Shown in pieces: positions 1 through 64,000 of a stretch of 64,000 nt of DNA (its first letter is position 1; every line of letters begins with the position of its first letter). The stretch covers positions 290,438 to 354,437 of the forward strand of contig CAVSLC010000005.1 of assembly GCA_963728565.1 (NCBI GenBank), read 5' to 3'. The DNA is from an uncultured delta proteobacterium. Lineage in GTDB: Bacteria > Desulfobacterota > Binatia > UBA9968. The notes beneath the pieces are model-generated. The model was not told the DNA's origin, ran no database searches, and worked only from the letters and a program-made list of their open reading frames with translations. A program made the translations under genes and the position numbers.

Positions 1-585
1 ATAATGGCGCGCCCCTACTTTATGCAAGTGCCAGTGCATGCCGGTAGTCCGCGAATCAAAAACTTGCATTCGATAAAGACCTACGTTTCGAGTTCCTTTG
101 CCCGGATCTTTTGAAAAAACCATCGGCAAGGTTATAAACGGTCCGGCGTCTCCCGGCCAGCAGGTGAGCACGGGCAATATGCTCAAGTCTGGTTGCCGGT
201 GAATGATCTGCTGGCATTCGCCCTTACTCACAATTTTTGGTGGGATGCCCGCGAGTTTTACCAGTTCTGAAACGAGATGCAGCTTGTCACTGAATGATTT
301 CGGCGGCTTGGTTTGCACCAGCTTTTGAACCTCACCTGCAAGTTCCTCTATATCGTCGACCCCTAAGGCCAGAGCCATGCGTTTATGCGAGCCGAAGGCA
401 TTGATTAAAACCGGGATCTGTTTGCCGTCGACGTTCTCGAACAACAACGCCGGACCGTTATTTTTCATCACGCGATCGGCAATCTCCGTGATCTCCAACT
501 CGGCTTTCACCGGATAGGTAATGCGCCTGAGTTCGCCTTGGCGTTCTAAAACTTGTACGAAGTCTTGCAGACTGTTATATGCCAT
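1..585 (-). CDS. ubiD: UbiD-family decarboxylase (menaquinone-biosynthesis type), N-terminal part; truncated by window edge
   Basis: Manual translation of the minus strand from ATG at 585: MAYNSLQDFVQVLERQGELRRITYPVKAELEITEIADRVMKNNGPALLFENV...LPVLTCWPGDAGPFITLP...RNVGLYRMQV...GMHWHLHK, typical UbiD motifs. GGGAG RBS upstream. Not in the ORF track because the stop lies outside the window. Confidence 0.9.
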   Translation of the reverse strand, partial: MAYNSLQDFVQVLERQGELRRITYPVKAELEITEIADRVMKNNGPALLFENVDGKQIPVLINAFGSHKRMALALGVDDIEELAGEVQKLVQTKPPKSFSDKLHLVSELVKLAGIPPKIVSKGECQQIIHRQPDLSILPVLTCWPGDAGPFITLPMVFSKDPGKGTRNVGLYRMQVFDSRTTGMHWHLHKVGARHY

Positions 586-888
586 GTGCTCCCTGATATC
601 TTTCGAATGAAAAGCAATAAGCCGACAAGAAGGCGCAAGTCAAGTAACCATGCGCGCGGCTGTCTGCGCAGCTCGCTACAAAGGATGCGGCTCCTGTTGA
701 TTTTGGCTGGATTTTACCGGCTTTTTATGAACTATGATGGTTGACTTGGAATTCGTGGAAAGGCTCTGATCCGAAATCGATACTCTGCCTCCTCCATCGG
801 ATCAACACATTTCAGCATTATCGTTGAGCAGTCACAACTTCCCCATGGCGTAGCATGGCCACAATTCTCCGGCTGTAAAACGAGCTGA

Positions 889-2952
889 ATGAAAAAGGCG
901 TCGCGGCAACAGAACATTAAGGCCAAACCCGCAAAAGCGTCCGGCGGCGCGGCATTGCCCGGCCGAATCAATCCCCTAAGGAAGCGGTTTTGGTTTCTGA
1001 TGATTTTCACCGCCGCGTTTGCTCTTCGGCTCGTTTATCTCTTCGAGATCGATACCATCCCGTTGTTTGAGCATCTCGCGGGAGATGCAAGGACTTACTA
1101 CGAATGGGGCCAACGGATCGCGGCAGGGGACTGGCTGGGCGCGGGAGTTTTCTACCAGGCTCCTTTGTATCCCTATTTTCTCGGAATCTTACAATTCTTT
1201 TTCGGTGAAACTCTTTGGTTAGCGCGGCTCATACAGATTACGCTTGGGGCGCTTTCATGCTCGTTGATCTTTTTGATCGGACAGCAGTTGTTCTCACGTG
1301 AAGCAGGGATCATTTCGGGATTCATTCTTGCCGGTTATGGGCCGGCGCTGTTCTTCGACGGCTTGATCGAAAAAAGTATTCTTGATTTGTTCTTACTTAC
1401 GGCCATTTTGTTTCTCATTTTTTGCGTCAGCGACGAAATGAAACCGGCTAAGTGGCTTGGTGTCGGCGCGGTGCTTGGTCTATTAGCCTTATCGCGCGAA
1501 AACACGCTTATCTTGGTCCTGGTGGTGCCGTGCTGGATCGCGTTCTCTTCCGCACCGCTATCGCCAACAGCACGCTGCGCCGGACTGGCTTGTTCTTCGC
1601 CGGCTTAGTCTTGATCCTCCTGCCGGTCGGGCTGCGCAATCTTGCTGTGGGAGGGGAATTCAAACTGACGACGTCGCAATTGGGGCCGAACTTCTACATC
1701 GGCAACAATCCAGCCGCCGACGGAACCTACAACTCGATCAGGGCCATGATCGGCGAGCCGCAACTCGAAGGTCCCGACGCCGAACGATTGGCGGAAAGAG
1801 AGTTGCAACGCAGTCTATCTCCAGGTGAGGTATCCAGCTACTGGTTAGGCAAGTCGTTCGATTACATCAAAACACAGCCGTTCGATTGGCTGCGATTGCT
1901 GGCCAAGAAGTGGGTCCTGGTATGGAACGGCCGAGAGATAGAAGATTCGGATGATTTCTACATCTATCGGCAATGGTCATGGTTGCTTGGCGTGCTCGGT
2001 CGGCTTGAACCATTTTGGCGTTCTGTCACCTCTGGCCGCTGTCGGTCTCTTAGTTTCACGCGGACAATGGCGTCGATTATGGCTGCTCTACCTCATGATT
2101 TTGGCGCTTGCAGCAAGTGTCGCCGTTTTTTACGTATTTGGTCGTTATCGCTTTCCGCTGGTCCCGTTGCTGGTTCTTTTTGCCGGCGCGGGATTGATGC
2201 GAATAGTTCGCTTCTATAAACAGGGACGCTGGCGTCCGCTGTTCGGGACCATGGCTGTATTCTGCGCCTGCGCGATGTTCACTAACTGGCCCCTGTTCGA
2301 ATTTAGCGGGCCGGGTGCTGCGGGTTACAACAATCTGTCGAATGCCTATTACAAACAGGGCAAAGTCGAGGAGGCTATCCAAACAGCGCTCAAGGCCATC
2401 GAAGTAGAACCGAGCTATGGAGTCGCCCATTACAACATCGGCAACCTCTATGCTGGACGTGGTCAATTTGCTTTAGCGCGACGACATTTCGAAGAGGCGC
2501 TGCGGATCTATCCAAACTATGCTGAGGTCCGGAGCAATCTTGGACAGCTTCTCGCCGAACGAGGTGATCTGCAGGCCGGTATCGAGCAATTCCGCAAGGC
2601 GATCGCGCTCGATCCGGCGCTTTTCAGGGCGCATCTCAATCTCGGAGTCGCCCTGGCGAAGCAAGGCAACATCAATGAAGCGGATGCTCCGTTGCGAGAG
2701 GCCGCCCGTCTGAGGCCGCAATCCGCCGAGAGTCGTTTCTATCTGGGCAGCGTTTACGCGGCTCAGAATCGGTTCGATTTGGCGGCGCAGTCCTTCAAAA
2801 ACGCGCTGCAGATCGATGCTAACCTGGCCGCCGCACACGAGAGTCTTGCGCGAGTCCTATCAGCTCAGGGGAAGAGAGAAGAGGCGATGGCGCACTATCA
2901 GGAAGCGATCAGGCTGATCAGTGCCAGAAGAGGCGGACCTAAGGCTCCGTAG
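889..2952 (+). CDS. GT-C (GT39/PMT_2/ArnT-like) membrane glycosyltransferase with C-terminal TPR array; split by two frameshifts
   Basis: ORFs 889-1608, 1452-2219 and 1951-2952 join into one coherent protein: N-terminal TM, DARTY loop, FYQAPLYPYFL, many TMs, LSRENTL, NFYIGNNP, RYRFPL, then about 6 TPRs (AHYNIG, AHLNLG). Confidence 0.8.
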
Positions 2953-3003
2953 CAGTTCTTTGAACAGGCCTTGCTCCGCCCGAAGGGTGAGTTTGAATCA
3001 CCT

Positions 3004-4999
3004 CTAGCGTACGATTTTTAACGTAAAAGATCGGGGCGGATCGATCACCTTGATGAAGGGGATCGGATCGTCATAAATCTTAACCGGGATGATGGTTGCC
3101 GGCGGGTTGCTGACCAGCCCGTCCAGCCAATGGTATTTTAAAATCACTTCCTTAGCTCCGCTCGTCGAGACTTCCAGACGATTGAGTGTGGCTGTTATTT
3201 GCCCCTGTCCTTGTACAAACCAATCCGACGGCTGGTTCACTGTCATAAGATGCACCGGACCTATGCGCCGGTCGAGTGTGATTAATCCCGGAATTGTCCG
3301 TAGCCGTTTGATCGAGGCCGGATGGAAGGCAACCACCGCGCCGATGTTGTAGAGCCGAAAATACTTTTTGATCTCCTCATCCGTGAAAGCCTGTATATCT
3401 CGTCCTAATAATCTGCCCGAGTGAAATTCCGCGAAGTGGTGCCGATCGTTGTAGAGATTGATGGGCCCGCCGATCAGCTCGCGACCGCTCCAGTGGGGAA
3501 TGAAAGAGGATAAATACATGCCATCGTACACGAAACCGGTTTCGTCGCCTGATTCTTCAAATAGAACGCGGGCCTCGTCAGGCGTGTTTTGTCGCACCCA
3601 GCGGGCTATCTCGGCGATCTCAGGACGGATGAGAGTTCGCAGCCTAAGTTTACCTTGAGACTCGGTTTGGACGAGATTGATCAGGAAAGTGACGCTCGCG
3701 GCCAACAGCAAAGATGGAACTGTATAGGAATAGAGACGCGATGCTGCTGAATTTGCCATTAGCCAATCCGCAAGCGCGTAAGCAGTGGCAATGGCTAGAA
3801 AAAGATCAAAGGGAACTTTAAAACGCATCGGCTGCCATGCCTGGAGAGCCGGAATGAGAAAATTGAAATAAGTTATCAGGAAAAGACTGATCAAGCCGGC
3901 AAGGAGCAAAATTCCAAGATTTTTGTCGCCGCGGCGCAGCAGCTTCACCGTGCCTGTTGTGCCGAGAATCAGCAGCATCAAGCGAACGCCTTTCTCCCAA
4001 AAACTTTGGCGAAATGACCAGTAATTCTTCGGCGCGAGATAATCCTTCACCAACGTTAGTGGGTCGGCGCTCACGAACAGCGCCAGCTGCTCGACAATGG
4101 TTTGGGAAACATCATCGCCCCGGTGGGTGAAGGCGGGCATTATCCAGATCAGGTTCAGCGCGAGCGAAATCGTTGCTGCGCCGACGGTCGACAGTACCAG
4201 GTGGCGCTGGATCAGCCTGGGCCGAGCGATCAACAAGGCGAAAATGCAAGGCAGAAAAATGATCAGAGACTGAACGTGGAGCGGTAGGATGGTGATGGCA
4301 AATAGCATCCAGGCAATGTGGACAGGCCCAGGATGTTTGCTGTTGCGCTAAACGGTAAAACAGCGAAACCCCCAGGATGGTGGCATAAGCAGCGGTCGGA
4401 TAGCCGATCATGCCGTAAAAAAACATTTCTCGCGGCAGTGAATTCCACCAATAAATCGTTCCAAGAAGCGCCGCCGCCACGGCCGCGGCATTTCTGATTT
4501 GTTCGCGCGCGAACAGATTACGCGCGCTGAAATACATCAGCCATGGAATCGCCGCCATTGCGATAAACGCCGAGATCTTGAACCACTGGATCGGCGTTAA
4601 AGCAATTAAGGACAAAGCGAGCGCAAGGAACTCGAACAGCTTGATGCTTAGATCTTGGATGGTGTTGGACGGGTAGCCGGCCATGAACAGGGGATTATAG
4701 CCCCAGGATAGTTTGTCCTGTTGCCAAAAGGCCTCTAACGATTTGAGATGATGAAAATGCAGACCCCAGTCCTGTTCGATGATCGGATCAGGATTGTACA
4801 GGCCGGGAAGAACATCGAAGAGAGACAACAATCCAAACGCATGAAGCGAGAAGATGACGACGATCAGAACCACTGGGCGGTCAAACAGCCGCGGCGTAGG
4901 CCCTATGAGCAATTTAGTTAGCCGCGCCGTCGCGCCCGGGCCTGAGTGGCGGTGCGTTTGTCGTCGAGAAGTTTTCCGGATTTTCTGTTTAGGTGGCAC
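3004..4999 (-). CDS. Polytopic membrane protein, GT-C/YfhO-like; split by one frameshift near 4315
   Basis: ORFs 4112-4999 and 3004-4308 are contiguous. Features: DWGLHFH and WGYNPLFMAGYP loop motifs, multiple TMs, QPMRF motif, soluble C-terminal domain. Confidence 0.6.
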
Positions 5000-5342
5000 G
5001 TACAGGATCTATACTAGCGGTAATTGTCTAAAGAAAACAAAGCTCGCCAGTGTATTACCATTGGGTTTCGCCGATGTCTCTTACCCTGCAAGTACAATCT
5101 GTAGAACACCGGGTGTCATTATCGATCACCTGGCTGGACGTTTGGGCACAAGTTCATCTCGCCACACCGCCTGACGACTTCACGTCGCCGTTGCCGGCGC
5201 GTTAGCTCAGCGTGGGATGATGCGCGTGCCACCCGTTCGCTGTGTGAATCCGAACAGCCTCTCTGGCTCAATCCGGCGCTTTGTCAGGGTCCTTCTTAGG
5301 CGATCATTTGCATCCCAAGATCAAGTTTGTCAGAAGAGACGG

Positions 5343-6083
5343 ATGCTTAGTGTCGCTCTCGCTCTCGGATTGTTGACTGCGTTGGCCAATATCTTCGGCA
5401 GCGCTCTTGCGGTGCTCCAGCGAGAACCCTCGCGTCGGTTTACCGCGGCGGCACTTGGCCTAAGTGGCGGATTTATCCTGGCAGCGGCGCTGCTCGAGAT
5501 GCTGCCGGAAAGCTTATCACGGGGACCGTCGATGCCCGGTTACGTGGCCGTCGGATACCTCTCTCTATTCCTGATCGAGCAATTTACCGATGTGCACCTG
5601 CATAGTTTGCCGGACGATGAACATTTGATACCGGTCCCGGTAGCCGCCGGATTGGCGTCCCTTGTGGCTTTCAACGTCCACGACTTTATTGATGGATTGG
5701 CTATCGGTGCGGGCATGATCGCTAAAACCGATCTTGGAATACTGGTCTTTCTCTCGGTGTTACTCCACGAAATTCCCGCCGGCTTTGTGATTGCCGCGAT
5801 CATGCGTGCGGCAGGCTGGAGCCGATGGTCTGCTATGGTCGCCGGCGGGAGCTTGGGGCTCGTCACGATCATCGGCATCGTTCTGCCATTTTGGGCTCGG
5901 GAAATTAAACCAGTCTTTGCCGACGCCCTCTTGGCATTTGCGGCCGGAAACTTTATCTATGTGGGTGCGACTCTGCTCGTCCCGCTCTCGGAATCCGGTA
6001 AATCGCGCTGGATCACACTCCTGGTGGTCCTCGGCTTTGCTATTTTCTACGTTTCGAGCCGGCTCGTTGAGTCCTTTTTCTAG
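5343..6083 (+). CDS. ZIP (ZupT/GufA) family metal transporter
   Basis: LEMLPES, HDFIDGLAIG and LLHEIPAG ZIP motifs, His-containing loop, about 8 TMs. Start taken at ATG 5343 (MLSVALALG). Confidence 0.9.
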   Translation: MLSVALALGLLTALANIFGSALAVLQREPSRRFTAAALGLSGGFILAAALLEMLPESLSRGPSMPGYVAVGYLSLFLIEQFTDVHLHSLPDDEHLIPVPVAAGLASLVAFNVHDFIDGLAIGAGMIAKTDLGILVFLSVLLHEIPAGFVIAAIMRAAGWSRWSAMVAGGSLGLVTIIGIVLPFWAREIKPVFADALLAFAAGNFIYVGATLLVPLSESGKSRWITLLVVLGFAIFYVSSRLVESFF

Positions 6084-6124
6084 ATCTAGGTAGTTCTTGT
6101 GACAAAATAAAACGGGGGAGTACT

Positions 6125-6661
6125 ATGTTTGTAAAATTATTGTGCGCAACCATATTAGTGAGCTTGGCGGCGGCTTGTTCTATGTCCACCGAGCAGGCTG
6201 CTCAAGCGACAGCCGAACTCAAAGACAAGGACGGCAAGACCGTCGGGGTGGCCACGTTTCGCGAGAGCTCAGGGGGAGTGAGGGTCAACGTGAATGTCAA
6301 AGGACTCACGCCGGGTTTGCACGCGGTTCATGTTCACGCGGTCGGTCGATGCGATGCGCCGGCGTTTACCAGCGCCGGCGGCCATTTCAATCCTGCGCAA
6401 AAAAAACATGGTCACAAAAGTGCCGAGGGCGCTCACGCAGGGGATTTACCCAATATGCTTGTTGCCAAGGATGGCACAGGCCGTTTTGAGGCTTTCACCG
6501 ATGGCATGACCCTTAAACCCGGCGCGACATCGGTTTTTGACAAAGACGGCAGCGCGTTGGTGATTCATGTCGGCGTTGACGATTACGTCACCGATCCTAC
6601 CGGCAATGCCGGTGACAGAGCCGCATGCGGGATCATTACAATGGCTCAATCCAGAATGTAG
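6125..6661 (+). CDS. sodC: Cu/Zn superoxide dismutase, lipoprotein
   Basis: Lipobox LAAAC; HAVHVH, GGHFNP, HAGDL, VIH and GNAGDRAACG metal-ligand motifs; GGGGAG RBS. Confidence 0.93.
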   Translation: MFVKLLCATILVSLAAACSMSTEQAAQATAELKDKDGKTVGVATFRESSGGVRVNVNVKGLTPGLHAVHVHAVGRCDAPAFTSAGGHFNPAQKKHGHKSAEGAHAGDLPNMLVAKDGTGRFEAFTDGMTLKPGATSVFDKDGSALVIHVGVDDYVTDPTGNAGDRAACGIITMAQSRM

Positions 6662-6672
6662 CGCTCGACCGA

Positions 6673-7419
6673 CTAGAGGTAATGGAGCCTTACCTCGCCC
6701 CCGGCGAGGCTGTGCTCTGCTTGCCGGATGCGTTCGGCGGTTCCGAGATCCTGCCAAAATCCGTCAAAGCAAAAACCATAGAGCGATTGCCCGGCGGCCA
6801 GCATCCGCGGGTAAGTCTGCCGGGTCGTGCTGAATTTATGAGCTCCCGTTTCCGTGTCCATATAGTCGAAGACCGTAGGCTCGAGGACTTGTACGCCGGT
6901 GAACATCAATTTGCGAATCGGCCCGGGTGGCTGCATCGGCATTCTTGTTTCGAGAAATCGGCAGATCCGATCTCGTTCGTCGATGTCCATCGAGCCATAT
7001 CTGTCCGCATCCCTATCAGGCCGCAAAACCAACGTTGCCGCGGCTCGTTGCTTTTGATGAAATTCTAGCAACTCGTCGAGATGCAAATCGATCAAGACAT
7101 CGGTGTTGATGACGATGAAAGTGTCGTCCTGCAAAAATGGCTTGGCCTTGAGCAGACCGCCCCCGGTATCCAACAGCTCCGGCTCGACGGAATAACTGAT
7201 CTGTAGTCCAAGTTGGCTGCCGTCGGCCAGCCGGTTCTCGATCTGCTCGCCATGATGATGCAGGTTGATGACGACATCGCGAATGCCATAGTGCCGTAAC
7301 AGCAGCAGCGAATACTCGATCATGGGCCGGCCGCCGACTGGCACCAGAGCTTTGGGCTGGGTATCGGTCAGCGGCCTCAGGCGTGTTCCTTGCCCGGCAG
7401 CCAAAACCATCGCCTTCAT
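6673..7419 (-). CDS. Nucleotidyltransferase, MurU-like (N-acetylmuramate-1-phosphate uridylyltransferase)
   Basis: MKAMVLAAGQGTRLRPLT..PKAL, LLDTGGG, WQDLGT; 4-nt overlap with the upstream phosphotransferase. Confidence 0.82.
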   Translation of the reverse strand: MKAMVLAAGQGTRLRPLTDTQPKALVPVGGRPMIEYSLLLLRHYGIRDVVINLHHHGEQIENRLADGSQLGLQISYSVEPELLDTGGGLLKAKPFLQDDTFIVINTDVLIDLHLDELLEFHQKQRAAATLVLRPDRDADRYGSMDIDERDRICRFLETRMPMQPPGPIRKLMFTGVQVLEPTVFDYMDTETGAHKFSTTRQTYPRMLAAGQSLYGFCFDGFWQDLGTAERIRQAEHSLAGGEVRLHYL

Positions 7420-8486
7420 CGCATCTCCTCGTAGTGCTCAGCCAGGATCGGGATGATCGGTTGGAGCTGCGGTAAGCGCGCCAAATTGCGTTTCAATCGA
7501 CGGACCGTGGGCGGAATGAATTTCCGGTATCCCGGTTTGCCCTTAACCAGATCGAGATAATAAAACCGGCCGACTACCTTGAAATCGCGCTGAATCGCCG
7601 AGAGCAGGTAGATCTCACGAAAATCGTCACCGTCGACAGCGCGACTTTCGAGAGCGGCGCGCTGGTGTAAATAGTAGCTCACAAGATGATCTTCAATATG
7701 GGGTCTAATCACGCTGTCGGTGATCCGATCATTCAGGAGCGAGGCCAAATCGTACTGCGGCGGCGCGAGCAAGGCGTCTTGGAAATCTATTACTGCCACA
7801 GCTTCGTCGTGAATCATCAGATTCCAGCTGTGATAGTCGCGGTGGTTTAGACAACCGGGATAGCGGTCCAGGCGATGGGCTATGTCCGAGAATATTCTTC
7901 GCAGCGTCTCGATTACCGTTCCAGCTACATGGGCGCCGGGGCGCTTCTCTAATCCGTATTCGAGGAAGTGTTCGAACTCCCACATGTAAAGCCGGAAATC
8001 AAATCGCTGCTGAAATGCAATGCAGTCTTCGTCCCGCGCCGCTGTGCCTCGGATTTGTAGAATCAAAAGCTCGTCGATGGCTTTTTCGTACCAGCTAAGG
8101 ACCTCTGCTTCCGGCAGGCCTTGGACGCGGTCCCATAACGCTGTATCGCCTAAATCCTCCAGTATAAGAATGCCGTCGTTTTGCCAATGAGCGTAAAGCT
8201 TGGGCACCCGAACACCGACGCCGCTGAAAAATCGGTGCATATTGAGGAAGGGCAATTCTTTAGGAGCTTGCTTGAAAACGGCAAGCTCTTCACTAGAGAG
8301 GGGCAGAGCACTGCCGGCCGGGAGCTCCATGATAATCACTGATTTTGGCGCTTCGGAGGATTTTATGACAGCGCGGTAGTAGTGCCGGCTCGAGGCATCC
8401 CCCGCGAGCGGTATTAGAGAAGAAATAGCCGTGTTCGCGCCGAAAACGGCGATGATCTTATCCGCGAAGACTTCCTGGTGATTCAT
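7416..8486 (-). CDS. APH-family phosphotransferase, AmgK-like anomeric MurNAc/GlcNAc kinase
   Basis: LAGDASSRHYYR, LEDLGD, HRDYHSWNLM, IDFQDAL, YDLASLL motifs; coupled to the MurU-like gene. Confidence 0.82.
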   Translation of the reverse strand: MNHQEVFADKIIAVFGANTAISSLIPLAGDASSRHYYRAVIKSSEAPKSVIIMELPAGSALPLSSEELAVFKQAPKELPFLNMHRFFSGVGVRVPKLYAHWQNDGILILEDLGDTALWDRVQGLPEAEVLSWYEKAIDELLILQIRGTAARDEDCIAFQQRFDFRLYMWEFEHFLEYGLEKRPGAHVAGTVIETLRRIFSDIAHRLDRYPGCLNHRDYHSWNLMIHDEAVAVIDFQDALLAPPQYDLASLLNDRITDSVIRPHIEDHLVSYYLHQRAALESRAVDGDDFREIYLLSAIQRDFKVVGRFYYLDLVKGKPGYRKFIPPTVRRLKRNLARLPQLQPIIPILAEHYEEMR

Positions 8487-8510
8487 AACGCAGCGTTCGA
8501 CTCTATTCGT

Positions 8511-8525
8511 GCCAGCGCCGCTGGC
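8511..8525 (-). promoter_or_regulatory. Putative SECIS hairpin for the second UGA
   Basis: GCCAGC-GGC-GCUGGC stem-loop with a G-containing loop, 11 nt after the UGA and just beyond the TAA stop. Confidence 0.6.
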
Positions 8526-8527
8526 CG

Positions 8528-8755
8528 TTAAACCTCTCAGCTACCGCCGAAACCTATGGTGACCTTGCCGGCATCGACGATTACAGGTATTTGGCGGCGG
8601 CCATTGGAGTGTTTCAGCATACGCGCCAGACCGGCGTCATCTTCGAGCACGTTGATGTATTCGAACGGAATTTTTCGACGGGAGAAATCCTCACGGGCTC
8701 CCGAAGTATAGGGTCAAAGATCTTGGCCGAAGATAAGGACTGGTTCGCTGCTCAT
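8528..8755 (-). CDS. Glutaredoxin-like selenoprotein with two Sec residues (UXX-star type), 75 aa
   Basis: Manual translation: MSSEPVLIFGQDL-U-PYTSGAREDFSRRKIPFEYINVLEDDAGLARMLKHSNGRRQIPVIVDAGKVTIGFGGS-U-EV-TAA. TGA codons at 8714-8716 and 8537-8539; GAGGGAG RBS; glutaredoxin-like IPVI (cis-Pro) and IGF motifs. Confidence 0.88.
8679..8703 (-). promoter_or_regulatory. Putative SECIS hairpin for the first UGA
   Basis: CGGGAG-CCCGUGAGGAUUU-CUCCCG stem-loop starting 10 nt after the UGA. Confidence 0.6.
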
Positions 8756-8880
8756 CGAATTTGCTCCCTCATTGGCATTGATAACCAGATGTTACTATGA
8801 AAGACGAATAAATTCCGCATATTTCAAAGACAGGGCAATTTAAAATAAATTTATGTCGTGCTTTAGTTGAGGGGTACTCT

Positions 8881-9720
8881 ATGCCCGGCACTCTGTACAT
8901 CGTCGCAACGCCGATAGGTAATCTCGAAGACATCACGCTACGGGCAATCCGAATTCTGAAGGGCGCCGATCTCATTGCCGCCGAAGACACCCGGCACACG
9001 CAAACTCTGCTGCGGCACTTCACCATCAACACGCGTTTAACCAGTTATCACGAGCACAATGAACGAGCCAAGACGGCCCAATTGGTCGCTCGCCTCGAGC
9101 GCGGCGAAAGCATCGCTCTGGTCTCGGACGCCGGCACACCGGCCATCGCCGATCCCGGCTACCGCTTAGTTGTCGAAGCCACTCGCATGGGCATTCCCGT
9201 TGTACCGATTCCGGGTCCGTCGGCATTAGTCGCGGCTCTCAGCGCCAGCGGTCTGCCCACCGACGGATTCAATTTCAGGGGATTTCTTCCGGCACGAAAG
9301 CGGGAGAGGAGGTCCAAGCTGCAAGAGCTTCGTGTCGACCGCTATAGCCTGGTCGTCTACGAGACACCGCACCGACTCAAGGAGTCGCTCGATGACATTC
9401 GTGAAATTCTTGGTGACCGCCGAATGGTGCTGGCGCGCGAAGTCACCAAAATTCATGAGGAGTTCCTCCGCGGCCGCATCAGCGAAGTGATCGGAGAAGT
9501 CGGTGGACGCGAGATTCGAGGAGAAGTAACGCTTATTATCGAAGGCTGCTCCGATCTGCATCATCCATCCCAAGAGACACTGCGCGAGGAGATTGCGAAA
9601 CTGCTAGCCGACGGGCTGCGGGTGAAAGAGGTCGCCGAAATGCTCGGGGAGAAATACGGATATTCTAAACGCCAGATCTACGGTTTAGCTATGGATCAAG
9701 ACAAAAATCTCAAGTCTTGA
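8881..9720 (+). CDS. rsmI: 16S rRNA (cytidine1402-2'-O)-methyltransferase
   Basis: GTLYIVATPIGNLEDIT, AAEDTRHT, LVSDAGTPAIADPG, YETPHRL, REVTKIHEE. Confidence 0.95.
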   Translation: MPGTLYIVATPIGNLEDITLRAIRILKGADLIAAEDTRHTQTLLRHFTINTRLTSYHEHNERAKTAQLVARLERGESIALVSDAGTPAIADPGYRLVVEATRMGIPVVPIPGPSALVAALSASGLPTDGFNFRGFLPARKRERRSKLQELRVDRYSLVVYETPHRLKESLDDIREILGDRRMVLAREVTKIHEEFLRGRISEVIGEVGGREIRGEVTLIIEGCSDLHHPSQETLREEIAKLLADGLRVKEVAEMLGEKYGYSKRQIYGLAMDQDKNLKS

Positions 9721-11098
9721 CCCTGTACTCTTCCAATTTTCGATAAAGGGTCGTCCGATCTACGCCCAGTATCCGGGCCGCTTCGGCTTTATTCCCATAC
9801 GTGCTCTCGATGACCCGCAAAATATATTCTCTTTCCAGATCTCTGAGAGTGTACCCGTTTGCCACAGCGGCCGCGAGCGGCACAGAACTTCCGTCACTAA
9901 CCTGCGACTGCAATGGTAAATCTTTCAAGCCGATGCTGGTCTCTTTGCCAAGCAGCACCGCTCGCTCCATGGTGTGCTCCAACTCCCGCACGTTTCCCGG
10001 CCAGCGGTAATTCATCAGCGCAGCCAGCGCCTCCTGATCGATCGAGTCTATTTTTCGGTTCGCCTGAGGCGCAAATTTGTGCAGGAAGTGCTCCGCGAGA
10101 AGCGGAATATCTTCCGACCGCTCGCGTAGCGGCGGCAATTCGATGCGAATAACATTCAGCCGGTAATAGAGGTCCTGCCGGAACCGGCCTTGTTCGACCA
10201 AATGTTCAAGATCGAGGTTACACGCTGAAACAATGCGTGTGTCGACTTTTTCGGACTGATTAGCTCCCAACGGCCTCACTTCCTTGTCTTCGATGACGCG
10301 TAACAGCTTGGCCTGCAGATTGATGGGAATCTCGCTGATTTCATCGAGAAAAAGGATGCCGCCGCTGGCTTCCTGGAAGAGTCCGCGCCGGTCTTTGCGC
10401 GCATCGGTGAAGGTGCCGCGCAGATAGCCAAAGAGCTCGCTCTCAAGCAGGGTCTCCGGGACGGCAGCGCAGTTGAGCGGTATAAACGGCCCTTGGGCGC
10501 GCCAGCTATGATGGTGAATCGCGCGCGCCACCATTTCCTTGCCGGTGCCGCTTTCACCGAGGATGAGGACATTGGCGGCAAGCTCGCTGGTTTGCCGGAC
10601 GATTGAGAAAACTTCCCGCATCTTCTCGCTCTTGCCGATGATGTTCTCAAAACTGTTGCGCTCCAGTATCTCACTGCGGAGCCGCTGCACTTCTTCACAG
10701 AGCCGGCGCTGCTGCAGCCCGCGGCTCACATGTAAAATCATTTCGTCGGTGCGAAACGGTTTACTCACATAGTGAAAGGCGCCCGCTTTCATTGCCTCGA
10801 CTGCGCTTTCAATGCTGCCAAAGGCCGTGATCAAAAGGATTACCGCTTCGGGATCGATCCCTTTAACCTCTTTAACCAGTTCCGTGCCGCGCATTCGTGG
10901 CATCATCAAATCGGTGATCATCAAGTCGCAGCCCTTTGTGCGAAACTTCTCCAGCGCGGATCGCCCGTCATGCACGGCTTCAACGAAATAGCCTTCTTCG
11001 GCCAGCACATCGACGAGCAGCTGGCACATCTGCCGATCATCATCGACAATCAGGATCCGGCCGCGCGTAGCGGCGGGTAGTTTAGAGTCGGCTGCCAT
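9710..11098 (-). CDS. Sigma-54-dependent response regulator (NtrC/AtoC/ZraR family)
   Basis: REC domain (ILIVDDD, TDLMMP), AAA+ Walker A GESGTGKE, ESELFG and GTFTDA loop, WPGNVREL, Fis-type HTH (AARILGVDRTTLYRK). Confidence 0.93.
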   Translation of the reverse strand: MAADSKLPAATRGRILIVDDDRQMCQLLVDVLAEEGYFVEAVHDGRSALEKFRTKGCDLMITDLMMPRMRGTELVKEVKGIDPEAVILLITAFGSIESAVEAMKAGAFHYVSKPFRTDEMILHVSRGLQQRRLCEEVQRLRSEILERNSFENIIGKSEKMREVFSIVRQTSELAANVLILGESGTGKEMVARAIHHHSWRAQGPFIPLNCAAVPETLLESELFGYLRGTFTDARKDRRGLFQEASGGILFLDEISEIPINLQAKLLRVIEDKEVRPLGANQSEKVDTRIVSACNLDLEHLVEQGRFRQDLYYRLNVIRIELPPLRERSEDIPLLAEHFLHKFAPQANRKIDSIDQEALAALMNYRWPGNVRELEHTMERAVLLGKETSIGLKDLPLQSQVSDGSSVPLAAAVANGYTLRDLEREYILRVIESTYGNKAEAARILGVDRTTLYRKLEEYRVKT

Positions 11099-12614
11099 TT
11101 TCCAGATTGCCCTGAGCCGGCGCTCCTTTCTGTTGTCGTTGAGGCAGATGGATCAGGAAGCGAGTATACTTTCCAGGTTCGCTTTCTACGGTAATCTCGC
11201 CGCCGTGCTCTTTAATGATGCCGTAGGTTACCGCCAACCCGAGTCCGGCTCCTTCGCCGACATCCTTGGTAGTAAAAAAAGGATCGAATACATGATCAAT
11301 GATTTCGGGCGCGATACCGATCCCGTTATCTTCAAAGACAATTCGAACGCCACCTTGGCCGTCAATAGAGGGCGCGGATGAGGCGCGAATTTTGATCGCT
11401 CCCTCGGGGCCAAGCGCGTGGAGAGAATTGGCGAACAAATTGATGAACACTTGTTGGAGCAGATCCGGATCGGCTTGAATGAGCAACGGCTTCGGCGAGA
11501 CATGGATCTCAACCTTGAGGCTCTTGTCGAATAGTTGGTGTTCCAGAAGATAACGCACATGGTTGATCAACTCCGATAAGTCGACCGATCGAAACATGGG
11601 TTCCCGACGGCGGGAAAACTCCAGTAGTTGGCGTACGATGGCGGTGATGCGATCGCTTTGCGAGCGGATCACCTCGAGATTACCGCTAAGTTCTTCGCTG
11701 CTGCGCGGCCGGCGCAACAGGTATTCAGCTCTGCCTCGAACGATGCTCAATGGAGTGCCGATCTCATGGGCAAGACCCGCGGCCAAGTGACCTACCGATG
11801 CCAAACGTTCAGAGTGGCGCAGATCTCTTTCTAGCTTTAGCTTTTGTTGCTGCTCTTCCAAGAATTTGGAATAACTCCGATTGAGTTCTTCCGACATGGT
11901 GTTGAACTCTCCAGCCAGCGCGGCAATTTCGTCCCGACCTTTGATCTCGATGCGCTGCCCCCAACGGCCGCGGCCGATCTCCCGAACGCGCTGCACCAGC
12001 TGATCGATGGGCCGGGTGATATTGCGGCGTACGATGATCAGAATGAGCACAGACAAAAGAATGACCAGTGCCGCGCTGGTTCCGATGATTCGCTGACGTC
12101 GCGCTTCGATGTTGCTAATCAACTGAGAGCCTTGACGCGCTAAGACAAAGGCGCCGGCAATCCGGCCATCGCGCGCGCTAAACGGCTCGATACGGTAGTA
12201 GACCAAAATGCCACTTTCGCGAACATAACCCTCCACCCCGTTGGGTTCCCCGAGAGCTGGTCGCGGATCCAGTTCGAGAATGGCAGCAGGGTGCAGTTCG
12301 GCAAAATCGTCAGGATACCTAAGCGAGGATGAGACCGCTACGCGCTCGGCATTAGCGTTATAGACAATCAGGCCGTGAATATTTCCTCGTGGCCCGACCG
12401 TATCGGCGAATTCCTGAGTTGCATTAAGATTGTGACCATCGGCATACAGATCCCGGAGAACAGCGTGAATGGCTCGGGAGAAACCGCGCATGCCGACCCG
12501 CATTTCCCTCATGGCGTTTTCTCGATCCTGCTGAATACTCAGGTAGCCGTGAACAGTCATCGTCACCAGGATGATGACGACCAATGAGACGATCAATTTT
12601 GTTCCAAGTTTCAT
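11082..12614 (-). CDS. Membrane sensor histidine kinase (2 TM, periplasmic domain, HAMP, HisKA, HATPase)
   Basis: TM1 LIVSLVVIILV, TM2 ALVILLSVLILIIV, HAMP (GRDEIAALAGEFNTM), LAHEIGTPL H-box, FDPFFTTK and GAGLGL boxes; overlaps the regulator by 17 nt. Confidence 0.92.
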   Translation of the reverse strand: MKLGTKLIVSLVVIILVTMTVHGYLSIQQDRENAMREMRVGMRGFSRAIHAVLRDLYADGHNLNATQEFADTVGPRGNIHGLIVYNANAERVAVSSSLRYPDDFAELHPAAILELDPRPALGEPNGVEGYVRESGILVYYRIEPFSARDGRIAGAFVLARQGSQLISNIEARRQRIIGTSAALVILLSVLILIIVRRNITRPIDQLVQRVREIGRGRWGQRIEIKGRDEIAALAGEFNTMSEELNRSYSKFLEEQQQKLKLERDLRHSERLASVGHLAAGLAHEIGTPLSIVRGRAEYLLRRPRSSEELSGNLEVIRSQSDRITAIVRQLLEFSRRREPMFRSVDLSELINHVRYLLEHQLFDKSLKVEIHVSPKPLLIQADPDLLQQVFINLFANSLHALGPEGAIKIRASSAPSIDGQGGVRIVFEDNGIGIAPEIIDHVFDPFFTTKDVGEGAGLGLAVTYGIIKEHGGEITVESEPGKYTRFLIHLPQRQQKGAPAQGNLENGSRL

Positions 12615-12727
12615 GCACGTAGTTTCGCAGTCTCGAAGGAGCAAGGCCTATACCGCGTTCATCGCTAATCGCAGCAGCGTTAAAATCAAAGTCTCGCCAT
12701 AATTCGCATAAAAATATCGACGAACTG

Positions 12728-12761
12728 TGTGGCAACTTACGACAGCGTGTGGTTTTTCACA
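12728..12761. promoter_or_regulatory. Putative upstream activator sites for a sigma-54 activator
   Basis: TGT-N11-ACA (TGTGGCAACTTACGACA, 12728-12744) followed by TGTG-GTTTTT-CACA (12748-12761), about 160-190 bp upstream of the -24/-12 element. Confidence 0.45.
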
Positions 12762-12783
12762 ATCATTGAAATTTATCTCGTTT

Positions 12784-12796
12784 ATTCAAGCAATTG
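12784..12796 (+). promoter_or_regulatory. Putative IHF site
   Basis: ATTCAAGCAATTG has one mismatch to WATCAANNNNTTR, is preceded by an AT-rich tract, and lies between the activator sites and the sigma-54 promoter. Confidence 0.45.
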
Positions 12797-12920
12797 AGAC
12801 TATTGCACGGGCGCACAGGCTCTTAGCGCGTTGCATATTACAACGGAAAGAATCGCCGAGCCCGGCGCAAAGCCACTGAAACATTCGCGTTTATTGCAAA
12901 GAACATCAGCCGGGGCCTGC

Positions 12921-12936
12921 GGGCACGTCGCTTGCG
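12921..12936 (+). promoter_or_regulatory. Sigma-54 (-24/-12) promoter
   Basis: GGGCACGTCGCTTGCG matches TGGCACG-N4-TTGC with exact GG-N10-GC spacing. Confidence 0.75.
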
Positions 12937-13012
12937 TCTACTCCCGGATACCAATCGGCTATTCGGGATTGCGCAAACTTTCAGATTCGAAATTTAGAAA
13001 GGAGGAGATAAC

Positions 13013-13135
13013 ATGAAAAAATTGCTTTTGGCATTGTTGTTGGGAGTGACCGTCGTGAGTTCGATCGTCGATCTCGCCGCGCCCGTGAGCGCCCAAGATG
13101 AAGAACCCAAACCCAGGAAGCCCGAAACGGACTAA
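13013..13135 (+). CDS. Small secreted peptide, 40 aa (27-aa signal peptide plus 13-aa predicted mature peptide)
   Basis: AGGAGG RBS; MKKLLLALLLGVTVVSSIVDLAAPVSA|QDEEPKPRKPETD; classic n/h/c regions with a V-S-A cleavage site; flanked by a sigma-54 promoter and a terminator. Shorter than any ORF in the supplied track. Confidence 0.8.
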   Translation: MKKLLLALLLGVTVVSSIVDLAAPVSAQDEEPKPRKPETD

Positions 13136-13159
13136 TCCGTAGAAGTTGATCTCAGCTTG

Positions 13160-13190
13160 CAACAAGGGGGCTCTGTGCCCCCTTGTTGTT
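13160..13190. terminator. Intrinsic terminator, probably bidirectional
   Basis: CAACAAGGGGGC-TCTGT-GCCCCCTTGTTG 12-bp stem followed by T residues, between the convergent peptide gene and acylphosphatase. Confidence 0.75.
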
Positions 13191-13220
13191 TACGACAGGC
13201 CTCGTGAGATCTGCTGTCGG

Positions 13221-13508
13221 TTATCGTATTCGAAATTCATTAAACTCTCCTCGAAACTCGCGCCGCTGCAAATCCACTTCGTCGACTCGAGCTCCTGGCG
13301 GTCCCCGGCGGCACCAGTCGATAAGTTCTTCGATGCTATCCGATCGCCCTTCGGCCACCAGCTCCACTGAGCCATCGTGGCGATTCATGACCCAGCCGGT
13401 CAGGCCCAAGTGCCGTGCCTGTTGCGCCGTTGAAGCTCGGAAATAGACGCCCTGCACTCGACCTTTCACAATCAACCGAATACGCGCATGGGACGGAATG
13501 GTTGGCAT
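13221..13508 (-). CDS. acyP: Acylphosphatase
   Basis: VKGRVQGVYFR, GWVMNRHDGSVE, GPPGARV. Confidence 0.92.
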   Translation of the reverse strand: MPTIPSHARIRLIVKGRVQGVYFRASTAQQARHLGLTGWVMNRHDGSVELVAEGRSDSIEELIDWCRRGPPGARVDEVDLQRREFRGEFNEFRIR

Positions 13509-13580
13509 TGCTGCGGGTTTTTTAACCCAGCCACCGCTCTGGCGCAAGCCGGTTGACTCAGCGTGCGGCCGCAAAATTAT

Positions 13581-13610
13581 TTGACAACCGGCCCGCAGTT
13601 TCGATAGGCT
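13581..13610 (+). promoter_or_regulatory. Putative sigma-70 promoter of the RRM gene
   Basis: TTGACA-18nt-TAGGCT. Confidence 0.45.
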
Positions 13611-13732
13611 TTCGCCGGTTCTAAGGGTTTACCGAAGAGCCCGTGCCGTGGTCCTCCAGACCGATTTAGGCCCTGCCCTTTGGCGACTCGATCCGCGCAA
13701 ATGCGCACTCGTGAATCAAACAGGAGGGTCTG

Positions 13733-14044
13733 ATGGGAGCCAAATTGTATGTCGGCAATTTGCCGTATTCGGTGACCGAAGAGAGATTGCAGCAGCATTT
13801 TGCGCAGCACGGCTCGGTGATCAGCGCTCGTATCGTTACCGATAAGTTCACGGGCCGTTCCAAAGGTTTCGGCTTTGTCGAGATGAGTTCCGATGCTGAA
13901 GCCGAGCGCGCCATTAATGCTCTGAACGGAACCGATTTCGAAGGACGTAACGTGGTCGTCAGCGAGGCTCGTCCGCAGGCGCCGCGAGAGTCTGGCTTCG
14001 GTGGCGGCGGAGGCGCCGGCAGACCCCGTCGGGATCGTTACTGA
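13733..14044 (+). CDS. RRM (RNP-1) RNA-binding protein with Gly-rich tail
   Basis: RNP2 KLYVGNL, RNP1 KGFGFVEM, GGGGG tail; AGGAGG RBS. Confidence 0.93.
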   Translation: MGAKLYVGNLPYSVTEERLQQHFAQHGSVISARIVTDKFTGRSKGFGFVEMSSDAEAERAINALNGTDFEGRNVVVSEARPQAPRESGFGGGGGAGRPRRDRY

Positions 14045-16145
<2,101 letters not shown>

Positions 16146-16161
16146 TCATTGACCGACTCTG

Positions 16162-17932
16162 GTGAGTATGTTAACCAAGTCGATGATGAGAACACGGTTT
16201 TACGGGAGCGCTGTCGGAATTTTGATCTTGTCCGGTTGCGCCTTCCGCAGTCCCGTGATCAAAGCTCCCGCCAACGGGCTGTTCGGAACTTCTGAAGCCC
16301 CTTTCGTGCAGCACCAACGAGTCGAGGTCCCGGCTGAATCCAAAGGTCTTTCGCACTTCATGAAGGGCAACCTTCTGCTTGGCGAAGGCAGATTTGATGA
16401 AGCTCTCGCGGAATTCGAGAGCGCTGCGGACGTCAACCCCGAAGATGCGTTCCTGCGCTTTCGCTTAGCCACTCTTTACGTCAGGAAAGGCGATCTTAAA
16501 CGAGGGCTGGTGGAAGCTGAGGCTGCAAGACGGATGGACCCCAATAGCCTGGAAAACCGTTTGCTACTGGCCGGGCTCTATTCATCCCTGGGAGAAAATC
16601 AGAAGGGCATCGCCGAATACCACGAAGTTCTCAAACTCGATCCGAAGAACCAGGAGGCTCTGCTGTACTTAGGCGCGCTCTACTTACAAAACGACGACAA
16701 CTCTCGAGCAACCGAAATGCTCGATAATCTGCTGAAGCTCGACAGCGACTCGGTACTGGGTCACTATTATCTCGGGCGTGTGCGCGCCAAGACCAAGCTC
16801 TATCTAGCGGCCGAGCAGAGCTACCGCAGAGCCTTGGAGTTGAATCCCAAGTCTGAAGCGGTGCTGATGGACTTGGCGCTAGTCTATGAACTGCAGGGCA
16901 AGACCGAAGAGGCCATTCAGACCTACCAAAAACTCCTCGGACTGAATGCGCAGAATGTTTGGGCGCGAAAACGGCTGGGCGAGCTATACGTCGGCCAAAA
17001 CAAATTGGACGATGCTCTGGCGCAGTTCGAAAATTTGAAAAGCAACGAAGCGGATCCGCGCGAAACACGGATCAAAATCGGACTCATTTTCTACGAAAAG
17101 GGCGACTTCGAACGGGCCGCTACCGAATTCAATCTGGTTTTGGCCGGTGATCCCGAGAACGACCGGGCGCGGTACTATCTCGGCGCCACCTATGTCGAAT
17201 TAAAGGCCGATGAAAAGGCGCTGGCCGAGTTTTCAAGAATTGCCGAGAAGAGCGACTTGTATTTAGACAGTCGTTTGCAGATGGCCTATCTCTATGAGCG
17301 CACCGAACAGTTACAAAAAGCCATCGATTCGGTTCAATCGGTGCTGCGAAAGAAAAGCGACCGCAAAGAAGTCTATGCGTTTCTTTCGAGCTTGTACCGG
17401 AAGGCCAAGGATTTCCCCAAAGCCATTGAGGCAATGGAGCGCGTAATCGTGCTGGATCCGAAGAGTGATCAGGCCTATTTCCAATTGGGAGCGCTGCACG
17501 ACGAAGCCAAGAACAAAGAGCAAAGCGTCGCCAACATGAAACGGGCCATCGAGCTCAATCCGAAGAACGCCGCGGCGCTTAACTATCTCGGCTATACCTG
17601 GGCGGAGATGGGCGTGCAGCTCGATGAAGCGGAACAGTTGATACAGCGAGCGCTTGCAAATTGAGCCTAACGACGGCTTTTATATCGACAGTCTCGGCTG
17701 GGTATACTTTCAGAAAGGTGACTACACCAGTGCGGTCGAACAGTTAGAGCGCGCCGTGGCTATCACGGTCGATGATCCGACCATCATCGAGCATCTCGGC
17801 GATGCTTACGTAAAAGTTGGAAAATCCGATCGTGCCTTGTTGCGCTATCGCGAGGCGATGCAAAAATCGAAAGAAGACGATCAAGTCAAACGAATCCGTG
17901 AAAAGATCGAGCGCCTGGAGAAAAAAATTTGA
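16162..17932 (+). CDS. TPR-repeat lipoprotein; frameshift near 17655
   Basis: Lipobox LSGC, many TPRs, ALNYLGY continuing into DSLGWVY and IIEHLGD in ORF 17654-17932. Confidence 0.82.
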
Positions 17933-18750
17933 CGGCGTCTCTGCGGCGCGGGTTATCCGGTCGCGCGCGGAATCTCGTTCTTTGTTGCTGGCAGCAGTTT
18001 GCGACGATTATCGGCTGTGCCACCGTCACTCCGCCGGCAGCCAAGCCACAGCTCCCGGCCAAACAGTGGCAAGCCGGCGAGCTGATCAACTCCCTAAGCA
18101 AGCGTCATGAACAATTTCGCACGTTGCGCGCTTTAGCCCGGCTTGATTATGCCGGGCCGGACGGTAAGGGCAATGTGCAAGAAGCAGTTCTGGTCCAGAG
18201 GCCGGACCGGCTCCGGCTGGAAACATTGACCTTCCTCGGCGCTGTCTTGATCGTTACCGTCAATGATCGAGAGATCATCGGATATCACCCGCGCGAGGGA
18301 ATCTTTGTGCGCGGACCGCGAACCAAGGAAAATTTGTTGCGCTATACACAAATTCCTCTCGAACTAGCCGAAATGACCGCGTTAATGTTGGGCTTGCCGC
18401 CGGTTGACACAGGCGCGCAGCTGCGGCAGGAGGGTCCCGCTCTGGTGTTCTCGCCAAACGGAACCAAGCAGGATGCCGTGACATTCGAGGCGCAAACCCC
18501 GGTCCCGACCAAATGGGAACGCTTTAATGACGCCGGCGCGGTGGAGTTAAGCGCCGAGTTTTTGGATTATATTTCAACGCCGGCCGGCCCATTTCCATCG
18601 AGGATCCGGATTGAGGCACATCTGCAGAAGCGAAAACTTGAGATCCGCTATCAACAGCCCGAGGTCAATGCTTCGCTCCCGCCGGAAATCTTTACACAGG
18701 AAAAGCCGGCTCATGCTGAGGAACTGCGGCTGGAGACTCTGGGCGGTTAG
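17929..18750 (+). CDS. Lipoprotein of LolA/LolB-like fold (DUF4292-like)
   Basis: IIGC lipobox; RPDRLRLE motif, beta-rich, C-terminal FPSRIRI...EIRY...N..LPPEIF. N-terminus uncertain. Confidence 0.55.
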   Translation: MTASLRRGLSGRARNLVLCCWQQFATIIGCATVTPPAAKPQLPAKQWQAGELINSLSKRHEQFRTLRALARLDYAGPDGKGNVQEAVLVQRPDRLRLETLTFLGAVLIVTVNDREIIGYHPREGIFVRGPRTKENLLRYTQIPLELAEMTALMLGLPPVDTGAQLRQEGPALVFSPNGTKQDAVTFEAQTPVPTKWERFNDAGAVELSAEFLDYISTPAGPFPSRIRIEAHLQKRKLEIRYQQPEVNASLPPEIFTQEKPAHAEELRLETLGG

Positions 18751-18752
18751 CG

Positions 18753-20529
18753 ATGCTTCTGACGAGAGGCTTGGCGGTCCTATTATCTTGTTTCCTGCTG
18801 ATCGGCTGCGGAGACAAGGGCGAAATTAGCGACGGCGGCTCCCAAGCCACAGTCGATGTCAAAAACCCCGGCCCGCCGGTCAGCGGCGACTGGTTGATCA
18901 TCCATGCCTTGAGCGATCCTGAACAGCTCAATCCCCTCACCAGCAACGACGCCGGTTCCAGCGAAGTCAATGGTTATATCTTCGAGGGTCTCTTAAGCCG
19001 CGACCCGCGTACTCTGGAGTTGAAGCCGCTGCTCGCGGAATCGAGACCGGAGATTTCGGATGATAAACTTAGCTATACTTTCAAGATTCGAAAAGATGCG
19101 CGGTTTCAGGACGGACGGCCCGGTTACCGGTGAGGATGTCCTCTTTAGCGTCAAGGCGATCAAGTGCCCGTTCGTCAATGCGCCCTTTCTAAGGGTCTAT
19201 TTCAACTCCGTCACTGATGCTCAGCTTATCGATCCTTTCACGATCCGATTCTTCATCAGAGAACCCTATTTTTTAAACGAGAGTGTGCTGGGTGGGGTGA
19301 CTGTGATGCCGCGTCATTACTACGACCGAGAGAACCTTTTGCACTCGATCACGGTGCGGCAGCTATCGCAAGATCCAACGAAATTACCCGCTGAGGTAAA
19401 GAAATTTGCCGAACTGTTTAACCGCAACTACAACCGAAATCCGCTCGGCTCCGGACCGTATAAGTTCAATCACTGGAAAACCGGCAGTGAAACCGAGCTG
19501 ACTCGCGACACAGATTATTGGGGTAACGGTAAAGAAGGAATCGACCAGCCCCACGTCGACAGGCTTAAATTTCGCGTGGTCAACAATATGGACGCGGCGC
19601 TCACCCGTCTCAAGAGCGGCAGTTTGGACTACATGGAGAGTTTGCAGCCGGTGCAGGTGGTGCGGGGGACTGGCAGTGAGCGATTCCAACGTCAATTCAA
19701 AAAATACGAGTACTATGCGCCAACCTACACCTATATCGGATGGAATAACGATCATCCGATATTTGGAGACAAACGAGTACGCCAGGCAATGACGTATCTC
19801 ACCAATCGCAAGCAAATCGTCGATACCGTGCTCTTCGGCCTGGGCGAGGTCGTTGACAGCCATATTTATCTTTTTCGGCCGGAATACGACAAAACTCTAG
19901 TGAGTTATCCTTTCGATCCCGCAAAAGCCCTCGCCTTGCTCAATGAAGCCGGTTGGAAAGACACCGATGGCGACGGCCTGCTTGACAAGGTGATCGACGG
20001 CACCCGAATTCCCCTGCGTTTTGAAATCAAAATCAACGCTGGAAATACGGTACGGGAAAGTATCGCGTTAGTGCTGATGGATGAGCTCAACAAGCATGGC
20101 ATCGCCGCGAGCGTGCGTCAGTTGGACTGGACGATATTTCTCAACGACGTCAAGAATCATCAGTTTGACGCCGTAGTCCTGGGTTGGGCGATGTCGACGA
20201 CCGAGCCCGATGCGTACCAGGTCTGGCACTCTTCTCAAGCGGCCAATAAAGGGTCCAATGCGATTAGCTACAAAAACCCGCGCGTGGATGAAATTCTGGA
20301 GCAGTACCGCCGCGAGTTCGACCCGCAAAAACGCATTGAGCTGTACAAAGAATTTCAGCAAATCTTGCATGACGAACAGCCTTACACGTTTCTTCACGTC
20401 CGAAAAACCGTTTCCGCGGTGCATCGTCGTTTCCAAGGTGTCGAAGTTTTTCCCGACGGGCTCAAGCCCATCGACTGGTGGGTGCCGGCGGCGCAACAAA
20501 AATACGCAAACAGCATCGCTGCGCAATGA
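18753..20529 (+). CDS. Peptide ABC transporter substrate-binding lipoprotein (family 5); frameshift near 19120
   Basis: LIGC lipobox, DPEQLNP, YTFKIRKDARFQDG joined to PVTGEDV, LGSGPYKF, DKRVRQAM. Confidence 0.88.
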
Positions 20530-21557
20530 CCGGCTATCTCATAAAGCGCCTGTTGCTGATGGTACCTACATTCATCGGCATTACCCTCATCGGATTTCTG
20601 ATCATGCGCCTTGCGCCCGGAGATCCCGCGGAACTGCGCGCGGCAGGCGGTCTTGGCGCAGCAGCAGGGGGCGGAATAGCGATGGAGAAACGTGGCTCGG
20701 TCGACGAAGCCATTGCGCAGTGGCGCGCGCAGTACGGACTCGATAAACCGCTTCACGTCCAATATCTGGTCTGGCTTAGAAATATCGCCACCCTAAGCTT
20801 CGGCGAATCCTTCAAAGACAATCAGTCGGTTTGGTCGAAGATCGCCGAACGCCTGCCGGTTACAGTTAAATTAAATTTTTGGTCGATAGTGGTGGTTTAT
20901 CTCGTCGCCATTCCTTTGGGCGTCTACTCGGCGACCCATCCAAATTCCTGGGGCGACCAGATCACGACGTTGGCGGCTTTCATTTTGTTTGCCGTGCCAT
21001 TGGTTTGGGCCGCGACCATGGCGATTGTGTTTATTTGTGGCGGGGATTTTTACTATCTGTTTCCGCCCGGCGGCCTGGAGTCGATTGATTTCTCCGATAA
21101 CTGGCCGATCTGGCGAAAACTCCAAGATCGCGCCTGGCACATATTCTTGCCGGTTGTTCTGCTCTCTTACGACGGCTTTGCCGGCCTGTCGCGCTACATG
21201 CGCGCGAGCATGCTGGAAGTGCTCGCGCAGGATTATGTCCAGGTCGCGCGCGCTAAAGGACTTTCGGAGAAAACGGTCATTTTCAAGCATGTGTTGCGCA
21301 ATTCCTTGATCCCGCAGGTAACGATATTAGCATCCATCCTGCCGGGGCTGATTGGCGGCAGCGTCATTATCGAAACTATTTTCTCGATTCCCGGGCTTGG
21401 ACAGCTTGGGTTTGAATCGGTCCTGGCGCGAGACTATCCCACGGTGCTGGCGCTCTTTACGGTTAGCGCGCTGCTTACGCTGATCGGCATTCTGATCTCC
21501 GATCTGCTTCTTGCCGCAGTGGACCCGCGCATCGTCTTTGGTCGACGACAGCAATGA
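20526..21557 (+). CDS. Peptide ABC permease (OppB/DppB family)
   Basis: LAPGDP, YGLDKPLHVQY, DYVQVARAKGL, HVLRNSLIP, IETIFSIPGLG. Confidence 0.9.
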   Translation: MTGYLIKRLLLMVPTFIGITLIGFLIMRLAPGDPAELRAAGGLGAAAGGGIAMEKRGSVDEAIAQWRAQYGLDKPLHVQYLVWLRNIATLSFGESFKDNQSVWSKIAERLPVTVKLNFWSIVVVYLVAIPLGVYSATHPNSWGDQITTLAAFILFAVPLVWAATMAIVFICGGDFYYLFPPGGLESIDFSDNWPIWRKLQDRAWHIFLPVVLLSYDGFAGLSRYMRASMLEVLAQDYVQVARAKGLSEKTVIFKHVLRNSLIPQVTILASILPGLIGGSVIIETIFSIPGLGQLGFESVLARDYPTVLALFTVSALLTLIGILISDLLLAAVDPRIVFGRRQQ

Positions 21558-22618
21558 GCACGGCGCAAACCAACCCAGCAGCTGCAGAAGAACTGGCAAT
21601 GGCCGGGACCCCAGTGTCGGGCGGGCTATGGCGCGACGTTTGGAAACGTTTTAAGCGCAACCCGATCGCCATCACCGGATTTTACGTCGTTTGTGTTCTG
21701 GCATTCATGGCGTTGTTTGCTGATTTCCTGGCCAACGACAAGCCCTATTACCTGCGGTACGGCGAGAAAATTTACTTTCCGATTTTCCGCAGCTACATGG
21801 TTGGCGCCGGACTCGGTCATTGGCCGCCGGAGTTGCTTAATGTGGATTTCAAGAAACTCGACCGCGCTCAAGCGCTTTTTCCGCCCGTTCCATATCGGCC
21901 GACCAATATCAATTTACTCGAGCCGTTGGAGCCGCCTTCGCGAAAGCATTGGCTTGGCACGGACAAGCTCGGACGCGATGTCATGGCAGGAATGATCCAT
22001 GGATCGCGAATCTCTCTTTCCATCGGCTTTGTTGCGGTCGGGATTGCGGTGATCATCGGTCTGTTTCTTGGCGCCATCGCCGGTTACTTTGCCGGTTGGG
22101 TGGACCTGGTGATCTCGCGATTTTTCGAGATCATGCTGTCGATCCCGACATTCTTTCTTCTGATCACTGTGGCAGCGCTGCTGCCGCCGAGCATCTTTCT
22201 GACCATGGCAATTATCGGCGCAACCAGTTGGGTCGGTATCGCGCGCTTTACTCGCAACGAGTTTCTCCGAATCAGAAGTCAGGATTACGTGACATCGGCC
22301 ATAGCGCTTGGAGTGGCTAATCGAAAAGTCATGTTCAAGCATATCTTGCCGAACGCCTTGGCCCCGGTCATTGTCTCCGTCGTGCTCGGCATCGCCGGTG
22401 CGATTCTGGTGGAGTCGAGTCTGAGCTTCCTCGGCATCGGCGTGCCCGCCGAGCTGGTCACCTGGGGTTCTATTTTACAGGAAGCCAGTACCACGACTTT
22501 TGCTTGGTGGCTCGCAGTGTTTCCTGGTTTTGCCATTTTTATCACCGTGCTCGCCTACTATCTTGTCGGGGAAGGCTTGCGCGAGGTTCTTGATCCCCGA
22601 TTGCGGGGCTTGCGCTGA
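21554..22618 (+). CDS. Peptide ABC permease (OppC/DppC family)
   Basis: HWLGTDKLGRD, GSRISLSIG, HILPN, ESSLSFLG, GEGLREVLDPR. Confidence 0.9.
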   Translation: MSTAQTNPAAAEELAMAGTPVSGGLWRDVWKRFKRNPIAITGFYVVCVLAFMALFADFLANDKPYYLRYGEKIYFPIFRSYMVGAGLGHWPPELLNVDFKKLDRAQALFPPVPYRPTNINLLEPLEPPSRKHWLGTDKLGRDVMAGMIHGSRISLSIGFVAVGIAVIIGLFLGAIAGYFAGWVDLVISRFFEIMLSIPTFFLLITVAALLPPSIFLTMAIIGATSWVGIARFTRNEFLRIRSQDYVTSAIALGVANRKVMFKHILPNALAPVIVSVVLGIAGAILVESSLSFLGIGVPAELVTWGSILQEASTTTFAWWLAVFPGFAIFITVLAYYLVGEGLREVLDPRLRGLR

Positions 22619-22923
22619 TCGCGCTGTTTCTGCTAATTCGGTCCCAAGTCCAAATTTCTTATTCAACTTCCGTTATCGACGCCAAGCGCGCTGCGACGAT
22701 CTTGCGAATCCGCTCGCCTTTCACAGGAGCGGCGGAACAGTATATCCATGCGTAGTGATACCGCTAAGAAAATGGCTACGAAATTTAGCGCATGGAGGCA
22801 AGCCTTTAAGAACCGCTTGGGCGTAAACAAGCGGCAAAGCGTCCAGCGCGCATGATGCTCCGAAAGACGCGCCGACGGAGAGTCAAAACTTCGCATAACA
22901 CCAGCTAAAGGAGAGAAACAGCC

Positions 22924-23472
22924 ATGGCCCGAATCGCTATCATTGAGAAGAAAGAAGACTTGCAGCCGGAACACCAATCGATTTATGACGCGATTGCGCA
23001 AAGCCGGGGCGTAGTCGGCGGACCGTTTGTGGCCCTCCTGCACAGCCCTGAGCTTGCCGGTCGAACTGCGCATCTCGGCAGTTATGTGCGTTTCCAATCG
23101 AGTTTGGACCCGAAGATCATAGAACTGGCCGCGCTGGTATCGGCCCGTGAGCTTCAATGCAAGCATGAATGGGCCGCTCATGTAAATCACGCGCAGAAGG
23201 CAGGTATTTCCCTGGAGACCATCCGCGCCGTTCACCAATGCAAAGATGCCGCGGATTTTACCTTCGAAGACGCACAGATCGTCAGTTTCGTCCGCGAAGT
23301 GTTGCGCGCGCACCGGGTCAACGAAACTACCTTTCAAGCGCTGTATGCTCGACTCGGGGAGCGCGGCCTGGTCGAGCTCAGTGCCACCGTCGGCTACTAT
23401 GCGATGCTTGCGTGCACGCTCAATACTTTCGATATCGCAACGGCAAGCGCGCCGGAAGAGTTCAGGATCTGA
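22924..23472 (+). CDS. Carboxymuconolactone decarboxylase (CMD/AhpD-like) family protein
   Basis: GPFVALLHSPEL, ELAALVSAR, HEWAAH, LVELSATVGYY; AAGGAG RBS. Confidence 0.82.
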   Translation: MARIAIIEKKEDLQPEHQSIYDAIAQSRGVVGGPFVALLHSPELAGRTAHLGSYVRFQSSLDPKIIELAALVSARELQCKHEWAAHVNHAQKAGISLETIRAVHQCKDAADFTFEDAQIVSFVREVLRAHRVNETTFQALYARLGERGLVELSATVGYYAMLACTLNTFDIATASAPEEFRI

Positions 23473-23538
23473 ACACGAGAGCGAAGCGTTCAAAATTGTT
23501 AAGTCACAGTAGAGCTCGACTGATAGAAGGAGAAAAGA

Positions 23539-24309
23539 ATGAAGTTGAATAACCAAGTGGCGGTGGTTACCGGCGCCGGCAGAAATATCGGCAAAGCTAT
23601 TGCCAAATTATTCGCCGATGAGGGAGCGAAAATTGCGGTCATAGAGATGCATGAAGGCCGCGGCCAGGCGGTCGTCCAGGAGCTCGAAAACAGCGGCCAC
23701 GAAGCCATGCTTGTGCTCTGCGACGTCGCCAAAGCAAGTGACGTGCAACAGATGGTTCAAAAAGTCGTGGCGCGTTTTGGCGGTATCGACATCCTCGTTA
23801 ATAATGCGGCTCTGACGGATCGTGCCGATATTCTCATTAGCACCGAAGAGGAGTTCGACAAAGTAATTGCCGTGAGTCTGAAGGGGCCGTATCTGGTGAC
23901 GAAATACGTTGCCGCGCAAATGGCCAAACAGGGGCGCGGCGGAAAAATCGTCAACTTCGGCTCGACTTCTGGCATGCTCGGTCGCACCGACGGCATTGCT
24001 TATGCAGCGGCCAAGGGCGGCGTTATCAACCTGACTCGCGCCATGGCTGTGCAGCTTTCACCGTACAGGATTCGCGTCAATTGCGTGGTGCCAAACCGTT
24101 CAGGTTCGCCGGTAGGCTATGACGACGACGTTGCCGGCAGCAGAATTTTCGAGAATCTCGCCGGCCGGTTGGGAACGGCAGAGGATCAAGCCAAGGCTGC
24201 GCTCTTTCTGGTCAGCGACGATTCTGATTTTATCTATGGCCATCCCTTAGTCGTCGACGGCGGTGTCGTCGCCACCGCGAACTTTCCCAAGGAGCAGTTC
24301 GTCAAGTAG
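23539..24309 (+). CDS. SDR family oxidoreductase
   Basis: TGAGRNIG, NNAA, YAAAKGG, IRVNCVVP, VVDGG. Confidence 0.92.
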   Translation: MKLNNQVAVVTGAGRNIGKAIAKLFADEGAKIAVIEMHEGRGQAVVQELENSGHEAMLVLCDVAKASDVQQMVQKVVARFGGIDILVNNAALTDRADILISTEEEFDKVIAVSLKGPYLVTKYVAAQMAKQGRGGKIVNFGSTSGMLGRTDGIAYAAAKGGVINLTRAMAVQLSPYRIRVNCVVPNRSGSPVGYDDDVAGSRIFENLAGRLGTAEDQAKAALFLVSDDSDFIYGHPLVVDGGVVATANFPKEQFVK

Positions 24310-24427
24310 AGCAAGCGCGCGGCACGGTCGTCGATGCGGGCCCTGCAAGGTAAGCAGACGAGAATCGATAACGGAACCGGCTGAGAGATTTTGATTGCTC
24401 GGCGTCGATCATAAAGGGGTACGTTGC

Positions 24428-25456
24428 ATGACCAAGTTAGTGCGCATCATGCTTGTCTTCGTCGGGGCAAAACTTCTGCTGGCAATTGCCTGCATCCCTT
24501 TGCAGGCCGCATCAGCGCCTCGTGAATTCGTGATCGGCCATGCGGCGATGAACGCTAGGGTGGCGCCTCTCTGGGTTGCCGAAGACCTCGGCTTTTTCGC
24601 CAAGCAGGGTGTTTCCGTAAATGCCATTTTCATCCGCCAGGCTCCGGTCCTAGTCGCAGCTCTAACGGCGGGAGACGTGCACGCCGCATATACGGGCGGG
24701 ACCACTGTGCTGACCGCGGTAGCCGGCGGAGCCGATTTAAAGATCATCGGCTCCCTCACTAATCGTCTGGGCTACGACATGGTCGCCGCTCCGAACATCA
24801 AAACGCCCAAAGATCTGCGCGGCAAACGCTTCGGAGTGCAGACGCTGGCGGGAACTGTCTGGCTAGGTGCCATGCTCGGACTGGAGCACTTGGGCCTAGA
24901 CGCTAAAAGGGACAATATCACTTTCCTCGTGATCGGCGATCAAACGGTGGCGACTCAAGCTCTTGAAGGCGGTCAAATCGACGTGACGGTGCTGGATGGC
25001 GTTTTTAGCCGGCGATTGAAGCAGAAGGGCTTCACAATCCTGGCCGAGCTGCAAAAGGCCAACATTCCGTTTTCCTCTCAGGGACTGGTGGCTCGCGGCG
25101 CTTTCCTTCAGGAGCAGCGCGAGACCATGGAAGGTGTCATGAAGGGACTTTTGGAGAGCATAGCCTTTTGTCTCGCGCCGAAAAATAAGAGCGCCGTTCT
25201 CGGGACTATTACCAAGCGTCTTAAACTGGCGGACGCGTCGGTAGCCGAAGATGGCTACCGGGATGTGATCAACGGTGTGGAACGAAAACCTTACCCGGTC
25301 GTCGAGGGCCTGCGCAACATCCAGCGGTTGATGAAGATCCGTAACCCTGCGCTCGACAAGGTCAGGATAGAAGATATGATCGACGATCGGATCCTGCGTC
25401 AGTTGGATGAAAGCGGTTTTATCGATCAGCTGGCGAAGACCTACCCCGCGAAGTAG
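24428..25456 (+). CDS. ABC substrate-binding protein, SsuA/THI5/NitT-TauT family (orphan)
   Basis: Signal peptide, PLWVAEDLGFFAKQGV, DLRGKRFGV, ALEGGQID, LDESGFIDQL. Confidence 0.85.
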   Translation: MTKLVRIMLVFVGAKLLLAIACIPLQAASAPREFVIGHAAMNARVAPLWVAEDLGFFAKQGVSVNAIFIRQAPVLVAALTAGDVHAAYTGGTTVLTAVAGGADLKIIGSLTNRLGYDMVAAPNIKTPKDLRGKRFGVQTLAGTVWLGAMLGLEHLGLDAKRDNITFLVIGDQTVATQALEGGQIDVTVLDGVFSRRLKQKGFTILAELQKANIPFSSQGLVARGAFLQEQRETMEGVMKGLLESIAFCLAPKNKSAVLGTITKRLKLADASVAEDGYRDVINGVERKPYPVVEGLRNIQRLMKIRNPALDKVRIEDMIDDRILRQLDESGFIDQLAKTYPAK

Positions 25457-25640
25457 GCATTTATGGGTGATGGAATAGAAGGGGAGAATGAGAATGCGGC
25501 GCGGCTGGTCGCCGGCCAATCATCCTAGTTCGAGCATTATGGGCGAACTTAGGATCTGTGATACCGCTTCTGCTAGAGAAGATTCGTAACCAAACCAAAC
25601 GCGTGATTTACCTAGGTGCCCGCTGATCTCATTCCTTAAC

Positions 25641-25668
25641 TTGACAATAGCTCCAGCCCAAGTAATAT
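25641..25668 (+). promoter_or_regulatory. Putative sigma-70 promoter of the oppD/oppF-like genes
   Basis: TTGACA-16nt-TAATAT. Confidence 0.55.
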
Positions 25669-25789
25669 CCGCTTATTTTGCCGGCGGGCGCAAAATCCTG
25701 CCGCACTCTTCGCCGTGCGCGATTTAGATGATATGTTGTTTCGACAAATCACGTTTCGTTGCTTGATTCGCCTGCGCGAGGCAGAGTAA

Positions 25790-26815
25790 ATGGCCGAGCT
25801 CATTAAAGTCAAAGATCTGCGCACGTCCTTCTTCACCCCCGAAGGTGAAGTGCGCGCCATCGACGGCATCAGTTTCGAAATCGGCGAAGGCAAGACTCTG
25901 GGTTTGGTCGGAGAGTCCGGCTGCGGCAAGAGCGTGACCTCGCTTTCGATCATGCGACTGATCGCTTCGCCTCCGGGAAAAATCGTCGGTGGAGAGATTC
26001 TTTATCGGGGCCGGGATCTGCTCAAGTTGAAGAATGAGGAGATGCGCAAAATCCGCGGCAACGAAATCTCGATGATCTTCCAGGAACCGATGACTTCGCT
26101 CAATCCGGTGTTCACTGTCGGCAATCAGATCGGCGAGGCGATCCGGCTTCATCAGGGCCTCGGCAAAAAGGAAACCCGGCAAAAAACCATCGACATGCTG
26201 CGCCTGGTCAAGATCGCTGATCCGGAGTCTCGGGTCGATGCCTATCCGCACCAACTGAGCGGCGGCATGCGCCAGAGAGTCATGATCGCAATGGCGCTGT
26301 CCTGTAACCCGAGCTTGTTAATCGCCGACGAGCCGACCACGGCGCTTGACGTCACGATTCAAGCGCAGATTCTGGATTTGATGAAAGAGTTGCAACAAAG
26401 GCTCGGTATGGCGCTGTTACTGATCACCCACGATCTGGGCGTGGTGGCGGAGCAAGCCGATGAAGTTGCGATCATGTATGGCGGCAAGATCGTGGAGCGC
26501 GCCAGTGCGCGGGGGATTTTCACCAGGCCATTTCACCCGTATACCGTGGGGCTATTAAATTCTCTTCCCGGCACCGGCCGTTTGAAGAAAAAACGCCTGG
26601 ATGCGATCCCCGGGGTGGTGCCCAATCCTTTGCATCTGCCGAGTGGCTGTCGTTTCCGCGATCGCTGTCCAAGGGCCGCAGATCTATGTGCTCAAGTCGA
26701 ACCGGAGCTTCTGGAGCGAGAACCGGGCCATACGGTAGCCTGCCATTTTCCCCATACCGAGTGGAAACAAAGGGCCGTACAGGAGATAGAAATTGAGAAA
26801 CAGGGATCAGCATGA
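25790..26815 (+). CDS. Oligopeptide ABC ATP-binding protein (OppD/DppD family)
   Basis: [40 protein letters not shown]...ACHF. Confidence 0.92.
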
Positions 26816-26866
26816 ATAGAGGCAAGCCGGCGACTATTCTCGGTCCTATCTGATCCTGGTAGCACT

Positions 26867-27844
26867 ATGAGCCTGTTAGAAATCCGAAATCTCAAAAAGC
26901 ATTTTCCCGTCGGTCAGGCGTTATTTTCGCGCAATAAGGACGTGGTGAAAGCTGTCGACGGCGTCAATCTTAGGGTCGAGCAGGGCGAAACGCTGGGTCT
27001 GGTCGGGGAGTCCGGTTGCGGCAAGTCAACCTTGGGACGCGCCATCTTGCGGCTGATTGAGCCAACCGATGGTGAAGTTTACTTCGAAGGCAAAAACTTG
27101 TTGGCCATGTCGCAGCGCGAGCTGCGCGATATGCGACGGCAGATGCAGATTATTTTTCAAGATCCCTATGCGTCTCTCAATCCGCGGATGCGGGTCGGTG
27201 ATATCGTCGGCGAGGGGCTGGAAATTCACAAGATCGCCAGGGGCAAGGCCAAACGAGATCGGGTCATCGAACTGCTTCGTCAAGTCGGTTTGCGCGAGGA
27301 CCATTATGATCGTTACCCGCATGAGTTCAGCGGCGGTCAACGGCAGCGCATCGGTATTGCCCGGGCGCTGGGTGTCGGTCCCAAGTTTATTGTCTGCGAT
27401 GAACCCGTCTCTTCACTGGATGTTTCGATTCAGGCGCAGATCATCAATCTGTTGCAGGAGCTGCAAGAGAAGATGCATTTGACCTACCTGTTTATCTCGC
27501 ATGACCTGCGGGTGGTCGAGCATATCAGCCACCGGGTAGCGATCATGTACCTGGGCAAAGTGGTGGAAATTGCCCAAAGCGATACTATTTATCGGGACGC
27601 CAAGCATCCTTATACGCGAGCGTTGCTGTCATCCGTGCCGATCCCCGACATGGATGGAAAAAAGGAACGGGTGCTGTTGCAAGGTGATGTGCCCAGTCCG
27701 GTGAATCCTCCGTCGGGGTGTGCTTTTCATCCGCGTTGCGCCTACCGCGCGCCAATTTGTGATCAGATGGAGCCGCCATTGGATTTCGATGCCGATTTTC
27801 ACGGCGTCGCCTGCCATGTTTTCGGCCCTGTAAAACGCGCCTGA
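26867..27844 (+). CDS. Oligopeptide ABC ATP-binding protein (OppF/DppF family)
   Basis: [41 protein letters not shown]. Confidence 0.92.
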
Positions 27845-27909
27845 TTCTTCCGTCAGTTAAGCCTCTCGCCAGCATGGCAGATGGTCCATTAGGAAGTGCT
27901 TCCCGAGAG

Positions 27910-27937
27910 TTGAATTAACCGCCGAGGATGCTAACAT
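27910..27937 (+). promoter_or_regulatory. Putative sigma-70 promoter of greA
   Basis: TTGAAT-16nt-TAACAT with an extended -10 TG. Confidence 0.5.
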
Positions 27938-27984
27938 CCGTAGGCAGTGGCGCTTCACGGGTCGGAAGGTGGAGCGAGCAGCGA

Positions 27985-28022
27985 GAGCCTCTCAGGAGCC
28001 ATTCCCGAGAGGTTTTGTTTTG
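27985..28022 (+). terminator. Terminator-like hairpin in the greA leader (possible attenuator)
   Basis: AGCCTCTCAGGA-GCCAT-TCCCGAGAGGTT followed by TTGTTTTG, just before the greA RBS. Confidence 0.55.
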
Positions 28023-28038
28023 TATAGGAGTTTAATCT

Positions 28039-28527
28039 ATGGCAACACAGGATGAGCGTGTCCCGATGACTAGTCGGGGATATCAGTTTTTGATGGACGA
28101 ATTAAAACGCCTAAAGAGTGTCGAGCGTCCTAAAAACGTTCGTGAAATCGAAGAGGCGAGGGGCCATGGTGATCTTTCCGAAAACGCCGAGTTTCATGCG
28201 GCCAAGGAACGCCAATCCTTGCTGGATATTCAGATTCGCGAGATCGAGGATCGCCTGGCCCGCGCTCAGGTAATCGATATTTCAACACTGTCCGGCGATC
28301 GGGTTGTGTTCGGCGCGACGGTCGCTCTCGCCGATGGCGATACCGGTGACAAGGTGGTATATCAGATCGTCGGTGATCATGAGGCGGAGCCCAAGAACGG
28401 AAAAATTTCTATCAGTTCTCCCGTTGCCCGTGCTTTGATCGGCAAGAGCGAGGGGGACGAGGTTCAGGTCCAGACCCCCACGGGCGTGCGTTCATTCGAG
28501 ATTTTAAGCGTCGAGTACATCGATTGA
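28039..28527 (+). CDS. greA: Transcription elongation factor GreA
   Basis: ARGHGDLSENAEFHAAKE, YQIVG, ISISSPVARALIGK; AGGAG RBS. Confidence 0.96.
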   Translation: MATQDERVPMTSRGYQFLMDELKRLKSVERPKNVREIEEARGHGDLSENAEFHAAKERQSLLDIQIREIEDRLARAQVIDISTLSGDRVVFGATVALADGDTGDKVVYQIVGDHEAEPKNGKISISSPVARALIGKSEGDEVQVQTPTGVRSFEILSVEYID

Positions 28528-28566
28528 TCTCTGCTGTAGTGGGGCGGGCCTTTCTGGAAAGGGATC

Positions 28567-30601
28567 ATGTCCTTTTCGGCCCGAAAGGCAGCTCAAGGTT
28601 TTAGCCGCGGCCAACTAGTAGGTTGGCCGCGCCGGGCGGTTTTGGCGCCGCCTAACTTTCCGCTCAAATCATTTCAGGCCGGTTCGCGATCAACCGCTCT
28701 TATAGGCTGCTTTCTATCGAGTCTTCTTTTCTCTTCTTTCAGTTACGCCGAAATATCCATCGAAGCGCGCGTCGGCTTTCACGGCGTATTTCAGCTCGGA
28801 CGTCCGTTTCCGCTGGAACTCGAAGTCACTAACTCCGGCCGTCCCGCCGACGGCTTTTTGGAAGTTCAGGTTTGGAAAGGCGGCGCCGCCAAGAGCGGCG
28901 TTCCTTATCCGCTTCATTATCGCAGGGATCTTTTCGTTTCCGGCCATTCGCGGAAAACCATTCAACTTACTGTCGATCCCGATTTCATCAGCCGGCCGCT
29001 GCTGATCTCTTTTATCAGCCCCGCCGGAAACGCATCGCGCGAGTTGGATCTGCGGCGCTCACTTCTCGCCGTCGCCGGTCATGCTGCTGGTGAGTGAAGC
29101 GAGTTCCCTCTCGATCTCTCTGGGATCGGCAATGACCAATCGGTTGGTCGCTGTTTCATTGAGCGAACTACCTTCCGATCCGCGAGCTCTGCTTGGGGTT
29201 TCACATGTGATTCTATATGACCAATCCTTGCGCGAGCTCTCGCGCTCGCAGCTGTTTGCCTTGGAAAGCTGGCTCACCGCCGGCGGCAGGATGGTCATCA
29301 TAGGCAGCCTCAACCATGCGCTGTATCAGGAGACATCACTCAGCCGCTTTCTGCCTGTGCGGGTCACCGGCAGCGAACGGATCTCTTTCGCTCCGCAAAG
29401 TATCCAAGGTGAACCGGTAACCCCGATCGCCGGCGTCTGGACACAGGTTTCAAGCTTGCTGGATGGTAAAGTTATGCTGGAATCGGCGGGAATTCCGCTT
29501 CTGGTTGAGAAGAGCCGGGGCAAGGGCCGGATCACCTATTTTGCCCTCGATCTTGGACGACCTCCGATGGCTCAATGGGACGGTCTGCCCAAGCTTCTGC
29601 GCAACCTTGTGCTTCCAGTCGCCGTTGACGCTCTATCGCCGCGAACCCGTTGGGACGATTCGATCTTTTCTCAGATTATCATCAGCCCATCATTTATCTC
29701 GACTTACGTGCCGACTCGTTCCTTGTTGCTGGCCGTGATCGGTTATTTCGCGGCTCTTGGTACGTTAGCCTGGCTGTGGCAGAAGAGTCGTTTGCCGGCG
29801 CGCAAAATCGTCATCTGCCTGGCGATAGTCGTCGGCCTTGCCGCGGCGGCAGGATATCCGCTGTTTAGCCGCGGCGGTAATGTCCCTGACGGAGTGCTTC
29901 TATCTTCCACCATGCTTGATAGTGTTGCCGACGGCTACGTGGAAGCTCAATTGAACATGGCCATGTTTTCAACTCAAATTCGCCAGTACAACCTTCAATT
30001 GGCTCGTGGTTGGCTCGATATGGCGCCGGTGTCCAACCCGGCCAAAGATCGACCGCAGGAAGCGCTGCTGCTGCAGGATGACAGCGGTTCCAGCCGCTTT
30101 CGTTTACCGCTGCGCGAGTGGGATTATAGGCTTTTCCGCATGCGCTTTATCGACCGCTTTCCATTGTTCGCGGAATTTGACATTCAAGGCGATAAGCTGG
30201 TGATGAAGATCGACAACCAAACCGGCAAAGATCTGGTGGACTGCTGGTTGCTGTTACCCGGCGGGCGTCATGCTCTGAACGAAATCACGCGAGGTTCACG
30301 ATGGAGCAAAGTTTTTTCGTTGAATGCCGGAGAAGCGCGCGAGGCAAATCAATCGAGCCGCGGCGATGCACTCAGCCTGCGTGATTTGTCTTTCAACGAT
30401 AAAACCCGCGATATCTTGTTTCATTCTTCTTTTTTTCCGCGCGACGGTGAGACGTCGCGATGGAATACCGGCGCGGCGATTTTTTTCGGCTGGGTAAGAG
30501 ACTCGGAACGGCGGGTTAGTGTCGATGACTCGCGCATCTACGCCCATGACTACACATTATTTCGGGCGATCATTCCATTGCCCGGGCCGGAGGATGAATG
30601 A
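28567..30601 (+). CDS. Exported/membrane protein with a class I glutamine-amidotransferase-like middle domain; frameshift near 29060
   Basis: ORFs 28567-29097 and 29081-30601 are contiguous; ALESWLTAGGRMVIIG and GKGRITYF segments; two TMs. Start uncertain. Confidence 0.55.
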
Positions 30602-31344
30602 ATAGCAATCCGGTTTTGCGCGAAAGCATCGATATTTTTTTCGTCGAGGGGCATGGGTTCGCGGTTTATTTTTATATTCTGGTGATCCTTGCGCCGGTCG
30701 AGTTTCTATCGCTTTACTTGCCCTCGCTGGATGCGCAGATGTGGAGCGGTTCGGCGAGTCTTTTCAAGGTCACCGCGGTGACGACCTTGTTGCTCACAAT
30801 CTATTTCGCGATGCGGGTGGCGAATCAGGAGTTTGCTTCCTGGAGATTCCGGACACTGAAACACTGGCATCGCGAAAACGGCCAACCCATTGCCGCCATC
30901 GCTCAGGCGCAGCTTTTATTTCTGTCGTTGCACGTCGCGCTTTCTCTGCTCCTGTGCGCGCCATTGTTGATCTGGGCAGCCGCCATTGCGCGGACGCCGG
31001 TTTCGATGGTGACGCTTACCTTCGGGCTGTTGTTTTTCTATGCATGGGGTTACGCCACCTGGGGGTTGTTCGCATTAACGTTATGGGAACGCCGTGCCGA
31101 AAGCCGCCAAGTGTTCATTCGCTCGTTTTTCTTTGTCTTGACGATCCTCTCACTGCTCGTCTATCTGCCGCTCAACCCCATCGCCTTCCTCTTGTCGATG
31201 CTGTCGCGGCAGGAATTTCCGCCGTTAGGTATCGCCGGATATAAATGGCCCGCAGGCACAGTCCATTTCGCCGGCCATTTGCTGTTCATCGGCTCGGCTC
31301 TGCTCGCCCACCGTTGGGCGCTACGTAAGGAATTGAGCCAATGA
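30598..31344 (+). CDS. Polytopic membrane protein, ABC-2 permease-like
   Basis: NPVLRE N-terminal motif, about 6 TMs, LNPIAFL; ATGA overlaps on both sides. Confidence 0.55.
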   Translation: MNSNPVLRESIDIFFVEGHGFAVYFYILVILAPVEFLSLYLPSLDAQMWSGSASLFKVTAVTTLLLTIYFAMRVANQEFASWRFRTLKHWHRENGQPIAAIAQAQLLFLSLHVALSLLLCAPLLIWAAAIARTPVSMVTLTFGLLFFYAWGYATWGLFALTLWERRAESRQVFIRSFFFVLTILSLLVYLPLNPIAFLLSMLSRQEFPPLGIAGYKWPAGTVHFAGHLLFIGSALLAHRWALRKELSQ

Positions 31345-32780
31345 ACGAGGCGCCGGAAATCCTTCGTGGAAAATTTCTCCAATTGTTTGGTTGGGAGAAG
31401 CGCAAAAGAAGGCAGGAGATACTGGCCACTTTGGTGTGCTATTCACTACTGGCGGCATTATTGTTACTGCCAATCTATTTTCTGCTACCCGCAAGCTTTC
31501 TACGTTGGTTCATACCACTGCCGATCTTTCTTGCGTTAGCGCCGTTTTCATTTGTCGCTCGCCGGTGGCGCCCGGAAGATTCGGCGCGGGCGCTGGCCGA
31601 TCTCGATAAAACGCTGCATTCCGATGAGCGGGCGATAACCGCCTGGGAACTAATCGAAACCAAAGCGGATCGGCCCGCGGCGCTTCTGGTTCTCAAGCAG
31701 GCGGCGGAGCGTCTGAAGATGATCGATCCCAAATCGCTGTTCAGACGGTCCCGGCGCTGGCAGGACTACGCGGTAATTCCACTCTTGCTGGTGTGGGCCG
31801 GTCTTCTCTGGTTCGATGTCGATGTCCGTCTCAGACCTGATGTTCATCCGCTGGCGCAGCAGGGTCTGGCGCAGAAGCTACGGCAATTCTCCCGTGAGCT
31901 TCAAGAAAAGGCCGGCAGCGAAGGGCTGCGCCAAAGTCTCCAGGTTGGCCGGGAACTGGAAAAGGCGGCGCAGAAAAGTATCGAGGCGAAAATCGCCGAT
32001 GACCAATTTAGAAACGAGATTGCTGGGATGAGCAGCAAGGTTGAAGCGGTGGGAAAATCGACCGGCGATGAGCGATCGTTTGCCACTGCGGAGAGCAGGC
32101 AAAGCCTGCAAGATCTCAAAGCCGAACTGGAAGCGGCCCAGGAGCTGCTGAACCTACCTGATAGCGCCAAAGGAGAGCGGGAACTTGGTCAATCATCTCT
32201 GGACCGGCTGGCGACATTACCGCAGCTCAAGCGCCAATTTGACCAGCAGGGTCAGGCAAACCGCTCGATGAGCCAAAGTGAACTGAAATCGTTTCTCGAT
32301 TCCATGGATAAACAGGTCACCGGCGAACTGGACCGGCGCACTCTGCTGGATGCTCAACAGTTCCTCGAACAATTAGCTAAACAGGGACAGAGTGAGAAGA
32401 CGGAAACCAACGCGCGCGTTGCTGGACGGGGCGAGCAGGACCTCCCGGGCGACGGCGAAAAAGCAAAGAGCAACAGCAACCGGCCGGGAAGCGAGCCGGG
32501 AACGAAGGAAGAAAGTCAGCCGGCGCCACAGTTGCCCGCGGCAGCCGCGACTCAGCTGAAAGGCATGATCGGTGAGGGCAACAGTAGCGGCGTTGCCCTG
32601 AAGGGAAAGCCCTCGGCGGGCAAGACCGAAGTTTCGCAAGAGGAGTTGATTGCCACTTACCGGCGACAGGCTGAACAGGAGCTCAGTACCGAGCGCGTTC
32701 CGGAAGCGTTGAAGGAGACCATTAGAAGATATTTTATGTCTTTGGAAACCAAACAACGCGGCGATGATCTAGGAAAGTAG
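31341..32780 (+). CDS. Membrane-anchored coiled-coil protein
   Basis: Three TMs, ERAITAWEL, long helical region, low-complexity G/S/E tail, C-terminal VPEALKETIRRYF motif typical of MoxR-VWA cluster partners. Confidence 0.6.
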   Translation: MNEAPEILRGKFLQLFGWEKRKRRQEILATLVCYSLLAALLLLPIYFLLPASFLRWFIPLPIFLALAPFSFVARRWRPEDSARALADLDKTLHSDERAITAWELIETKADRPAALLVLKQAAERLKMIDPKSLFRRSRRWQDYAVIPLLLVWAGLLWFDVDVRLRPDVHPLAQQGLAQKLRQFSRELQEKAGSEGLRQSLQVGRELEKAAQKSIEAKIADDQFRNEIAGMSSKVEAVGKSTGDERSFATAESRQSLQDLKAELEAAQELLNLPDSAKGERELGQSSLDRLATLPQLKRQFDQQGQANRSMSQSELKSFLDSMDKQVTGELDRRTLLDAQQFLEQLAKQGQSEKTETNARVAGRGEQDLPGDGEKAKSNSNRPGSEPGTKEESQPAPQLPAAAATQLKGMIGEGNSSGVALKGKPSAGKTEVSQEELIATYRRQAEQELSTERVPEALKETIRRYFMSLETKQRGDDLGK

Positions 32781-32854
32781 CCAAGCTCATAACAGCGTTG
32801 CAGGAAATCCATGACCCGCCGGCATAGCCGGATGCAAGAGTAAGGAGTTTAATC

Positions 32855-33871
32855 GTGGAATCCGTCGCAGAGATCGAGCGGCGTATGCAGAGCGCGCGCC
32901 GCTCCTTCGATGAAGTAAAGGCCGAGATGGCGCGGGTAATCGTTGGCCACGAGGACTTGATCGAAGATATCTTTATCGCGCTTGTGTGCGGCGGCCATTG
33001 CTTGCTTGAGGGCGTACCCGGCTTGGGCAAGACATTGCTGGTGCGCAGTCTCGGTGAGATCCTAAGTCTGAGTTTTTCACGTATTCAGTTCACGCCCGAT
33101 CTGATGCCGGCTGACATCACCGGCACCAATATGCTCACTGACGATCCCTCCGGCAGAAAAGTTTTTGAGTTTCAGCGCGGTCCGGTGTTCGCTCACATCG
33201 TCCTGGCCGACGAGATCAATCGCGCCACGCCCAAGACCCAATCCGCTTTATTGGAGGCCATGCAAGAGCAAAACGTCACGGTCGGCGGCAAACTGCATCG
33301 TTTGGAAAATCCCTTCATGGTCCTCGCAACGCAAAATCCAATCGAGATGGAAGGAACTTATCCGCTCCCCGAAGCTCAGGTAGATCGCTTCTTCTTCAAG
33401 CTGCTACTGCAATTTCCAACGCATGCGGAACTTAGCCGCATAGCCGAACTGACGACCGCCGCGCCGCCTGGGCCGCTGCGCGAGATTGTCGATGGTTCGG
33501 CGATTTTGCAAATGCGGCAGTGGGTCAGGGACGTTCCTTTGGCCGAAGTTGTCAAAGATTATGCGGTGCGGATTGTTCTCGGTACCCATCCGCAAAAACA
33601 GCAAGGCAACGGCGCTGCTATGGCGCAAAAATTCGTCATGTACGGCTCCAGCCCGCGAGGGCTGCAGAGCCTGATTCTGGCCGCCAAAGCCCGGGCGCTT
33701 TTTGCCGGAAGACCCAACGTCTCTTTCGAGGACATTCGCGCGATGTTGCTGCCGAGCCTGCGCCATCGTCTGATCCTAAACTTGGAAGCCGATGCCGAAG
33801 GAATCGGTGCCGAAAGGATTCTCCAGGAGATCGTCGCTCAGGTTCCAGAGATTGCGGCAAAAAGCCAATGA
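32855..33871 (+). CDS. MoxR-family AAA+ ATPase
   Basis: LLEGVPGLGKT, RIQFTPDLMPADITG, LADEINRATPKTQSALLEAMQE, ATQNPIEMEGTYPLPEAQVDRF, LRHRL. Confidence 0.95.
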   Translation: MESVAEIERRMQSARRSFDEVKAEMARVIVGHEDLIEDIFIALVCGGHCLLEGVPGLGKTLLVRSLGEILSLSFSRIQFTPDLMPADITGTNMLTDDPSGRKVFEFQRGPVFAHIVLADEINRATPKTQSALLEAMQEQNVTVGGKLHRLENPFMVLATQNPIEMEGTYPLPEAQVDRFFFKLLLQFPTHAELSRIAELTTAAPPGPLREIVDGSAILQMRQWVRDVPLAEVVKDYAVRIVLGTHPQKQQGNGAAMAQKFVMYGSSPRGLQSLILAAKARALFAGRPNVSFEDIRAMLLPSLRHRLILNLEADAEGIGAERILQEIVAQVPEIAAKSQ

Positions 33872-34905
33872 ATTACGGATTTCGCGTCGCGAATTTTCAA
33901 AATCGGCTCAAACAGTCCTGCGCATCCATACAACAGGGTCTTATCTCGTCGATGCGGTTCTCTGGCGCGCTTTTCCTAACGCGCTCAGCACAAGAGCCCC
34001 CTCAGGCGGCCGCTCCGCAGGAATCCCCACAGACCTTTTTCGACGCGGAATTCCTCAAAAAAATCGAACGGCTTCGGCTGGTCGCAAAGCGGCTCAGTTG
34101 GGCGGGCGCCAAAGGCGAGCACGCGGTTTCACGAAAAGGTTTCAGCTTGGAGTTCTCCGATTACCGCAACTATCAACCAGGCGATGATTTACGTTATGTC
34201 GATTGGAACATCTACCGGCGTCTCGAGCGGCTGTTGGTGAAAGTGTTTACCGCAGAGGAAGAAATGAATATCTACCTGTTGGTCGACACGAGCCGCTCGA
34301 TGGCGCAAGGATCGCCTACGAAAATCGACTATGCCAGGAGAGTTGCTGCGGCGTTGGGCTACATCGGCCTGAAAAACTTGGATCGGGTTGGCGGCGCGTC
34401 GTTTGCCGACACGTTGCACACGCCGCTGACCTTGGGGAGGGGACGAAAGCAGATCCTGCGCTTATTTAACTTTCTCGGCGGGCTGTCCTGCAGCGGTGCA
34501 ACCGACTTGCGCCTGGCCGCGCACTCGTTTTGTCGTCTGTTTCCTCATGCCGGCTTGGTGATCGTCGTCAGTGATCTCTTCGATCCCGCCGGCTGGCGCG
34601 CCGCGCTCCAGGAACTCGCGATGAAAAAACACCAAATTCTGCTGATTCACATCATCGACGAACAGGAAAGCAGTCCCCAGCCCGCGGGTGACATCACCTT
34701 GCGCGATGTCGAAGGCGGGCATGAGCGTAAAATTTTCTTGGATGCGGAACTGGTGCGTCGTTATCAGCAGGAACTGCGCCGCTATCTCGGTGAAATCGAG
34801 GCTACTTGCGCCAGCCGCCAGATCGATTACCTGCGCACCACGACGCAAATTCCCTTCGAAGAATTTGTTTTGAAAACGCTGCGGCAAGCGAGCAGCGTAA
34901 ACTAA
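33868..34905 (+). CDS. DUF58 domain protein
   Basis: EFSDYRNYQPGDDLRYVDWN, DTSRSM, DRVG, VSDLF; ATGA overlap with the MoxR gene. Confidence 0.9.
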   Translation: MNYGFRVANFQNRLKQSCASIQQGLISSMRFSGALFLTRSAQEPPQAAAPQESPQTFFDAEFLKKIERLRLVAKRLSWAGAKGEHAVSRKGFSLEFSDYRNYQPGDDLRYVDWNIYRRLERLLVKVFTAEEEMNIYLLVDTSRSMAQGSPTKIDYARRVAAALGYIGLKNLDRVGGASFADTLHTPLTLGRGRKQILRLFNFLGGLSCSGATDLRLAAHSFCRLFPHAGLVIVVSDLFDPAGWRAALQELAMKKHQILLIHIIDEQESSPQPAGDITLRDVEGGHERKIFLDAELVRRYQQELRRYLGEIEATCASRQIDYLRTTTQIPFEEFVLKTLRQASSVN

Positions 34906-34909
34906 AAAG

Positions 34910-37900
34910 ATGCTCTGGGGTTTTCCGCACGCACTGCTGCTTCTCGCCGGCGCTGTCCCGCTGATTCTTCTCCTGCATAGTCTTAAACCGAAAGGGTTCA
35001 AGCTCGACACCACCACGCTGTTTCTCTGGGAGCGTGTGCTCAACGAGCAGCCGTTGGCGACTCGGCTGGGATGGTTGCTGCGCAAGAATCTGCTTTTGAT
35101 TTTACAAATTGTTGCCGCGACGATGCTCATCACCGCCCTCGCTGATCCGGCGTTGCGCCATTTCGGCGCATTATCGGGAGATACCGTGGTGGTCATGGAC
35201 CTGAGCGCCAGTATGAAGGCCAAGGGCAGCTCAGGGCCACGTTTCGAGGCGGCGCGTCGCGAGTTTCTATCACTGATCGATGGCTTGGCCGCGCATCGAA
35301 AGATTATGGTCATCGGCGCCGGCGCGCAGCCGCGGCTGCTCCAACCGTTTACGGCGGACAAGAGAAGGCTGCGCCAGCTGGCGCGCGATATAACTGCCAC
35401 TGACGCTCCCGGTCGGGTGAAAGAAGCAATTCTTTTTGCTCATGCGTTTCTCAAGCGGGACAGCCCCGATCGGGTGGTGGTGATCAGTGACGGCGCGTTC
35501 GCTGGTGCCGAAGAGTATAGCCGTCCGGCGAGCCATCTTCGTTTCATCACAATCGAAGGTGGAAATAACAACATCGGCATTGTCGGCTTCGAATTGCGCC
35601 GTCATCCCGAGCGCAGGTCCCAGGTCGAAGTCATGGTGCACGTGAAGAACTTTACCGCACGCTCGGCGCGTGTGCCGCTGACATTGGCGATGGGCGAAAA
35701 GACGCAGGTGCAAGAAGTCGTCGAGTTGGAGCCCGACGGCCGGAAGATCTTGATTTATCCCCTTGAAAGCTCGCCCCACGGAACGCTGGTCGCTCGCCTC
35801 GACATCGAGGACGACTTTGCCACCGACAATCGCGCTTATCTGGCGCTAAGCGATGCGCCCCCACTGCGAGTTCTTTATGTCGGTCCGGGAAATCCGTTTC
35901 TAGCCAATCTGTTCCGTTTTTTTCCTCATGTGCAAGTCAACACGGCGCCCGAATGGGATCCCAATGCAGCGTCATCTGACTACGATGTCGTAATCTTCGA
36001 CAGTGTCCCGGCGCCTCGGTTGGCGCAAGGAAATTTTATTTTGATCAACACGCTGGCGCCGAATTTGCCGTTGCGGCTGCACGGCGCGGTCAAGACGCCG
36101 CGAGTTGTTTCTCAACCGGCAAAGCATCCTGTCACCGAAGGCTTGACTCTCGGCGATCTGCATGTGCAGGCATCACTGCGCTTGGCCCTCAGCGGCGAAG
36201 GAACCATTCTTGCTCGTTCGCCGGAGAGCCCACTAATTGTGGCGATCGAAAAGGGCAACCTCCGGGCGCTGGTGATCGGCTTCGCTCTGACGGACTCGGA
36301 TCTACCGCTTAGAGTGGCCTTTCCAGTTCTGGTTCATAATGCCTTGGAGTGGTTCCAGCCCCGGCACGTCGAATTCCCCGCGCGCGGCACGCAATCGGGT
36401 AGTGCCATCTCGCTGCGGCTTCCGGCGGGCGAGGGCGACATCGAGTTGACGACGCCGTCGGGCAGGAAAGAAACTTACACGTCCGCGACCCAGCCGTTGC
36501 TATTCACCGATACTTTTGAAGCGGGTATCTATACCTACAGAAATTCCGCCGCAGAAAACCGCTTTGCGACCAATCTTTTCGATGAAGGCGAGTCGCAAAT
36601 CGCACCGCGTGTCAACGTCGGCGTCACGGCCACGGACGCGGACGTTGGGCTCAAGCAAAATCTCGACGCCGGGTTCTCGTTATGGCCGGCGCTCTTAGTC
36701 GCGGCGCTGGTTGTGCTCGCCCTTGAAACGGCTCTGGCGTTTCGTAGCCGAATGCCGTTCTTTCCACTCGCGGTACGCGCCGCAGCACTGGTCGCTTTGA
36801 TCCTGGCGCTGCTTAATCCGGAGATTTTTCAATCAACCACGGCTCTGGACGTTGTGCTCGATGTCGATCTCTCGCGCAGCGTTGGACAGGAAGCCAGGGA
36901 AAAAGCGCGGCAGGTGCTCGAAGCCGTCGGACATGCGAATAAGCCGGAAACGCGCACCGGCATGGTCGTGTTTGGCCGCGCGCCCGAATGGGAGTTTCTG
37001 CCGCGCGAGAGATTTCCCGCCGTGGATGCGGCGTTGCGGTTGGATCGCGAGGAGACAGACATTCAAGCGGCCCTGCAGGCGTCGTTAGCGCAAATTGGCG
37101 AGGGGCGTCAGGGCAAGATTCTTCTGATCTCCGACGGCAACGAAAACCGCGGCGAGATCTCGCGCATTATTCCCCTACTGCGTTCCCACGGTACTCAGGT
37201 CTGGACCCTTCCAGTAAGCCTGTCGCGGGGCAGGAATGAAGTCTACCTCAGCGATCTGGCCTCGCCGCGCCAGGTGGACAGCGGCGAAGGTTTTGAAGTC
37301 GCCGGCAAGATCGAAAGTCTTCGAGACGCACCGGCGCGCATCAAACTATTGCGTGACGGTGTCTTAATCCATGACCAGGAGCTTCAATTACGATCCGGAA
37401 CCAACCAGGTGAGCTTTCGTGAAAGCTTGTTCGAGCGCGGCAACCACAGTTATGAACTGCTTCTGGAGTCGCGCGACGATACCCTTGCTGAAAACAATTT
37501 GCTGCAAGGCGTGGTTGAAGTGAAAGGGGCGCCAAGGGTTTTGCTCCTGTCGGGAAACAATGACAGCCAGCAATTCCTCTCCAAAGCGCTGCAGGTCCAG
37601 GGTTATGCCGTCGTTCAATCGGCGCCGGAAAAAACATCCCTGACGCTCACGGATCTTTCTTCGTTTGATCTCCTGGTGCTCGATAATGTGCCGGCTTTTC
37701 AATTGACGGATGCCAAGATGGAAAACATTGAAAAGTACGTGCGCGATCTGGGCGGCGGTTTGTTGGTCATTGGCGGCTCGCAGAGTTATGGCGCCGGCGG
37801 CTACTATCGAACCGCTCTGGAGCGGGTTCTTCCGGTCGACATGCGCCCGCCTGCAAGGCTTGATTTGCCTCACGTAGCGCTGCTCTTCGTACTCGACAAA

Positions 37901-39238
37901 TCCGGCAGCATGGGCGCCGGCCAGGAGGGCAGCACCAAGCTTGACTTAGCCAAGGCCGCGGCGGTCGCGGCCGCGGACATCATGAACCCGACCGACCAGG
38001 TGGGCATCATCGGCTTCGATGCCGCGTGGGATTGGGTGCTGCCGTTTCGTCCGGTAGGCAACGGTGAATGGATTTCAGAAAAGCTTGCGGCGCTGCAGTC
38101 GGATGGCGGCACCGACCTCTACAAGGCCTTGGTGGAGGCGCATCGCGCCGTTGCCGCCAAACAAGCCGCCATCAAGCACGTGATTGTTCTTTCCGATGGA
38201 CTTACCGACAAAGCGGATTTCCAGGGGCTCGGGCAACGGATGGCGCGCGACGGCATTACCGTTTCGACCGTTTCCGTCGGCAGTGATGCCGACGTCCAGC
38301 TCATGGCCGATATTGCCAAAGAGGGCAAAGGAAGAGGCTATGTGGCGTTGGACCCACAAACCATCCCGCAGATCTTTACCGCGGAAACCTTGCTGATCTC
38401 GCGCGATCTGCTGGTCGACAGACTTTTCACCCCGAGCATTGTCGCGCCCGTGGGCCCGCTGAAAGGCATCAGCCAAGCCAGTGTGCCGCCGCTGCGTGGT
38501 TACGTTCTCACCTACGCGAAACCGCGCTCTGAGCTGCTTATGAGCGCCGACAAAGATCCTCTGCTGGTGTCGTGGCGCTACGGTGTCGGGCGGGTAATGG
38601 CGTTTACCTCGGATCTAAGCGGCCGTTGGGGAAAAGAATGGGTGACTTGGCCGGGCTTTCCGCAATGGGCCAGCCAGCTGGCTCGCGATACAATGCGCAA
38701 GTTTCTTGAAACTACAATGCGCGCCGAATTACAACCGGATGGCGAGGCTGTAAAAGTTGTAGCCGACTTGTTGTCCAAAGAAGGCAAGTTCCTAAATCAT
38801 CTCAAGCTCAGGAGCAACATCGTGACGCCGAACAAAACGACCCTCGAGCAAGCTCTTCAGCAAAGCGCGCCGGGACGGTACGAAACCAAATTCATCCCAT
38901 CACAGCGCGGCATTCACTTATTGACGCTCTATGCCGAAGGAGAGTCGGGCGAAGCAGGCCAGCCGGTGGGATCGATTCCTTACATCGCTCCCTATCCGAA
39001 AGAATACCGTGAACTGAAGCCGAACACCGGTCTCCTCAGCCGCCTTGCCGAGGAGACCGGCGGAGAAATGATCGATGCCGATAAGCTCGAAGAGGGCGTC
39101 GCCCGCCTCTACACGCCGACCCCGGGCAAGGGCAGACGCGGTCAAGAAATTTGGTGGCCGCTTGCGGGTTTGGGGCTAGTGTTATTCCTTGTCGATCTGG
39201 TAATGCGGAGTTGGCCGCGCAGGTCCGCGCAGGTATAG
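34910..39238 (+). CDS. Large BatA-like/multi-VWA membrane protein with GATase1-like domains, 1442 aa
   Basis: BatA N-terminus (PLILLLH...LLLILQI...ALADP); three MIDAS-like motifs (DLSASM, DLSRSV, DKSGSM) with SDG partners; DNRAY/ENN Ig-like segments; GGGLLVIGGSQSYGAGGY; C-terminal TM. Confidence 0.85.
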   Translation: MLWGFPHALLLLAGAVPLILLLHSLKPKGFKLDTTTLFLWERVLNEQPLATRLGWLLRKNLLLILQIVAATMLITALADPALRHFGALSGDTVVVMDLSASMKAKGSSGPRFEAARREFLSLIDGLAAHRKIMVIGAGAQPRLLQPFTADKRRLRQLARDITATDAPGRVKEAILFAHAFLKRDSPDRVVVISDGAFAGAEEYSRPASHLRFITIEGGNNNIGIVGFELRRHPERRSQVEVMVHVKNFTARSARVPLTLAMGEKTQVQEVVELEPDGRKILIYPLESSPHGTLVARLDIEDDFATDNRAYLALSDAPPLRVLYVGPGNPFLANLFRFFPHVQVNTAPEWDPNAASSDYDVVIFDSVPAPRLAQGNFILINTLAPNLPLRLHGAVKTPRVVSQPAKHPVTEGLTLGDLHVQASLRLALSGEGTILARSPESPLIVAIEKGNLRALVIGFALTDSDLPLRVAFPVLVHNALEWFQPRHVEFPARGTQSGSAISLRLPAGEGDIELTTPSGRKETYTSATQPLLFTDTFEAGIYTYRNSAAENRFATNLFDEGESQIAPRVNVGVTATDADVGLKQNLDAGFSLWPALLVAALVVLALETALAFRSRMPFFPLAVRAAALVALILALLNPEIFQSTTALDVVLDVDLSRSVGQEAREKARQVLEAVGHANKPETRTGMVVFGRAPEWEFLPRERFPAVDAALRLDREETDIQAALQASLAQIGEGRQGKILLISDGNENRGEISRIIPLLRSHGTQVWTLPVSLSRGRNEVYLSDLASPRQVDSGEGFEVAGKIESLRDAPARIKLLRDGVLIHDQELQLRSGTNQVSFRESLFERGNHSYELLLESRDDTLAENNLLQGVVEVKGAPRVLLLSGNNDSQQFLSKALQVQGYAVVQSAPEKTSLTLTDLSSFDLLVLDNVPAFQLTDAKMENIEKYVRDLGGGLLVIGGSQSYGAGGYYRTALERVLPVDMRPPARLDLPHVALLFVLDKSGSMGAGQEGSTKLDLAKAAAVAAADIMNPTDQVGIIGFDAAWDWVLPFRPVGNGEWISEKLAALQSDGGTDLYKALVEAHRAVAAKQAAIKHVIVLSDGLTDKADFQGLGQRMARDGITVSTVSVGSDADVQLMADIAKEGKGRGYVALDPQTIPQIFTAETLLISRDLLVDRLFTPSIVAPVGPLKGISQASVPPLRGYVLTYAKPRSELLMSADKDPLLVSWRYGVGRVMAFTSDLSGRWGKEWVTWPGFPQWASQLARDTMRKFLETTMRAELQPDGEAVKVVADLLSKEGKFLNHLKLRSNIVTPNKTTLEQALQQSAPGRYETKFIPSQRGIHLLTLYAEGESGEAGQPVGSIPYIAPYPKEYRELKPNTGLLSRLAEETGGEMIDADKLEEGVARLYTPTPGKGRRGQEIWWPLAGLGLVLFLVDLVMRSWPRRSAQV

Positions 39239-39431
39239 GGCCTATCATGTTCGTCGATTTTGTCGATTGCGCCCGATTCGCTCTCGGCGTAAAACGCCCA
39301 TGGAGGCGAGGATCTCAAGGATATCGCTCGAACGCTTTAGGACAACCGGCAAACAAACTGTCAGGCGAGCAATATCGAGTGGGAAATATCGTTGACCAGC
39401 TAGTAATCAACTCGAACGGAAAATTACTTAG

Positions 39432-39626
39432 ATGACATCCTTCATAGCCCCGGTGATATGCGGCATATGCAAGCGAACTTTCGGCGAACTAAGTGGCGCA
39501 GCGTGCAAACAGTGTCGAAGGATTTTGTGCCGAAGACACTTCCTGAAAGGCTTGTGGAAAAAACAATCCGGCATCTGCTCTGAATGCATGGACAAGAACT
39601 CTGCGGCACAGCAGCCGAGAAAATAA
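39432..39626 (+). CDS. Small Cys/His-rich putative two-zinc finger protein, 64 aa
   Basis: CxxC-x11-CxxC-x4-CxxH-x12-CxxC pattern; RBS weak. Confidence 0.6.
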   Translation: MTSFIAPVICGICKRTFGELSGAACKQCRRILCRRHFLKGLWKKQSGICSECMDKNSAAQQPRK

Positions 39627-39812
39627 TTGGTCTTCATCGCTTTTCTGTGTCCCAAGTTGCCCGATAACACCGTGGCGCTGCGCTTTGGCCTTTCATCGGC
39701 CGTAGCACTTTATCCGCGACGGTAAGGTGTATGTGTATATGGTTACATGGCGAAGGCGGTTTGGAATCCTGCGAGCAGATTTGCTACAACACTAGGAAGC
39801 TTCAAGGAGCCC

Positions 39813-40156
39813 ATGTATGAGCCAGCGGGAAATAAAAGGATATCACGCGCATATATACTATGATCCGGCGAGCCGCGAAGCGGCGGCGCGGGTGCGCGCA
39901 GGGCTGGCGAACTTCAATGTTCAGCTTGGCAGCTGGCATGACGAGCCCGTTGGACCTCATCCGCAAGGCGATGTACCAGGCGCTGTTTGCAAATGACGAA
40001 TTCGCCCGAGTTGTTCCCTGGTTGATGGTTAATCGGCAAGGCTTAACCGTGTTGGTCCATCCATCGACCGGCGACGCGTATGGAGATCATATTGACCGTT
40101 CTCTTTGGCTGGGAGAAGTTTTGCAGCTCAAAACAGAGGTGCTGCGGCGCAGCTGA
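39813..40156 (+). CDS. DOPA 4,5-dioxygenase family protein; frameshift near 39964
   Basis: AAGGAG RBS; MYEPAEIKGYHAHIYYD...WHDEPVGPHP joined to KAMYQ...PWLMVNRQGLTVLVHP...DH...WLG. Confidence 0.85.
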
Positions 40157-40175
40157 TGAAAGTGATGGAACGATA

Positions 40176-40541
40176 ATGAAGAAGGTCTATTGCGCCAAAG
40201 ATCCCCTGATGATCGGCCATCTCAGAAACGTTCTGGGCGCCTACGGTATTAGGTGCGTCACCAAAAATCTTGATCTCTCCACTGCTGCGGGCGAACTCCC
40301 CCCCATCGATTGCTGGCCCGAACTGTGGGTTGAGGACGAGCAGCTTATCAGAGCCAGGTCGATCTTAAAAAAGACCATGGCGCCGTTGAAGTCGGTCAAG
40401 AAGCCATGGACCTGTGGCGCCTGCGCTGAGGAGATCGAAGGACAATTCACCGAGTGCTGGAAGTGCGGCAGGAGTCGTTCTCATGGACTTACTCGCCGGG
40501 GTAATGTCGTCTCTCTCTCTGAGTTCTTGCGAAACAGATAA
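40176..40541 (+). CDS. DUF2007-type protein with C-terminal RanBP2-like zinc ribbon
   Basis: GELPP...ELWV, WTCGAC.EEIEGQFTECWKCG. Confidence 0.75.
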   Translation: MKKVYCAKDPLMIGHLRNVLGAYGIRCVTKNLDLSTAAGELPPIDCWPELWVEDEQLIRARSILKKTMAPLKSVKKPWTCGACAEEIEGQFTECWKCGRSRSHGLTRRGNVVSLSEFLRNR

Positions 40542-40570
40542 TTCTCTCTCAATCGCCTGAAGGAGTTTCC

Positions 40571-41512
40571 ATGGAGTACCGTCAGCTGGGCAATGCCGGA
40601 GTGCGCGTTTCTGCGATCGGACTTGGCGCCAATCGTTTCGGTTCAAAGGAAGTAGGCCAGGCGGAGGTCGACAGCATCATTAATCAAGCTCTCGATCTTG
40701 GAGTAAATTTTTTCGACACCGCTAACGTTTACACCGAAGGCCGGTCCGAAGAAACCTTGGGACATGCGCTGAAAGGGCGCATGGATCAAGTGGTCATGGC
40801 CAGCAAGTTTTCATTTCCGAGAAAAACCGATCCAAACTCTTGGGGCGCATCGCGTTACCACATGATGCAGGCCCTTGACGCGAGTTTGCGCCGGCTGCAG
40901 ACCGACCATATCGATCTTTATTATAGCCATCGCTGGGATGCCTCGACGCCGATCCAGGAAACGTTGCGGGCCTTGGATGACGTCATTCGTATGGGTAAAG
41001 TGCGCTACATTGGCGCGTCGGCTTATGCGTCATGGCAGTTGGCTCACGCCAACGTTTTGGCCGAATTGAGGGGCTGGTCCGCCTTTGTGGTTATTCAATC
41101 CGAGTACAATTTGCTACGGCGCGATGTTGAAAGAGAAGTGTTACCTTACTGCCGCGCTCATCGAGTGGGCTTCGTTCCCTATTATCCGCTGGCAGGCGGC
41201 TTTCTCACCGGCAAATACGAGCAAGGCAAACCGGCGCCGGCGGGCTCTCGCGGCGCGACTACCAGAAATGTGCAAGAGCTCATGACCGAGTCTAATTACG
41301 ATCGGGTCAGCCGATTAGCGGCCTGGGCCAAGGCTCGGGGGCGTGGCATCAATGAGCTGGCGCAGGCATGGCTACTGGCGCAGCCGCCTGTTTGCTCCGT
41401 GATCTCCGGCGCGACCAAGGCTGAACAAGTCGTGAGCAATGTAAAAGCCAGCGATTGGCAGCTAACAGCTGAAGAGCTCAAAGAAGTAGACGCAATGATA
41501 AAGCTGTATTGA
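40571..41512 (+). CDS. Aldo/keto reductase
   Basis: MEYRQLG, FDTANVY, SLRRLQTDHIDLY, GKVRYIG, PYYPLAGGFLTGKY. Confidence 0.93.
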   Translation: MEYRQLGNAGVRVSAIGLGANRFGSKEVGQAEVDSIINQALDLGVNFFDTANVYTEGRSEETLGHALKGRMDQVVMASKFSFPRKTDPNSWGASRYHMMQALDASLRRLQTDHIDLYYSHRWDASTPIQETLRALDDVIRMGKVRYIGASAYASWQLAHANVLAELRGWSAFVVIQSEYNLLRRDVEREVLPYCRAHRVGFVPYYPLAGGFLTGKYEQGKPAPAGSRGATTRNVQELMTESNYDRVSRLAAWAKARGRGINELAQAWLLAQPPVCSVISGATKAEQVVSNVKASDWQLTAEELKEVDAMIKLY

Positions 41513-41515
41513 CTA

Positions 41516-42109
41516 TCAGCCTGGATTATTCGAATCGGCAAACGGCAAGCTAAGCTGCGCTGGAAACGACTGCCGCCGGGGCGCAGCCTTGATCAGCTTG
41601 CCGACTTCTGTTTCAAGCCATTGAATGTAAAGCCGCTGGCTGATCCGCTGTTCGATGGCTGCGATGCACAATCTGCGCACTGGTTCAGCATAGTCGAGCC
41701 ACTGCTCGCGCACGATTCGGGGCATTTTGATGTAGGTTGGTGGATCGTCGCAGAAGAGCTCGTGACGTGCCAGCGTCCAGATGTCGCACGGCTTCTCGCC
41801 GTACGGAATTTTCGGCGAATCGATTAAATTCCTATGCGGGCGGTCACCGCGCACCAGTGCCTGCACCAGATGCGTGAGCTCATGCCCGATCGTCTGGTAA
41901 GTTAGTTTCCGGACTTTAAAGCGGATGATCAGCCGCGCGATTTTGCCGCCGCGATAAATGATGCTCGCGCTTCCGAGGTGCTTGCGCGTATATCCCACGG
42001 TGATCGTTCTTCCGTTCAATTCGGGAAAGTGCGGCAGAGAGCGCGCGATCATTTCCTGAGCGCGGCGCGTAAGCCGTTTCTTCATCAGAGGTGTGAGCTT
42101 AAGCGGCAC
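41516..42109 (-). CDS. Hypothetical protein with HEXXH motif (putative zincin-like metallopeptidase)
   Basis: TIGHELTHLVQ, downstream GEKPCDIW; ends QLSLPF. Confidence 0.6.
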   Translation of the reverse strand: MPLKLTPLMKKRLTRRAQEMIARSLPHFPELNGRTITVGYTRKHLGSASIIYRGGKIARLIIRFKVRKLTYQTIGHELTHLVQALVRGDRPHRNLIDSPKIPYGEKPCDIWTLARHELFCDDPPTYIKMPRIVREQWLDYAEPVRRLCIAAIEQRISQRLYIQWLETEVGKLIKAAPRRQSFPAQLSLPFADSNNPG

Positions 42110-42188
42110 GATATCCGAGCTGATTTAAGATCGGCGAGTTTGAAGGTTGCTTGGACCGTGCCATAATCTAGTTTATAGATCGGAAGTT

Positions 42189-43112
42189 ATGACAAAGGAA
42201 AGCGCAAAGAAAAAGAGCGACAAAGAACCGCCGTTTCGATCAGGCTATATTGCAATCGTCGGCCGGCCCAATGTCGGCAAGTCGACGTTGCTCAATAATC
42301 TGCTTGGGGAAAAAGTTACCATCGTCTCGCCCAAACCTCAGACGACGCGCAATCGCATCACCGGTATTAAAACCAGCTCGCGCTCGCAAATCGTTTTTTT
42401 GGATACCCCGGGAATACACCAGGCGCGCTCGCTGATGAACCGGCGCATGGTCGAGGTGGCCCTGCAGAGTCTGCATGAAGTCGATGGCGTGCTGTGGCTG
42501 CTCGACTCGCGCAGCAGAATCGGCACGGAAGACGAAAGAATTGCCGAAACTCTGCGAGGCGTAAAGAGTCCGGTGTTGATCCTTTTGAACAAAATCGACT
42601 TGGTTTCCAAGGGGAAGCTGCTGCCGCTGATCCAACGTTGCGCGGAACTGTTGCCCGGTAAGGAAATCGTCCCCATCAGCGCCCTCAAAGGAGAAAACCT
42701 GCCGCTGGTATTGGATCTGGTCGAAAAAGCTTTGCCCGAGGGACCGAAGTTTTTTCCGGAAGGAGAGTTTACGGATCAGAGCGAGCGATTTCTTGCCGCC
42801 GAGATTATCCGCGAGAAAGTATTCTTGCTCACCCACGAGGAGATCCCCTACGGCGTCGGCGTGAGCATCGATGAATTCACCGAAAAAGAGGAGAAGAATC
42901 TGATTGTAATTCAAGCGACAATCCACACCGAGCGCGAGTCGCACAAGCCGATTCTCATTGGCAAAAGAGGCGCGATGCTGAAAGAGATCGGCCAGCGCGC
43001 CCGCGAAGAGCTGGAAGATTTGCTGGGCTGCAAAATATACTTGGAGTTGTTCATCCGGGTCGATCAGGGTTGGACGCAAAATCCCTACGCTTTAACGGAG
43101 ATGGGTTTATAA
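42189..43112 (+). CDS. era: GTPase Era
   Basis: GRPNVGKST, KPQTTR, DTPG, NKID, EEIPY, KH domain LIGKRG. Confidence 0.96.
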   Translation: MTKESAKKKSDKEPPFRSGYIAIVGRPNVGKSTLLNNLLGEKVTIVSPKPQTTRNRITGIKTSSRSQIVFLDTPGIHQARSLMNRRMVEVALQSLHEVDGVLWLLDSRSRIGTEDERIAETLRGVKSPVLILLNKIDLVSKGKLLPLIQRCAELLPGKEIVPISALKGENLPLVLDLVEKALPEGPKFFPEGEFTDQSERFLAAEIIREKVFLLTHEEIPYGVGVSIDEFTEKEEKNLIVIQATIHTERESHKPILIGKRGAMLKEIGQRAREELEDLLGCKIYLELFIRVDQGWTQNPYALTEMGL

Positions 43113-43113
43113 G

Positions 43114-44493
43114 ATGGTCGAGCCGGCGCCGCGCCAGAACCACCCCGTAGGGAAGCTGCCGATCTTGGCTATTGTCGGGAGGCCCAATGTCGGCAAATCG
43201 ACGCTCTTCAATCGCTTGGTGGGCGAGCGCAAAGCTATTGTTCACGACCTTCCCGGCGTCACTCGTGATCGCAATTACGGAGCCGCCGAGTGGTCCGGTA
43301 AGAAATTCCTGCTGGTGGATACCGGTGGTCTGGACAGCGAGGCTGAAGGCGATCTCGAACAGCGGGTCCAGGAACAGACCCGGAGTGCCATCTCGGAAGC
43401 TGACGTGATTCTCTTTCTGCTTGACGGCAAGGGCGGGCTTAACCCCATCGATCGACAAGCCATCAAGCAGCTTCGCAGAGCCAACAAGCCGGTATTTTTC
43501 GCGGTCAACAAACTCGATACTCTCAAGAAACAAGACAACCTGTATGAGTTTTATTCTCTGGGTTTGGATCGGTTGTACCCGCTCTCGGCGGAGCACGGCA
43601 TCGGTGTCTCGGACATTATGAGTGAGATCGTCAGCCTGTTTCCGGATGAGCCGGAAGCTGACGATCAAATGGAGCAAAAAAAACCGGAAGCGCCGCTGTG
43701 CGTAACCATTATTGGCCGTCCCAATGCTGGCAAGTCGACGCTTACGAACCGGTTGCTTGGCTTTGAGCGTTCCGTCGTTCACGCCAAACCTGGAACCACC
43801 CGAGATGCTCTGGACACGCCCTTCGAACTAAACGGTCTGCCTTGTATTCTCGTCGATACTGCCGGGATGCGGCGCAAGGCCAGAATCGACGATAAGGTTG
43901 AGCGGTTTAGCGTGCAACGCGCGCTCCGGGTTGTCGATCGAGGCGATCTTGTCATTCACGTCATCGATGCGGCGGAAGGAGCGACTGACCAGGACGCTCA
44001 AATTTTGGCCTATGCGTACCAACGTGACAAGGCGCTACTGCTGGCGATTAACAAATGGGATTTGCCGGCTAAGGATGACAAGGATGTCGAAGCCTATCGC
44101 GCGGAGGTTTATTATCATTTGTCATTCCTCGAACATGTTCCTGTAGCATTTATCTCGGCTGCGACCGGCTTTGGGGTGAGAAAAATGCTTGACACCGCCG
44201 GCCGATTGCTCAAAGCGTATCAGCGCAAGATTTCAACCTCGGCTCTCAATCAAGCGCTACAGACAATCGTCAAAGCGCATCCCGCGCCGCTGAACCAGGG
44301 ACGGCCGGTAAAATTCTATTATGGTACTCAAACCGGCACGCGCCCGCCGACTTTCACTCTATTTGTAAACACGCCATCTGCGGTCGGCGAAGGCTACCGC
44401 AGATATTTGATTCATCAGATGCGCGACAGCTTAGGACTGGAGCACACGCCGATTAGGCTCTACCTGCGCGCGCGGCGCGAGCAACGAAGATAG
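43114..44493 (+). CDS. der: Ribosome biogenesis GTPase Der
   Basis: Tandem GTPase domains (GRPNVGKST/GVTRDR and GRPNAGKST/GTTRD/DTAG/NKWD), PPTF C-terminal domain. Confidence 0.96.
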   Translation: MVEPAPRQNHPVGKLPILAIVGRPNVGKSTLFNRLVGERKAIVHDLPGVTRDRNYGAAEWSGKKFLLVDTGGLDSEAEGDLEQRVQEQTRSAISEADVILFLLDGKGGLNPIDRQAIKQLRRANKPVFFAVNKLDTLKKQDNLYEFYSLGLDRLYPLSAEHGIGVSDIMSEIVSLFPDEPEADDQMEQKKPEAPLCVTIIGRPNAGKSTLTNRLLGFERSVVHAKPGTTRDALDTPFELNGLPCILVDTAGMRRKARIDDKVERFSVQRALRVVDRGDLVIHVIDAAEGATDQDAQILAYAYQRDKALLLAINKWDLPAKDDKDVEAYRAEVYYHLSFLEHVPVAFISAATGFGVRKMLDTAGRLLKAYQRKISTSALNQALQTIVKAHPAPLNQGRPVKFYYGTQTGTRPPTFTLFVNTPSAVGEGYRRYLIHQMRDSLGLEHTPIRLYLRARREQRR

Positions 44494-44955
44494 ATCACGA
44501 AATGCCAAAGTATCATTTGGCTATCGGCAAGCGGTCGCGGCCAAACGAAGTCTACTTCGCAGCAAGCCTGAAGTTTCGCCGCCGACGTTGTCAGTTCGTT
44601 TGAGCCGGCTTGCGCTAAATGACAGCAATACTCCTGTCGTCTTACAGGGTGCGATCCGGTTGCGCGCGCATAGCGCAGCGATGCGTCGGCGAATATGTGC
44701 GGAAATGTCGTCTGATTGCTTCTGTGATGTCTCGTTGGCAGCAAAGTCGGTTCTGTTATGAACATCCAAGCTGTTGCTGTTGTAGAAAGGTTCGCAAATT
44801 CAACGTGCTGCCAACAGCAGAATCACCGGCGTAGGGTATCGCGGATTGCTAATAGCGAGTTCTAGCCTTGCCCGGAAATTTCGCTTATCCTTTTAATCCT
44901 GCTGTCCGGCGTTCTGCATGGCAGTTGACAAACCTGGAACGAATGTGATTCAGGC

Positions 44956-46095
44956 ATGCGTAACTTTCTTGAGGGGTGTCGTTTGTCCAAGCCGGATCAC
45001 AGTGAACATGCTTTGTGGCTTGCGCTGACTCGGATCAAAGGGTTAGGCTGTATCAGTTTTAAAAAGCTGGCCAGCCACTTCGCCGATCCCACCCAGTCGT
45101 TATCGGCTACAGCCGCTGAACTTTCTGCCATTGAAGGAATCGACCGCAAAGCAGTCGATGGGCTGCTAGCTTTCACGCGATGGGATGAGGTTGAGCAGGA
45201 GGTGCAGCGCGCCGAAGAAGCGGGAGTGAAAATCATCCCATTTGGCAGCGGAATCTATCCAGCTCGTTTGCGCAGCATCGCTGACCCGCCTCCTTGTCTA
45301 TTCGTAAAGGGCGAGATTCGGCGGGAAGATGATAAGGCCGTAGCCGTGATTGGCACGCGCAGTGCGAGTCATTATGGACGGCGGGTAGCCCGTGATCTCT
45401 GTCGCGGCCTGGCTTCTCTGGGCTTTACCGTGATCAGCGGTATGGCGCGGGGCATCGACGGCGTCGCTCACGATGAAGCGCTCAACGCCGGCGGCCGAAC
45501 CATTGCGGTACTGGGCTCGGGAGTGGACCGAGCTTATCCGCCGGAGCATCGGAAGCTTTATCATCGGATCAGCGAGAACGGCGCTGTGATTTCCGAGTTG
45601 CCGCTCGGCGCTCCGCCCCTGGCGTTCAATTTTCCGGCGCGTAATCGCCTGATCAGCGGTCTTTCAGCAGGTGTAGTGGTGGTCGAAGCCACGGAGAAGA
45701 GCGGTTCGTTGATCACCGCTGCGATCGCGCTGGAACAGGGGAGAGAAGTTTTTGCCGTCCCGGGAGAAGTGGGCTCAAGCCGCAGTCGCGGTAGCCATCG
45801 ACTGATTCGCCAGGGCGCCAAGCTGGTTGAAAACGTCGACGACATTCTCGAAGAAATCGCGCCGCAGTTAGTCGCGCGCGATCGTCAGCCGGCGGCGCTG
45901 CGAACCTTGCCGGTCGATGCGCAACCCGAAACGCACAGGATTCTCGACTTGCTTCAAGAGCGTTCGTTGCACATCGATGAAGTGATCGAGGCCAGCGGCT
46001 TCTCGGCTTCGAGAGTGTCGCAAATTCTTTTGGAACTTGAGTTGCAGGGGTTTCTCAAGCAACTCCCCGGCAATCGCTATTCAGCGGAATGTTAA
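44956..46095 (+). CDS. dprA: DNA-processing protein DprA
   Basis: YPARLRSIADPP, SGMARGIDG, FPARNRLISG, SGSLIT, GREVFAVPG, C-terminal winged helix. Confidence 0.95.
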   Translation: MRNFLEGCRLSKPDHSEHALWLALTRIKGLGCISFKKLASHFADPTQSLSATAAELSAIEGIDRKAVDGLLAFTRWDEVEQEVQRAEEAGVKIIPFGSGIYPARLRSIADPPPCLFVKGEIRREDDKAVAVIGTRSASHYGRRVARDLCRGLASLGFTVISGMARGIDGVAHDEALNAGGRTIAVLGSGVDRAYPPEHRKLYHRISENGAVISELPLGAPPLAFNFPARNRLISGLSAGVVVVEATEKSGSLITAAIALEQGREVFAVPGEVGSSRSRGSHRLIRQGAKLVENVDDILEEIAPQLVARDRQPAALRTLPVDAQPETHRILDLLQERSLHIDEVIEASGFSASRVSQILLELELQGFLKQLPGNRYSAEC

Positions 46096-46135
46096 CTGTT
46101 CATAGTGTTAGACAACAAGGATGGGGTTGAGGGTT

Positions 46136-48455
46136 ATGCCAGCAAAAAATCTAGTCATCGTGGAATCTCCCGCCAAGGCCAAGACCTTGGAAAAATATCT
46201 TGGGCCGAGATTATCAAGTCAAAGCTTCCGTTGGTCATGTGGTCGATCTGCCCAAGAGCAAACTCGGTGTCGACGTCAAGAAAAATTTTGCGCCTGACTT
46301 CCATGTCATCCAGGCGAAGAAAAAAGTTATTGACGATTTGAAAAAAGCGGCCAAAGGCAAGGAGAAGATTTATCTTGCGTCCGATCCTGACCGAGAGGGC
46401 GAAGCAATCGCGTGGCATATCGCCGATCAAGTGGCCAAGAATCACAAGAACGTTCATCGCGTCTTGATCAACGAGATCACCAAGAAGGCGGTCCAGGAGG
46501 CGATCGCGAATCCGCTCGAATTGGACCGCAACAAATTCGACGCGCAAATCGCGCGACGGGTGCTCGACCGTCTGGTCGGTTATCAACTGAGCCCGCTGCT
46601 TTGGAACAAAGTCAGGCGCGGCCTCAGTGCGGGCCGCGTACAGTCGGTCGCGGTGCGGTTGGTTTGCGAGCGCGAAAAGGAGATACGGGCGTTTACCGCG
46701 CAAGAGTACTGGTCTTTGACAGCTCTTCTCGAAGGACGTCTGCCGCCGTCGTTCAAAGCCCGGCTCGTTCAATGGCGAGGAAACAAGGTAGACAACAAGA
46801 AATTCCGACTCGAGAACGAGCCCATGGTGCAGGAGATCGTCAAGTCTCTTGACGGCGCGTCATGGATTATCGGCGAAGTCGAGAAGAAGGAGCGACGGCG
46901 CTATCCGACGCCGCCGTTTGTCACCAGCAAACTGCAACAAGAGGCGGCGCGAAAGTTGGGTTTTCAGCCCAAGCGAACCATGCAATTGGCCCAGCAACTC
47001 TACGAAGGCGTTGAGCTCGGGCAGGAAGGTTCCGTAGGTTTGATTACTTACATGCGAACCGATTCGACCCGTGTGTCCAACGACGCGCTTGCCGCAGTGC
47101 GCCAGTTCATAGGCGGGCAGTATGGAAAAAACTATCTTCCAGGCAAGCCAAACAGCTATCGCTCGAAAAAGGGCGCGCAGGACGCTCATGAGGCGATTCG
47201 ACCGACTTCGCTGGAGTACACCCCGGCGCGAGTTCGGCCGTATTTGCGCCGCGACGCTTTCCAACTCTACTCGCTGATCTGGGATCGGTTCGTTGCCAGC
47301 CAAATGGTGCCGGCGGTATTTGATCAGACGAGTTTTGAGATTCCGGTGCGAGAAGCGCTGTTCCGCGCCACCGGCCAGCAGATCAAGTTCGACGGTTTCA
47401 TGAAGGTTTACATCGAAGGGCGAGATGCTCCGGCCGGAAAAGAAACTGAAGACGGTGAAGACGAGGCGGAACGCGAGGCTCAAGATAGCGATGGCGTGTT
47501 GCCCGATCTACAAAGAGGCGACCGCCTCTCTCTACTCTCGATGGATCCGCGCCAACATTTTACTCAGCCGCCGCCGCGTTATACGCCGGCCTCGCTGATT
47601 AAAGAACTCGACGAAAAAGGTATCGGACGGCCGTCAACTTACGCCGCGATCATCTCGAATATCATCGATCGCGAATATGTGGCTCAGGATGAACGGCGCA
47701 CCTTAGCGCCGACCGATTTGGGCTTCTTAGTGACCGATCTGCTGGTAGAAAGCTTTCCGGACATTCTCAATGTTGAGTTCACGGCCGGGATGGAAGACGA
47801 ATTGGACAAGATAGAAGAAGGGAAAGAGAAGTGGACCAAAGCGATGAAGCGCTTCTACACCCCCTTCTCGCGCGATCTCAAGAAAGCCGAAACCGAGATG
47901 CGCGACGTCAAGCGGCAAGAGGTACCGACGCAAATCCCGTGCGAAAAATGCGGCGCAATGATGGTCATTAAATGGGGACGCAACGGCGAGTTCTTAGCCT
48001 GCCCTCAATATCCTGAATGCAAGAGCACCAAAAATTTCAGCCGCGATGAGAACGGCGAACTTAAAGTCGCTGAAGAAGTGACGGTCGACGAAAGCTGCGA
48101 AAACTGCGGCAGGCCGATGCTTCTTCGTTGGGGCAAGTACGGCAAGTTTCTCGGCTGTAGCGGCTATCCCGAATGTAAGACCATACGTCCTCTGGAAAAA
48201 CCGGTGGATCTTGGCATCAAGTGCCCGGACTGCGGCGAAGGCAACGTGAAAGAACGTAAATCGCGCTGGGGCAAAATGTTCTACGGCTGTGATCGTTATC
48301 CGGATTGTAAGTTTGCTACTTGGGACAAACCGGTTCCAGGGCCATGCCCGGACTGCAACGCTCCTATCTTGGTCGAGAAGGTTACCAAACGGGCCGGTCG
48401 CAGCAGGCGCTGCCGCAACAAAGAGTGCGGCTTTTCGATGCCGGTCCCGGAGTAA
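46136..48455 (+). CDS. topA: DNA topoisomerase I; frameshift near 46203
   Basis: MPAKNLVIVESPAKAKTLEKYLG from ATG 46136 joined to RDYQVKASVGH; DPDREGE, SAGRVQS, ITYMRTDS, GIGRPSTY, C4 zinc ribbons. Confidence 0.95.
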
Positions 48456-48459
48456 CTCG

Positions 48460-49821
48460 ATGGAAAAAATCGTCCGCATAGTCGGCGGCGGACTGGCCGG
48501 CTCGGAAGCCGCTTACCAGCTCGCGCGTCGGGGTGTTCGCGTGGAGCTGTTCGAGATGCGGCCGCGCCGTATGACCGAGGCGCACGCTTCAGGTGATCTC
48601 GGCGAGCTGGTGTGCAGCAACTCGCTGCGCTCCAATTCGTTATCCGCGCCGGCTGGTTTATTAAAGGAAGAGATGCGCAAGCTCGATTCGCTGATCATCA
48701 GGACGGCGGAAGTGGCGCGGGTGCCCGCCGGATCGGCATTGGCGGTGGATCGCGAGATTTTCGCGCGTGCCTTGACCGCTGCTGTCGAAGCATTATCGGG
48801 AGTGACGATTATCCGCCGGGAGGTTCAGGAAATTCCTTCGGGCATGGTTATACTGGCCAGCGGACCGCTGACCTCGCCGGCTCTAGCGCAAGCAGTGGCG
48901 ACGCTCTTGGGCCAAGAGTATCTCTACTTTTATGACGCGATCTCACCGATTGTAACTGCTGAATCCATCGACATGGATATCACCTTCAGAGCCTCGCGAT
49001 ACGATCGTGATGGCGACGATTACCTAAACCTGCCGCTGACGCGCCACGAGTATTACGCTTTCGTCAATGCGCTGGTTAAAGCCGAACGTGTGCCGACGCA
49101 TAGTTTCGAGCGCTTCGTGCCGTTCGAAGGCTGCATGCCCATCGAAGAGATGGCCGATCGCGGCAAGGACACTTTAGCGTTCGGGCCGATGCGGGCAGTG
49201 GGACTTGTCGATCAACGCACCGGCAGGCGCCCATACGCGGTGGTCCAATTGCGTCAGGAAAATCGCGAGAGGACGCTGTACAATCTCGTGGGGTTTCAAA
49301 CCAAAATGACTTACCCCGAGCAGCGCCGTGTCTTCGCCATGATTCCGGGATTGGCGCGGGCTGAATTTATTCGCCTGGGTAGTCTCCACCGCAACACGTT
49401 TATCCATTCACCGCTCCACTTGTTGCCCACCTTGCAATGGCGCCAGCGCGGCACTTTGTTTTTTGCCGGGCAGATGACTGGTGTCGAAGGTTACATCGAA
49501 TCCGCCGCAACCGGTTTGCTGGCCGGAGTGAATGCCGCGCGATTGCTGTCCGATCAACCGCCCCGGGTGCCGCCCGAGAGCACCGCTCTGGGCGCCTTGT
49601 TGCGTTACATCACTGATTCGCAGCGAAAAAAATTTCAACCGATGAACGTCAACTTCGGCCTGTTGCCGCCGTTATCCGGAGATCTCCGGGGCAGGGCCAA
49701 AAAGGAGGCGATGTCGCAAAGAGCGCTGGCCGATATGGCCGCTTGGGTTCAAGAGCTCGACCGCGATCGCACCGAGTTCCTAAACTCATCTTCGCCGCTC
49801 GATGCCGCGGCGCAACGATGA
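48460..49821 (+). CDS. trmFO: tRNA (uracil-54-C5)-methyltransferase TrmFO (Gid)
   Basis: GGGLAGSEAA, ELVCSNS, ALAVDR, FEGCMPIE, YNLVGFQT, HRNTF, AGQMTGVEGY, FQPMNVNFG. Confidence 0.95.
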   Translation: MEKIVRIVGGGLAGSEAAYQLARRGVRVELFEMRPRRMTEAHASGDLGELVCSNSLRSNSLSAPAGLLKEEMRKLDSLIIRTAEVARVPAGSALAVDREIFARALTAAVEALSGVTIIRREVQEIPSGMVILASGPLTSPALAQAVATLLGQEYLYFYDAISPIVTAESIDMDITFRASRYDRDGDDYLNLPLTRHEYYAFVNALVKAERVPTHSFERFVPFEGCMPIEEMADRGKDTLAFGPMRAVGLVDQRTGRRPYAVVQLRQENRERTLYNLVGFQTKMTYPEQRRVFAMIPGLARAEFIRLGSLHRNTFIHSPLHLLPTLQWRQRGTLFFAGQMTGVEGYIESAATGLLAGVNAARLLSDQPPRVPPESTALGALLRYITDSQRKKFQPMNVNFGLLPPLSGDLRGRAKKEAMSQRALADMAAWVQELDRDRTEFLNSSSPLDAAAQR

Positions 49822-50753
49822 TCTCTCCGCGTTGTGCTTTCATCGATATCGGTACTAATACGATTCTATGCCTGATCGCCGAGCTCAGAGACGGCGGTCG
49901 TTTCAGAGTGCTGGACGATCTGGCGGAGATTACTCGTCTGGGGCAGGGTGTGGATCGGACGGGGTTGATCAGCCACGAGGGAGAGCGGAGAAGTTCGGCA
50001 GTGTTGCGCGGTTACTTGGACGCGTGCCAAACGTTGGGTGTTGGCGAAATGATAGCGGTCGGAACCAGCGCTCTTCGCGACGCCCGCAACAGTTTCGAAG
50101 TGCGGCAACGCTGGCGGCTGGAGCTGGGACTCGATGTCCGTGTCATCACCGGCGATGATGAAGCGGCCTATTCTTTTTTGGCAGCGCAGCGAGGACTTCC
50201 ACTGATCGGGGAAGAACTGCTGGTAATCGACATCGGCGGCGGCAGTACGGAATTTATCCGCGGCAATGATTCCGGTGTCACACATGCCCTGAGCCTTAAT
50301 CTCGGATCGGTCCGTTTGACTGAGCGGTTTCTTCGCTCTGATCCCGTTGGCGCCGAAGAATTCACTGATTTGACGAGCGCCATCGACAACGAGTTGGCGG
50401 CCTTGGGGGAACACTGGGGCCATCTTGCTGTCGCTTCGGCTTGGGTTGGAACCGCGGGAACCTTCACCACCTTGGCCGCCGTCGAAAAAAAGTTGACTCG
50501 CTACGCGCACAGCGTGGTACATGGCAGTCATCTAACGCATGTTGAGGTCCAACGGCAGGTGCGGCTATACCGAAGTAAGACTCTCGCGCAGCGTAAGAGT
50601 ATTCCGGGACTCGAACCAAAACGAGCCGACGTGATTCTTGCGGGCGCATGTTTGATCGACAGAATGATGACCTTGTTCGGCGCCCGGGAGCTAATTGTCA
50701 GCGATCAGGGAGTTCGTTACGGGCTGCTGTACGAGCGCTTGAACAGGAGATAA
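49818..50753 (+). CDS. Ppx/GppA family phosphatase
   Basis: IDIGTNT, TRLGQG, TSALRDA, DIGGGSTE, GSVRLTE, RADVI. Confidence 0.9.
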   Translation: MISPRCAFIDIGTNTILCLIAELRDGGRFRVLDDLAEITRLGQGVDRTGLISHEGERRSSAVLRGYLDACQTLGVGEMIAVGTSALRDARNSFEVRQRWRLELGLDVRVITGDDEAAYSFLAAQRGLPLIGEELLVIDIGGGSTEFIRGNDSGVTHALSLNLGSVRLTERFLRSDPVGAEEFTDLTSAIDNELAALGEHWGHLAVASAWVGTAGTFTTLAAVEKKLTRYAHSVVHGSHLTHVEVQRQVRLYRSKTLAQRKSIPGLEPKRADVILAGACLIDRMMTLFGARELIVSDQGVRYGLLYERLNRR

Positions 50754-50758
50754 AGTAT

Positions 50759-50787
50759 TTGACATTTAAGGATGAATCCATGATTAT
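50759..50787 (+). promoter_or_regulatory. Putative sigma-70 promoter of the HU gene
   Basis: TTGACA-17nt-GATTAT. Confidence 0.45.
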
Positions 50788-50847
50788 TTCGACCTGCTTT
50801 TGGACGATCATACCGAACGATCAGCTTGCAAGGAGGAGCAGAAGACA

Positions 50848-51117
50848 ATGACAAAAAGTGAACTCATCGACTCTGTGGCGAAAAGCGCAAACATCAGCAA
50901 AAGAGCAGCGGGCGAAGCAGTGGATGCGACCTTCGTAGGTATCTCCAAGGCGATCAAGAAGAGTAAACGATTCCAAATTCCCGGGTTCGGCACCTTTACC
51001 GTACGATCCCGCAAAGCCCGCAAGGGCAGAAATCCTCAAACCGGCGACGTCATCAACATAAAAGCTAGCCGCACAGTGGGTTTCAAACCGGCGCCGAACA
51101 TCAAAAAAGGTTTGTAA
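50848..51117 (+). CDS. hup: HU family DNA-binding protein
   Basis: MTKSELI, GFGTF, RKGRNPQTG, FKP; AGGAGG RBS. Confidence 0.95.
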   Translation: MTKSELIDSVAKSANISKRAAGEAVDATFVGISKAIKKSKRFQIPGFGTFTVRSRKARKGRNPQTGDVINIKASRTVGFKPAPNIKKGL

Positions 51118-51138
51118 CATAATTGACGATCAATGCCG

Positions 51139-51171
51139 GGCCACCACCCTTATTGTGGTGGCCTTTTTTTT
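51139..51171 (+). terminator. Intrinsic terminator after the HU gene
   Basis: GGCCACCAC-CCTTATT-GTGGTGGCC followed by T8. Confidence 0.88.
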
Positions 51172-51243
51172 GGAGAGCCCTTGCTGGCACTCTGATGGGC
51201 ACGTACACTAGTGCAGCAGTGCCGAGATGACGAAAGCTTAGTT

Positions 51244-52161
51244 ATGTCGCTCAAGACCGAAAAGATATGGCTCGATGGCGAATTGGTGCGCTGGGAGGAT
51301 GCGACCGTCCATGTGCTGACACATGCGTTGCATTACGGAACCGCGTATTTCGAGGGGATTCGCTGCTATGAATTGGCGGATGGCCGTTCCGCGGTATTTC
51401 GTTTACCGGAACATCTGCGCCGGCTCTGGGATTCGGGCAACATACTCGGGTTTCCGTTGCCGTATTCAGTCGAACAGCTGATGGAGGCAACTCTTCAAGT
51501 CATTCGTGCTAATCGGCTGAAGGAGTGTTACATCCGACCGGTTGCTTTCGTCGGGATTGGAGATTTGGGCCTGTACGCGCCAAATAATCCGGTTCATGTG
51601 AGTATCGCTGTTTGGCCGTGGGGCGCCTATCTTGGAGATGAAGGGCTCAAGAACGGCATACGCGCCAAAGTCTCGTCATTCACTCGCCATCACGTCAACG
51701 TGATGATGACCAAAAGCAAGGCAGCCGGCAACTACATCAATTCGGTGCTTGCCAAACACGAGGTCAAAAAGGCTGGCTACGACGAAGCCATCATGCTCGA
51801 CGCCGAAGGTTATGTTTCGGAAGCGAGCGGCGAGAACATTTTCATCGTGCGCGATCGTAAGGTGAAAACGACACCGCTGACTTCGATTCTGCCGGGCATC
51901 ACTCGAGATTCGATCATCACGCTCGCTCGCGGCAAAGATTATCAGGTCATCGAAGAACGGTTTACGCGCGATGAACTCTATACCGCTGATGAGGCGTTTT
52001 TTACCGGAACTGCCGCTGAAGTGACGCCTATTCGCGAGATAGATGACAGACAGATCGGAGCCGGCCGCCGCGGCCCAATCACCGAGGACATTCAAGCATC
52101 TTTTTTCGAAGTGGTGAAAGGGAGGCAAAGCAAGTATTCGAGCTGGTTGACTTACCTTTAG
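51244..52161 (+). CDS. ilvE: Branched-chain amino acid aminotransferase
   Basis: HALHYG..FEGIR, WGAYLG, KAAGNYINS, EASGENIF, LPGITR, FTGTAAEVTPI. Confidence 0.95.
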   Translation: MSLKTEKIWLDGELVRWEDATVHVLTHALHYGTAYFEGIRCYELADGRSAVFRLPEHLRRLWDSGNILGFPLPYSVEQLMEATLQVIRANRLKECYIRPVAFVGIGDLGLYAPNNPVHVSIAVWPWGAYLGDEGLKNGIRAKVSSFTRHHVNVMMTKSKAAGNYINSVLAKHEVKKAGYDEAIMLDAEGYVSEASGENIFIVRDRKVKTTPLTSILPGITRDSIITLARGKDYQVIEERFTRDELYTADEAFFTGTAAEVTPIREIDDRQIGAGRRGPITEDIQASFFEVVKGRQSKYSSWLTYL

Positions 52162-52205
52162 TTGTCTCTCACTTAAATTGTTCCCAAGCTCTTGGGTGGC
52201 TGCGG

Positions 52206-52577
52206 ATGGCTGATACTCGTGAACCGACTCTGCGTGTGACGATGCTTCCGCGAGACACCAATGCGCACGGAACCATCTTTGGCGGCGTCATTCTGAGTCA
52301 TATCGATCTTGCTGGGGGAGTGGCGGCGTCGCGTAAAGCACCTCGAAATTTCGTTACCCGCGCAATGCGGGAAGTCGAATTCATCGCCCCCGTGTATGTC
52401 GGCGACGTGGTGAGTTTTTATACTTCGATACAACGTCAGGGAACGACTTCATTAACCGTTCGGGTGGAAGTTGAAGCGGAAAGACTTGACAAGCCACGGC
52501 ATACTGTCCGAGTCACGGCAGCTGAGGTCGTGTACGTTGCCATAGATGAGGCCGGAAAGCCGTTATCCATAGGATAA
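52206..52577 (+). CDS. Acyl-CoA thioesterase (hotdog, YciA-like)
   Basis: PRDTNAHGTIFGGVILSHID, PVYVGD, YVAID. Confidence 0.9.
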   Translation: MADTREPTLRVTMLPRDTNAHGTIFGGVILSHIDLAGGVAASRKAPRNFVTRAMREVEFIAPVYVGDVVSFYTSIQRQGTTSLTVRVEVEAERLDKPRHTVRVTAAEVVYVAIDEAGKPLSIG

Positions 52578-52580
52578 TTC

Positions 52581-53429
52581 ATGCTGGCGCAGAGCTTCGG
52601 CAGTTGGACTCTGATCATCATTCTGGCATCGCCGGGATGGGCTGCGCAGGTTGAAGAGGCAGCACCTCTGGATGCCAAAGGCGGATGCCCGCACTGTCGC
52701 AACGACAGTGTCGAAATTGCGCAGCTGCACAAGAATGCCGATCGGCTCTATGCTCAATTCAAGCCCAAAGAAGCCGCCAATGAGTTGCTGAAAATTGTGC
52801 GCCTGGACGCTCAGAATTTTGAAGCTCTTATCAAACTGTCTCGCGCCTATATCGATCTGGGTGACATGATCCCCGAATCAATCTCCGATTGGAAGGAAAG
52901 ACGTCTAAAGGATTATCAAACGGCCGAAGATTACGCCCGCCGAGCCATCAAAGCCAATCCCAACTCGACCTGGGGTTATTTTTACTTAGGGGCCTCCTTA
53001 GGTCTCACAGCCGTCGTTTCTCCGGTTGCAAGGCAGGTGGAACTAGCGGAGGAAATCCGCGCGGCGCTGGAAAAATCGCTTGCCTTAGATCCGAACAATG
53101 GGTTTGCTTATCATGCTTATGGCGTCTGGCATCGAAAGATCTCTGAAATCGGGAAAATGAGCCGCGTGTTCGCTTCGGTTCTGTACGGCCGCTCTCTACC
53201 GCAAGGCAGCATGGAAAAATCAGTGGAGTATTTAAAAAAAGCCATCGCGCTCAATCCGACCGTCATTATAAGCCGGCTCGAATTGGCAAATACTTATATG
53301 GCTATGGAAGATTTCCAGGCTGCCCGCACTATGCTCTCCTCGATCCGGAATTTACCTATCCAATTCTCGGACGACGCCAAGCACAAACAAAAAGCCGAAG
53401 AATTGTTGGAAGAAGTTGCAAGCCGCTAA
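52581..53429 (+). CDS. Secreted TPR/helical-repeat protein
   Basis: Signal-like N-terminus, TPR-like repeats (AIKANPNS, ALDPNNGFAYHAYG, AIALNP), CPHC near the N-terminus. Confidence 0.7.
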   Translation: MLAQSFGSWTLIIILASPGWAAQVEEAAPLDAKGGCPHCRNDSVEIAQLHKNADRLYAQFKPKEAANELLKIVRLDAQNFEALIKLSRAYIDLGDMIPESISDWKERRLKDYQTAEDYARRAIKANPNSTWGYFYLGASLGLTAVVSPVARQVELAEEIRAALEKSLALDPNNGFAYHAYGVWHRKISEIGKMSRVFASVLYGRSLPQGSMEKSVEYLKKAIALNPTVIISRLELANTYMAMEDFQAARTMLSSIRNLPIQFSDDAKHKQKAEELLEEVASR

Positions 53430-53504
53430 AACCGCCCGCCCAGCTTGGCCGATGGTTAAAACGTTGCGCCTGTAGCGGTGAATCTGACACGATAATCATC
53501 AATA

Positions 53505-54422
53505 ATGCTCGCACCACACAGACCACGCCTTTACACCGCATTATTGATAATTCTCTGCCTGCTTGGCTGCGGTGATTCCGGCAAATCGGCTAAGGTGCTT
53601 CGCGTCGGCTTCGTACCCGCGGAAGATGCTCAACAAGTAATGCAAAACGCTCAGCCCATCGTCGACATACTGCAAAAACAATTGGGTATGGAAATTCAAC
53701 CCTTCGTCGCGGCGGATTATACCGGCGTCGTCGAAGCGCTCCGGGTTAACAAACTCGATGTCGCCTTCCTGACCCCCGCCTCCTACGTATTAGCGAAGAA
53801 CGAAGCTAACGTGAAGGTCGTTCTTAAGTCCGAGCGCAAGGGAATCGCCTCATACTATGCGGCAATCATCACCAGAGCAGACAGCGGCATCCAAAGGCTC
53901 GAGGACCTGCGCGGCAAAACTTTCGCTTTCGGTGACGCGCTATCAACCACGGGCAACATTTTCCCGCGTAAGATGTTCAAGGAACGCGGCATCGATCCGG
54001 TTCGCGACTTCAAACAGATTCTGTATTCAGGGGGGCATGATGCGACGGTGCTCGCCGTGCTCAATGGCAAAGTCGACGCCGGTGCAACCTATGCTAATTC
54101 GCCCGACGGCGATGATACCGCATGGATGCGCTATCTGAAGAATCCCGAGGACGTGAACAAGATCCGGGCGATTGCTTTCTCCGAGCCGATTCCGGCAGAC
54201 AATTTAGTGATCAACGGCAATCTCGATGAAGCCATCGCGAAAAAAGTGGAAGAGATTTTTTTGCAGCTGAGTGGCGATCCTAAAGGCAAGCAGATGATGC
54301 GGGATCTCTACCAGATCGACGGTTTCGTTCCCGCCACTGATCGAGACTATGATTCGGTGCGTCAAGCTTTCGATATTGCCGGTATCCCCCTAAAAGCAAG
54401 CTTGCAAAGAAAACAGCCGTGA
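53505..54422 (+). CDS. phnD: Phosphate/phosphite/phosphonate ABC substrate-binding lipoprotein
   Basis: LLGC lipobox, LRVGFVP, DYTGVVEAL, DLRGKTFAFGD..STTG, GGHDA. Confidence 0.85.
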   Translation: MLAPHRPRLYTALLIILCLLGCGDSGKSAKVLRVGFVPAEDAQQVMQNAQPIVDILQKQLGMEIQPFVAADYTGVVEALRVNKLDVAFLTPASYVLAKNEANVKVVLKSERKGIASYYAAIITRADSGIQRLEDLRGKTFAFGDALSTTGNIFPRKMFKERGIDPVRDFKQILYSGGHDATVLAVLNGKVDAGATYANSPDGDDTAWMRYLKNPEDVNKIRAIAFSEPIPADNLVINGNLDEAIAKKVEEIFLQLSGDPKGKQMMRDLYQIDGFVPATDRDYDSVRQAFDIAGIPLKASLQRKQP

Positions 54423-55198
54423 TCATTCTAGAAATCGAGGATCTCCATAAATCCTACGATAGCAATGTTCCGGTGCTCTGCGGCATCAATTTATCCGTTC
54501 ATCGCGGCGAATTCGTCGGCATCATCGGGCTCAGCGGCTCGGGAAAATCGACTTTGCTGCGCTGCATTAACCGTCTCGTCGAGCCCAGCTCCGGGCATAT
54601 CCGATTGCCCATGGGGCTGATTACAGGAAACGGCGCCGGCACGCTGGTCGATGTCGTGCGGTTGAAGCAAACCGAACTACGACGGCTCAGACGCAAGGTC
54701 GGCATGATTTTTCAACAGTTCAACATCATCAAGCGCTTGTCGGTCATCGAAAATGTTCTGTCCGGAGGGTTGGGTTATCAATCGGCGCTGCGCAGCACGC
54801 TGCGAAGTTTTACCCGCGACGAAAAGCGCAAGGCTTTAATCAATCTTAATCGCGTGGGACTGCTGGATCATGCCTACCGCCGCGCCGACGAGCTCAGCGG
54901 CGGTGAACAGCAACGAGTGGCGATCGCTCGCACTTTGATGCAAGAGCCGGCGCTTATTCTCGCCGATGAACCTGTTTCGAGCCTCGATCCCAAGCTGTCC
55001 GGTGTCGTGCTCGATATTCTAAAACAAGTCTGCCAAGAAGACGGGATTACGGCATTGGTGAGCTTGCACACTTTAGAGTTGACCCGCGAGTACGCCGCCC
55101 GGGTTGTCGGACTTAAAAACGGACAGATCTGCTTCGACGGAGCCTCTGACGAGTTAACTGGGCCGGTGGTTGAGGCAATCTATCACAACGATCTTTGA
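54419..55198 (+). CDS. phnC: Phosphonate ABC ATP-binding protein
   Basis: [54 protein letters not shown]. Confidence 0.88.
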   Translation: MIILEIEDLHKSYDSNVPVLCGINLSVHRGEFVGIIGLSGSGKSTLLRCINRLVEPSSGHIRLPMGLITGNGAGTLVDVVRLKQTELRRLRRKVGMIFQQFNIIKRLSVIENVLSGGLGYQSALRSTLRSFTRDEKRKALINLNRVGLLDHAYRRADELSGGEQQRVAIARTLMQEPALILADEPVSSLDPKLSGVVLDILKQVCQEDGITALVSLHTLELTREYAARVVGLKNGQICFDGASDELTGPVVEAIYHNDL

Positions 55199-55273
55199 TG
55201 CTTTCCGGACTTTGCTTGCGGATGCTCGGCTGTGGGGCTGAAGGCTTGACGGTGGTTCATGGCGCGAGCCGGC

Positions 55274-57931
55274 TCAACCTATCAACCCCAGGTGGCGCCA
55301 CCACGGGATCGCGACTATGGCCGCCAGTATGTAGGCGACGGCGTACACCGGATTGATGCGGGACATCATCGGATAGCTAAATCCTTTTCCTCCGGTTGTG
55401 GCGCTTGCCATGGTATGCCAGTCCACCTGAAATCTTAGGAACCAAACCTCTGAACCCATGAGAACGATCATCGCCATCACCCACGGGCTGATGCCCAGCT
55501 CGGACGCCAGCGGCAAAAGCGCAACCGTCAGGGTAACGACCGTCAAGAAGCTGGTAAAGGCCAGCTTCACCGCAATTGCAATAACTATGATGACCGTGAA
55601 ACAGAGCGCCGGGGAATTGGTGAGCGGCAGAATCACCGGCGCAAACATGCCGACCATCCACTGGTCAATCCTCGCTTGTGTGAGCAGCACGGGAATGCTC
55701 AGCGTGGCTCCCATGTAAAGCAGCATTTCCCAATCAATGCCTTTTTTCATCATGCCCCAACCGAGGACGCCGGTATTAATCAGAACACAAAGCGCGATCA
55801 GCGCTACCCAGGCGCCATCGATATTGTGATACGATTTGCTGAGCCAACCGGCAAGCGTAATGCACAAGACCCCCAGAGTGATCCATTCGTGTAGCGATAG
55901 CGGCCCGAGAATCTGCAACTGAGTTTGAACCATCTTATAAGAAATACGTGGCTGAGACTCAGGTCTATAGAGAATCAGAGTGGCCAAGATAACTACTGCA
56001 GCGACAACAAGAGTAGGGACGGACGCGGCATAAAACCAATATCCCCAGCTAAATTGCTCTCGGACTTCCTCCGGCAAAAGACCCCATGCGATTAGGCTTG
56101 TGGTCGAACCGGTCAGAAACAGAAAACCGAGTTGTCCGAGTCCTAAGAAGCTCGCCACGAAAAGACCGGTGGAAGCCTTGGACGGATTTTTATAACCAAG
56201 ACTTTCGGATAAGTTCATCAGCATTTGGCTTATGATCGCAGTGCGAGCACTCTGTTGCGGAATCAACGCCATGACGACAATGCCCATGACACCCATTGCA
56301 ACAATTTGCCAGCGATAGCTGAGCGGAAAGACGCGGACGAGTTGGAGCGATAGCCGGTAGAAGAGTCCCGAACTGGTGATCGCCGCGCCCAATCCGAGAA
56401 CGCCAAGAGTCATGAACCAGGAGCTGTTGGCAAAGCCGCCGAGTACCGTTTCCGGTTGCCCTAGCCCGGAGATGATCATGCCGATGGCGAAAAGCAATGC
56501 CACCCCGTATTCAGGAAAGACCCGAAACATCCAAAAAATGAGTGTCAAAGCGATAAGGGCCAGCTGCTTGGTAGCGGCTGGTTCCAAGCCTATATCGGGC
56601 ATCACGAACCAGAGATAGCACCAAACGCCGACACCGAGCAGTGCACCGGTCCATCGGCTCAGATCCAACCCTTCCAGCCCAGCAATTAACGACTTCGGTG
56701 CAGGATTCGTCCTATTTTTTGTCGTGAATTCTGTCTGGATCTGGCGCAGCGGCTCGGCACTCCCGGCCGTATCAAATTTTTCATCAAGGCTCGCCAGATC
56801 CGAGACCGCATCCTGTTGCCGTAATTCCAGAGCGTTGCGCAAGAGATTCAAGGCCTCAGCATGATCGCCTTTACGGGCAAGATTAGTCACGGCATGGTGG
56901 AGGCGTTTTGCCATCGCTCTCTCCCGCGGAGTCTTGGCTGAATCCAAAAGAGCCTCTGTGCAATATGCGACGGCGGATTCAATCTTGCCCAAGCGAACCA
57001 AGGCTTCAGCTTTCATGTGCACGAGGCCGAGATTGATTTGATCCCGCGGTAATTGCTCAATGACTTGTTTTACCGCCTGGGCGGAGCTGTCGAGCAAGCT
57101 CTGTTTATTTTGGTTTAGCAAAGTCGCCGCTCTTGGCCAGTTTTCGGCTTCCAGAGAATGATGGATTGCGTCCTGCCAGCGCCCAAGGTTCTCAAACTCT
57201 TCGGCCAACTCACCGTGCAATTGCTTTGCGGCCTCCGGCCCTTCCTGCTGGAAAAGCCTTTCGCGCAGAAAATCTTTGAAAAGCGGATGAAGCTCAGGCC
57301 GGCTCGAATCCGCTATCCGCAGTAAGGGTAAGTGATTGGCCTTCAGTGAGGCCAGGCACTGGCCAGCAAGCTTCGTATGAAGCACTTGGTCCGCAGTTTC
57401 GAAATCGCTCGAGCTTAGCAGTGAAAGCCGGCGCAGGAATGCTTGTTCCGGCACCGGTCTCGAGCTGTAGAATTCCTCGGCCAGTGAGTAGAAAGCCTCG
57501 CGCCCTTGAGCATACTGCTGCTCGACCTGAGAAAGCTTTTTACTCAGAGCGGCGCAGAAATGCAGCAGCCAAGTCGGATGTTTGTCGATCAGTTCGTCCC
57601 AAGCATGGCGACTCAGTCGCCATATCAAAGAGTCTTTGACGGCGACAATCGTTGCCGAACGCGGCTCGCCGGATAACAACGCCATTTCGCCGAACCAGTC
57701 TTGCGGTCCGAGAACGCGGATCACCTCTGCTCTACCGCGGTTTTCAAGCACGACCTGCACCGTTCCGGTTTGAATGATGTAGAACGCATCGCCTTCATCA
57801 CCTTGTGAGAGGATGGTTGTGCCACTTAGGTAGTGACGTTCTTCCATCTTGCCCAAAACTTTGGCGATATCTTCCCGCGACAGTGCCGAAAAGAGAGGGT
57901 GTCGTCGTATGACTTCGGCTAAATCAGCCAT
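55274..57931 (-). CDS. Fusion protein: cNMP-binding domain + MalT-like helical/TPR segment + SLC13/DASS anion permease
   Basis: N-terminal QGDEGDAFYII...FGEMALL..EPRSATIVA; middle HPLFKDFLRE...AIHHSLEAENWPRAATLL; C-terminal about 12-14 TMs with LGGFANSSW, SGLFYR, LIPQQSART, FLTG, GIDW. Confidence 0.82.
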   Translation of the reverse strand: MADLAEVIRRHPLFSALSREDIAKVLGKMEERHYLSGTTILSQGDEGDAFYIIQTGTVQVVLENRGRAEVIRVLGPQDWFGEMALLSGEPRSATIVAVKDSLIWRLSRHAWDELIDKHPTWLLHFCAALSKKLSQVEQQYAQGREAFYSLAEEFYSSRPVPEQAFLRRLSLLSSSDFETADQVLHTKLAGQCLASLKANHLPLLRIADSSRPELHPLFKDFLRERLFQQEGPEAAKQLHGELAEEFENLGRWQDAIHHSLEAENWPRAATLLNQNKQSLLDSSAQAVKQVIEQLPRDQINLGLVHMKAEALVRLGKIESAVAYCTEALLDSAKTPRERAMAKRLHHAVTNLARKGDHAEALNLLRNALELRQQDAVSDLASLDEKFDTAGSAEPLRQIQTEFTTKNRTNPAPKSLIAGLEGLDLSRWTGALLGVGVWCYLWFVMPDIGLEPAATKQLALIALTLIFWMFRVFPEYGVALLFAIGMIISGLGQPETVLGGFANSSWFMTLGVLGLGAAITSSGLFYRLSLQLVRVFPLSYRWQIVAMGVMGIVVMALIPQQSARTAIISQMLMNLSESLGYKNPSKASTGLFVASFLGLGQLGFLFLTGSTTSLIAWGLLPEEVREQFSWGYWFYAASVPTLVVAAVVILATLILYRPESQPRISYKMVQTQLQILGPLSLHEWITLGVLCITLAGWLSKSYHNIDGAWVALIALCVLINTGVLGWGMMKKGIDWEMLLYMGATLSIPVLLTQARIDQWMVGMFAPVILPLTNSPALCFTVIIVIAIAVKLAFTSFLTVVTLTVALLPLASELGISPWVMAMIVLMGSEVWFLRFQVDWHTMASATTGGKGFSYPMMSRINPVYAVAYILAAIVAIPWWRHLGLIG

Positions 57932-57973
57932 TGGGTGTTCGCGCCGCGGCCGGCAAACGGGCAGATCTTCGGA

Positions 57974-58951
57974 TCATACGATGACGTCAGTGCCGACGCC
58001 TCTTTGTAACGCTTTGTGATAGACAAGATGGGCAGTCGCGACATCTTGAATCGCGATGCCGACCGACTTGTAGAGAGTGACCTCCTCGGTTGCGGTTCTT
58101 CCCGGTTTTGTGCCGGCGAGAACCTCGCCGATTTCCGCCTGTACATGATCCGCCGTGATCGATTTCTCGGCCAAGGCTAACAGGACGTCACCGCATTCGG
58201 CCATAATCGCCTCGCGGGAATCTACGAATACCCTAGAGCGCGCCAGAGTTGCGCCGTCGAGTTCTCTCAGGTCGGGACGGTGCGAACCCACTGCATTGAT
58301 GTGAGCGCCCGGCTTCAGCCATTCGGTCGCCAAAATCGGCTGTTTTGCTGTAGTGGCGGTAACGATGAGATCGGCTCCGCGAACGGCTTCTTCCGCGCTG
58401 TTCGCCACTTCAATGGCGACGCCGATTTGTGATTCCACTTCTTGTTTGACGCGGCTGGCGCTGGTACCGGACGGGCTGTAGATTTTGATGCGACCAATTT
58501 TTCGCACCCGGGAGAGAGCCCTTATGTGCGCTTTGGCCTGGACCCCGGCGCCGAGAATTCCTAGTACGGATGCGGTCGGGTTTGACAGAATCTTGCTCGC
58601 CATCGCCGAAGCGCAAGCAGTGCGGATCCCGGTGATGTAGCTGCCATCCATGACCGCAATCATTTTTCCGGTTTCGGAACTAAAGAGCATGATCGTGGCG
58701 AGGATCGACGGCAGGTTCTGCTTGGGATTGTTGTGAAAATAGGTGACCACTTTCATGCCAAGCGCCTGATCCTCATTCAAAAAGCCGGGCATACTGGTGA
58801 TCCGCCCGCCAATTTGCGGCAGTGGCACCACCAAGCGCACCGGCATAACCGCGTTGCCGGTGGAATATTGGATGTGCGCTCGTTCAAGCGCCGTTATCAG
58901 CTCGTCGATGTCGATCAGCCCTTCAACTTGCTTTTCAGATAAGATCAACAT
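57974..58951 (-). CDS. Ornithine cyclodeaminase/mu-crystallin family protein
   Basis: MPG, GMKVV, ITGIRTA, GILGAGVQA, GAHINAVGS, YKSVGIAIQD. Confidence 0.92.
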   Translation of the reverse strand: MLILSEKQVEGLIDIDELITALERAHIQYSTGNAVMPVRLVVPLPQIGGRITSMPGFLNEDQALGMKVVTYFHNNPKQNLPSILATIMLFSSETGKMIAVMDGSYITGIRTACASAMASKILSNPTASVLGILGAGVQAKAHIRALSRVRKIGRIKIYSPSGTSASRVKQEVESQIGVAIEVANSAEEAVRGADLIVTATTAKQPILATEWLKPGAHINAVGSHRPDLRELDGATLARSRVFVDSREAIMAECGDVLLALAEKSITADHVQAEIGEVLAGTKPGRTATEEVTLYKSVGIAIQDVATAHLVYHKALQRGVGTDVIV

Positions 58952-59029
58952 GATCTGATCTGATAGCATAAAGATGCGACCGAGTGGTAGTGTGCGACTT
59001 TGAAGGATTCGAATCGATCGGGAGGAGCG

Positions 59030-59578
59030 ATGGCCAACCATGATCATGTGATCAAGCTTTCTGAAGTGCCCGCGGTGCAGATCAATGCGCCGGAAGGTTC
59101 AGCATTCGGCGGCTCGCGACAAAGAGTGGGCGCCGCTATCGGCGCGCAAAAGCTGGGCTACAGCTTTTTTAGCGTGCCGCCGGGGAAATCGGCCTTTCCC
59201 TATCATACCCACACGACCAATGAGGAGATGATCTATGTCATGGAAGGCCGAGGCATTCTGCGCCTGGGAAAAGACGAGGTCGAGGTGACCGCCGGAACTG
59301 TCGTTGCCTGTCCCCCGGGAACCGAGTCCCCGCATCAACTTATTAATTCCGGTAACCGAGAGCTGCGCTATTTGGTGGTGAGCACGATGGAGTATCCGGA
59401 TCTTTCGGAATATCCCGATTCCAATAAGATTGGCGCATATGCGACGCCGGCGGTGGGCAAGCAGGTCGGCTTGCGCGCGTTGTTCGTTAAGGACCAGCAG
59501 GTAGGCTACTACGAAGGAGAAGACGGTCACGAAATTGCCCGCATCCTCAAGTCTAAAAGCCGTCCGAGCGCCGAATAG
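59030..59578 (+). CDS. Cupin domain protein
   Basis: VPPGKSAFPYHTHTTNEE, HQLIN, EYPDSNK, YYEGE; GGAGG RBS. Confidence 0.88.
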   Translation: MANHDHVIKLSEVPAVQINAPEGSAFGGSRQRVGAAIGAQKLGYSFFSVPPGKSAFPYHTHTTNEEMIYVMEGRGILRLGKDEVEVTAGTVVACPPGTESPHQLINSGNRELRYLVVSTMEYPDLSEYPDSNKIGAYATPAVGKQVGLRALFVKDQQVGYYEGEDGHEIARILKSKSRPSAE

Positions 59579-59607
59579 TTCGGCTTCTGTTGGGCGCCTT
59601 GAGTCAA

Positions 59608-60216
59608 TTACGTGAGAATGTTTTTCCTGCCGATACTCGCCGCGAGTTGCCCCAGGCTAATCTCGCCTGCGCGAATGATCTTGATGCGGTCGCCGATCAC
59701 TTCGACAACGCTCGAGCCCGTCTTCGACGGGAGCTTCCCGCCATCCAGGAAAATTTCGATGTCGTTGGCAAAATAATTCTGCGCCTGCTCGATCGTGGAT
59801 GCCGCCTGCTGCCCAGAAGGGTTGGCGCTGGTCGCGGTCAAAGGCCGCCCAAACGCCCGAGCCAACTCGGTGGCTATAAGCTGGCTCGAGATACGAACGC
59901 CAACTCCGCCCGTCCGGTTCAACAGCTGCTTCGGCGTACCCGGAGCGGCCGGCAGCACCAAGGTCAGGGGCCCCGGCCAAAATCGTTCCATGAGCGTTCG
60001 GGCGACCGGCGAAATTTTTTCGACCACGCCTTGCAGCATGGCTTGATCGGCCACAATAATCGGAATAGGAGAATCCGGATTGCGGCCTTTGAGTTGAAAC
60101 ACTTTTTCAACCGCCGCAGGATTCAGCGCATCCGCGCCCAACCCATAAACCGTTTCGGTGGGGAAAACGATCACATCACCGCGCTTCAGCGAAGCCATTG
60201 CATGACTAAGGTTCAT
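59608..60216 (-). CDS. tsaC: L-threonylcarbamoyladenylate synthase (TsaC/Sua5/YrdC)
   Basis: FPTETVYGLG, LKGR, FWPGPLT, ATSANPSG. Confidence 0.92.
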   Translation of the reverse strand: MNLSHAMASLKRGDVIVFPTETVYGLGADALNPAAVEKVFQLKGRNPDSPIPIIVADQAMLQGVVEKISPVARTLMERFWPGPLTLVLPAAPGTPKQLLNRTGGVGVRISSQLIATELARAFGRPLTATSANPSGQQAASTIEQAQNYFANDIEIFLDGGKLPSKTGSSVVEVIGDRIKIIRAGEISLGQLAASIGRKNILT

Positions 60217-60362
60217 CAGAAGCCGCCCAAGAATTGCGCGCTGTTTCGAGCGTGTCGTCGCGCGCTTGGTGGATACACATCACAACAACAGCGCGCATCA
60301 AACGCGAATAGGTTGTCCCAGACAGGGGCGCAAATGCGCCGATCGGCAGGGTCACCCTGAGC

Positions 60363-61628
60363 TTACAAGGCGCGTCGCGCAATGTCCCTGCGATAATGCA
60401 TCCCATCCCAGCTGATCGCATTGACGCCCCAATAAACTTCCTGGACCGCTTCCGCAAGATCGCGGCCCCGCGCGGTTACTCCCAATACACGACCGCCGGA
60501 AGTCCGCCACCGGCCGTCCTGTTTGCTGGTGCCGGCATGAAAGACAAAGCCACTGGGCCAATTTTTCAGTTTTTCAAGGCCGCGGATCTCCGTGCCCGTT
60601 TCATAAGAACCGGGATAGCCGCTAGCGCTCAGGACCACACAGACAGCGGGATCCGGGTACCATTCCGGGCGAACAGTTCGCAATGTTCCGTCTGCCGTGG
60701 CTTGCAGCAGCGGCAGGAGATCGCTCTTTAAACGCATCATGATCACCTGGCATTCGGGATCGCCGAAGCGGGCATTGAACTCCAGAACTTTCGGTCCCGT
60801 CTTCGTGATCATTAAACCAACGTAGATGACCCCTCTATAAACAATGCCTTTGCGTTTCAGTCCGGTCATCAATGGGGTTACCACCTCGCGCAACACGCGA
60901 TCCTCAATGCTTTGTGTCACGACCGGCGCCGGCGAGTAAGCGCCCATGCCACCGGTGTTCGGCCCCTGATCGTGATCGAAGACTCGCTTGTGATCTTGTG
61001 ATGATGGCAATGCGAGCACGGTATCGCCATCTGTGAGTACCATGAAAGAGGCTTCTTCGCCTTCGAGAAATTCTTCGATGACGATTTTCTCGCCGGCTTG
61101 GCCAAATGCTTTTGCAACCATGATCTCATCGATGGCCGATTGTGCTTCTTCCCGGTTCGCACAGATCAGCACGCCTTTGCCCGCCGCCAGACCATCGGCT
61201 TTAACGACGTAGGGCGGCGGATTGTGATCGACATATCGCCTGGCCGACTGGGCATCGCTGAAGATACCGGCGGCGGCGGTAGGGATGCTGTTCTCGGTCA
61301 TGATCTTTTTGGCGAAGGCTTTGCTGCCTTCCAGTTGCGCCGCGTCCCGATTTGGGCCAAAAATTTTCAATCCACGGGATTCAAACAAGTCTGAGATACC
61401 GAGCGTCAATGGAAGCTCCGGTCCAACCACGGTGAGATCTATCTTCTGTTCTGCGGCGAAGTCGGCGAGATCTTCGATCTGGTGCGGCGCGATGGCGACT
61501 AGTTCGGCAAACTCAGCGATACCCGCGCTGCCGGGCGCGCAATAGATCTTATCGACCTCTGAACTCTGGCGGAGTTTCCAGATCAGCGCATGTTCGCGTC
61601 CGCCGCTGCCAATCACCAATATCTTCAT
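60363..61628 (-). CDS. purD: Phosphoribosylamine-glycine ligase
   Basis: GSGGREHAL, VVGPE, LEGSK, KADGLAAGKGV, QDHKR, GPNTGGMG, EFNARFGDPE. Confidence 0.97.
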   Translation of the reverse strand: MKILVIGSGGREHALIWKLRQSSEVDKIYCAPGSAGIAEFAELVAIAPHQIEDLADFAAEQKIDLTVVGPELPLTLGISDLFESRGLKIFGPNRDAAQLEGSKAFAKKIMTENSIPTAAAGIFSDAQSARRYVDHNPPPYVVKADGLAAGKGVLICANREEAQSAIDEIMVAKAFGQAGEKIVIEEFLEGEEASFMVLTDGDTVLALPSSQDHKRVFDHDQGPNTGGMGAYSPAPVVTQSIEDRVLREVVTPLMTGLKRKGIVYRGVIYVGLMITKTGPKVLEFNARFGDPECQVIMMRLKSDLLPLLQATADGTLRTVRPEWYPDPAVCVVLSASGYPGSYETGTEIRGLEKLKNWPSGFVFHAGTSKQDGRWRTSGGRVLGVTARGRDLAEAVQEVYWGVNAISWDGMHYRRDIARRAL

Positions 61629-61712
61629 AATTCGAGCTTCAGAAGCTCGCAGCCGGAATTAATGCGAAGGTGAAGCGCTGTCTTGCCGCTGCTGAGTCTA
61701 GGCACGTCCTTG

Positions 61713-63287
61713 CTAGTGTCTGAAGTGTCTCATCCCGGTAAAGATCATCGCCATGCCGTGTTCATTGGCAGCGGCGATAACTTCATCGTCTTTGATGGAG
61801 CCGCCCGGCTGGATCACTGATTTGGCGCCGGCATTGGCCGCTTCATCGAGGCCGTCGCGAAACGGATAGAACGCATCCGAAGCCACCGCCGAGTCTGCAA
61901 GATCCAGCCCATGCGTTGCCGCGCGCAGCACCGCAATTTTAGTTGAATCAATACGACTCATCTGGCCGGCGCCGACACCGAGGACTTGATCCGGCCCGGC
62001 AAAAACAATCGTGTTGGATTTGACATGGCGGCAAACTCTCCAAGCGAAGTCGAGCGCCTCATACTCTCGTTCCGTCGGCTTTCTGTGGGTCACGACTTTA
62101 CAGGCGCGTACATCCACCGATCCTGTATCCCAATCCTGCATCAATATGCCGCCCCGTACCCGGCGCAGATCGTAGCCGCCGGTTTGTGGTTGACTCATAT
62201 CCAATTCCAAGAGGCGAACGTTGAGCAACCGCTTTGACGATGACAGAACCGACTTGGCCGCCGGCGTAAAGCTCGGAGCGATGACGATCTCCAGGAAGAT
62301 GTCCTTGAGCTCACCGGCAGTCTCTTCATCGACCGGTCGGTTAAACGCAATCACGCCGCCGAAGATCGAAACCGGATCGCAGGCTTTAGCTTTGCGAAAA
62401 GAATCCGCCAGCGAGGTTTTCGATAAAGCCACGCCGCATGGATTATTGTGCTTGATGGCGACGGTTGCGGTATCAGAGAATTCCAGGACCGTACTTAACG
62501 CGGCATCGGCGTCTAAAATATTGTTGAAGGACAGCTCTTTGCCTTGAAACTGTTTGGCGCGGGCAATCGAAGGACCGTTATCGCCCTCAGTACGGTAGAA
62601 GGCGGCGCTTTGGTGCGGATTTTCGCCGTAGCGCATGTCCTGAATCTTGGAGATCTGAAGGTTGAGCGTTTCTCCCCAACGTGTCGGTTGCCGGTTTCCG
62701 TCCAGGGCGGCAAAATAATTTGAGATCGCCCCGTCATAGTGCGAGGTATGCTGGAACGCTTTGGTAAAAAGCCGAAAATGCGTTTGCTTTGATAGCGAGC
62801 CGTTAGTTTTCTGCAACTCGGCAAGGATCAAAGCGTAGTCTTCGGGATCGACCACGACCGCGACGTGCTGGTGATTTTTTGCCGCAGCCCGCACCATGCT
62901 GGGTCCGCCGATATCGATATTCTCGACGATGTCTTCGAATGATCCGCCTCGGGCGACAGTAGCTTCGAAGGGATAAAGATTGACGACCACTAGATCTACT
63001 GGGGCGATTCCGTGCTCTCGCATTTTCGCTACATGCTCGGGATTGTCTCTCAACGCGAGAATTCCGCCATGAATCTTGGGATGAAGAGTTTTCACTCGAC
63101 CATCCATCATTTCAGGAAAGCCAGTGATCTCAGAAACATCTTTCACGGCGATTTTGTTGTCGCGCAGTAACGATGCCGTGCCACCGGTTGAAATGAGCTC
63201 GACATCTAGATCGGACAAGCCGCGGGAAAACTCGACGATGCCTTTCTTGTCAGAAACGCTAATCAGGGCCCTTTGAATCCTGGCCAC
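61713..63287 (-). CDS. purH: Bifunctional AICAR transformylase/IMP cyclohydrolase
   Basis: GTG start after AGGAGG; [55 protein letters not shown]. Confidence 0.97.
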
Positions 63288-63301
63288 GGGTAGTGATCCT
63301 C

Positions 63302-64000
63302 CTAGGAATTGTAATGGATACGGGGAATTCGAGCGCCGATGGAAGTGAGAATTTCGTAAGAGATTGTGTTTGCCCAAGCCGCCATCTCGTCGGCGGAGAT
63401 GGTTTCATTTTCTTGGGTGCCGAGGAGAACAACCTCATCTCCCTGGTGTATTTTTCCTATATCGGTAACATCCAGCATAGTCAAATCCATGCACACGCGT
63501 CCGGCCACCGGCGCGCGCTGGCCGGCGACCAATGCCTGTCCACGATTGGAAAGCAGCCTAGGATAACCATCGGCGTAGCCAATTGGCAGGGTCGCGATCA
63601 AGCTGTCACGCTTGGTAATGAACGTCTGACCGTAACTGATGCTGGTGTGGGGAGGGACCTTCTTAAGTTGCAAGATGCGCGTTTTCCAGGACAGCACCGG
63701 TTTCAGCGAAATTCGAGTGGCCATCTCGGGTGAGGGGTAAACTCCATAAAGCATCAGACCCGGTCGCACCATATTGAAATGGGCCTCCGGCAAAGTAATC
63801 GTGGCCGCGCTATTGGCAAGATGAACCACCGGCGGCGCAATCCCTACGGCGGCAAGACGTTTGACGAGATCGTGAAATATTTCCAACTGCTTGCGGGTAT
63901 ATTGGCCTTGGACGCTTTCGGCATGGGAGAAATGCGAAAAGACGCCCTCTACTTTGAGCGCCTTGAGCTTTTGTATCTGAGGTAGCCATGAGTCGTACTC
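63302..64000 (-). CDS. alr: Alanine racemase, C-terminal part; truncated by window edge
   Basis: HLANSAA, VRPGLMLYG, ISYG, IGYADG, GRVCMD, TISYE. Confidence 0.95.
   Translation of the reverse strand, partial: EYDSWLPQIQKLKALKVEGVFSHFSHAESVQGQYTRKQLEIFHDLVKRLAAVGIAPPVVHLANSAATITLPEAHFNMVRPGLMLYGVYPSPEMATRISLKPVLSWKTRILQLKKVPPHTSISYGQTFITKRDSLIATLPIGYADGYPRLLSNRGQALVAGQRAPVAGRVCMDLTMLDVTDIGKIHQGDEVVLLGTQENETISADEMAAWANTISYEILTSIGARIPRIHYNS

What the first reader, a model, noticed from the sequence alone, without database searches (positions are those of the whole stretch)
9710..13190. Sigma-54-driven 40-aa secreted micro-peptide divergent from a sensor kinase and NtrC-type activator: candidate peptide signalling or feedback module
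Seen in sequence: the roughly 400-bp gap upstream of the histidine kinase contains, in order, TGT-N11-ACA and TGTG-N6-CACA palindromes (12728-12761), an IHF-like site (12784-12796), a correctly spaced -24/-12 element (12921-12936) and an AGGAGG RBS. These precede ORF MKKLLLALLLGVTVVSSIVDLAAPVSA|QDEEPKPRKPETD (13013-13135) and a 12-bp terminator. The predicted mature product is only 13 aa, highly charged and Pro-rich, and starts with Gln (possible pyroglutamate). Established knowledge: E. coli zraP-zraSR has the same layout, a sigma-54-dependent secreted gene divergent from its own kinase and activator, but ZraP is a folded periplasmic protein. Sec-exported short signalling peptides are best known from Gram-positive Phr/PapR systems. 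Inference: the peptide is the direct output of this two-component system and may feed back on the kinase periplasmic domain as an autoinducer or inhibitor. That would be a peptide-sensing circuit in a diderm which standard gene callers would miss.
Basis: partly seen in the sequence, partly recalled or inferred. Interest (0 to 1): 0.85.

Follow-up and report, generated by a model that had tools for sequence, protein, structure and literature searches.

The report
Sigma-54 controlled exported micro-peptide gene
A soil bacterium of the uncultured Binatia group keeps a whole sensor-and-activator pair next to a tiny gene for an exported 13-residue proline-rich peptide, which looks like that pair's only target, and what the peptide does is unknown.

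Summary
Window 13013-13135 (+) is a real, conserved 40-codon gene. It has a -24/-12 promoter (12921-12935), a strong ribosome-binding site and a 12-bp terminator hairpin, and it lies divergent from a histidine kinase and NtrC-type activator operon. In one family of Candidatus Binatia MAGs, 44 of 90 genomes carry the orthologous kinase. In 41 of them an exported sORF was found; the other 3 are cut at contig ends. Of the 41, 26 have the Pro/Glu/Lys-rich peptide, 12 have a mini-lipoprotein and 3 have both in tandem. In 40 the sORF lies beside the kinase gene. All 40 loci that I scanned carry a sigma-54 element upstream of the sORF. Three conserved 17-bp palindromes lie upstream. In the own genome this is the only cluster of strong sites with such a promoter. 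Signal-peptidase features are near-invariant: Ala at -1 in 71 of 71 and Gln at +1 in 66 of 71. The layout matches zraP-zraSR, but the product is a 13-28-residue disordered peptide with no known family. The lipid-anchored sister form argues against a diffusible autoinducer. Feedback on the kinase is untested. Gene callers do find this gene. The IHF-like site is not conserved.

The parts
9710..11098 (-). NtrC-type response regulator and sigma-54 enhancer-binding protein, 462 aa. It overlaps the kinase stop by 17 nt.
   Evidence: Pfam Response_reg 4.9e-29, Sigma54_activat 7.8e-69, AAA_lid_14 2.5e-28, HTH_8 4.4e-15.
11082..12614 (-). Sensor histidine kinase, 510 aa from the ATG at 12614: TM1, a periplasmic PDC/PAS-like domain of about 150 aa, TM2, HAMP, HisKA, HATPase_c.
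   Evidence: Pfam HAMP 2.1e-15, HisKA 3.3e-14, HATPase_c 1.7e-26, and no Pfam domain on residues 25-176. AlphaFold2 model of residues 1-200: pLDDT 85.3. Best PDB fold matches: extracellular domain of WalK and other PAS/PDC sensor domains. Orthologues in 44 of 90 genomes of the family.
12639..12655 (-). Candidate -24/-12 element for the kinase-regulator operon (CGGTATAGGCCTTGCTC on the minus strand).
   Evidence: A GG-N10-GC element lies 15-27 nt before the kinase ATG in 13 of 15 orthologous loci. Function is inferred only.
12728..12744 (.). Upstream activator site 1, TGTGGCAACTTACGACA (palindrome type TGTTGCA-N3-TGCAACA).
   Evidence: Conserved in the intergenic alignment and in the site scan of 25 loci. 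Ties for second-best PWM score in the own genome, 19.1.
12748..12764 (.). Upstream activator site 2, TGTGGTTTTTCACAATC, 20 bp after site 1.
   Evidence: Conserved column block tGT.G.tTTt.CAAc. In the loci where the scan called both sites, they lie 20-21 bp apart.
12829..12845 (.). Upstream activator site 3, CGTTGCATATTACAACG, 101 bp after site 1 and about 90 bp before the promoter.
   Evidence: Best PWM score in the whole own genome, 21.1. In the loci where the scan called both sites, site 1 and site 3 lie 99-104 bp apart.
12921..12935 (+). Sigma-54 -24/-12 promoter, GGGCACGTCGCTTGC.
   Evidence: An element matching at least 9 of 10 positions stands upstream of the sORF in 25 of 25 peptide loci and in 15 of 15 further kinase loci.
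13000..13005 (+). Shine-Dalgarno AGGAGG, 7 nt before the ATG.
   Evidence: A Shine-Dalgarno match is present in 25 of 25 loci.
13013..13135 (+). sORF of 40 codons plus stop: predicted signal peptide 13013-13093 (27 aa, ending VSA) and predicted mature peptide 13094-13132 (QDEEPKPRKPETD).
   Evidence: pN/pS is 0.08-0.32 in seven of the nine equal-length pairs compared.
13160..13188 (+). Intrinsic terminator hairpin, 12-bp G+C-rich stem and 5-nt loop, followed by a weak T tract.
   Evidence: A strong hairpin lies within 110 nt of the stop in 23 of 25 loci.

Best explanation
This is a self-contained regulatory module of a diderm Binatia bacterium.

Proposed pathway:
1. A membrane histidine kinase with a periplasmic PDC/PAS-like sensor domain phosphorylates an NtrC-type enhancer-binding protein.
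2. That protein binds three conserved 17-bp palindromes.
3. It activates a sigma-54 promoter about 90 bp downstream of the third palindrome.
4. The product is a monocistronic mRNA of about 240 nt for a 40-aa precursor.
5. The precursor is exported by Sec and cut by signal peptidase I after VSA.
6. This releases a 13-residue, acidic, Pro/Glu/Lys-rich, disordered peptide (QDEEPKPRKPETD) into the periplasm. Its N-terminal Gln may cyclise.

The peptide looks like the pair's dedicated, and possibly only, output. In sister lineages a mini-lipoprotein takes the same place. I think the peptide acts locally in the cell envelope as an accessory factor, in the manner of ZraP or CpxP. It would be an effector that may also report back to its own kinase. 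I do not think it is a diffusible signal.

Shown by sequence comparison: the gene, its signals, its strict linkage to the kinase, and its export features. Inferred: dependence on the activator, cleavage, envelope action and feedback.
For: The gene is real.
- The reading frame, a Shine-Dalgarno match and a sigma-54 element (at least 9 of 10 positions) are conserved in 25 of 25 peptide loci. A terminator hairpin is conserved in 23 of 25.
- pN/pS is 0.08-0.32 in seven of the nine equal-length pairs compared.
- 48 clusters of called proteins belong to the family.

Linkage to the kinase.
- Kinase orthologues occur in 44 of 90 genomes of the family.
- In 41 of the 44 an exported sORF was found, and in 40 it lies beside the kinase gene. 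In G001 the peptide gene lies on another contig whose end falls in the intergenic region.
- Each of the 27 true peptide genes sits by the kinase or at a contig edge.
- The peptide model matched no other genome among 399 sampled from the rest of the phylum.

Regulon.
- In the own genome the two top-ranked PWM sites are here. This is the only place that combines several strong sites with a sigma-54 element.

Export.
- The predicted signal peptide is 27-30 aa in 69 of 71 sequences. Ala is at -1 in 71 of 71, a small residue at -3 in 70 of 71, and Gln at +1 in 66 of 71.
- The sister sORFs carry a lipobox such as LAGC.
- The genome encodes Omp85 family proteins, so the organism is a diderm.

Sigma-54 system.
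- The own genome has 22 matches to the Sigma54_activat domain.
- rpoN is present in 7 of 7 other genomes of the genus.

Precedent.
- ZraR drives divergent sigma-54 promoters for zraSR and zraP (passage read in PMC4987338).
Against: - There is no direct evidence of transcription, a start site, translation, cleavage or binding.
- Contigs from four RNA libraries overlap the sORF, but they also cover the DNA upstream of the promoter. They therefore say nothing specific.
- rpoN was not found in the own MAG, which is 80.6% complete.
- The regulon scan used a matrix built from these same loci and an incomplete genome.
- The sensor domain is mildly acidic (net charge -5 to +3), so it has no charge complementarity with the acidic peptide.
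- The peptide type changes between lineages without sensor-domain changes that are independent of phylogeny. This weakens the idea that the sensor recognises the peptide tail specifically.
- Against its two closest relatives the window's copy shows pN/pS of 0.9 and 1.5, but on only 8 and 12 changes.
Confidence: 0.5

Rival explanations
1. Diffusible peptide autoinducer. The cleaved, possibly pyroGlu-capped and protease-resistant peptide accumulates outside or in the periplasm. It is sensed by the PDC domain of its own kinase, closing a peptide quorum or autoinduction loop in a diderm.
For: - Cleavage-site features are near-invariant, and Gln is at +1 in 66 of 71.
- High Pro content (30%) would resist proteases.
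- The peptide gene is strictly linked to one kinase.
- A possible sigma-54 element in front of the kinase operon would give positive autoregulation.
Against: - In 12 genomes the same promoter drives only a lipid-anchored mini-lipoprotein, which cannot diffuse. In 3 it drives both forms.
- The mature length ranges from 13 to 55 residues through repeat expansion.
- No exporter or outer-membrane channel gene is linked.
- The sensor domain does not covary with peptide type.
Confidence: 0.12
2. Pure envelope effector without feedback. The kinase senses an envelope or cation stress. The acidic, disordered peptide or lipopeptide is a protective product, for instance a periplasmic 'sponge' for cationic compounds or hard metal ions, and it does not act on the kinase.
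For: - This is the only detectable regulon member, so the peptide must do something beyond regulation.
- Net charge is -2 to -4 in 59 of 71 sequences. Glu plus Asp make up 29% of the mature residues.
- The PEK and Gly/Ser-rich lipid-anchored forms are interchangeable.
- The sensor domain is also acidic.
Against: - A 13-residue peptive with five carboxylates and three basic residues would be a weak chelator.
- There are no His, Cys or Met residues.
- No stress-related gene is linked.
- This reading is entirely inferential.
Confidence: 0.25
3. Small membrane-anchored modulator like MgrB. The hydrophobic N-terminus is not cleaved. It packs against the kinase's transmembrane helices, and the tail reaches the sensor domain.
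For: - The hydrophobic segment with its polar c-region is long (27-30 aa), and it is more conserved than many signal peptides: Gly11 is nearly invariant and many members have a GLN motif.
- MgrB is a 47-aa membrane protein of the PhoQ/PhoP regulon that inhibits PhoQ (abstract of PMC8404706, seen in the listing).
Against: - Canonical signal-peptidase I features are present in 71 of 71.
- The sister sORF at the same place carries a lipobox. By the established lipoprotein pathway its signal peptide is removed, so there the tail, not the helix, is the product.
Confidence: 0.08
4. Regulatory RNA with an incidental or secondary ORF. The short sigma-54 transcript acts as an sRNA. By recall, glmY lies beside glrK and qrr1 beside luxO.
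For: - The layout is the same: a short terminated transcript from a sigma-54 promoter, divergent from the activator operon.
- GlmY is listed as a GlrR- and sigma-54-dependent sRNA in a table of PMC4987338.
Against: - There is strong evidence of coding: a conserved frame, a Shine-Dalgarno match, pN/pS below 1 in most of the pairs compared (7 of 9), and length changes in whole codons.
- No Rfam family matches. The gathering search of the whole window found 0, and the E-value search of 12600-13300 found only a chance-level hit.
Confidence: 0.05

Closest known systems
zraP-zraSR of Escherichia coli and Salmonella (ZraP, a periplasmic accessory protein of a sigma-54 two-component system)
   Same: - A histidine kinase and an NtrC-type activator in one operon.
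- Divergent from it, a sigma-54-dependent gene for a Sec-exported product that belongs to the system's own regulon.
- ZraR drives both divergent promoters (passage of PMC4987338). Here the second promoter is only a candidate.
   Different: - ZraP is a folded zinc-binding chaperone of the CpxP/Spy kind (recalled) and also a repressor of ZraSR (title of Appia-Ayme 2012, seen in the reference list).
- The product here is a disordered peptide of 13-28 residues with no Pfam or NCBIfam match.
- It has no His or Cys.
- In sister lineages a mini-lipoprotein takes its place.
MgrB-PhoQ and other small-protein modulators of sensor kinases (SafA, and DbfQ-DbfS of Vibrio cholerae)
   Same: - A very small exported or membrane protein, encoded in or next to the system it belongs to.
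- MgrB is a 47-aa membrane protein of the PhoQ/PhoP regulon that inhibits PhoQ (abstract).
- DbfQ is a cleaved periplasmic protein that binds the sensor domain of DbfS (abstract and passages of PMC12714742).
   Different: - MgrB stays membrane-anchored.
- DbfQ is a folded 135-aa PepSY protein.
- Neither is sigma-54 dependent, as far as I read.
- Binding of the present peptide to its kinase has not been shown, and there is no sequence homology.
PilS-PilR-pilA of Pseudomonas aeruginosa
   Same: A sigma-54 two-component system whose target gene encodes a small exported protein that feeds back on the kinase. I saw only the title of Kilmury and Burrows 2016, in the reference list of PMC6058289. The sigma-54 dependence of pilA is recalled.
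   Different: - PilA is a structural pilin with a type IV prepilin leader.
- Its feedback is intramembrane.
- The product here has a classical signal-peptidase I or II signal and no pilin features.
Sec-exported signalling pro-peptides of Firmicutes (Phr, PapR)
   Same: A short precursor with a Sec signal peptide and a short mature part. This comparison is recalled and was not tested here.
   Different: - Those peptides are re-imported and bind cytoplasmic RNPP receptors.
- Here the partner is a membrane kinase of a diderm.
- No Opp-type or processing genes are linked.
- A lipid-anchored variant exists.
Proline-rich (Glu-Pro / Lys-Pro) spacer of TonB
   Same: Composition. The longer family member P0148 gives a sub-threshold match to the TonB model NF008084 over residues 31-53 (E = 4.6e-4, 20 bits against a cut-off of 315).
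   Different: The match is compositional only. There is no TonB C-terminal domain or membrane anchor. The peptide is not a member of that family.

Membership tests
ZraPSR-type module (sigma-54 two-component system with a divergent exported accessory gene) | Histidine kinase plus NtrC-type enhancer-binding response regulator in one operon | tested here: met
   Pfam domains on both proteins. The two genes overlap by 17 nt.
ZraPSR-type module (sigma-54 two-component system with a divergent exported accessory gene) | Divergent -24/-12 promoter in front of the small exported gene | tested here: met
   GGGCACGTCGCTTGC at 12921-12935. Conserved in 25 of 25 and 15 of 15 loci. Activity was not measured.
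ZraPSR-type module (sigma-54 two-component system with a divergent exported accessory gene) | Second sigma-54 promoter for the kinase-regulator operon | tested here: inconclusive
   A GG-N10-GC element lies 15-27 nt before the kinase ATG in 13 of 15 loci, matching 7-10 of 10 positions. It would leave a very short leader.
ZraPSR-type module (sigma-54 two-component system with a divergent exported accessory gene) | Product is a folded ZraP/CpxP/Spy-family periplasmic protein | tested here: not met
   No Pfam or NCBIfam family reaches its cut-off. The predicted mature part is 13 residues.
Small-protein modulators of sensor kinases (MgrB, DbfQ) | Sequence membership (MgrB family or PepSY domain) | tested here: not met
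   No match in Pfam or NCBIfam.
Small-protein modulators of sensor kinases (MgrB, DbfQ) | Direct binding to the kinase and a change in its activity | not testable with these tools
   This needs a binding assay and a reporter assay.
Sec / signal peptidase I secreted precursor | Basic n-region, hydrophobic h-region, small residues at -3 and -1 | tested here: met
   MKK, then a Leu/Ala/Val-rich core, then VSA before Q. Across the family, Ala is at -1 in 71 of 71 and S/V/G/A/T at -3 in 70 of 71. No SignalP run was possible, and cleavage has not been shown.
Bacterial lipoprotein (sister sORFs in related loci only) | Lipobox L-[ASTG]-[GA]-C at the end of a signal peptide | tested here: met
   LAGC, LTGC, LGGC or LSAC in 11 lipoprotein-only loci and 2 tandem loci (G075, G082). 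In the twelfth lipoprotein-only locus (G065) the contig ends just before the Cys. In tandem G062 no Cys is seen. The window's own peptide has no Cys.
Sigma-54-dependent sRNA next to its activator operon (GlmY, Qrr) | Non-coding transcript with a known RNA family | tested here: not met
   No Rfam match. The transcript shows coding conservation.
Peptide quorum-sensing circuit | Freely diffusible mature peptide with a dedicated export or processing system | tested here: not met
   No linked exporter. Lipid-anchored variants stand at the same place in 15 genomes.

The most novel reading that the evidence does not exclude
The capped Pro/Glu/Lys peptide is a true peptide ligand of the PDC sensor domain of its own kinase. 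Together with a sigma-54 promoter in front of the kinase operon, this forms a closed, positively autoregulated peptide-sensing loop in a diderm bacterium. Its only product is the signal itself. The mini-lipoprotein would be a cell-bound version of the same ligand.
Probability: 0.12. Interest if true: 0.85.

Novelty: new variant of a known kind. Interest (0 to 1): 0.6.

Why it matters
Two-component systems usually control enzymes, transporters or folded accessory proteins. Here a complete kinase and sigma-54 activator pair appears to be kept for one exported peptide of 13-28 disordered residues. In sister lineages the product is an equally small lipopeptide.

If confirmed, this would be the smallest dedicated output yet described for such a system, as far as I know and within the five literature searches I ran. 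It would extend the ZraP, CpxP, MgrB and DbfQ theme to unstructured micro-peptides. It would also give a compact sensor, promoter and peptide cassette that can be rebuilt from an uncultured soil lineage.

The case also shows that tiny exported genes can be validated purely by synteny with their regulators.

Tried and rejected
1. Complex prediction. I sent the periplasmic domain of the G048 kinase (residues 24-178, two copies, with an alignment) and the 55-residue predicted mature peptide of the same genome. The verdict was 'no answer' (score 0.00, mark 0.32) and the controls were not run. This is neither support nor evidence against binding.

2. RNA evidence. Six metatranscriptome runs held 5-11% of the sampled words, and I laid four of them. 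Their contigs, 90-99% alike, overlap the sORF. They also cover the kinase 5' end, the intergenic DNA upstream of the promoter and the convergent acylphosphatase gene. Contigs show no strand or start, and DNA carry-over cannot be excluded, so the result is uninformative.

3. Covariation between peptide type and sensor domain. 19 columns looked type-specific, but inspection showed that they follow the kinase phylogeny. There is no independent signal.

4. Charge complementarity. The sensor domain is mostly mildly acidic, so this gives no support.

5. A loose palindrome pattern, GTNG-N7-CNAC, over the genome. It gave 1164 sites against about 1106 expected and was useless. I replaced it with a weight matrix.

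6. Family look-ups for the peptides in Pfam, NCBIfam and the ESM Atlas. Nothing reached a cut-off. The best Atlas score was 0.76.

7. Distant kinase relatives in an Acidobacteria MAG and a Binataceae MAG (L065, L067). No peptide-model match and no sORF of this kind upstream.

9. Supplementary files of papers were not consulted.

10. Unpublished genomes. G018 and G072 are among the 26 peptide-only genomes and the 25 loci. G018 is also one of the 15 loci. G051 is one of the 3 unreadable kinase loci. G012 figured only as a genome without an orthologue. Without these genomes the counts are 24 peptide-only, 41 kinase-positive, 23 of 23 loci and 14 of 14 loci. I quote no sequence from them.

Full report
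**What is in the window.**
- Between the divergent kinase gene (ATG at 12614, minus strand) and the convergent acylphosphatase gene (13221-13574, minus strand) lies a 40-codon ORF, 13013-13135 (+).
- It is preceded by AGGAGG (13000-13005) and by GGGCACGTCGCTTGC (12921-12935).
- It is followed by a hairpin with a 12-bp stem (13160-13188). The 51-nt stretch folds at -27.1 kcal/mol with z = -4.9.
- No sigma-70-like promoter was found in 12400-13400.
- The kinase has HAMP, HisKA and HATPase_c domains. The regulator has Response_reg, Sigma54_activat and HTH_8.
- In the window alone the -24/-12 pattern is not enriched, with 62 matches against 67.5 expected at up to 2 mismatches. The case therefore rests on comparison with other genomes.

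**Organism.**
- The closest public records are MAGs titled Candidatus Binatia bacterium, or 'delta proteobacterium'.
- The assembly has 28 contigs and is 80.6% complete.
- It encodes Omp85-family proteins, so it is a diderm.
- It has 22 matches to the sigma-54 activator domain.
- rpoN itself was not found in this MAG, but it is present in 7 of 7 other genomes of the genus.

**The sORF is a conserved gene tied to the kinase.**
- A first search found full-length kinase orthologues (57-96% identity) in 17 of 41 genomes, all in one family.
- In 15 of the 15 loci with readable upstream DNA there is a divergent sORF of 40-49 codons with the same build, a -24/-12 element and a Shine-Dalgarno sequence. 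A hairpin downstream was checked later.
- A profile of 14 peptides found one strong copy (E of 1e-15 or lower) in 25 of 90 genomes of the family. It found two weaker true copies and two weak hits that look unrelated.
- It matched no other genome among 399 sampled from the rest of the phylum.
- Ten of ten new loci with enough flank carry the kinase about 400 bp away on the other strand.
- Across 25 loci, all 25 have a sigma-54 element matching at least 9 of 10 positions, all 25 have a Shine-Dalgarno match, and 23 have a strong hairpin.
- pN/pS is 0.08-0.32 in seven of the nine equal-length pairs. For the window's copy against its two nearest relatives it is 0.9 and 1.5, on 8 and 12 changes.
- Gene callers have called the gene. 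48 clusters at 50% identity match the profile in a library of 1.84 billion proteins.

**Anatomy of the product (71 of the 73 distinct sequences examined; two had no recognisable site).**
- The predicted signal peptide is 27-30 residues in 69 of 71.
- Ala is at -1 in 71 of 71, and S/V/G/A/T is at -3 in 70 of 71.
- Tyr or Phe is at -2 in 52 of 71.
- Gln is at +1 in 66 of 71.
- The predicted mature part has a median of 17 residues and ranges from 13 to 55. Two read-through outliers are set aside.
- Its composition is Pro 30%, Glu 22%, Lys 12%.
- Its net charge is -2 to -4 in 59 of 71, and the C-terminal residue is Glu or Asp in 59 of 71.
- Length varies by gain and loss of X-Pro units.
- The window's copy is of the shortest class.
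- Nothing in Pfam, NCBIfam or the ESM Atlas explains it. The only resemblance is compositional, to the TonB proline-rich spacer.

**Regulatory DNA.**
- The intergenic alignment shows three 17-bp palindromes of the type TGTTGCA-N3-TGCAACA.
- In the loci where the scan called both partners, sites 1 and 2 are 20-21 bp apart, and site 3 lies 99-104 bp after site 1.
- The window's sites are 12728-12744, 12748-12764 and 12829-12845.
- A weight matrix built from 53 sites ranks the window's sites 3 and 1 at the top of the whole own genome (21.1 and 19.1; one other site also scores 19.1). This is the only place that combines several strong sites with a sigma-54 element.
- That analysis is partly circular, and the genome is incomplete.
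- A second GG-N10-GC element on the other strand lies 15-27 nt before the kinase ATG in 13 of 15 loci. It would mirror the divergent zraSR and zraP promoters.
- The proposed IHF site is not conserved. It recurs in only 2 of 25 loci.

**A sister sORF changes the reading.**
- The kinase sensor region has orthologues in 44 of 90 genomes, which is more than have the peptide.
- In the remaining kinase loci that I fetched, the sigma-54 element is present in 15 of 15.
- In 12 of them it is followed by a different sORF of 39-54 codons. This sORF has a lipobox (LAGC and variants) and a Gly/Ser/Gln-rich, acidic mature part of about 20-33 residues.
- Three genomes have both sORFs in tandem behind the one promoter: G062, G082 and G075. 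In G082 the start of the lipoprotein sORF is unclear, and in G062 the first sORF has no lipobox Cys.
- G023 keeps a stop-interrupted remnant of the lipoprotein sORF. G054 keeps a frameshifted remnant of the peptide sORF.
- On a tree of the kinase N-terminal 200 residues (39 rows; G018, G072, G051, G001 and G105 were not included), the lipoprotein-only state needs at least 3 changes even on well-supported branches.
- Tally of the 44 kinase-positive genomes: 26 peptide only, 12 lipoprotein only, 3 both, and 3 unreadable at contig ends. In G001 the peptide gene is on another contig, whose end falls in the intergenic region.
- The simplest history is an ancestral two-sORF operon followed by differential loss. 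This suggests that the two tiny exported products can stand in for each other.

**The sensor.**
- Residues 25-176 of the kinase have no Pfam domain.
- An AlphaFold2 model of residues 1-200 (19 sequences, pLDDT 85.3, pTM 0.71) gives two transmembrane helices flanking a PDC/PAS-like fold.
- The best PDB matches are the extracellular domain of WalK and other PAS/PDC sensor domains.
- 287 clusters of relatives exist in metagenomes.

**Mechanism.**
- Shown by sequence: a kinase-activator operon; a conserved enhancer-like array; a sigma-54 promoter; a monocistronic sORF with export signals; and strict co-occurrence.
- Inferred from established knowledge of NtrC-type activators and of signal peptidases I and II: phosphorylation-dependent activation, Sec export, and cleavage after VSA.
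- Inferred by analogy only: action in the envelope, and possible feedback on the kinase as for ZraP, CpxP, MgrB or DbfQ.
- If the sORF is indeed the only target, it must be an effector and not merely a feedback element.
- The lipid-anchored sister form, the variable repeat length and the absence of a linked exporter all speak against a freely diffusible autoinducer.

**Verdict.** It is unproven on feedback and unlikely on diffusible signalling. This is a new variant of a known kind of module, found in an uncultured lineage, and its function is unknown.

Noticed in passing
window 12639-12655 (-): A second -24/-12-like element (CGGTATAGGCCTTGCTC) points towards the kinase gene. It is conserved in 13 of 15 orthologous loci, 15-27 nt before the ATG. 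If active, it would give sigma-54-dependent autoregulation with a very short leader.
   Followed up: partly
window about 14230-14330 (-), within 14045-16109: The NAD-dependent DNA ligase gene changes frame near its 3' end. The 651-aa ORF ends in out-of-frame sequence, and the BRCT-like C-terminus continues in another frame. This is either an assembly error or a real frameshift. I did not compare it with relatives.
   Followed up: partly
own genome, start of each -24/-12 match, strand-local coordinates as printed (for a minus-strand hit counted from the far end of the contig): C10:25528 (+), C22:47160 (-), C13:289086 (+), C18:107126 (-): Other good -24/-12 matches (9-10 of 10 positions) stand before small exported ORFs: a 74-aa lipoprotein (a relative lies in G085, locus L058); a 33-aa signal-peptide sORF with an 8-residue tail; a Gly/Ser-rich lipoprotein; and a Flp-type pilin. 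Tiny exported products may be a frequent class of sigma-54 targets in this organism. Conservation was not checked.
   Followed up: no
L172 (G082), L187 (G062), L057 (G075), L055 (G023), L158 (G054): These loci hold tandem lipoprotein and peptide sORFs behind one sigma-54 promoter, or decayed remnants of one of the two: an in-frame stop in G023 and frameshifts in G054.
   Followed up: partly
window 11082-11098: The kinase stop and the regulator start overlap by 17 nt, which suggests translational coupling.
   Followed up: no
own genome (G000): No Sigma54_DBD (rpoN) match in this 80.6%-complete MAG, despite 22 matches to the activator domain. All 7 other genomes of the genus have rpoN.
   Followed up: yes
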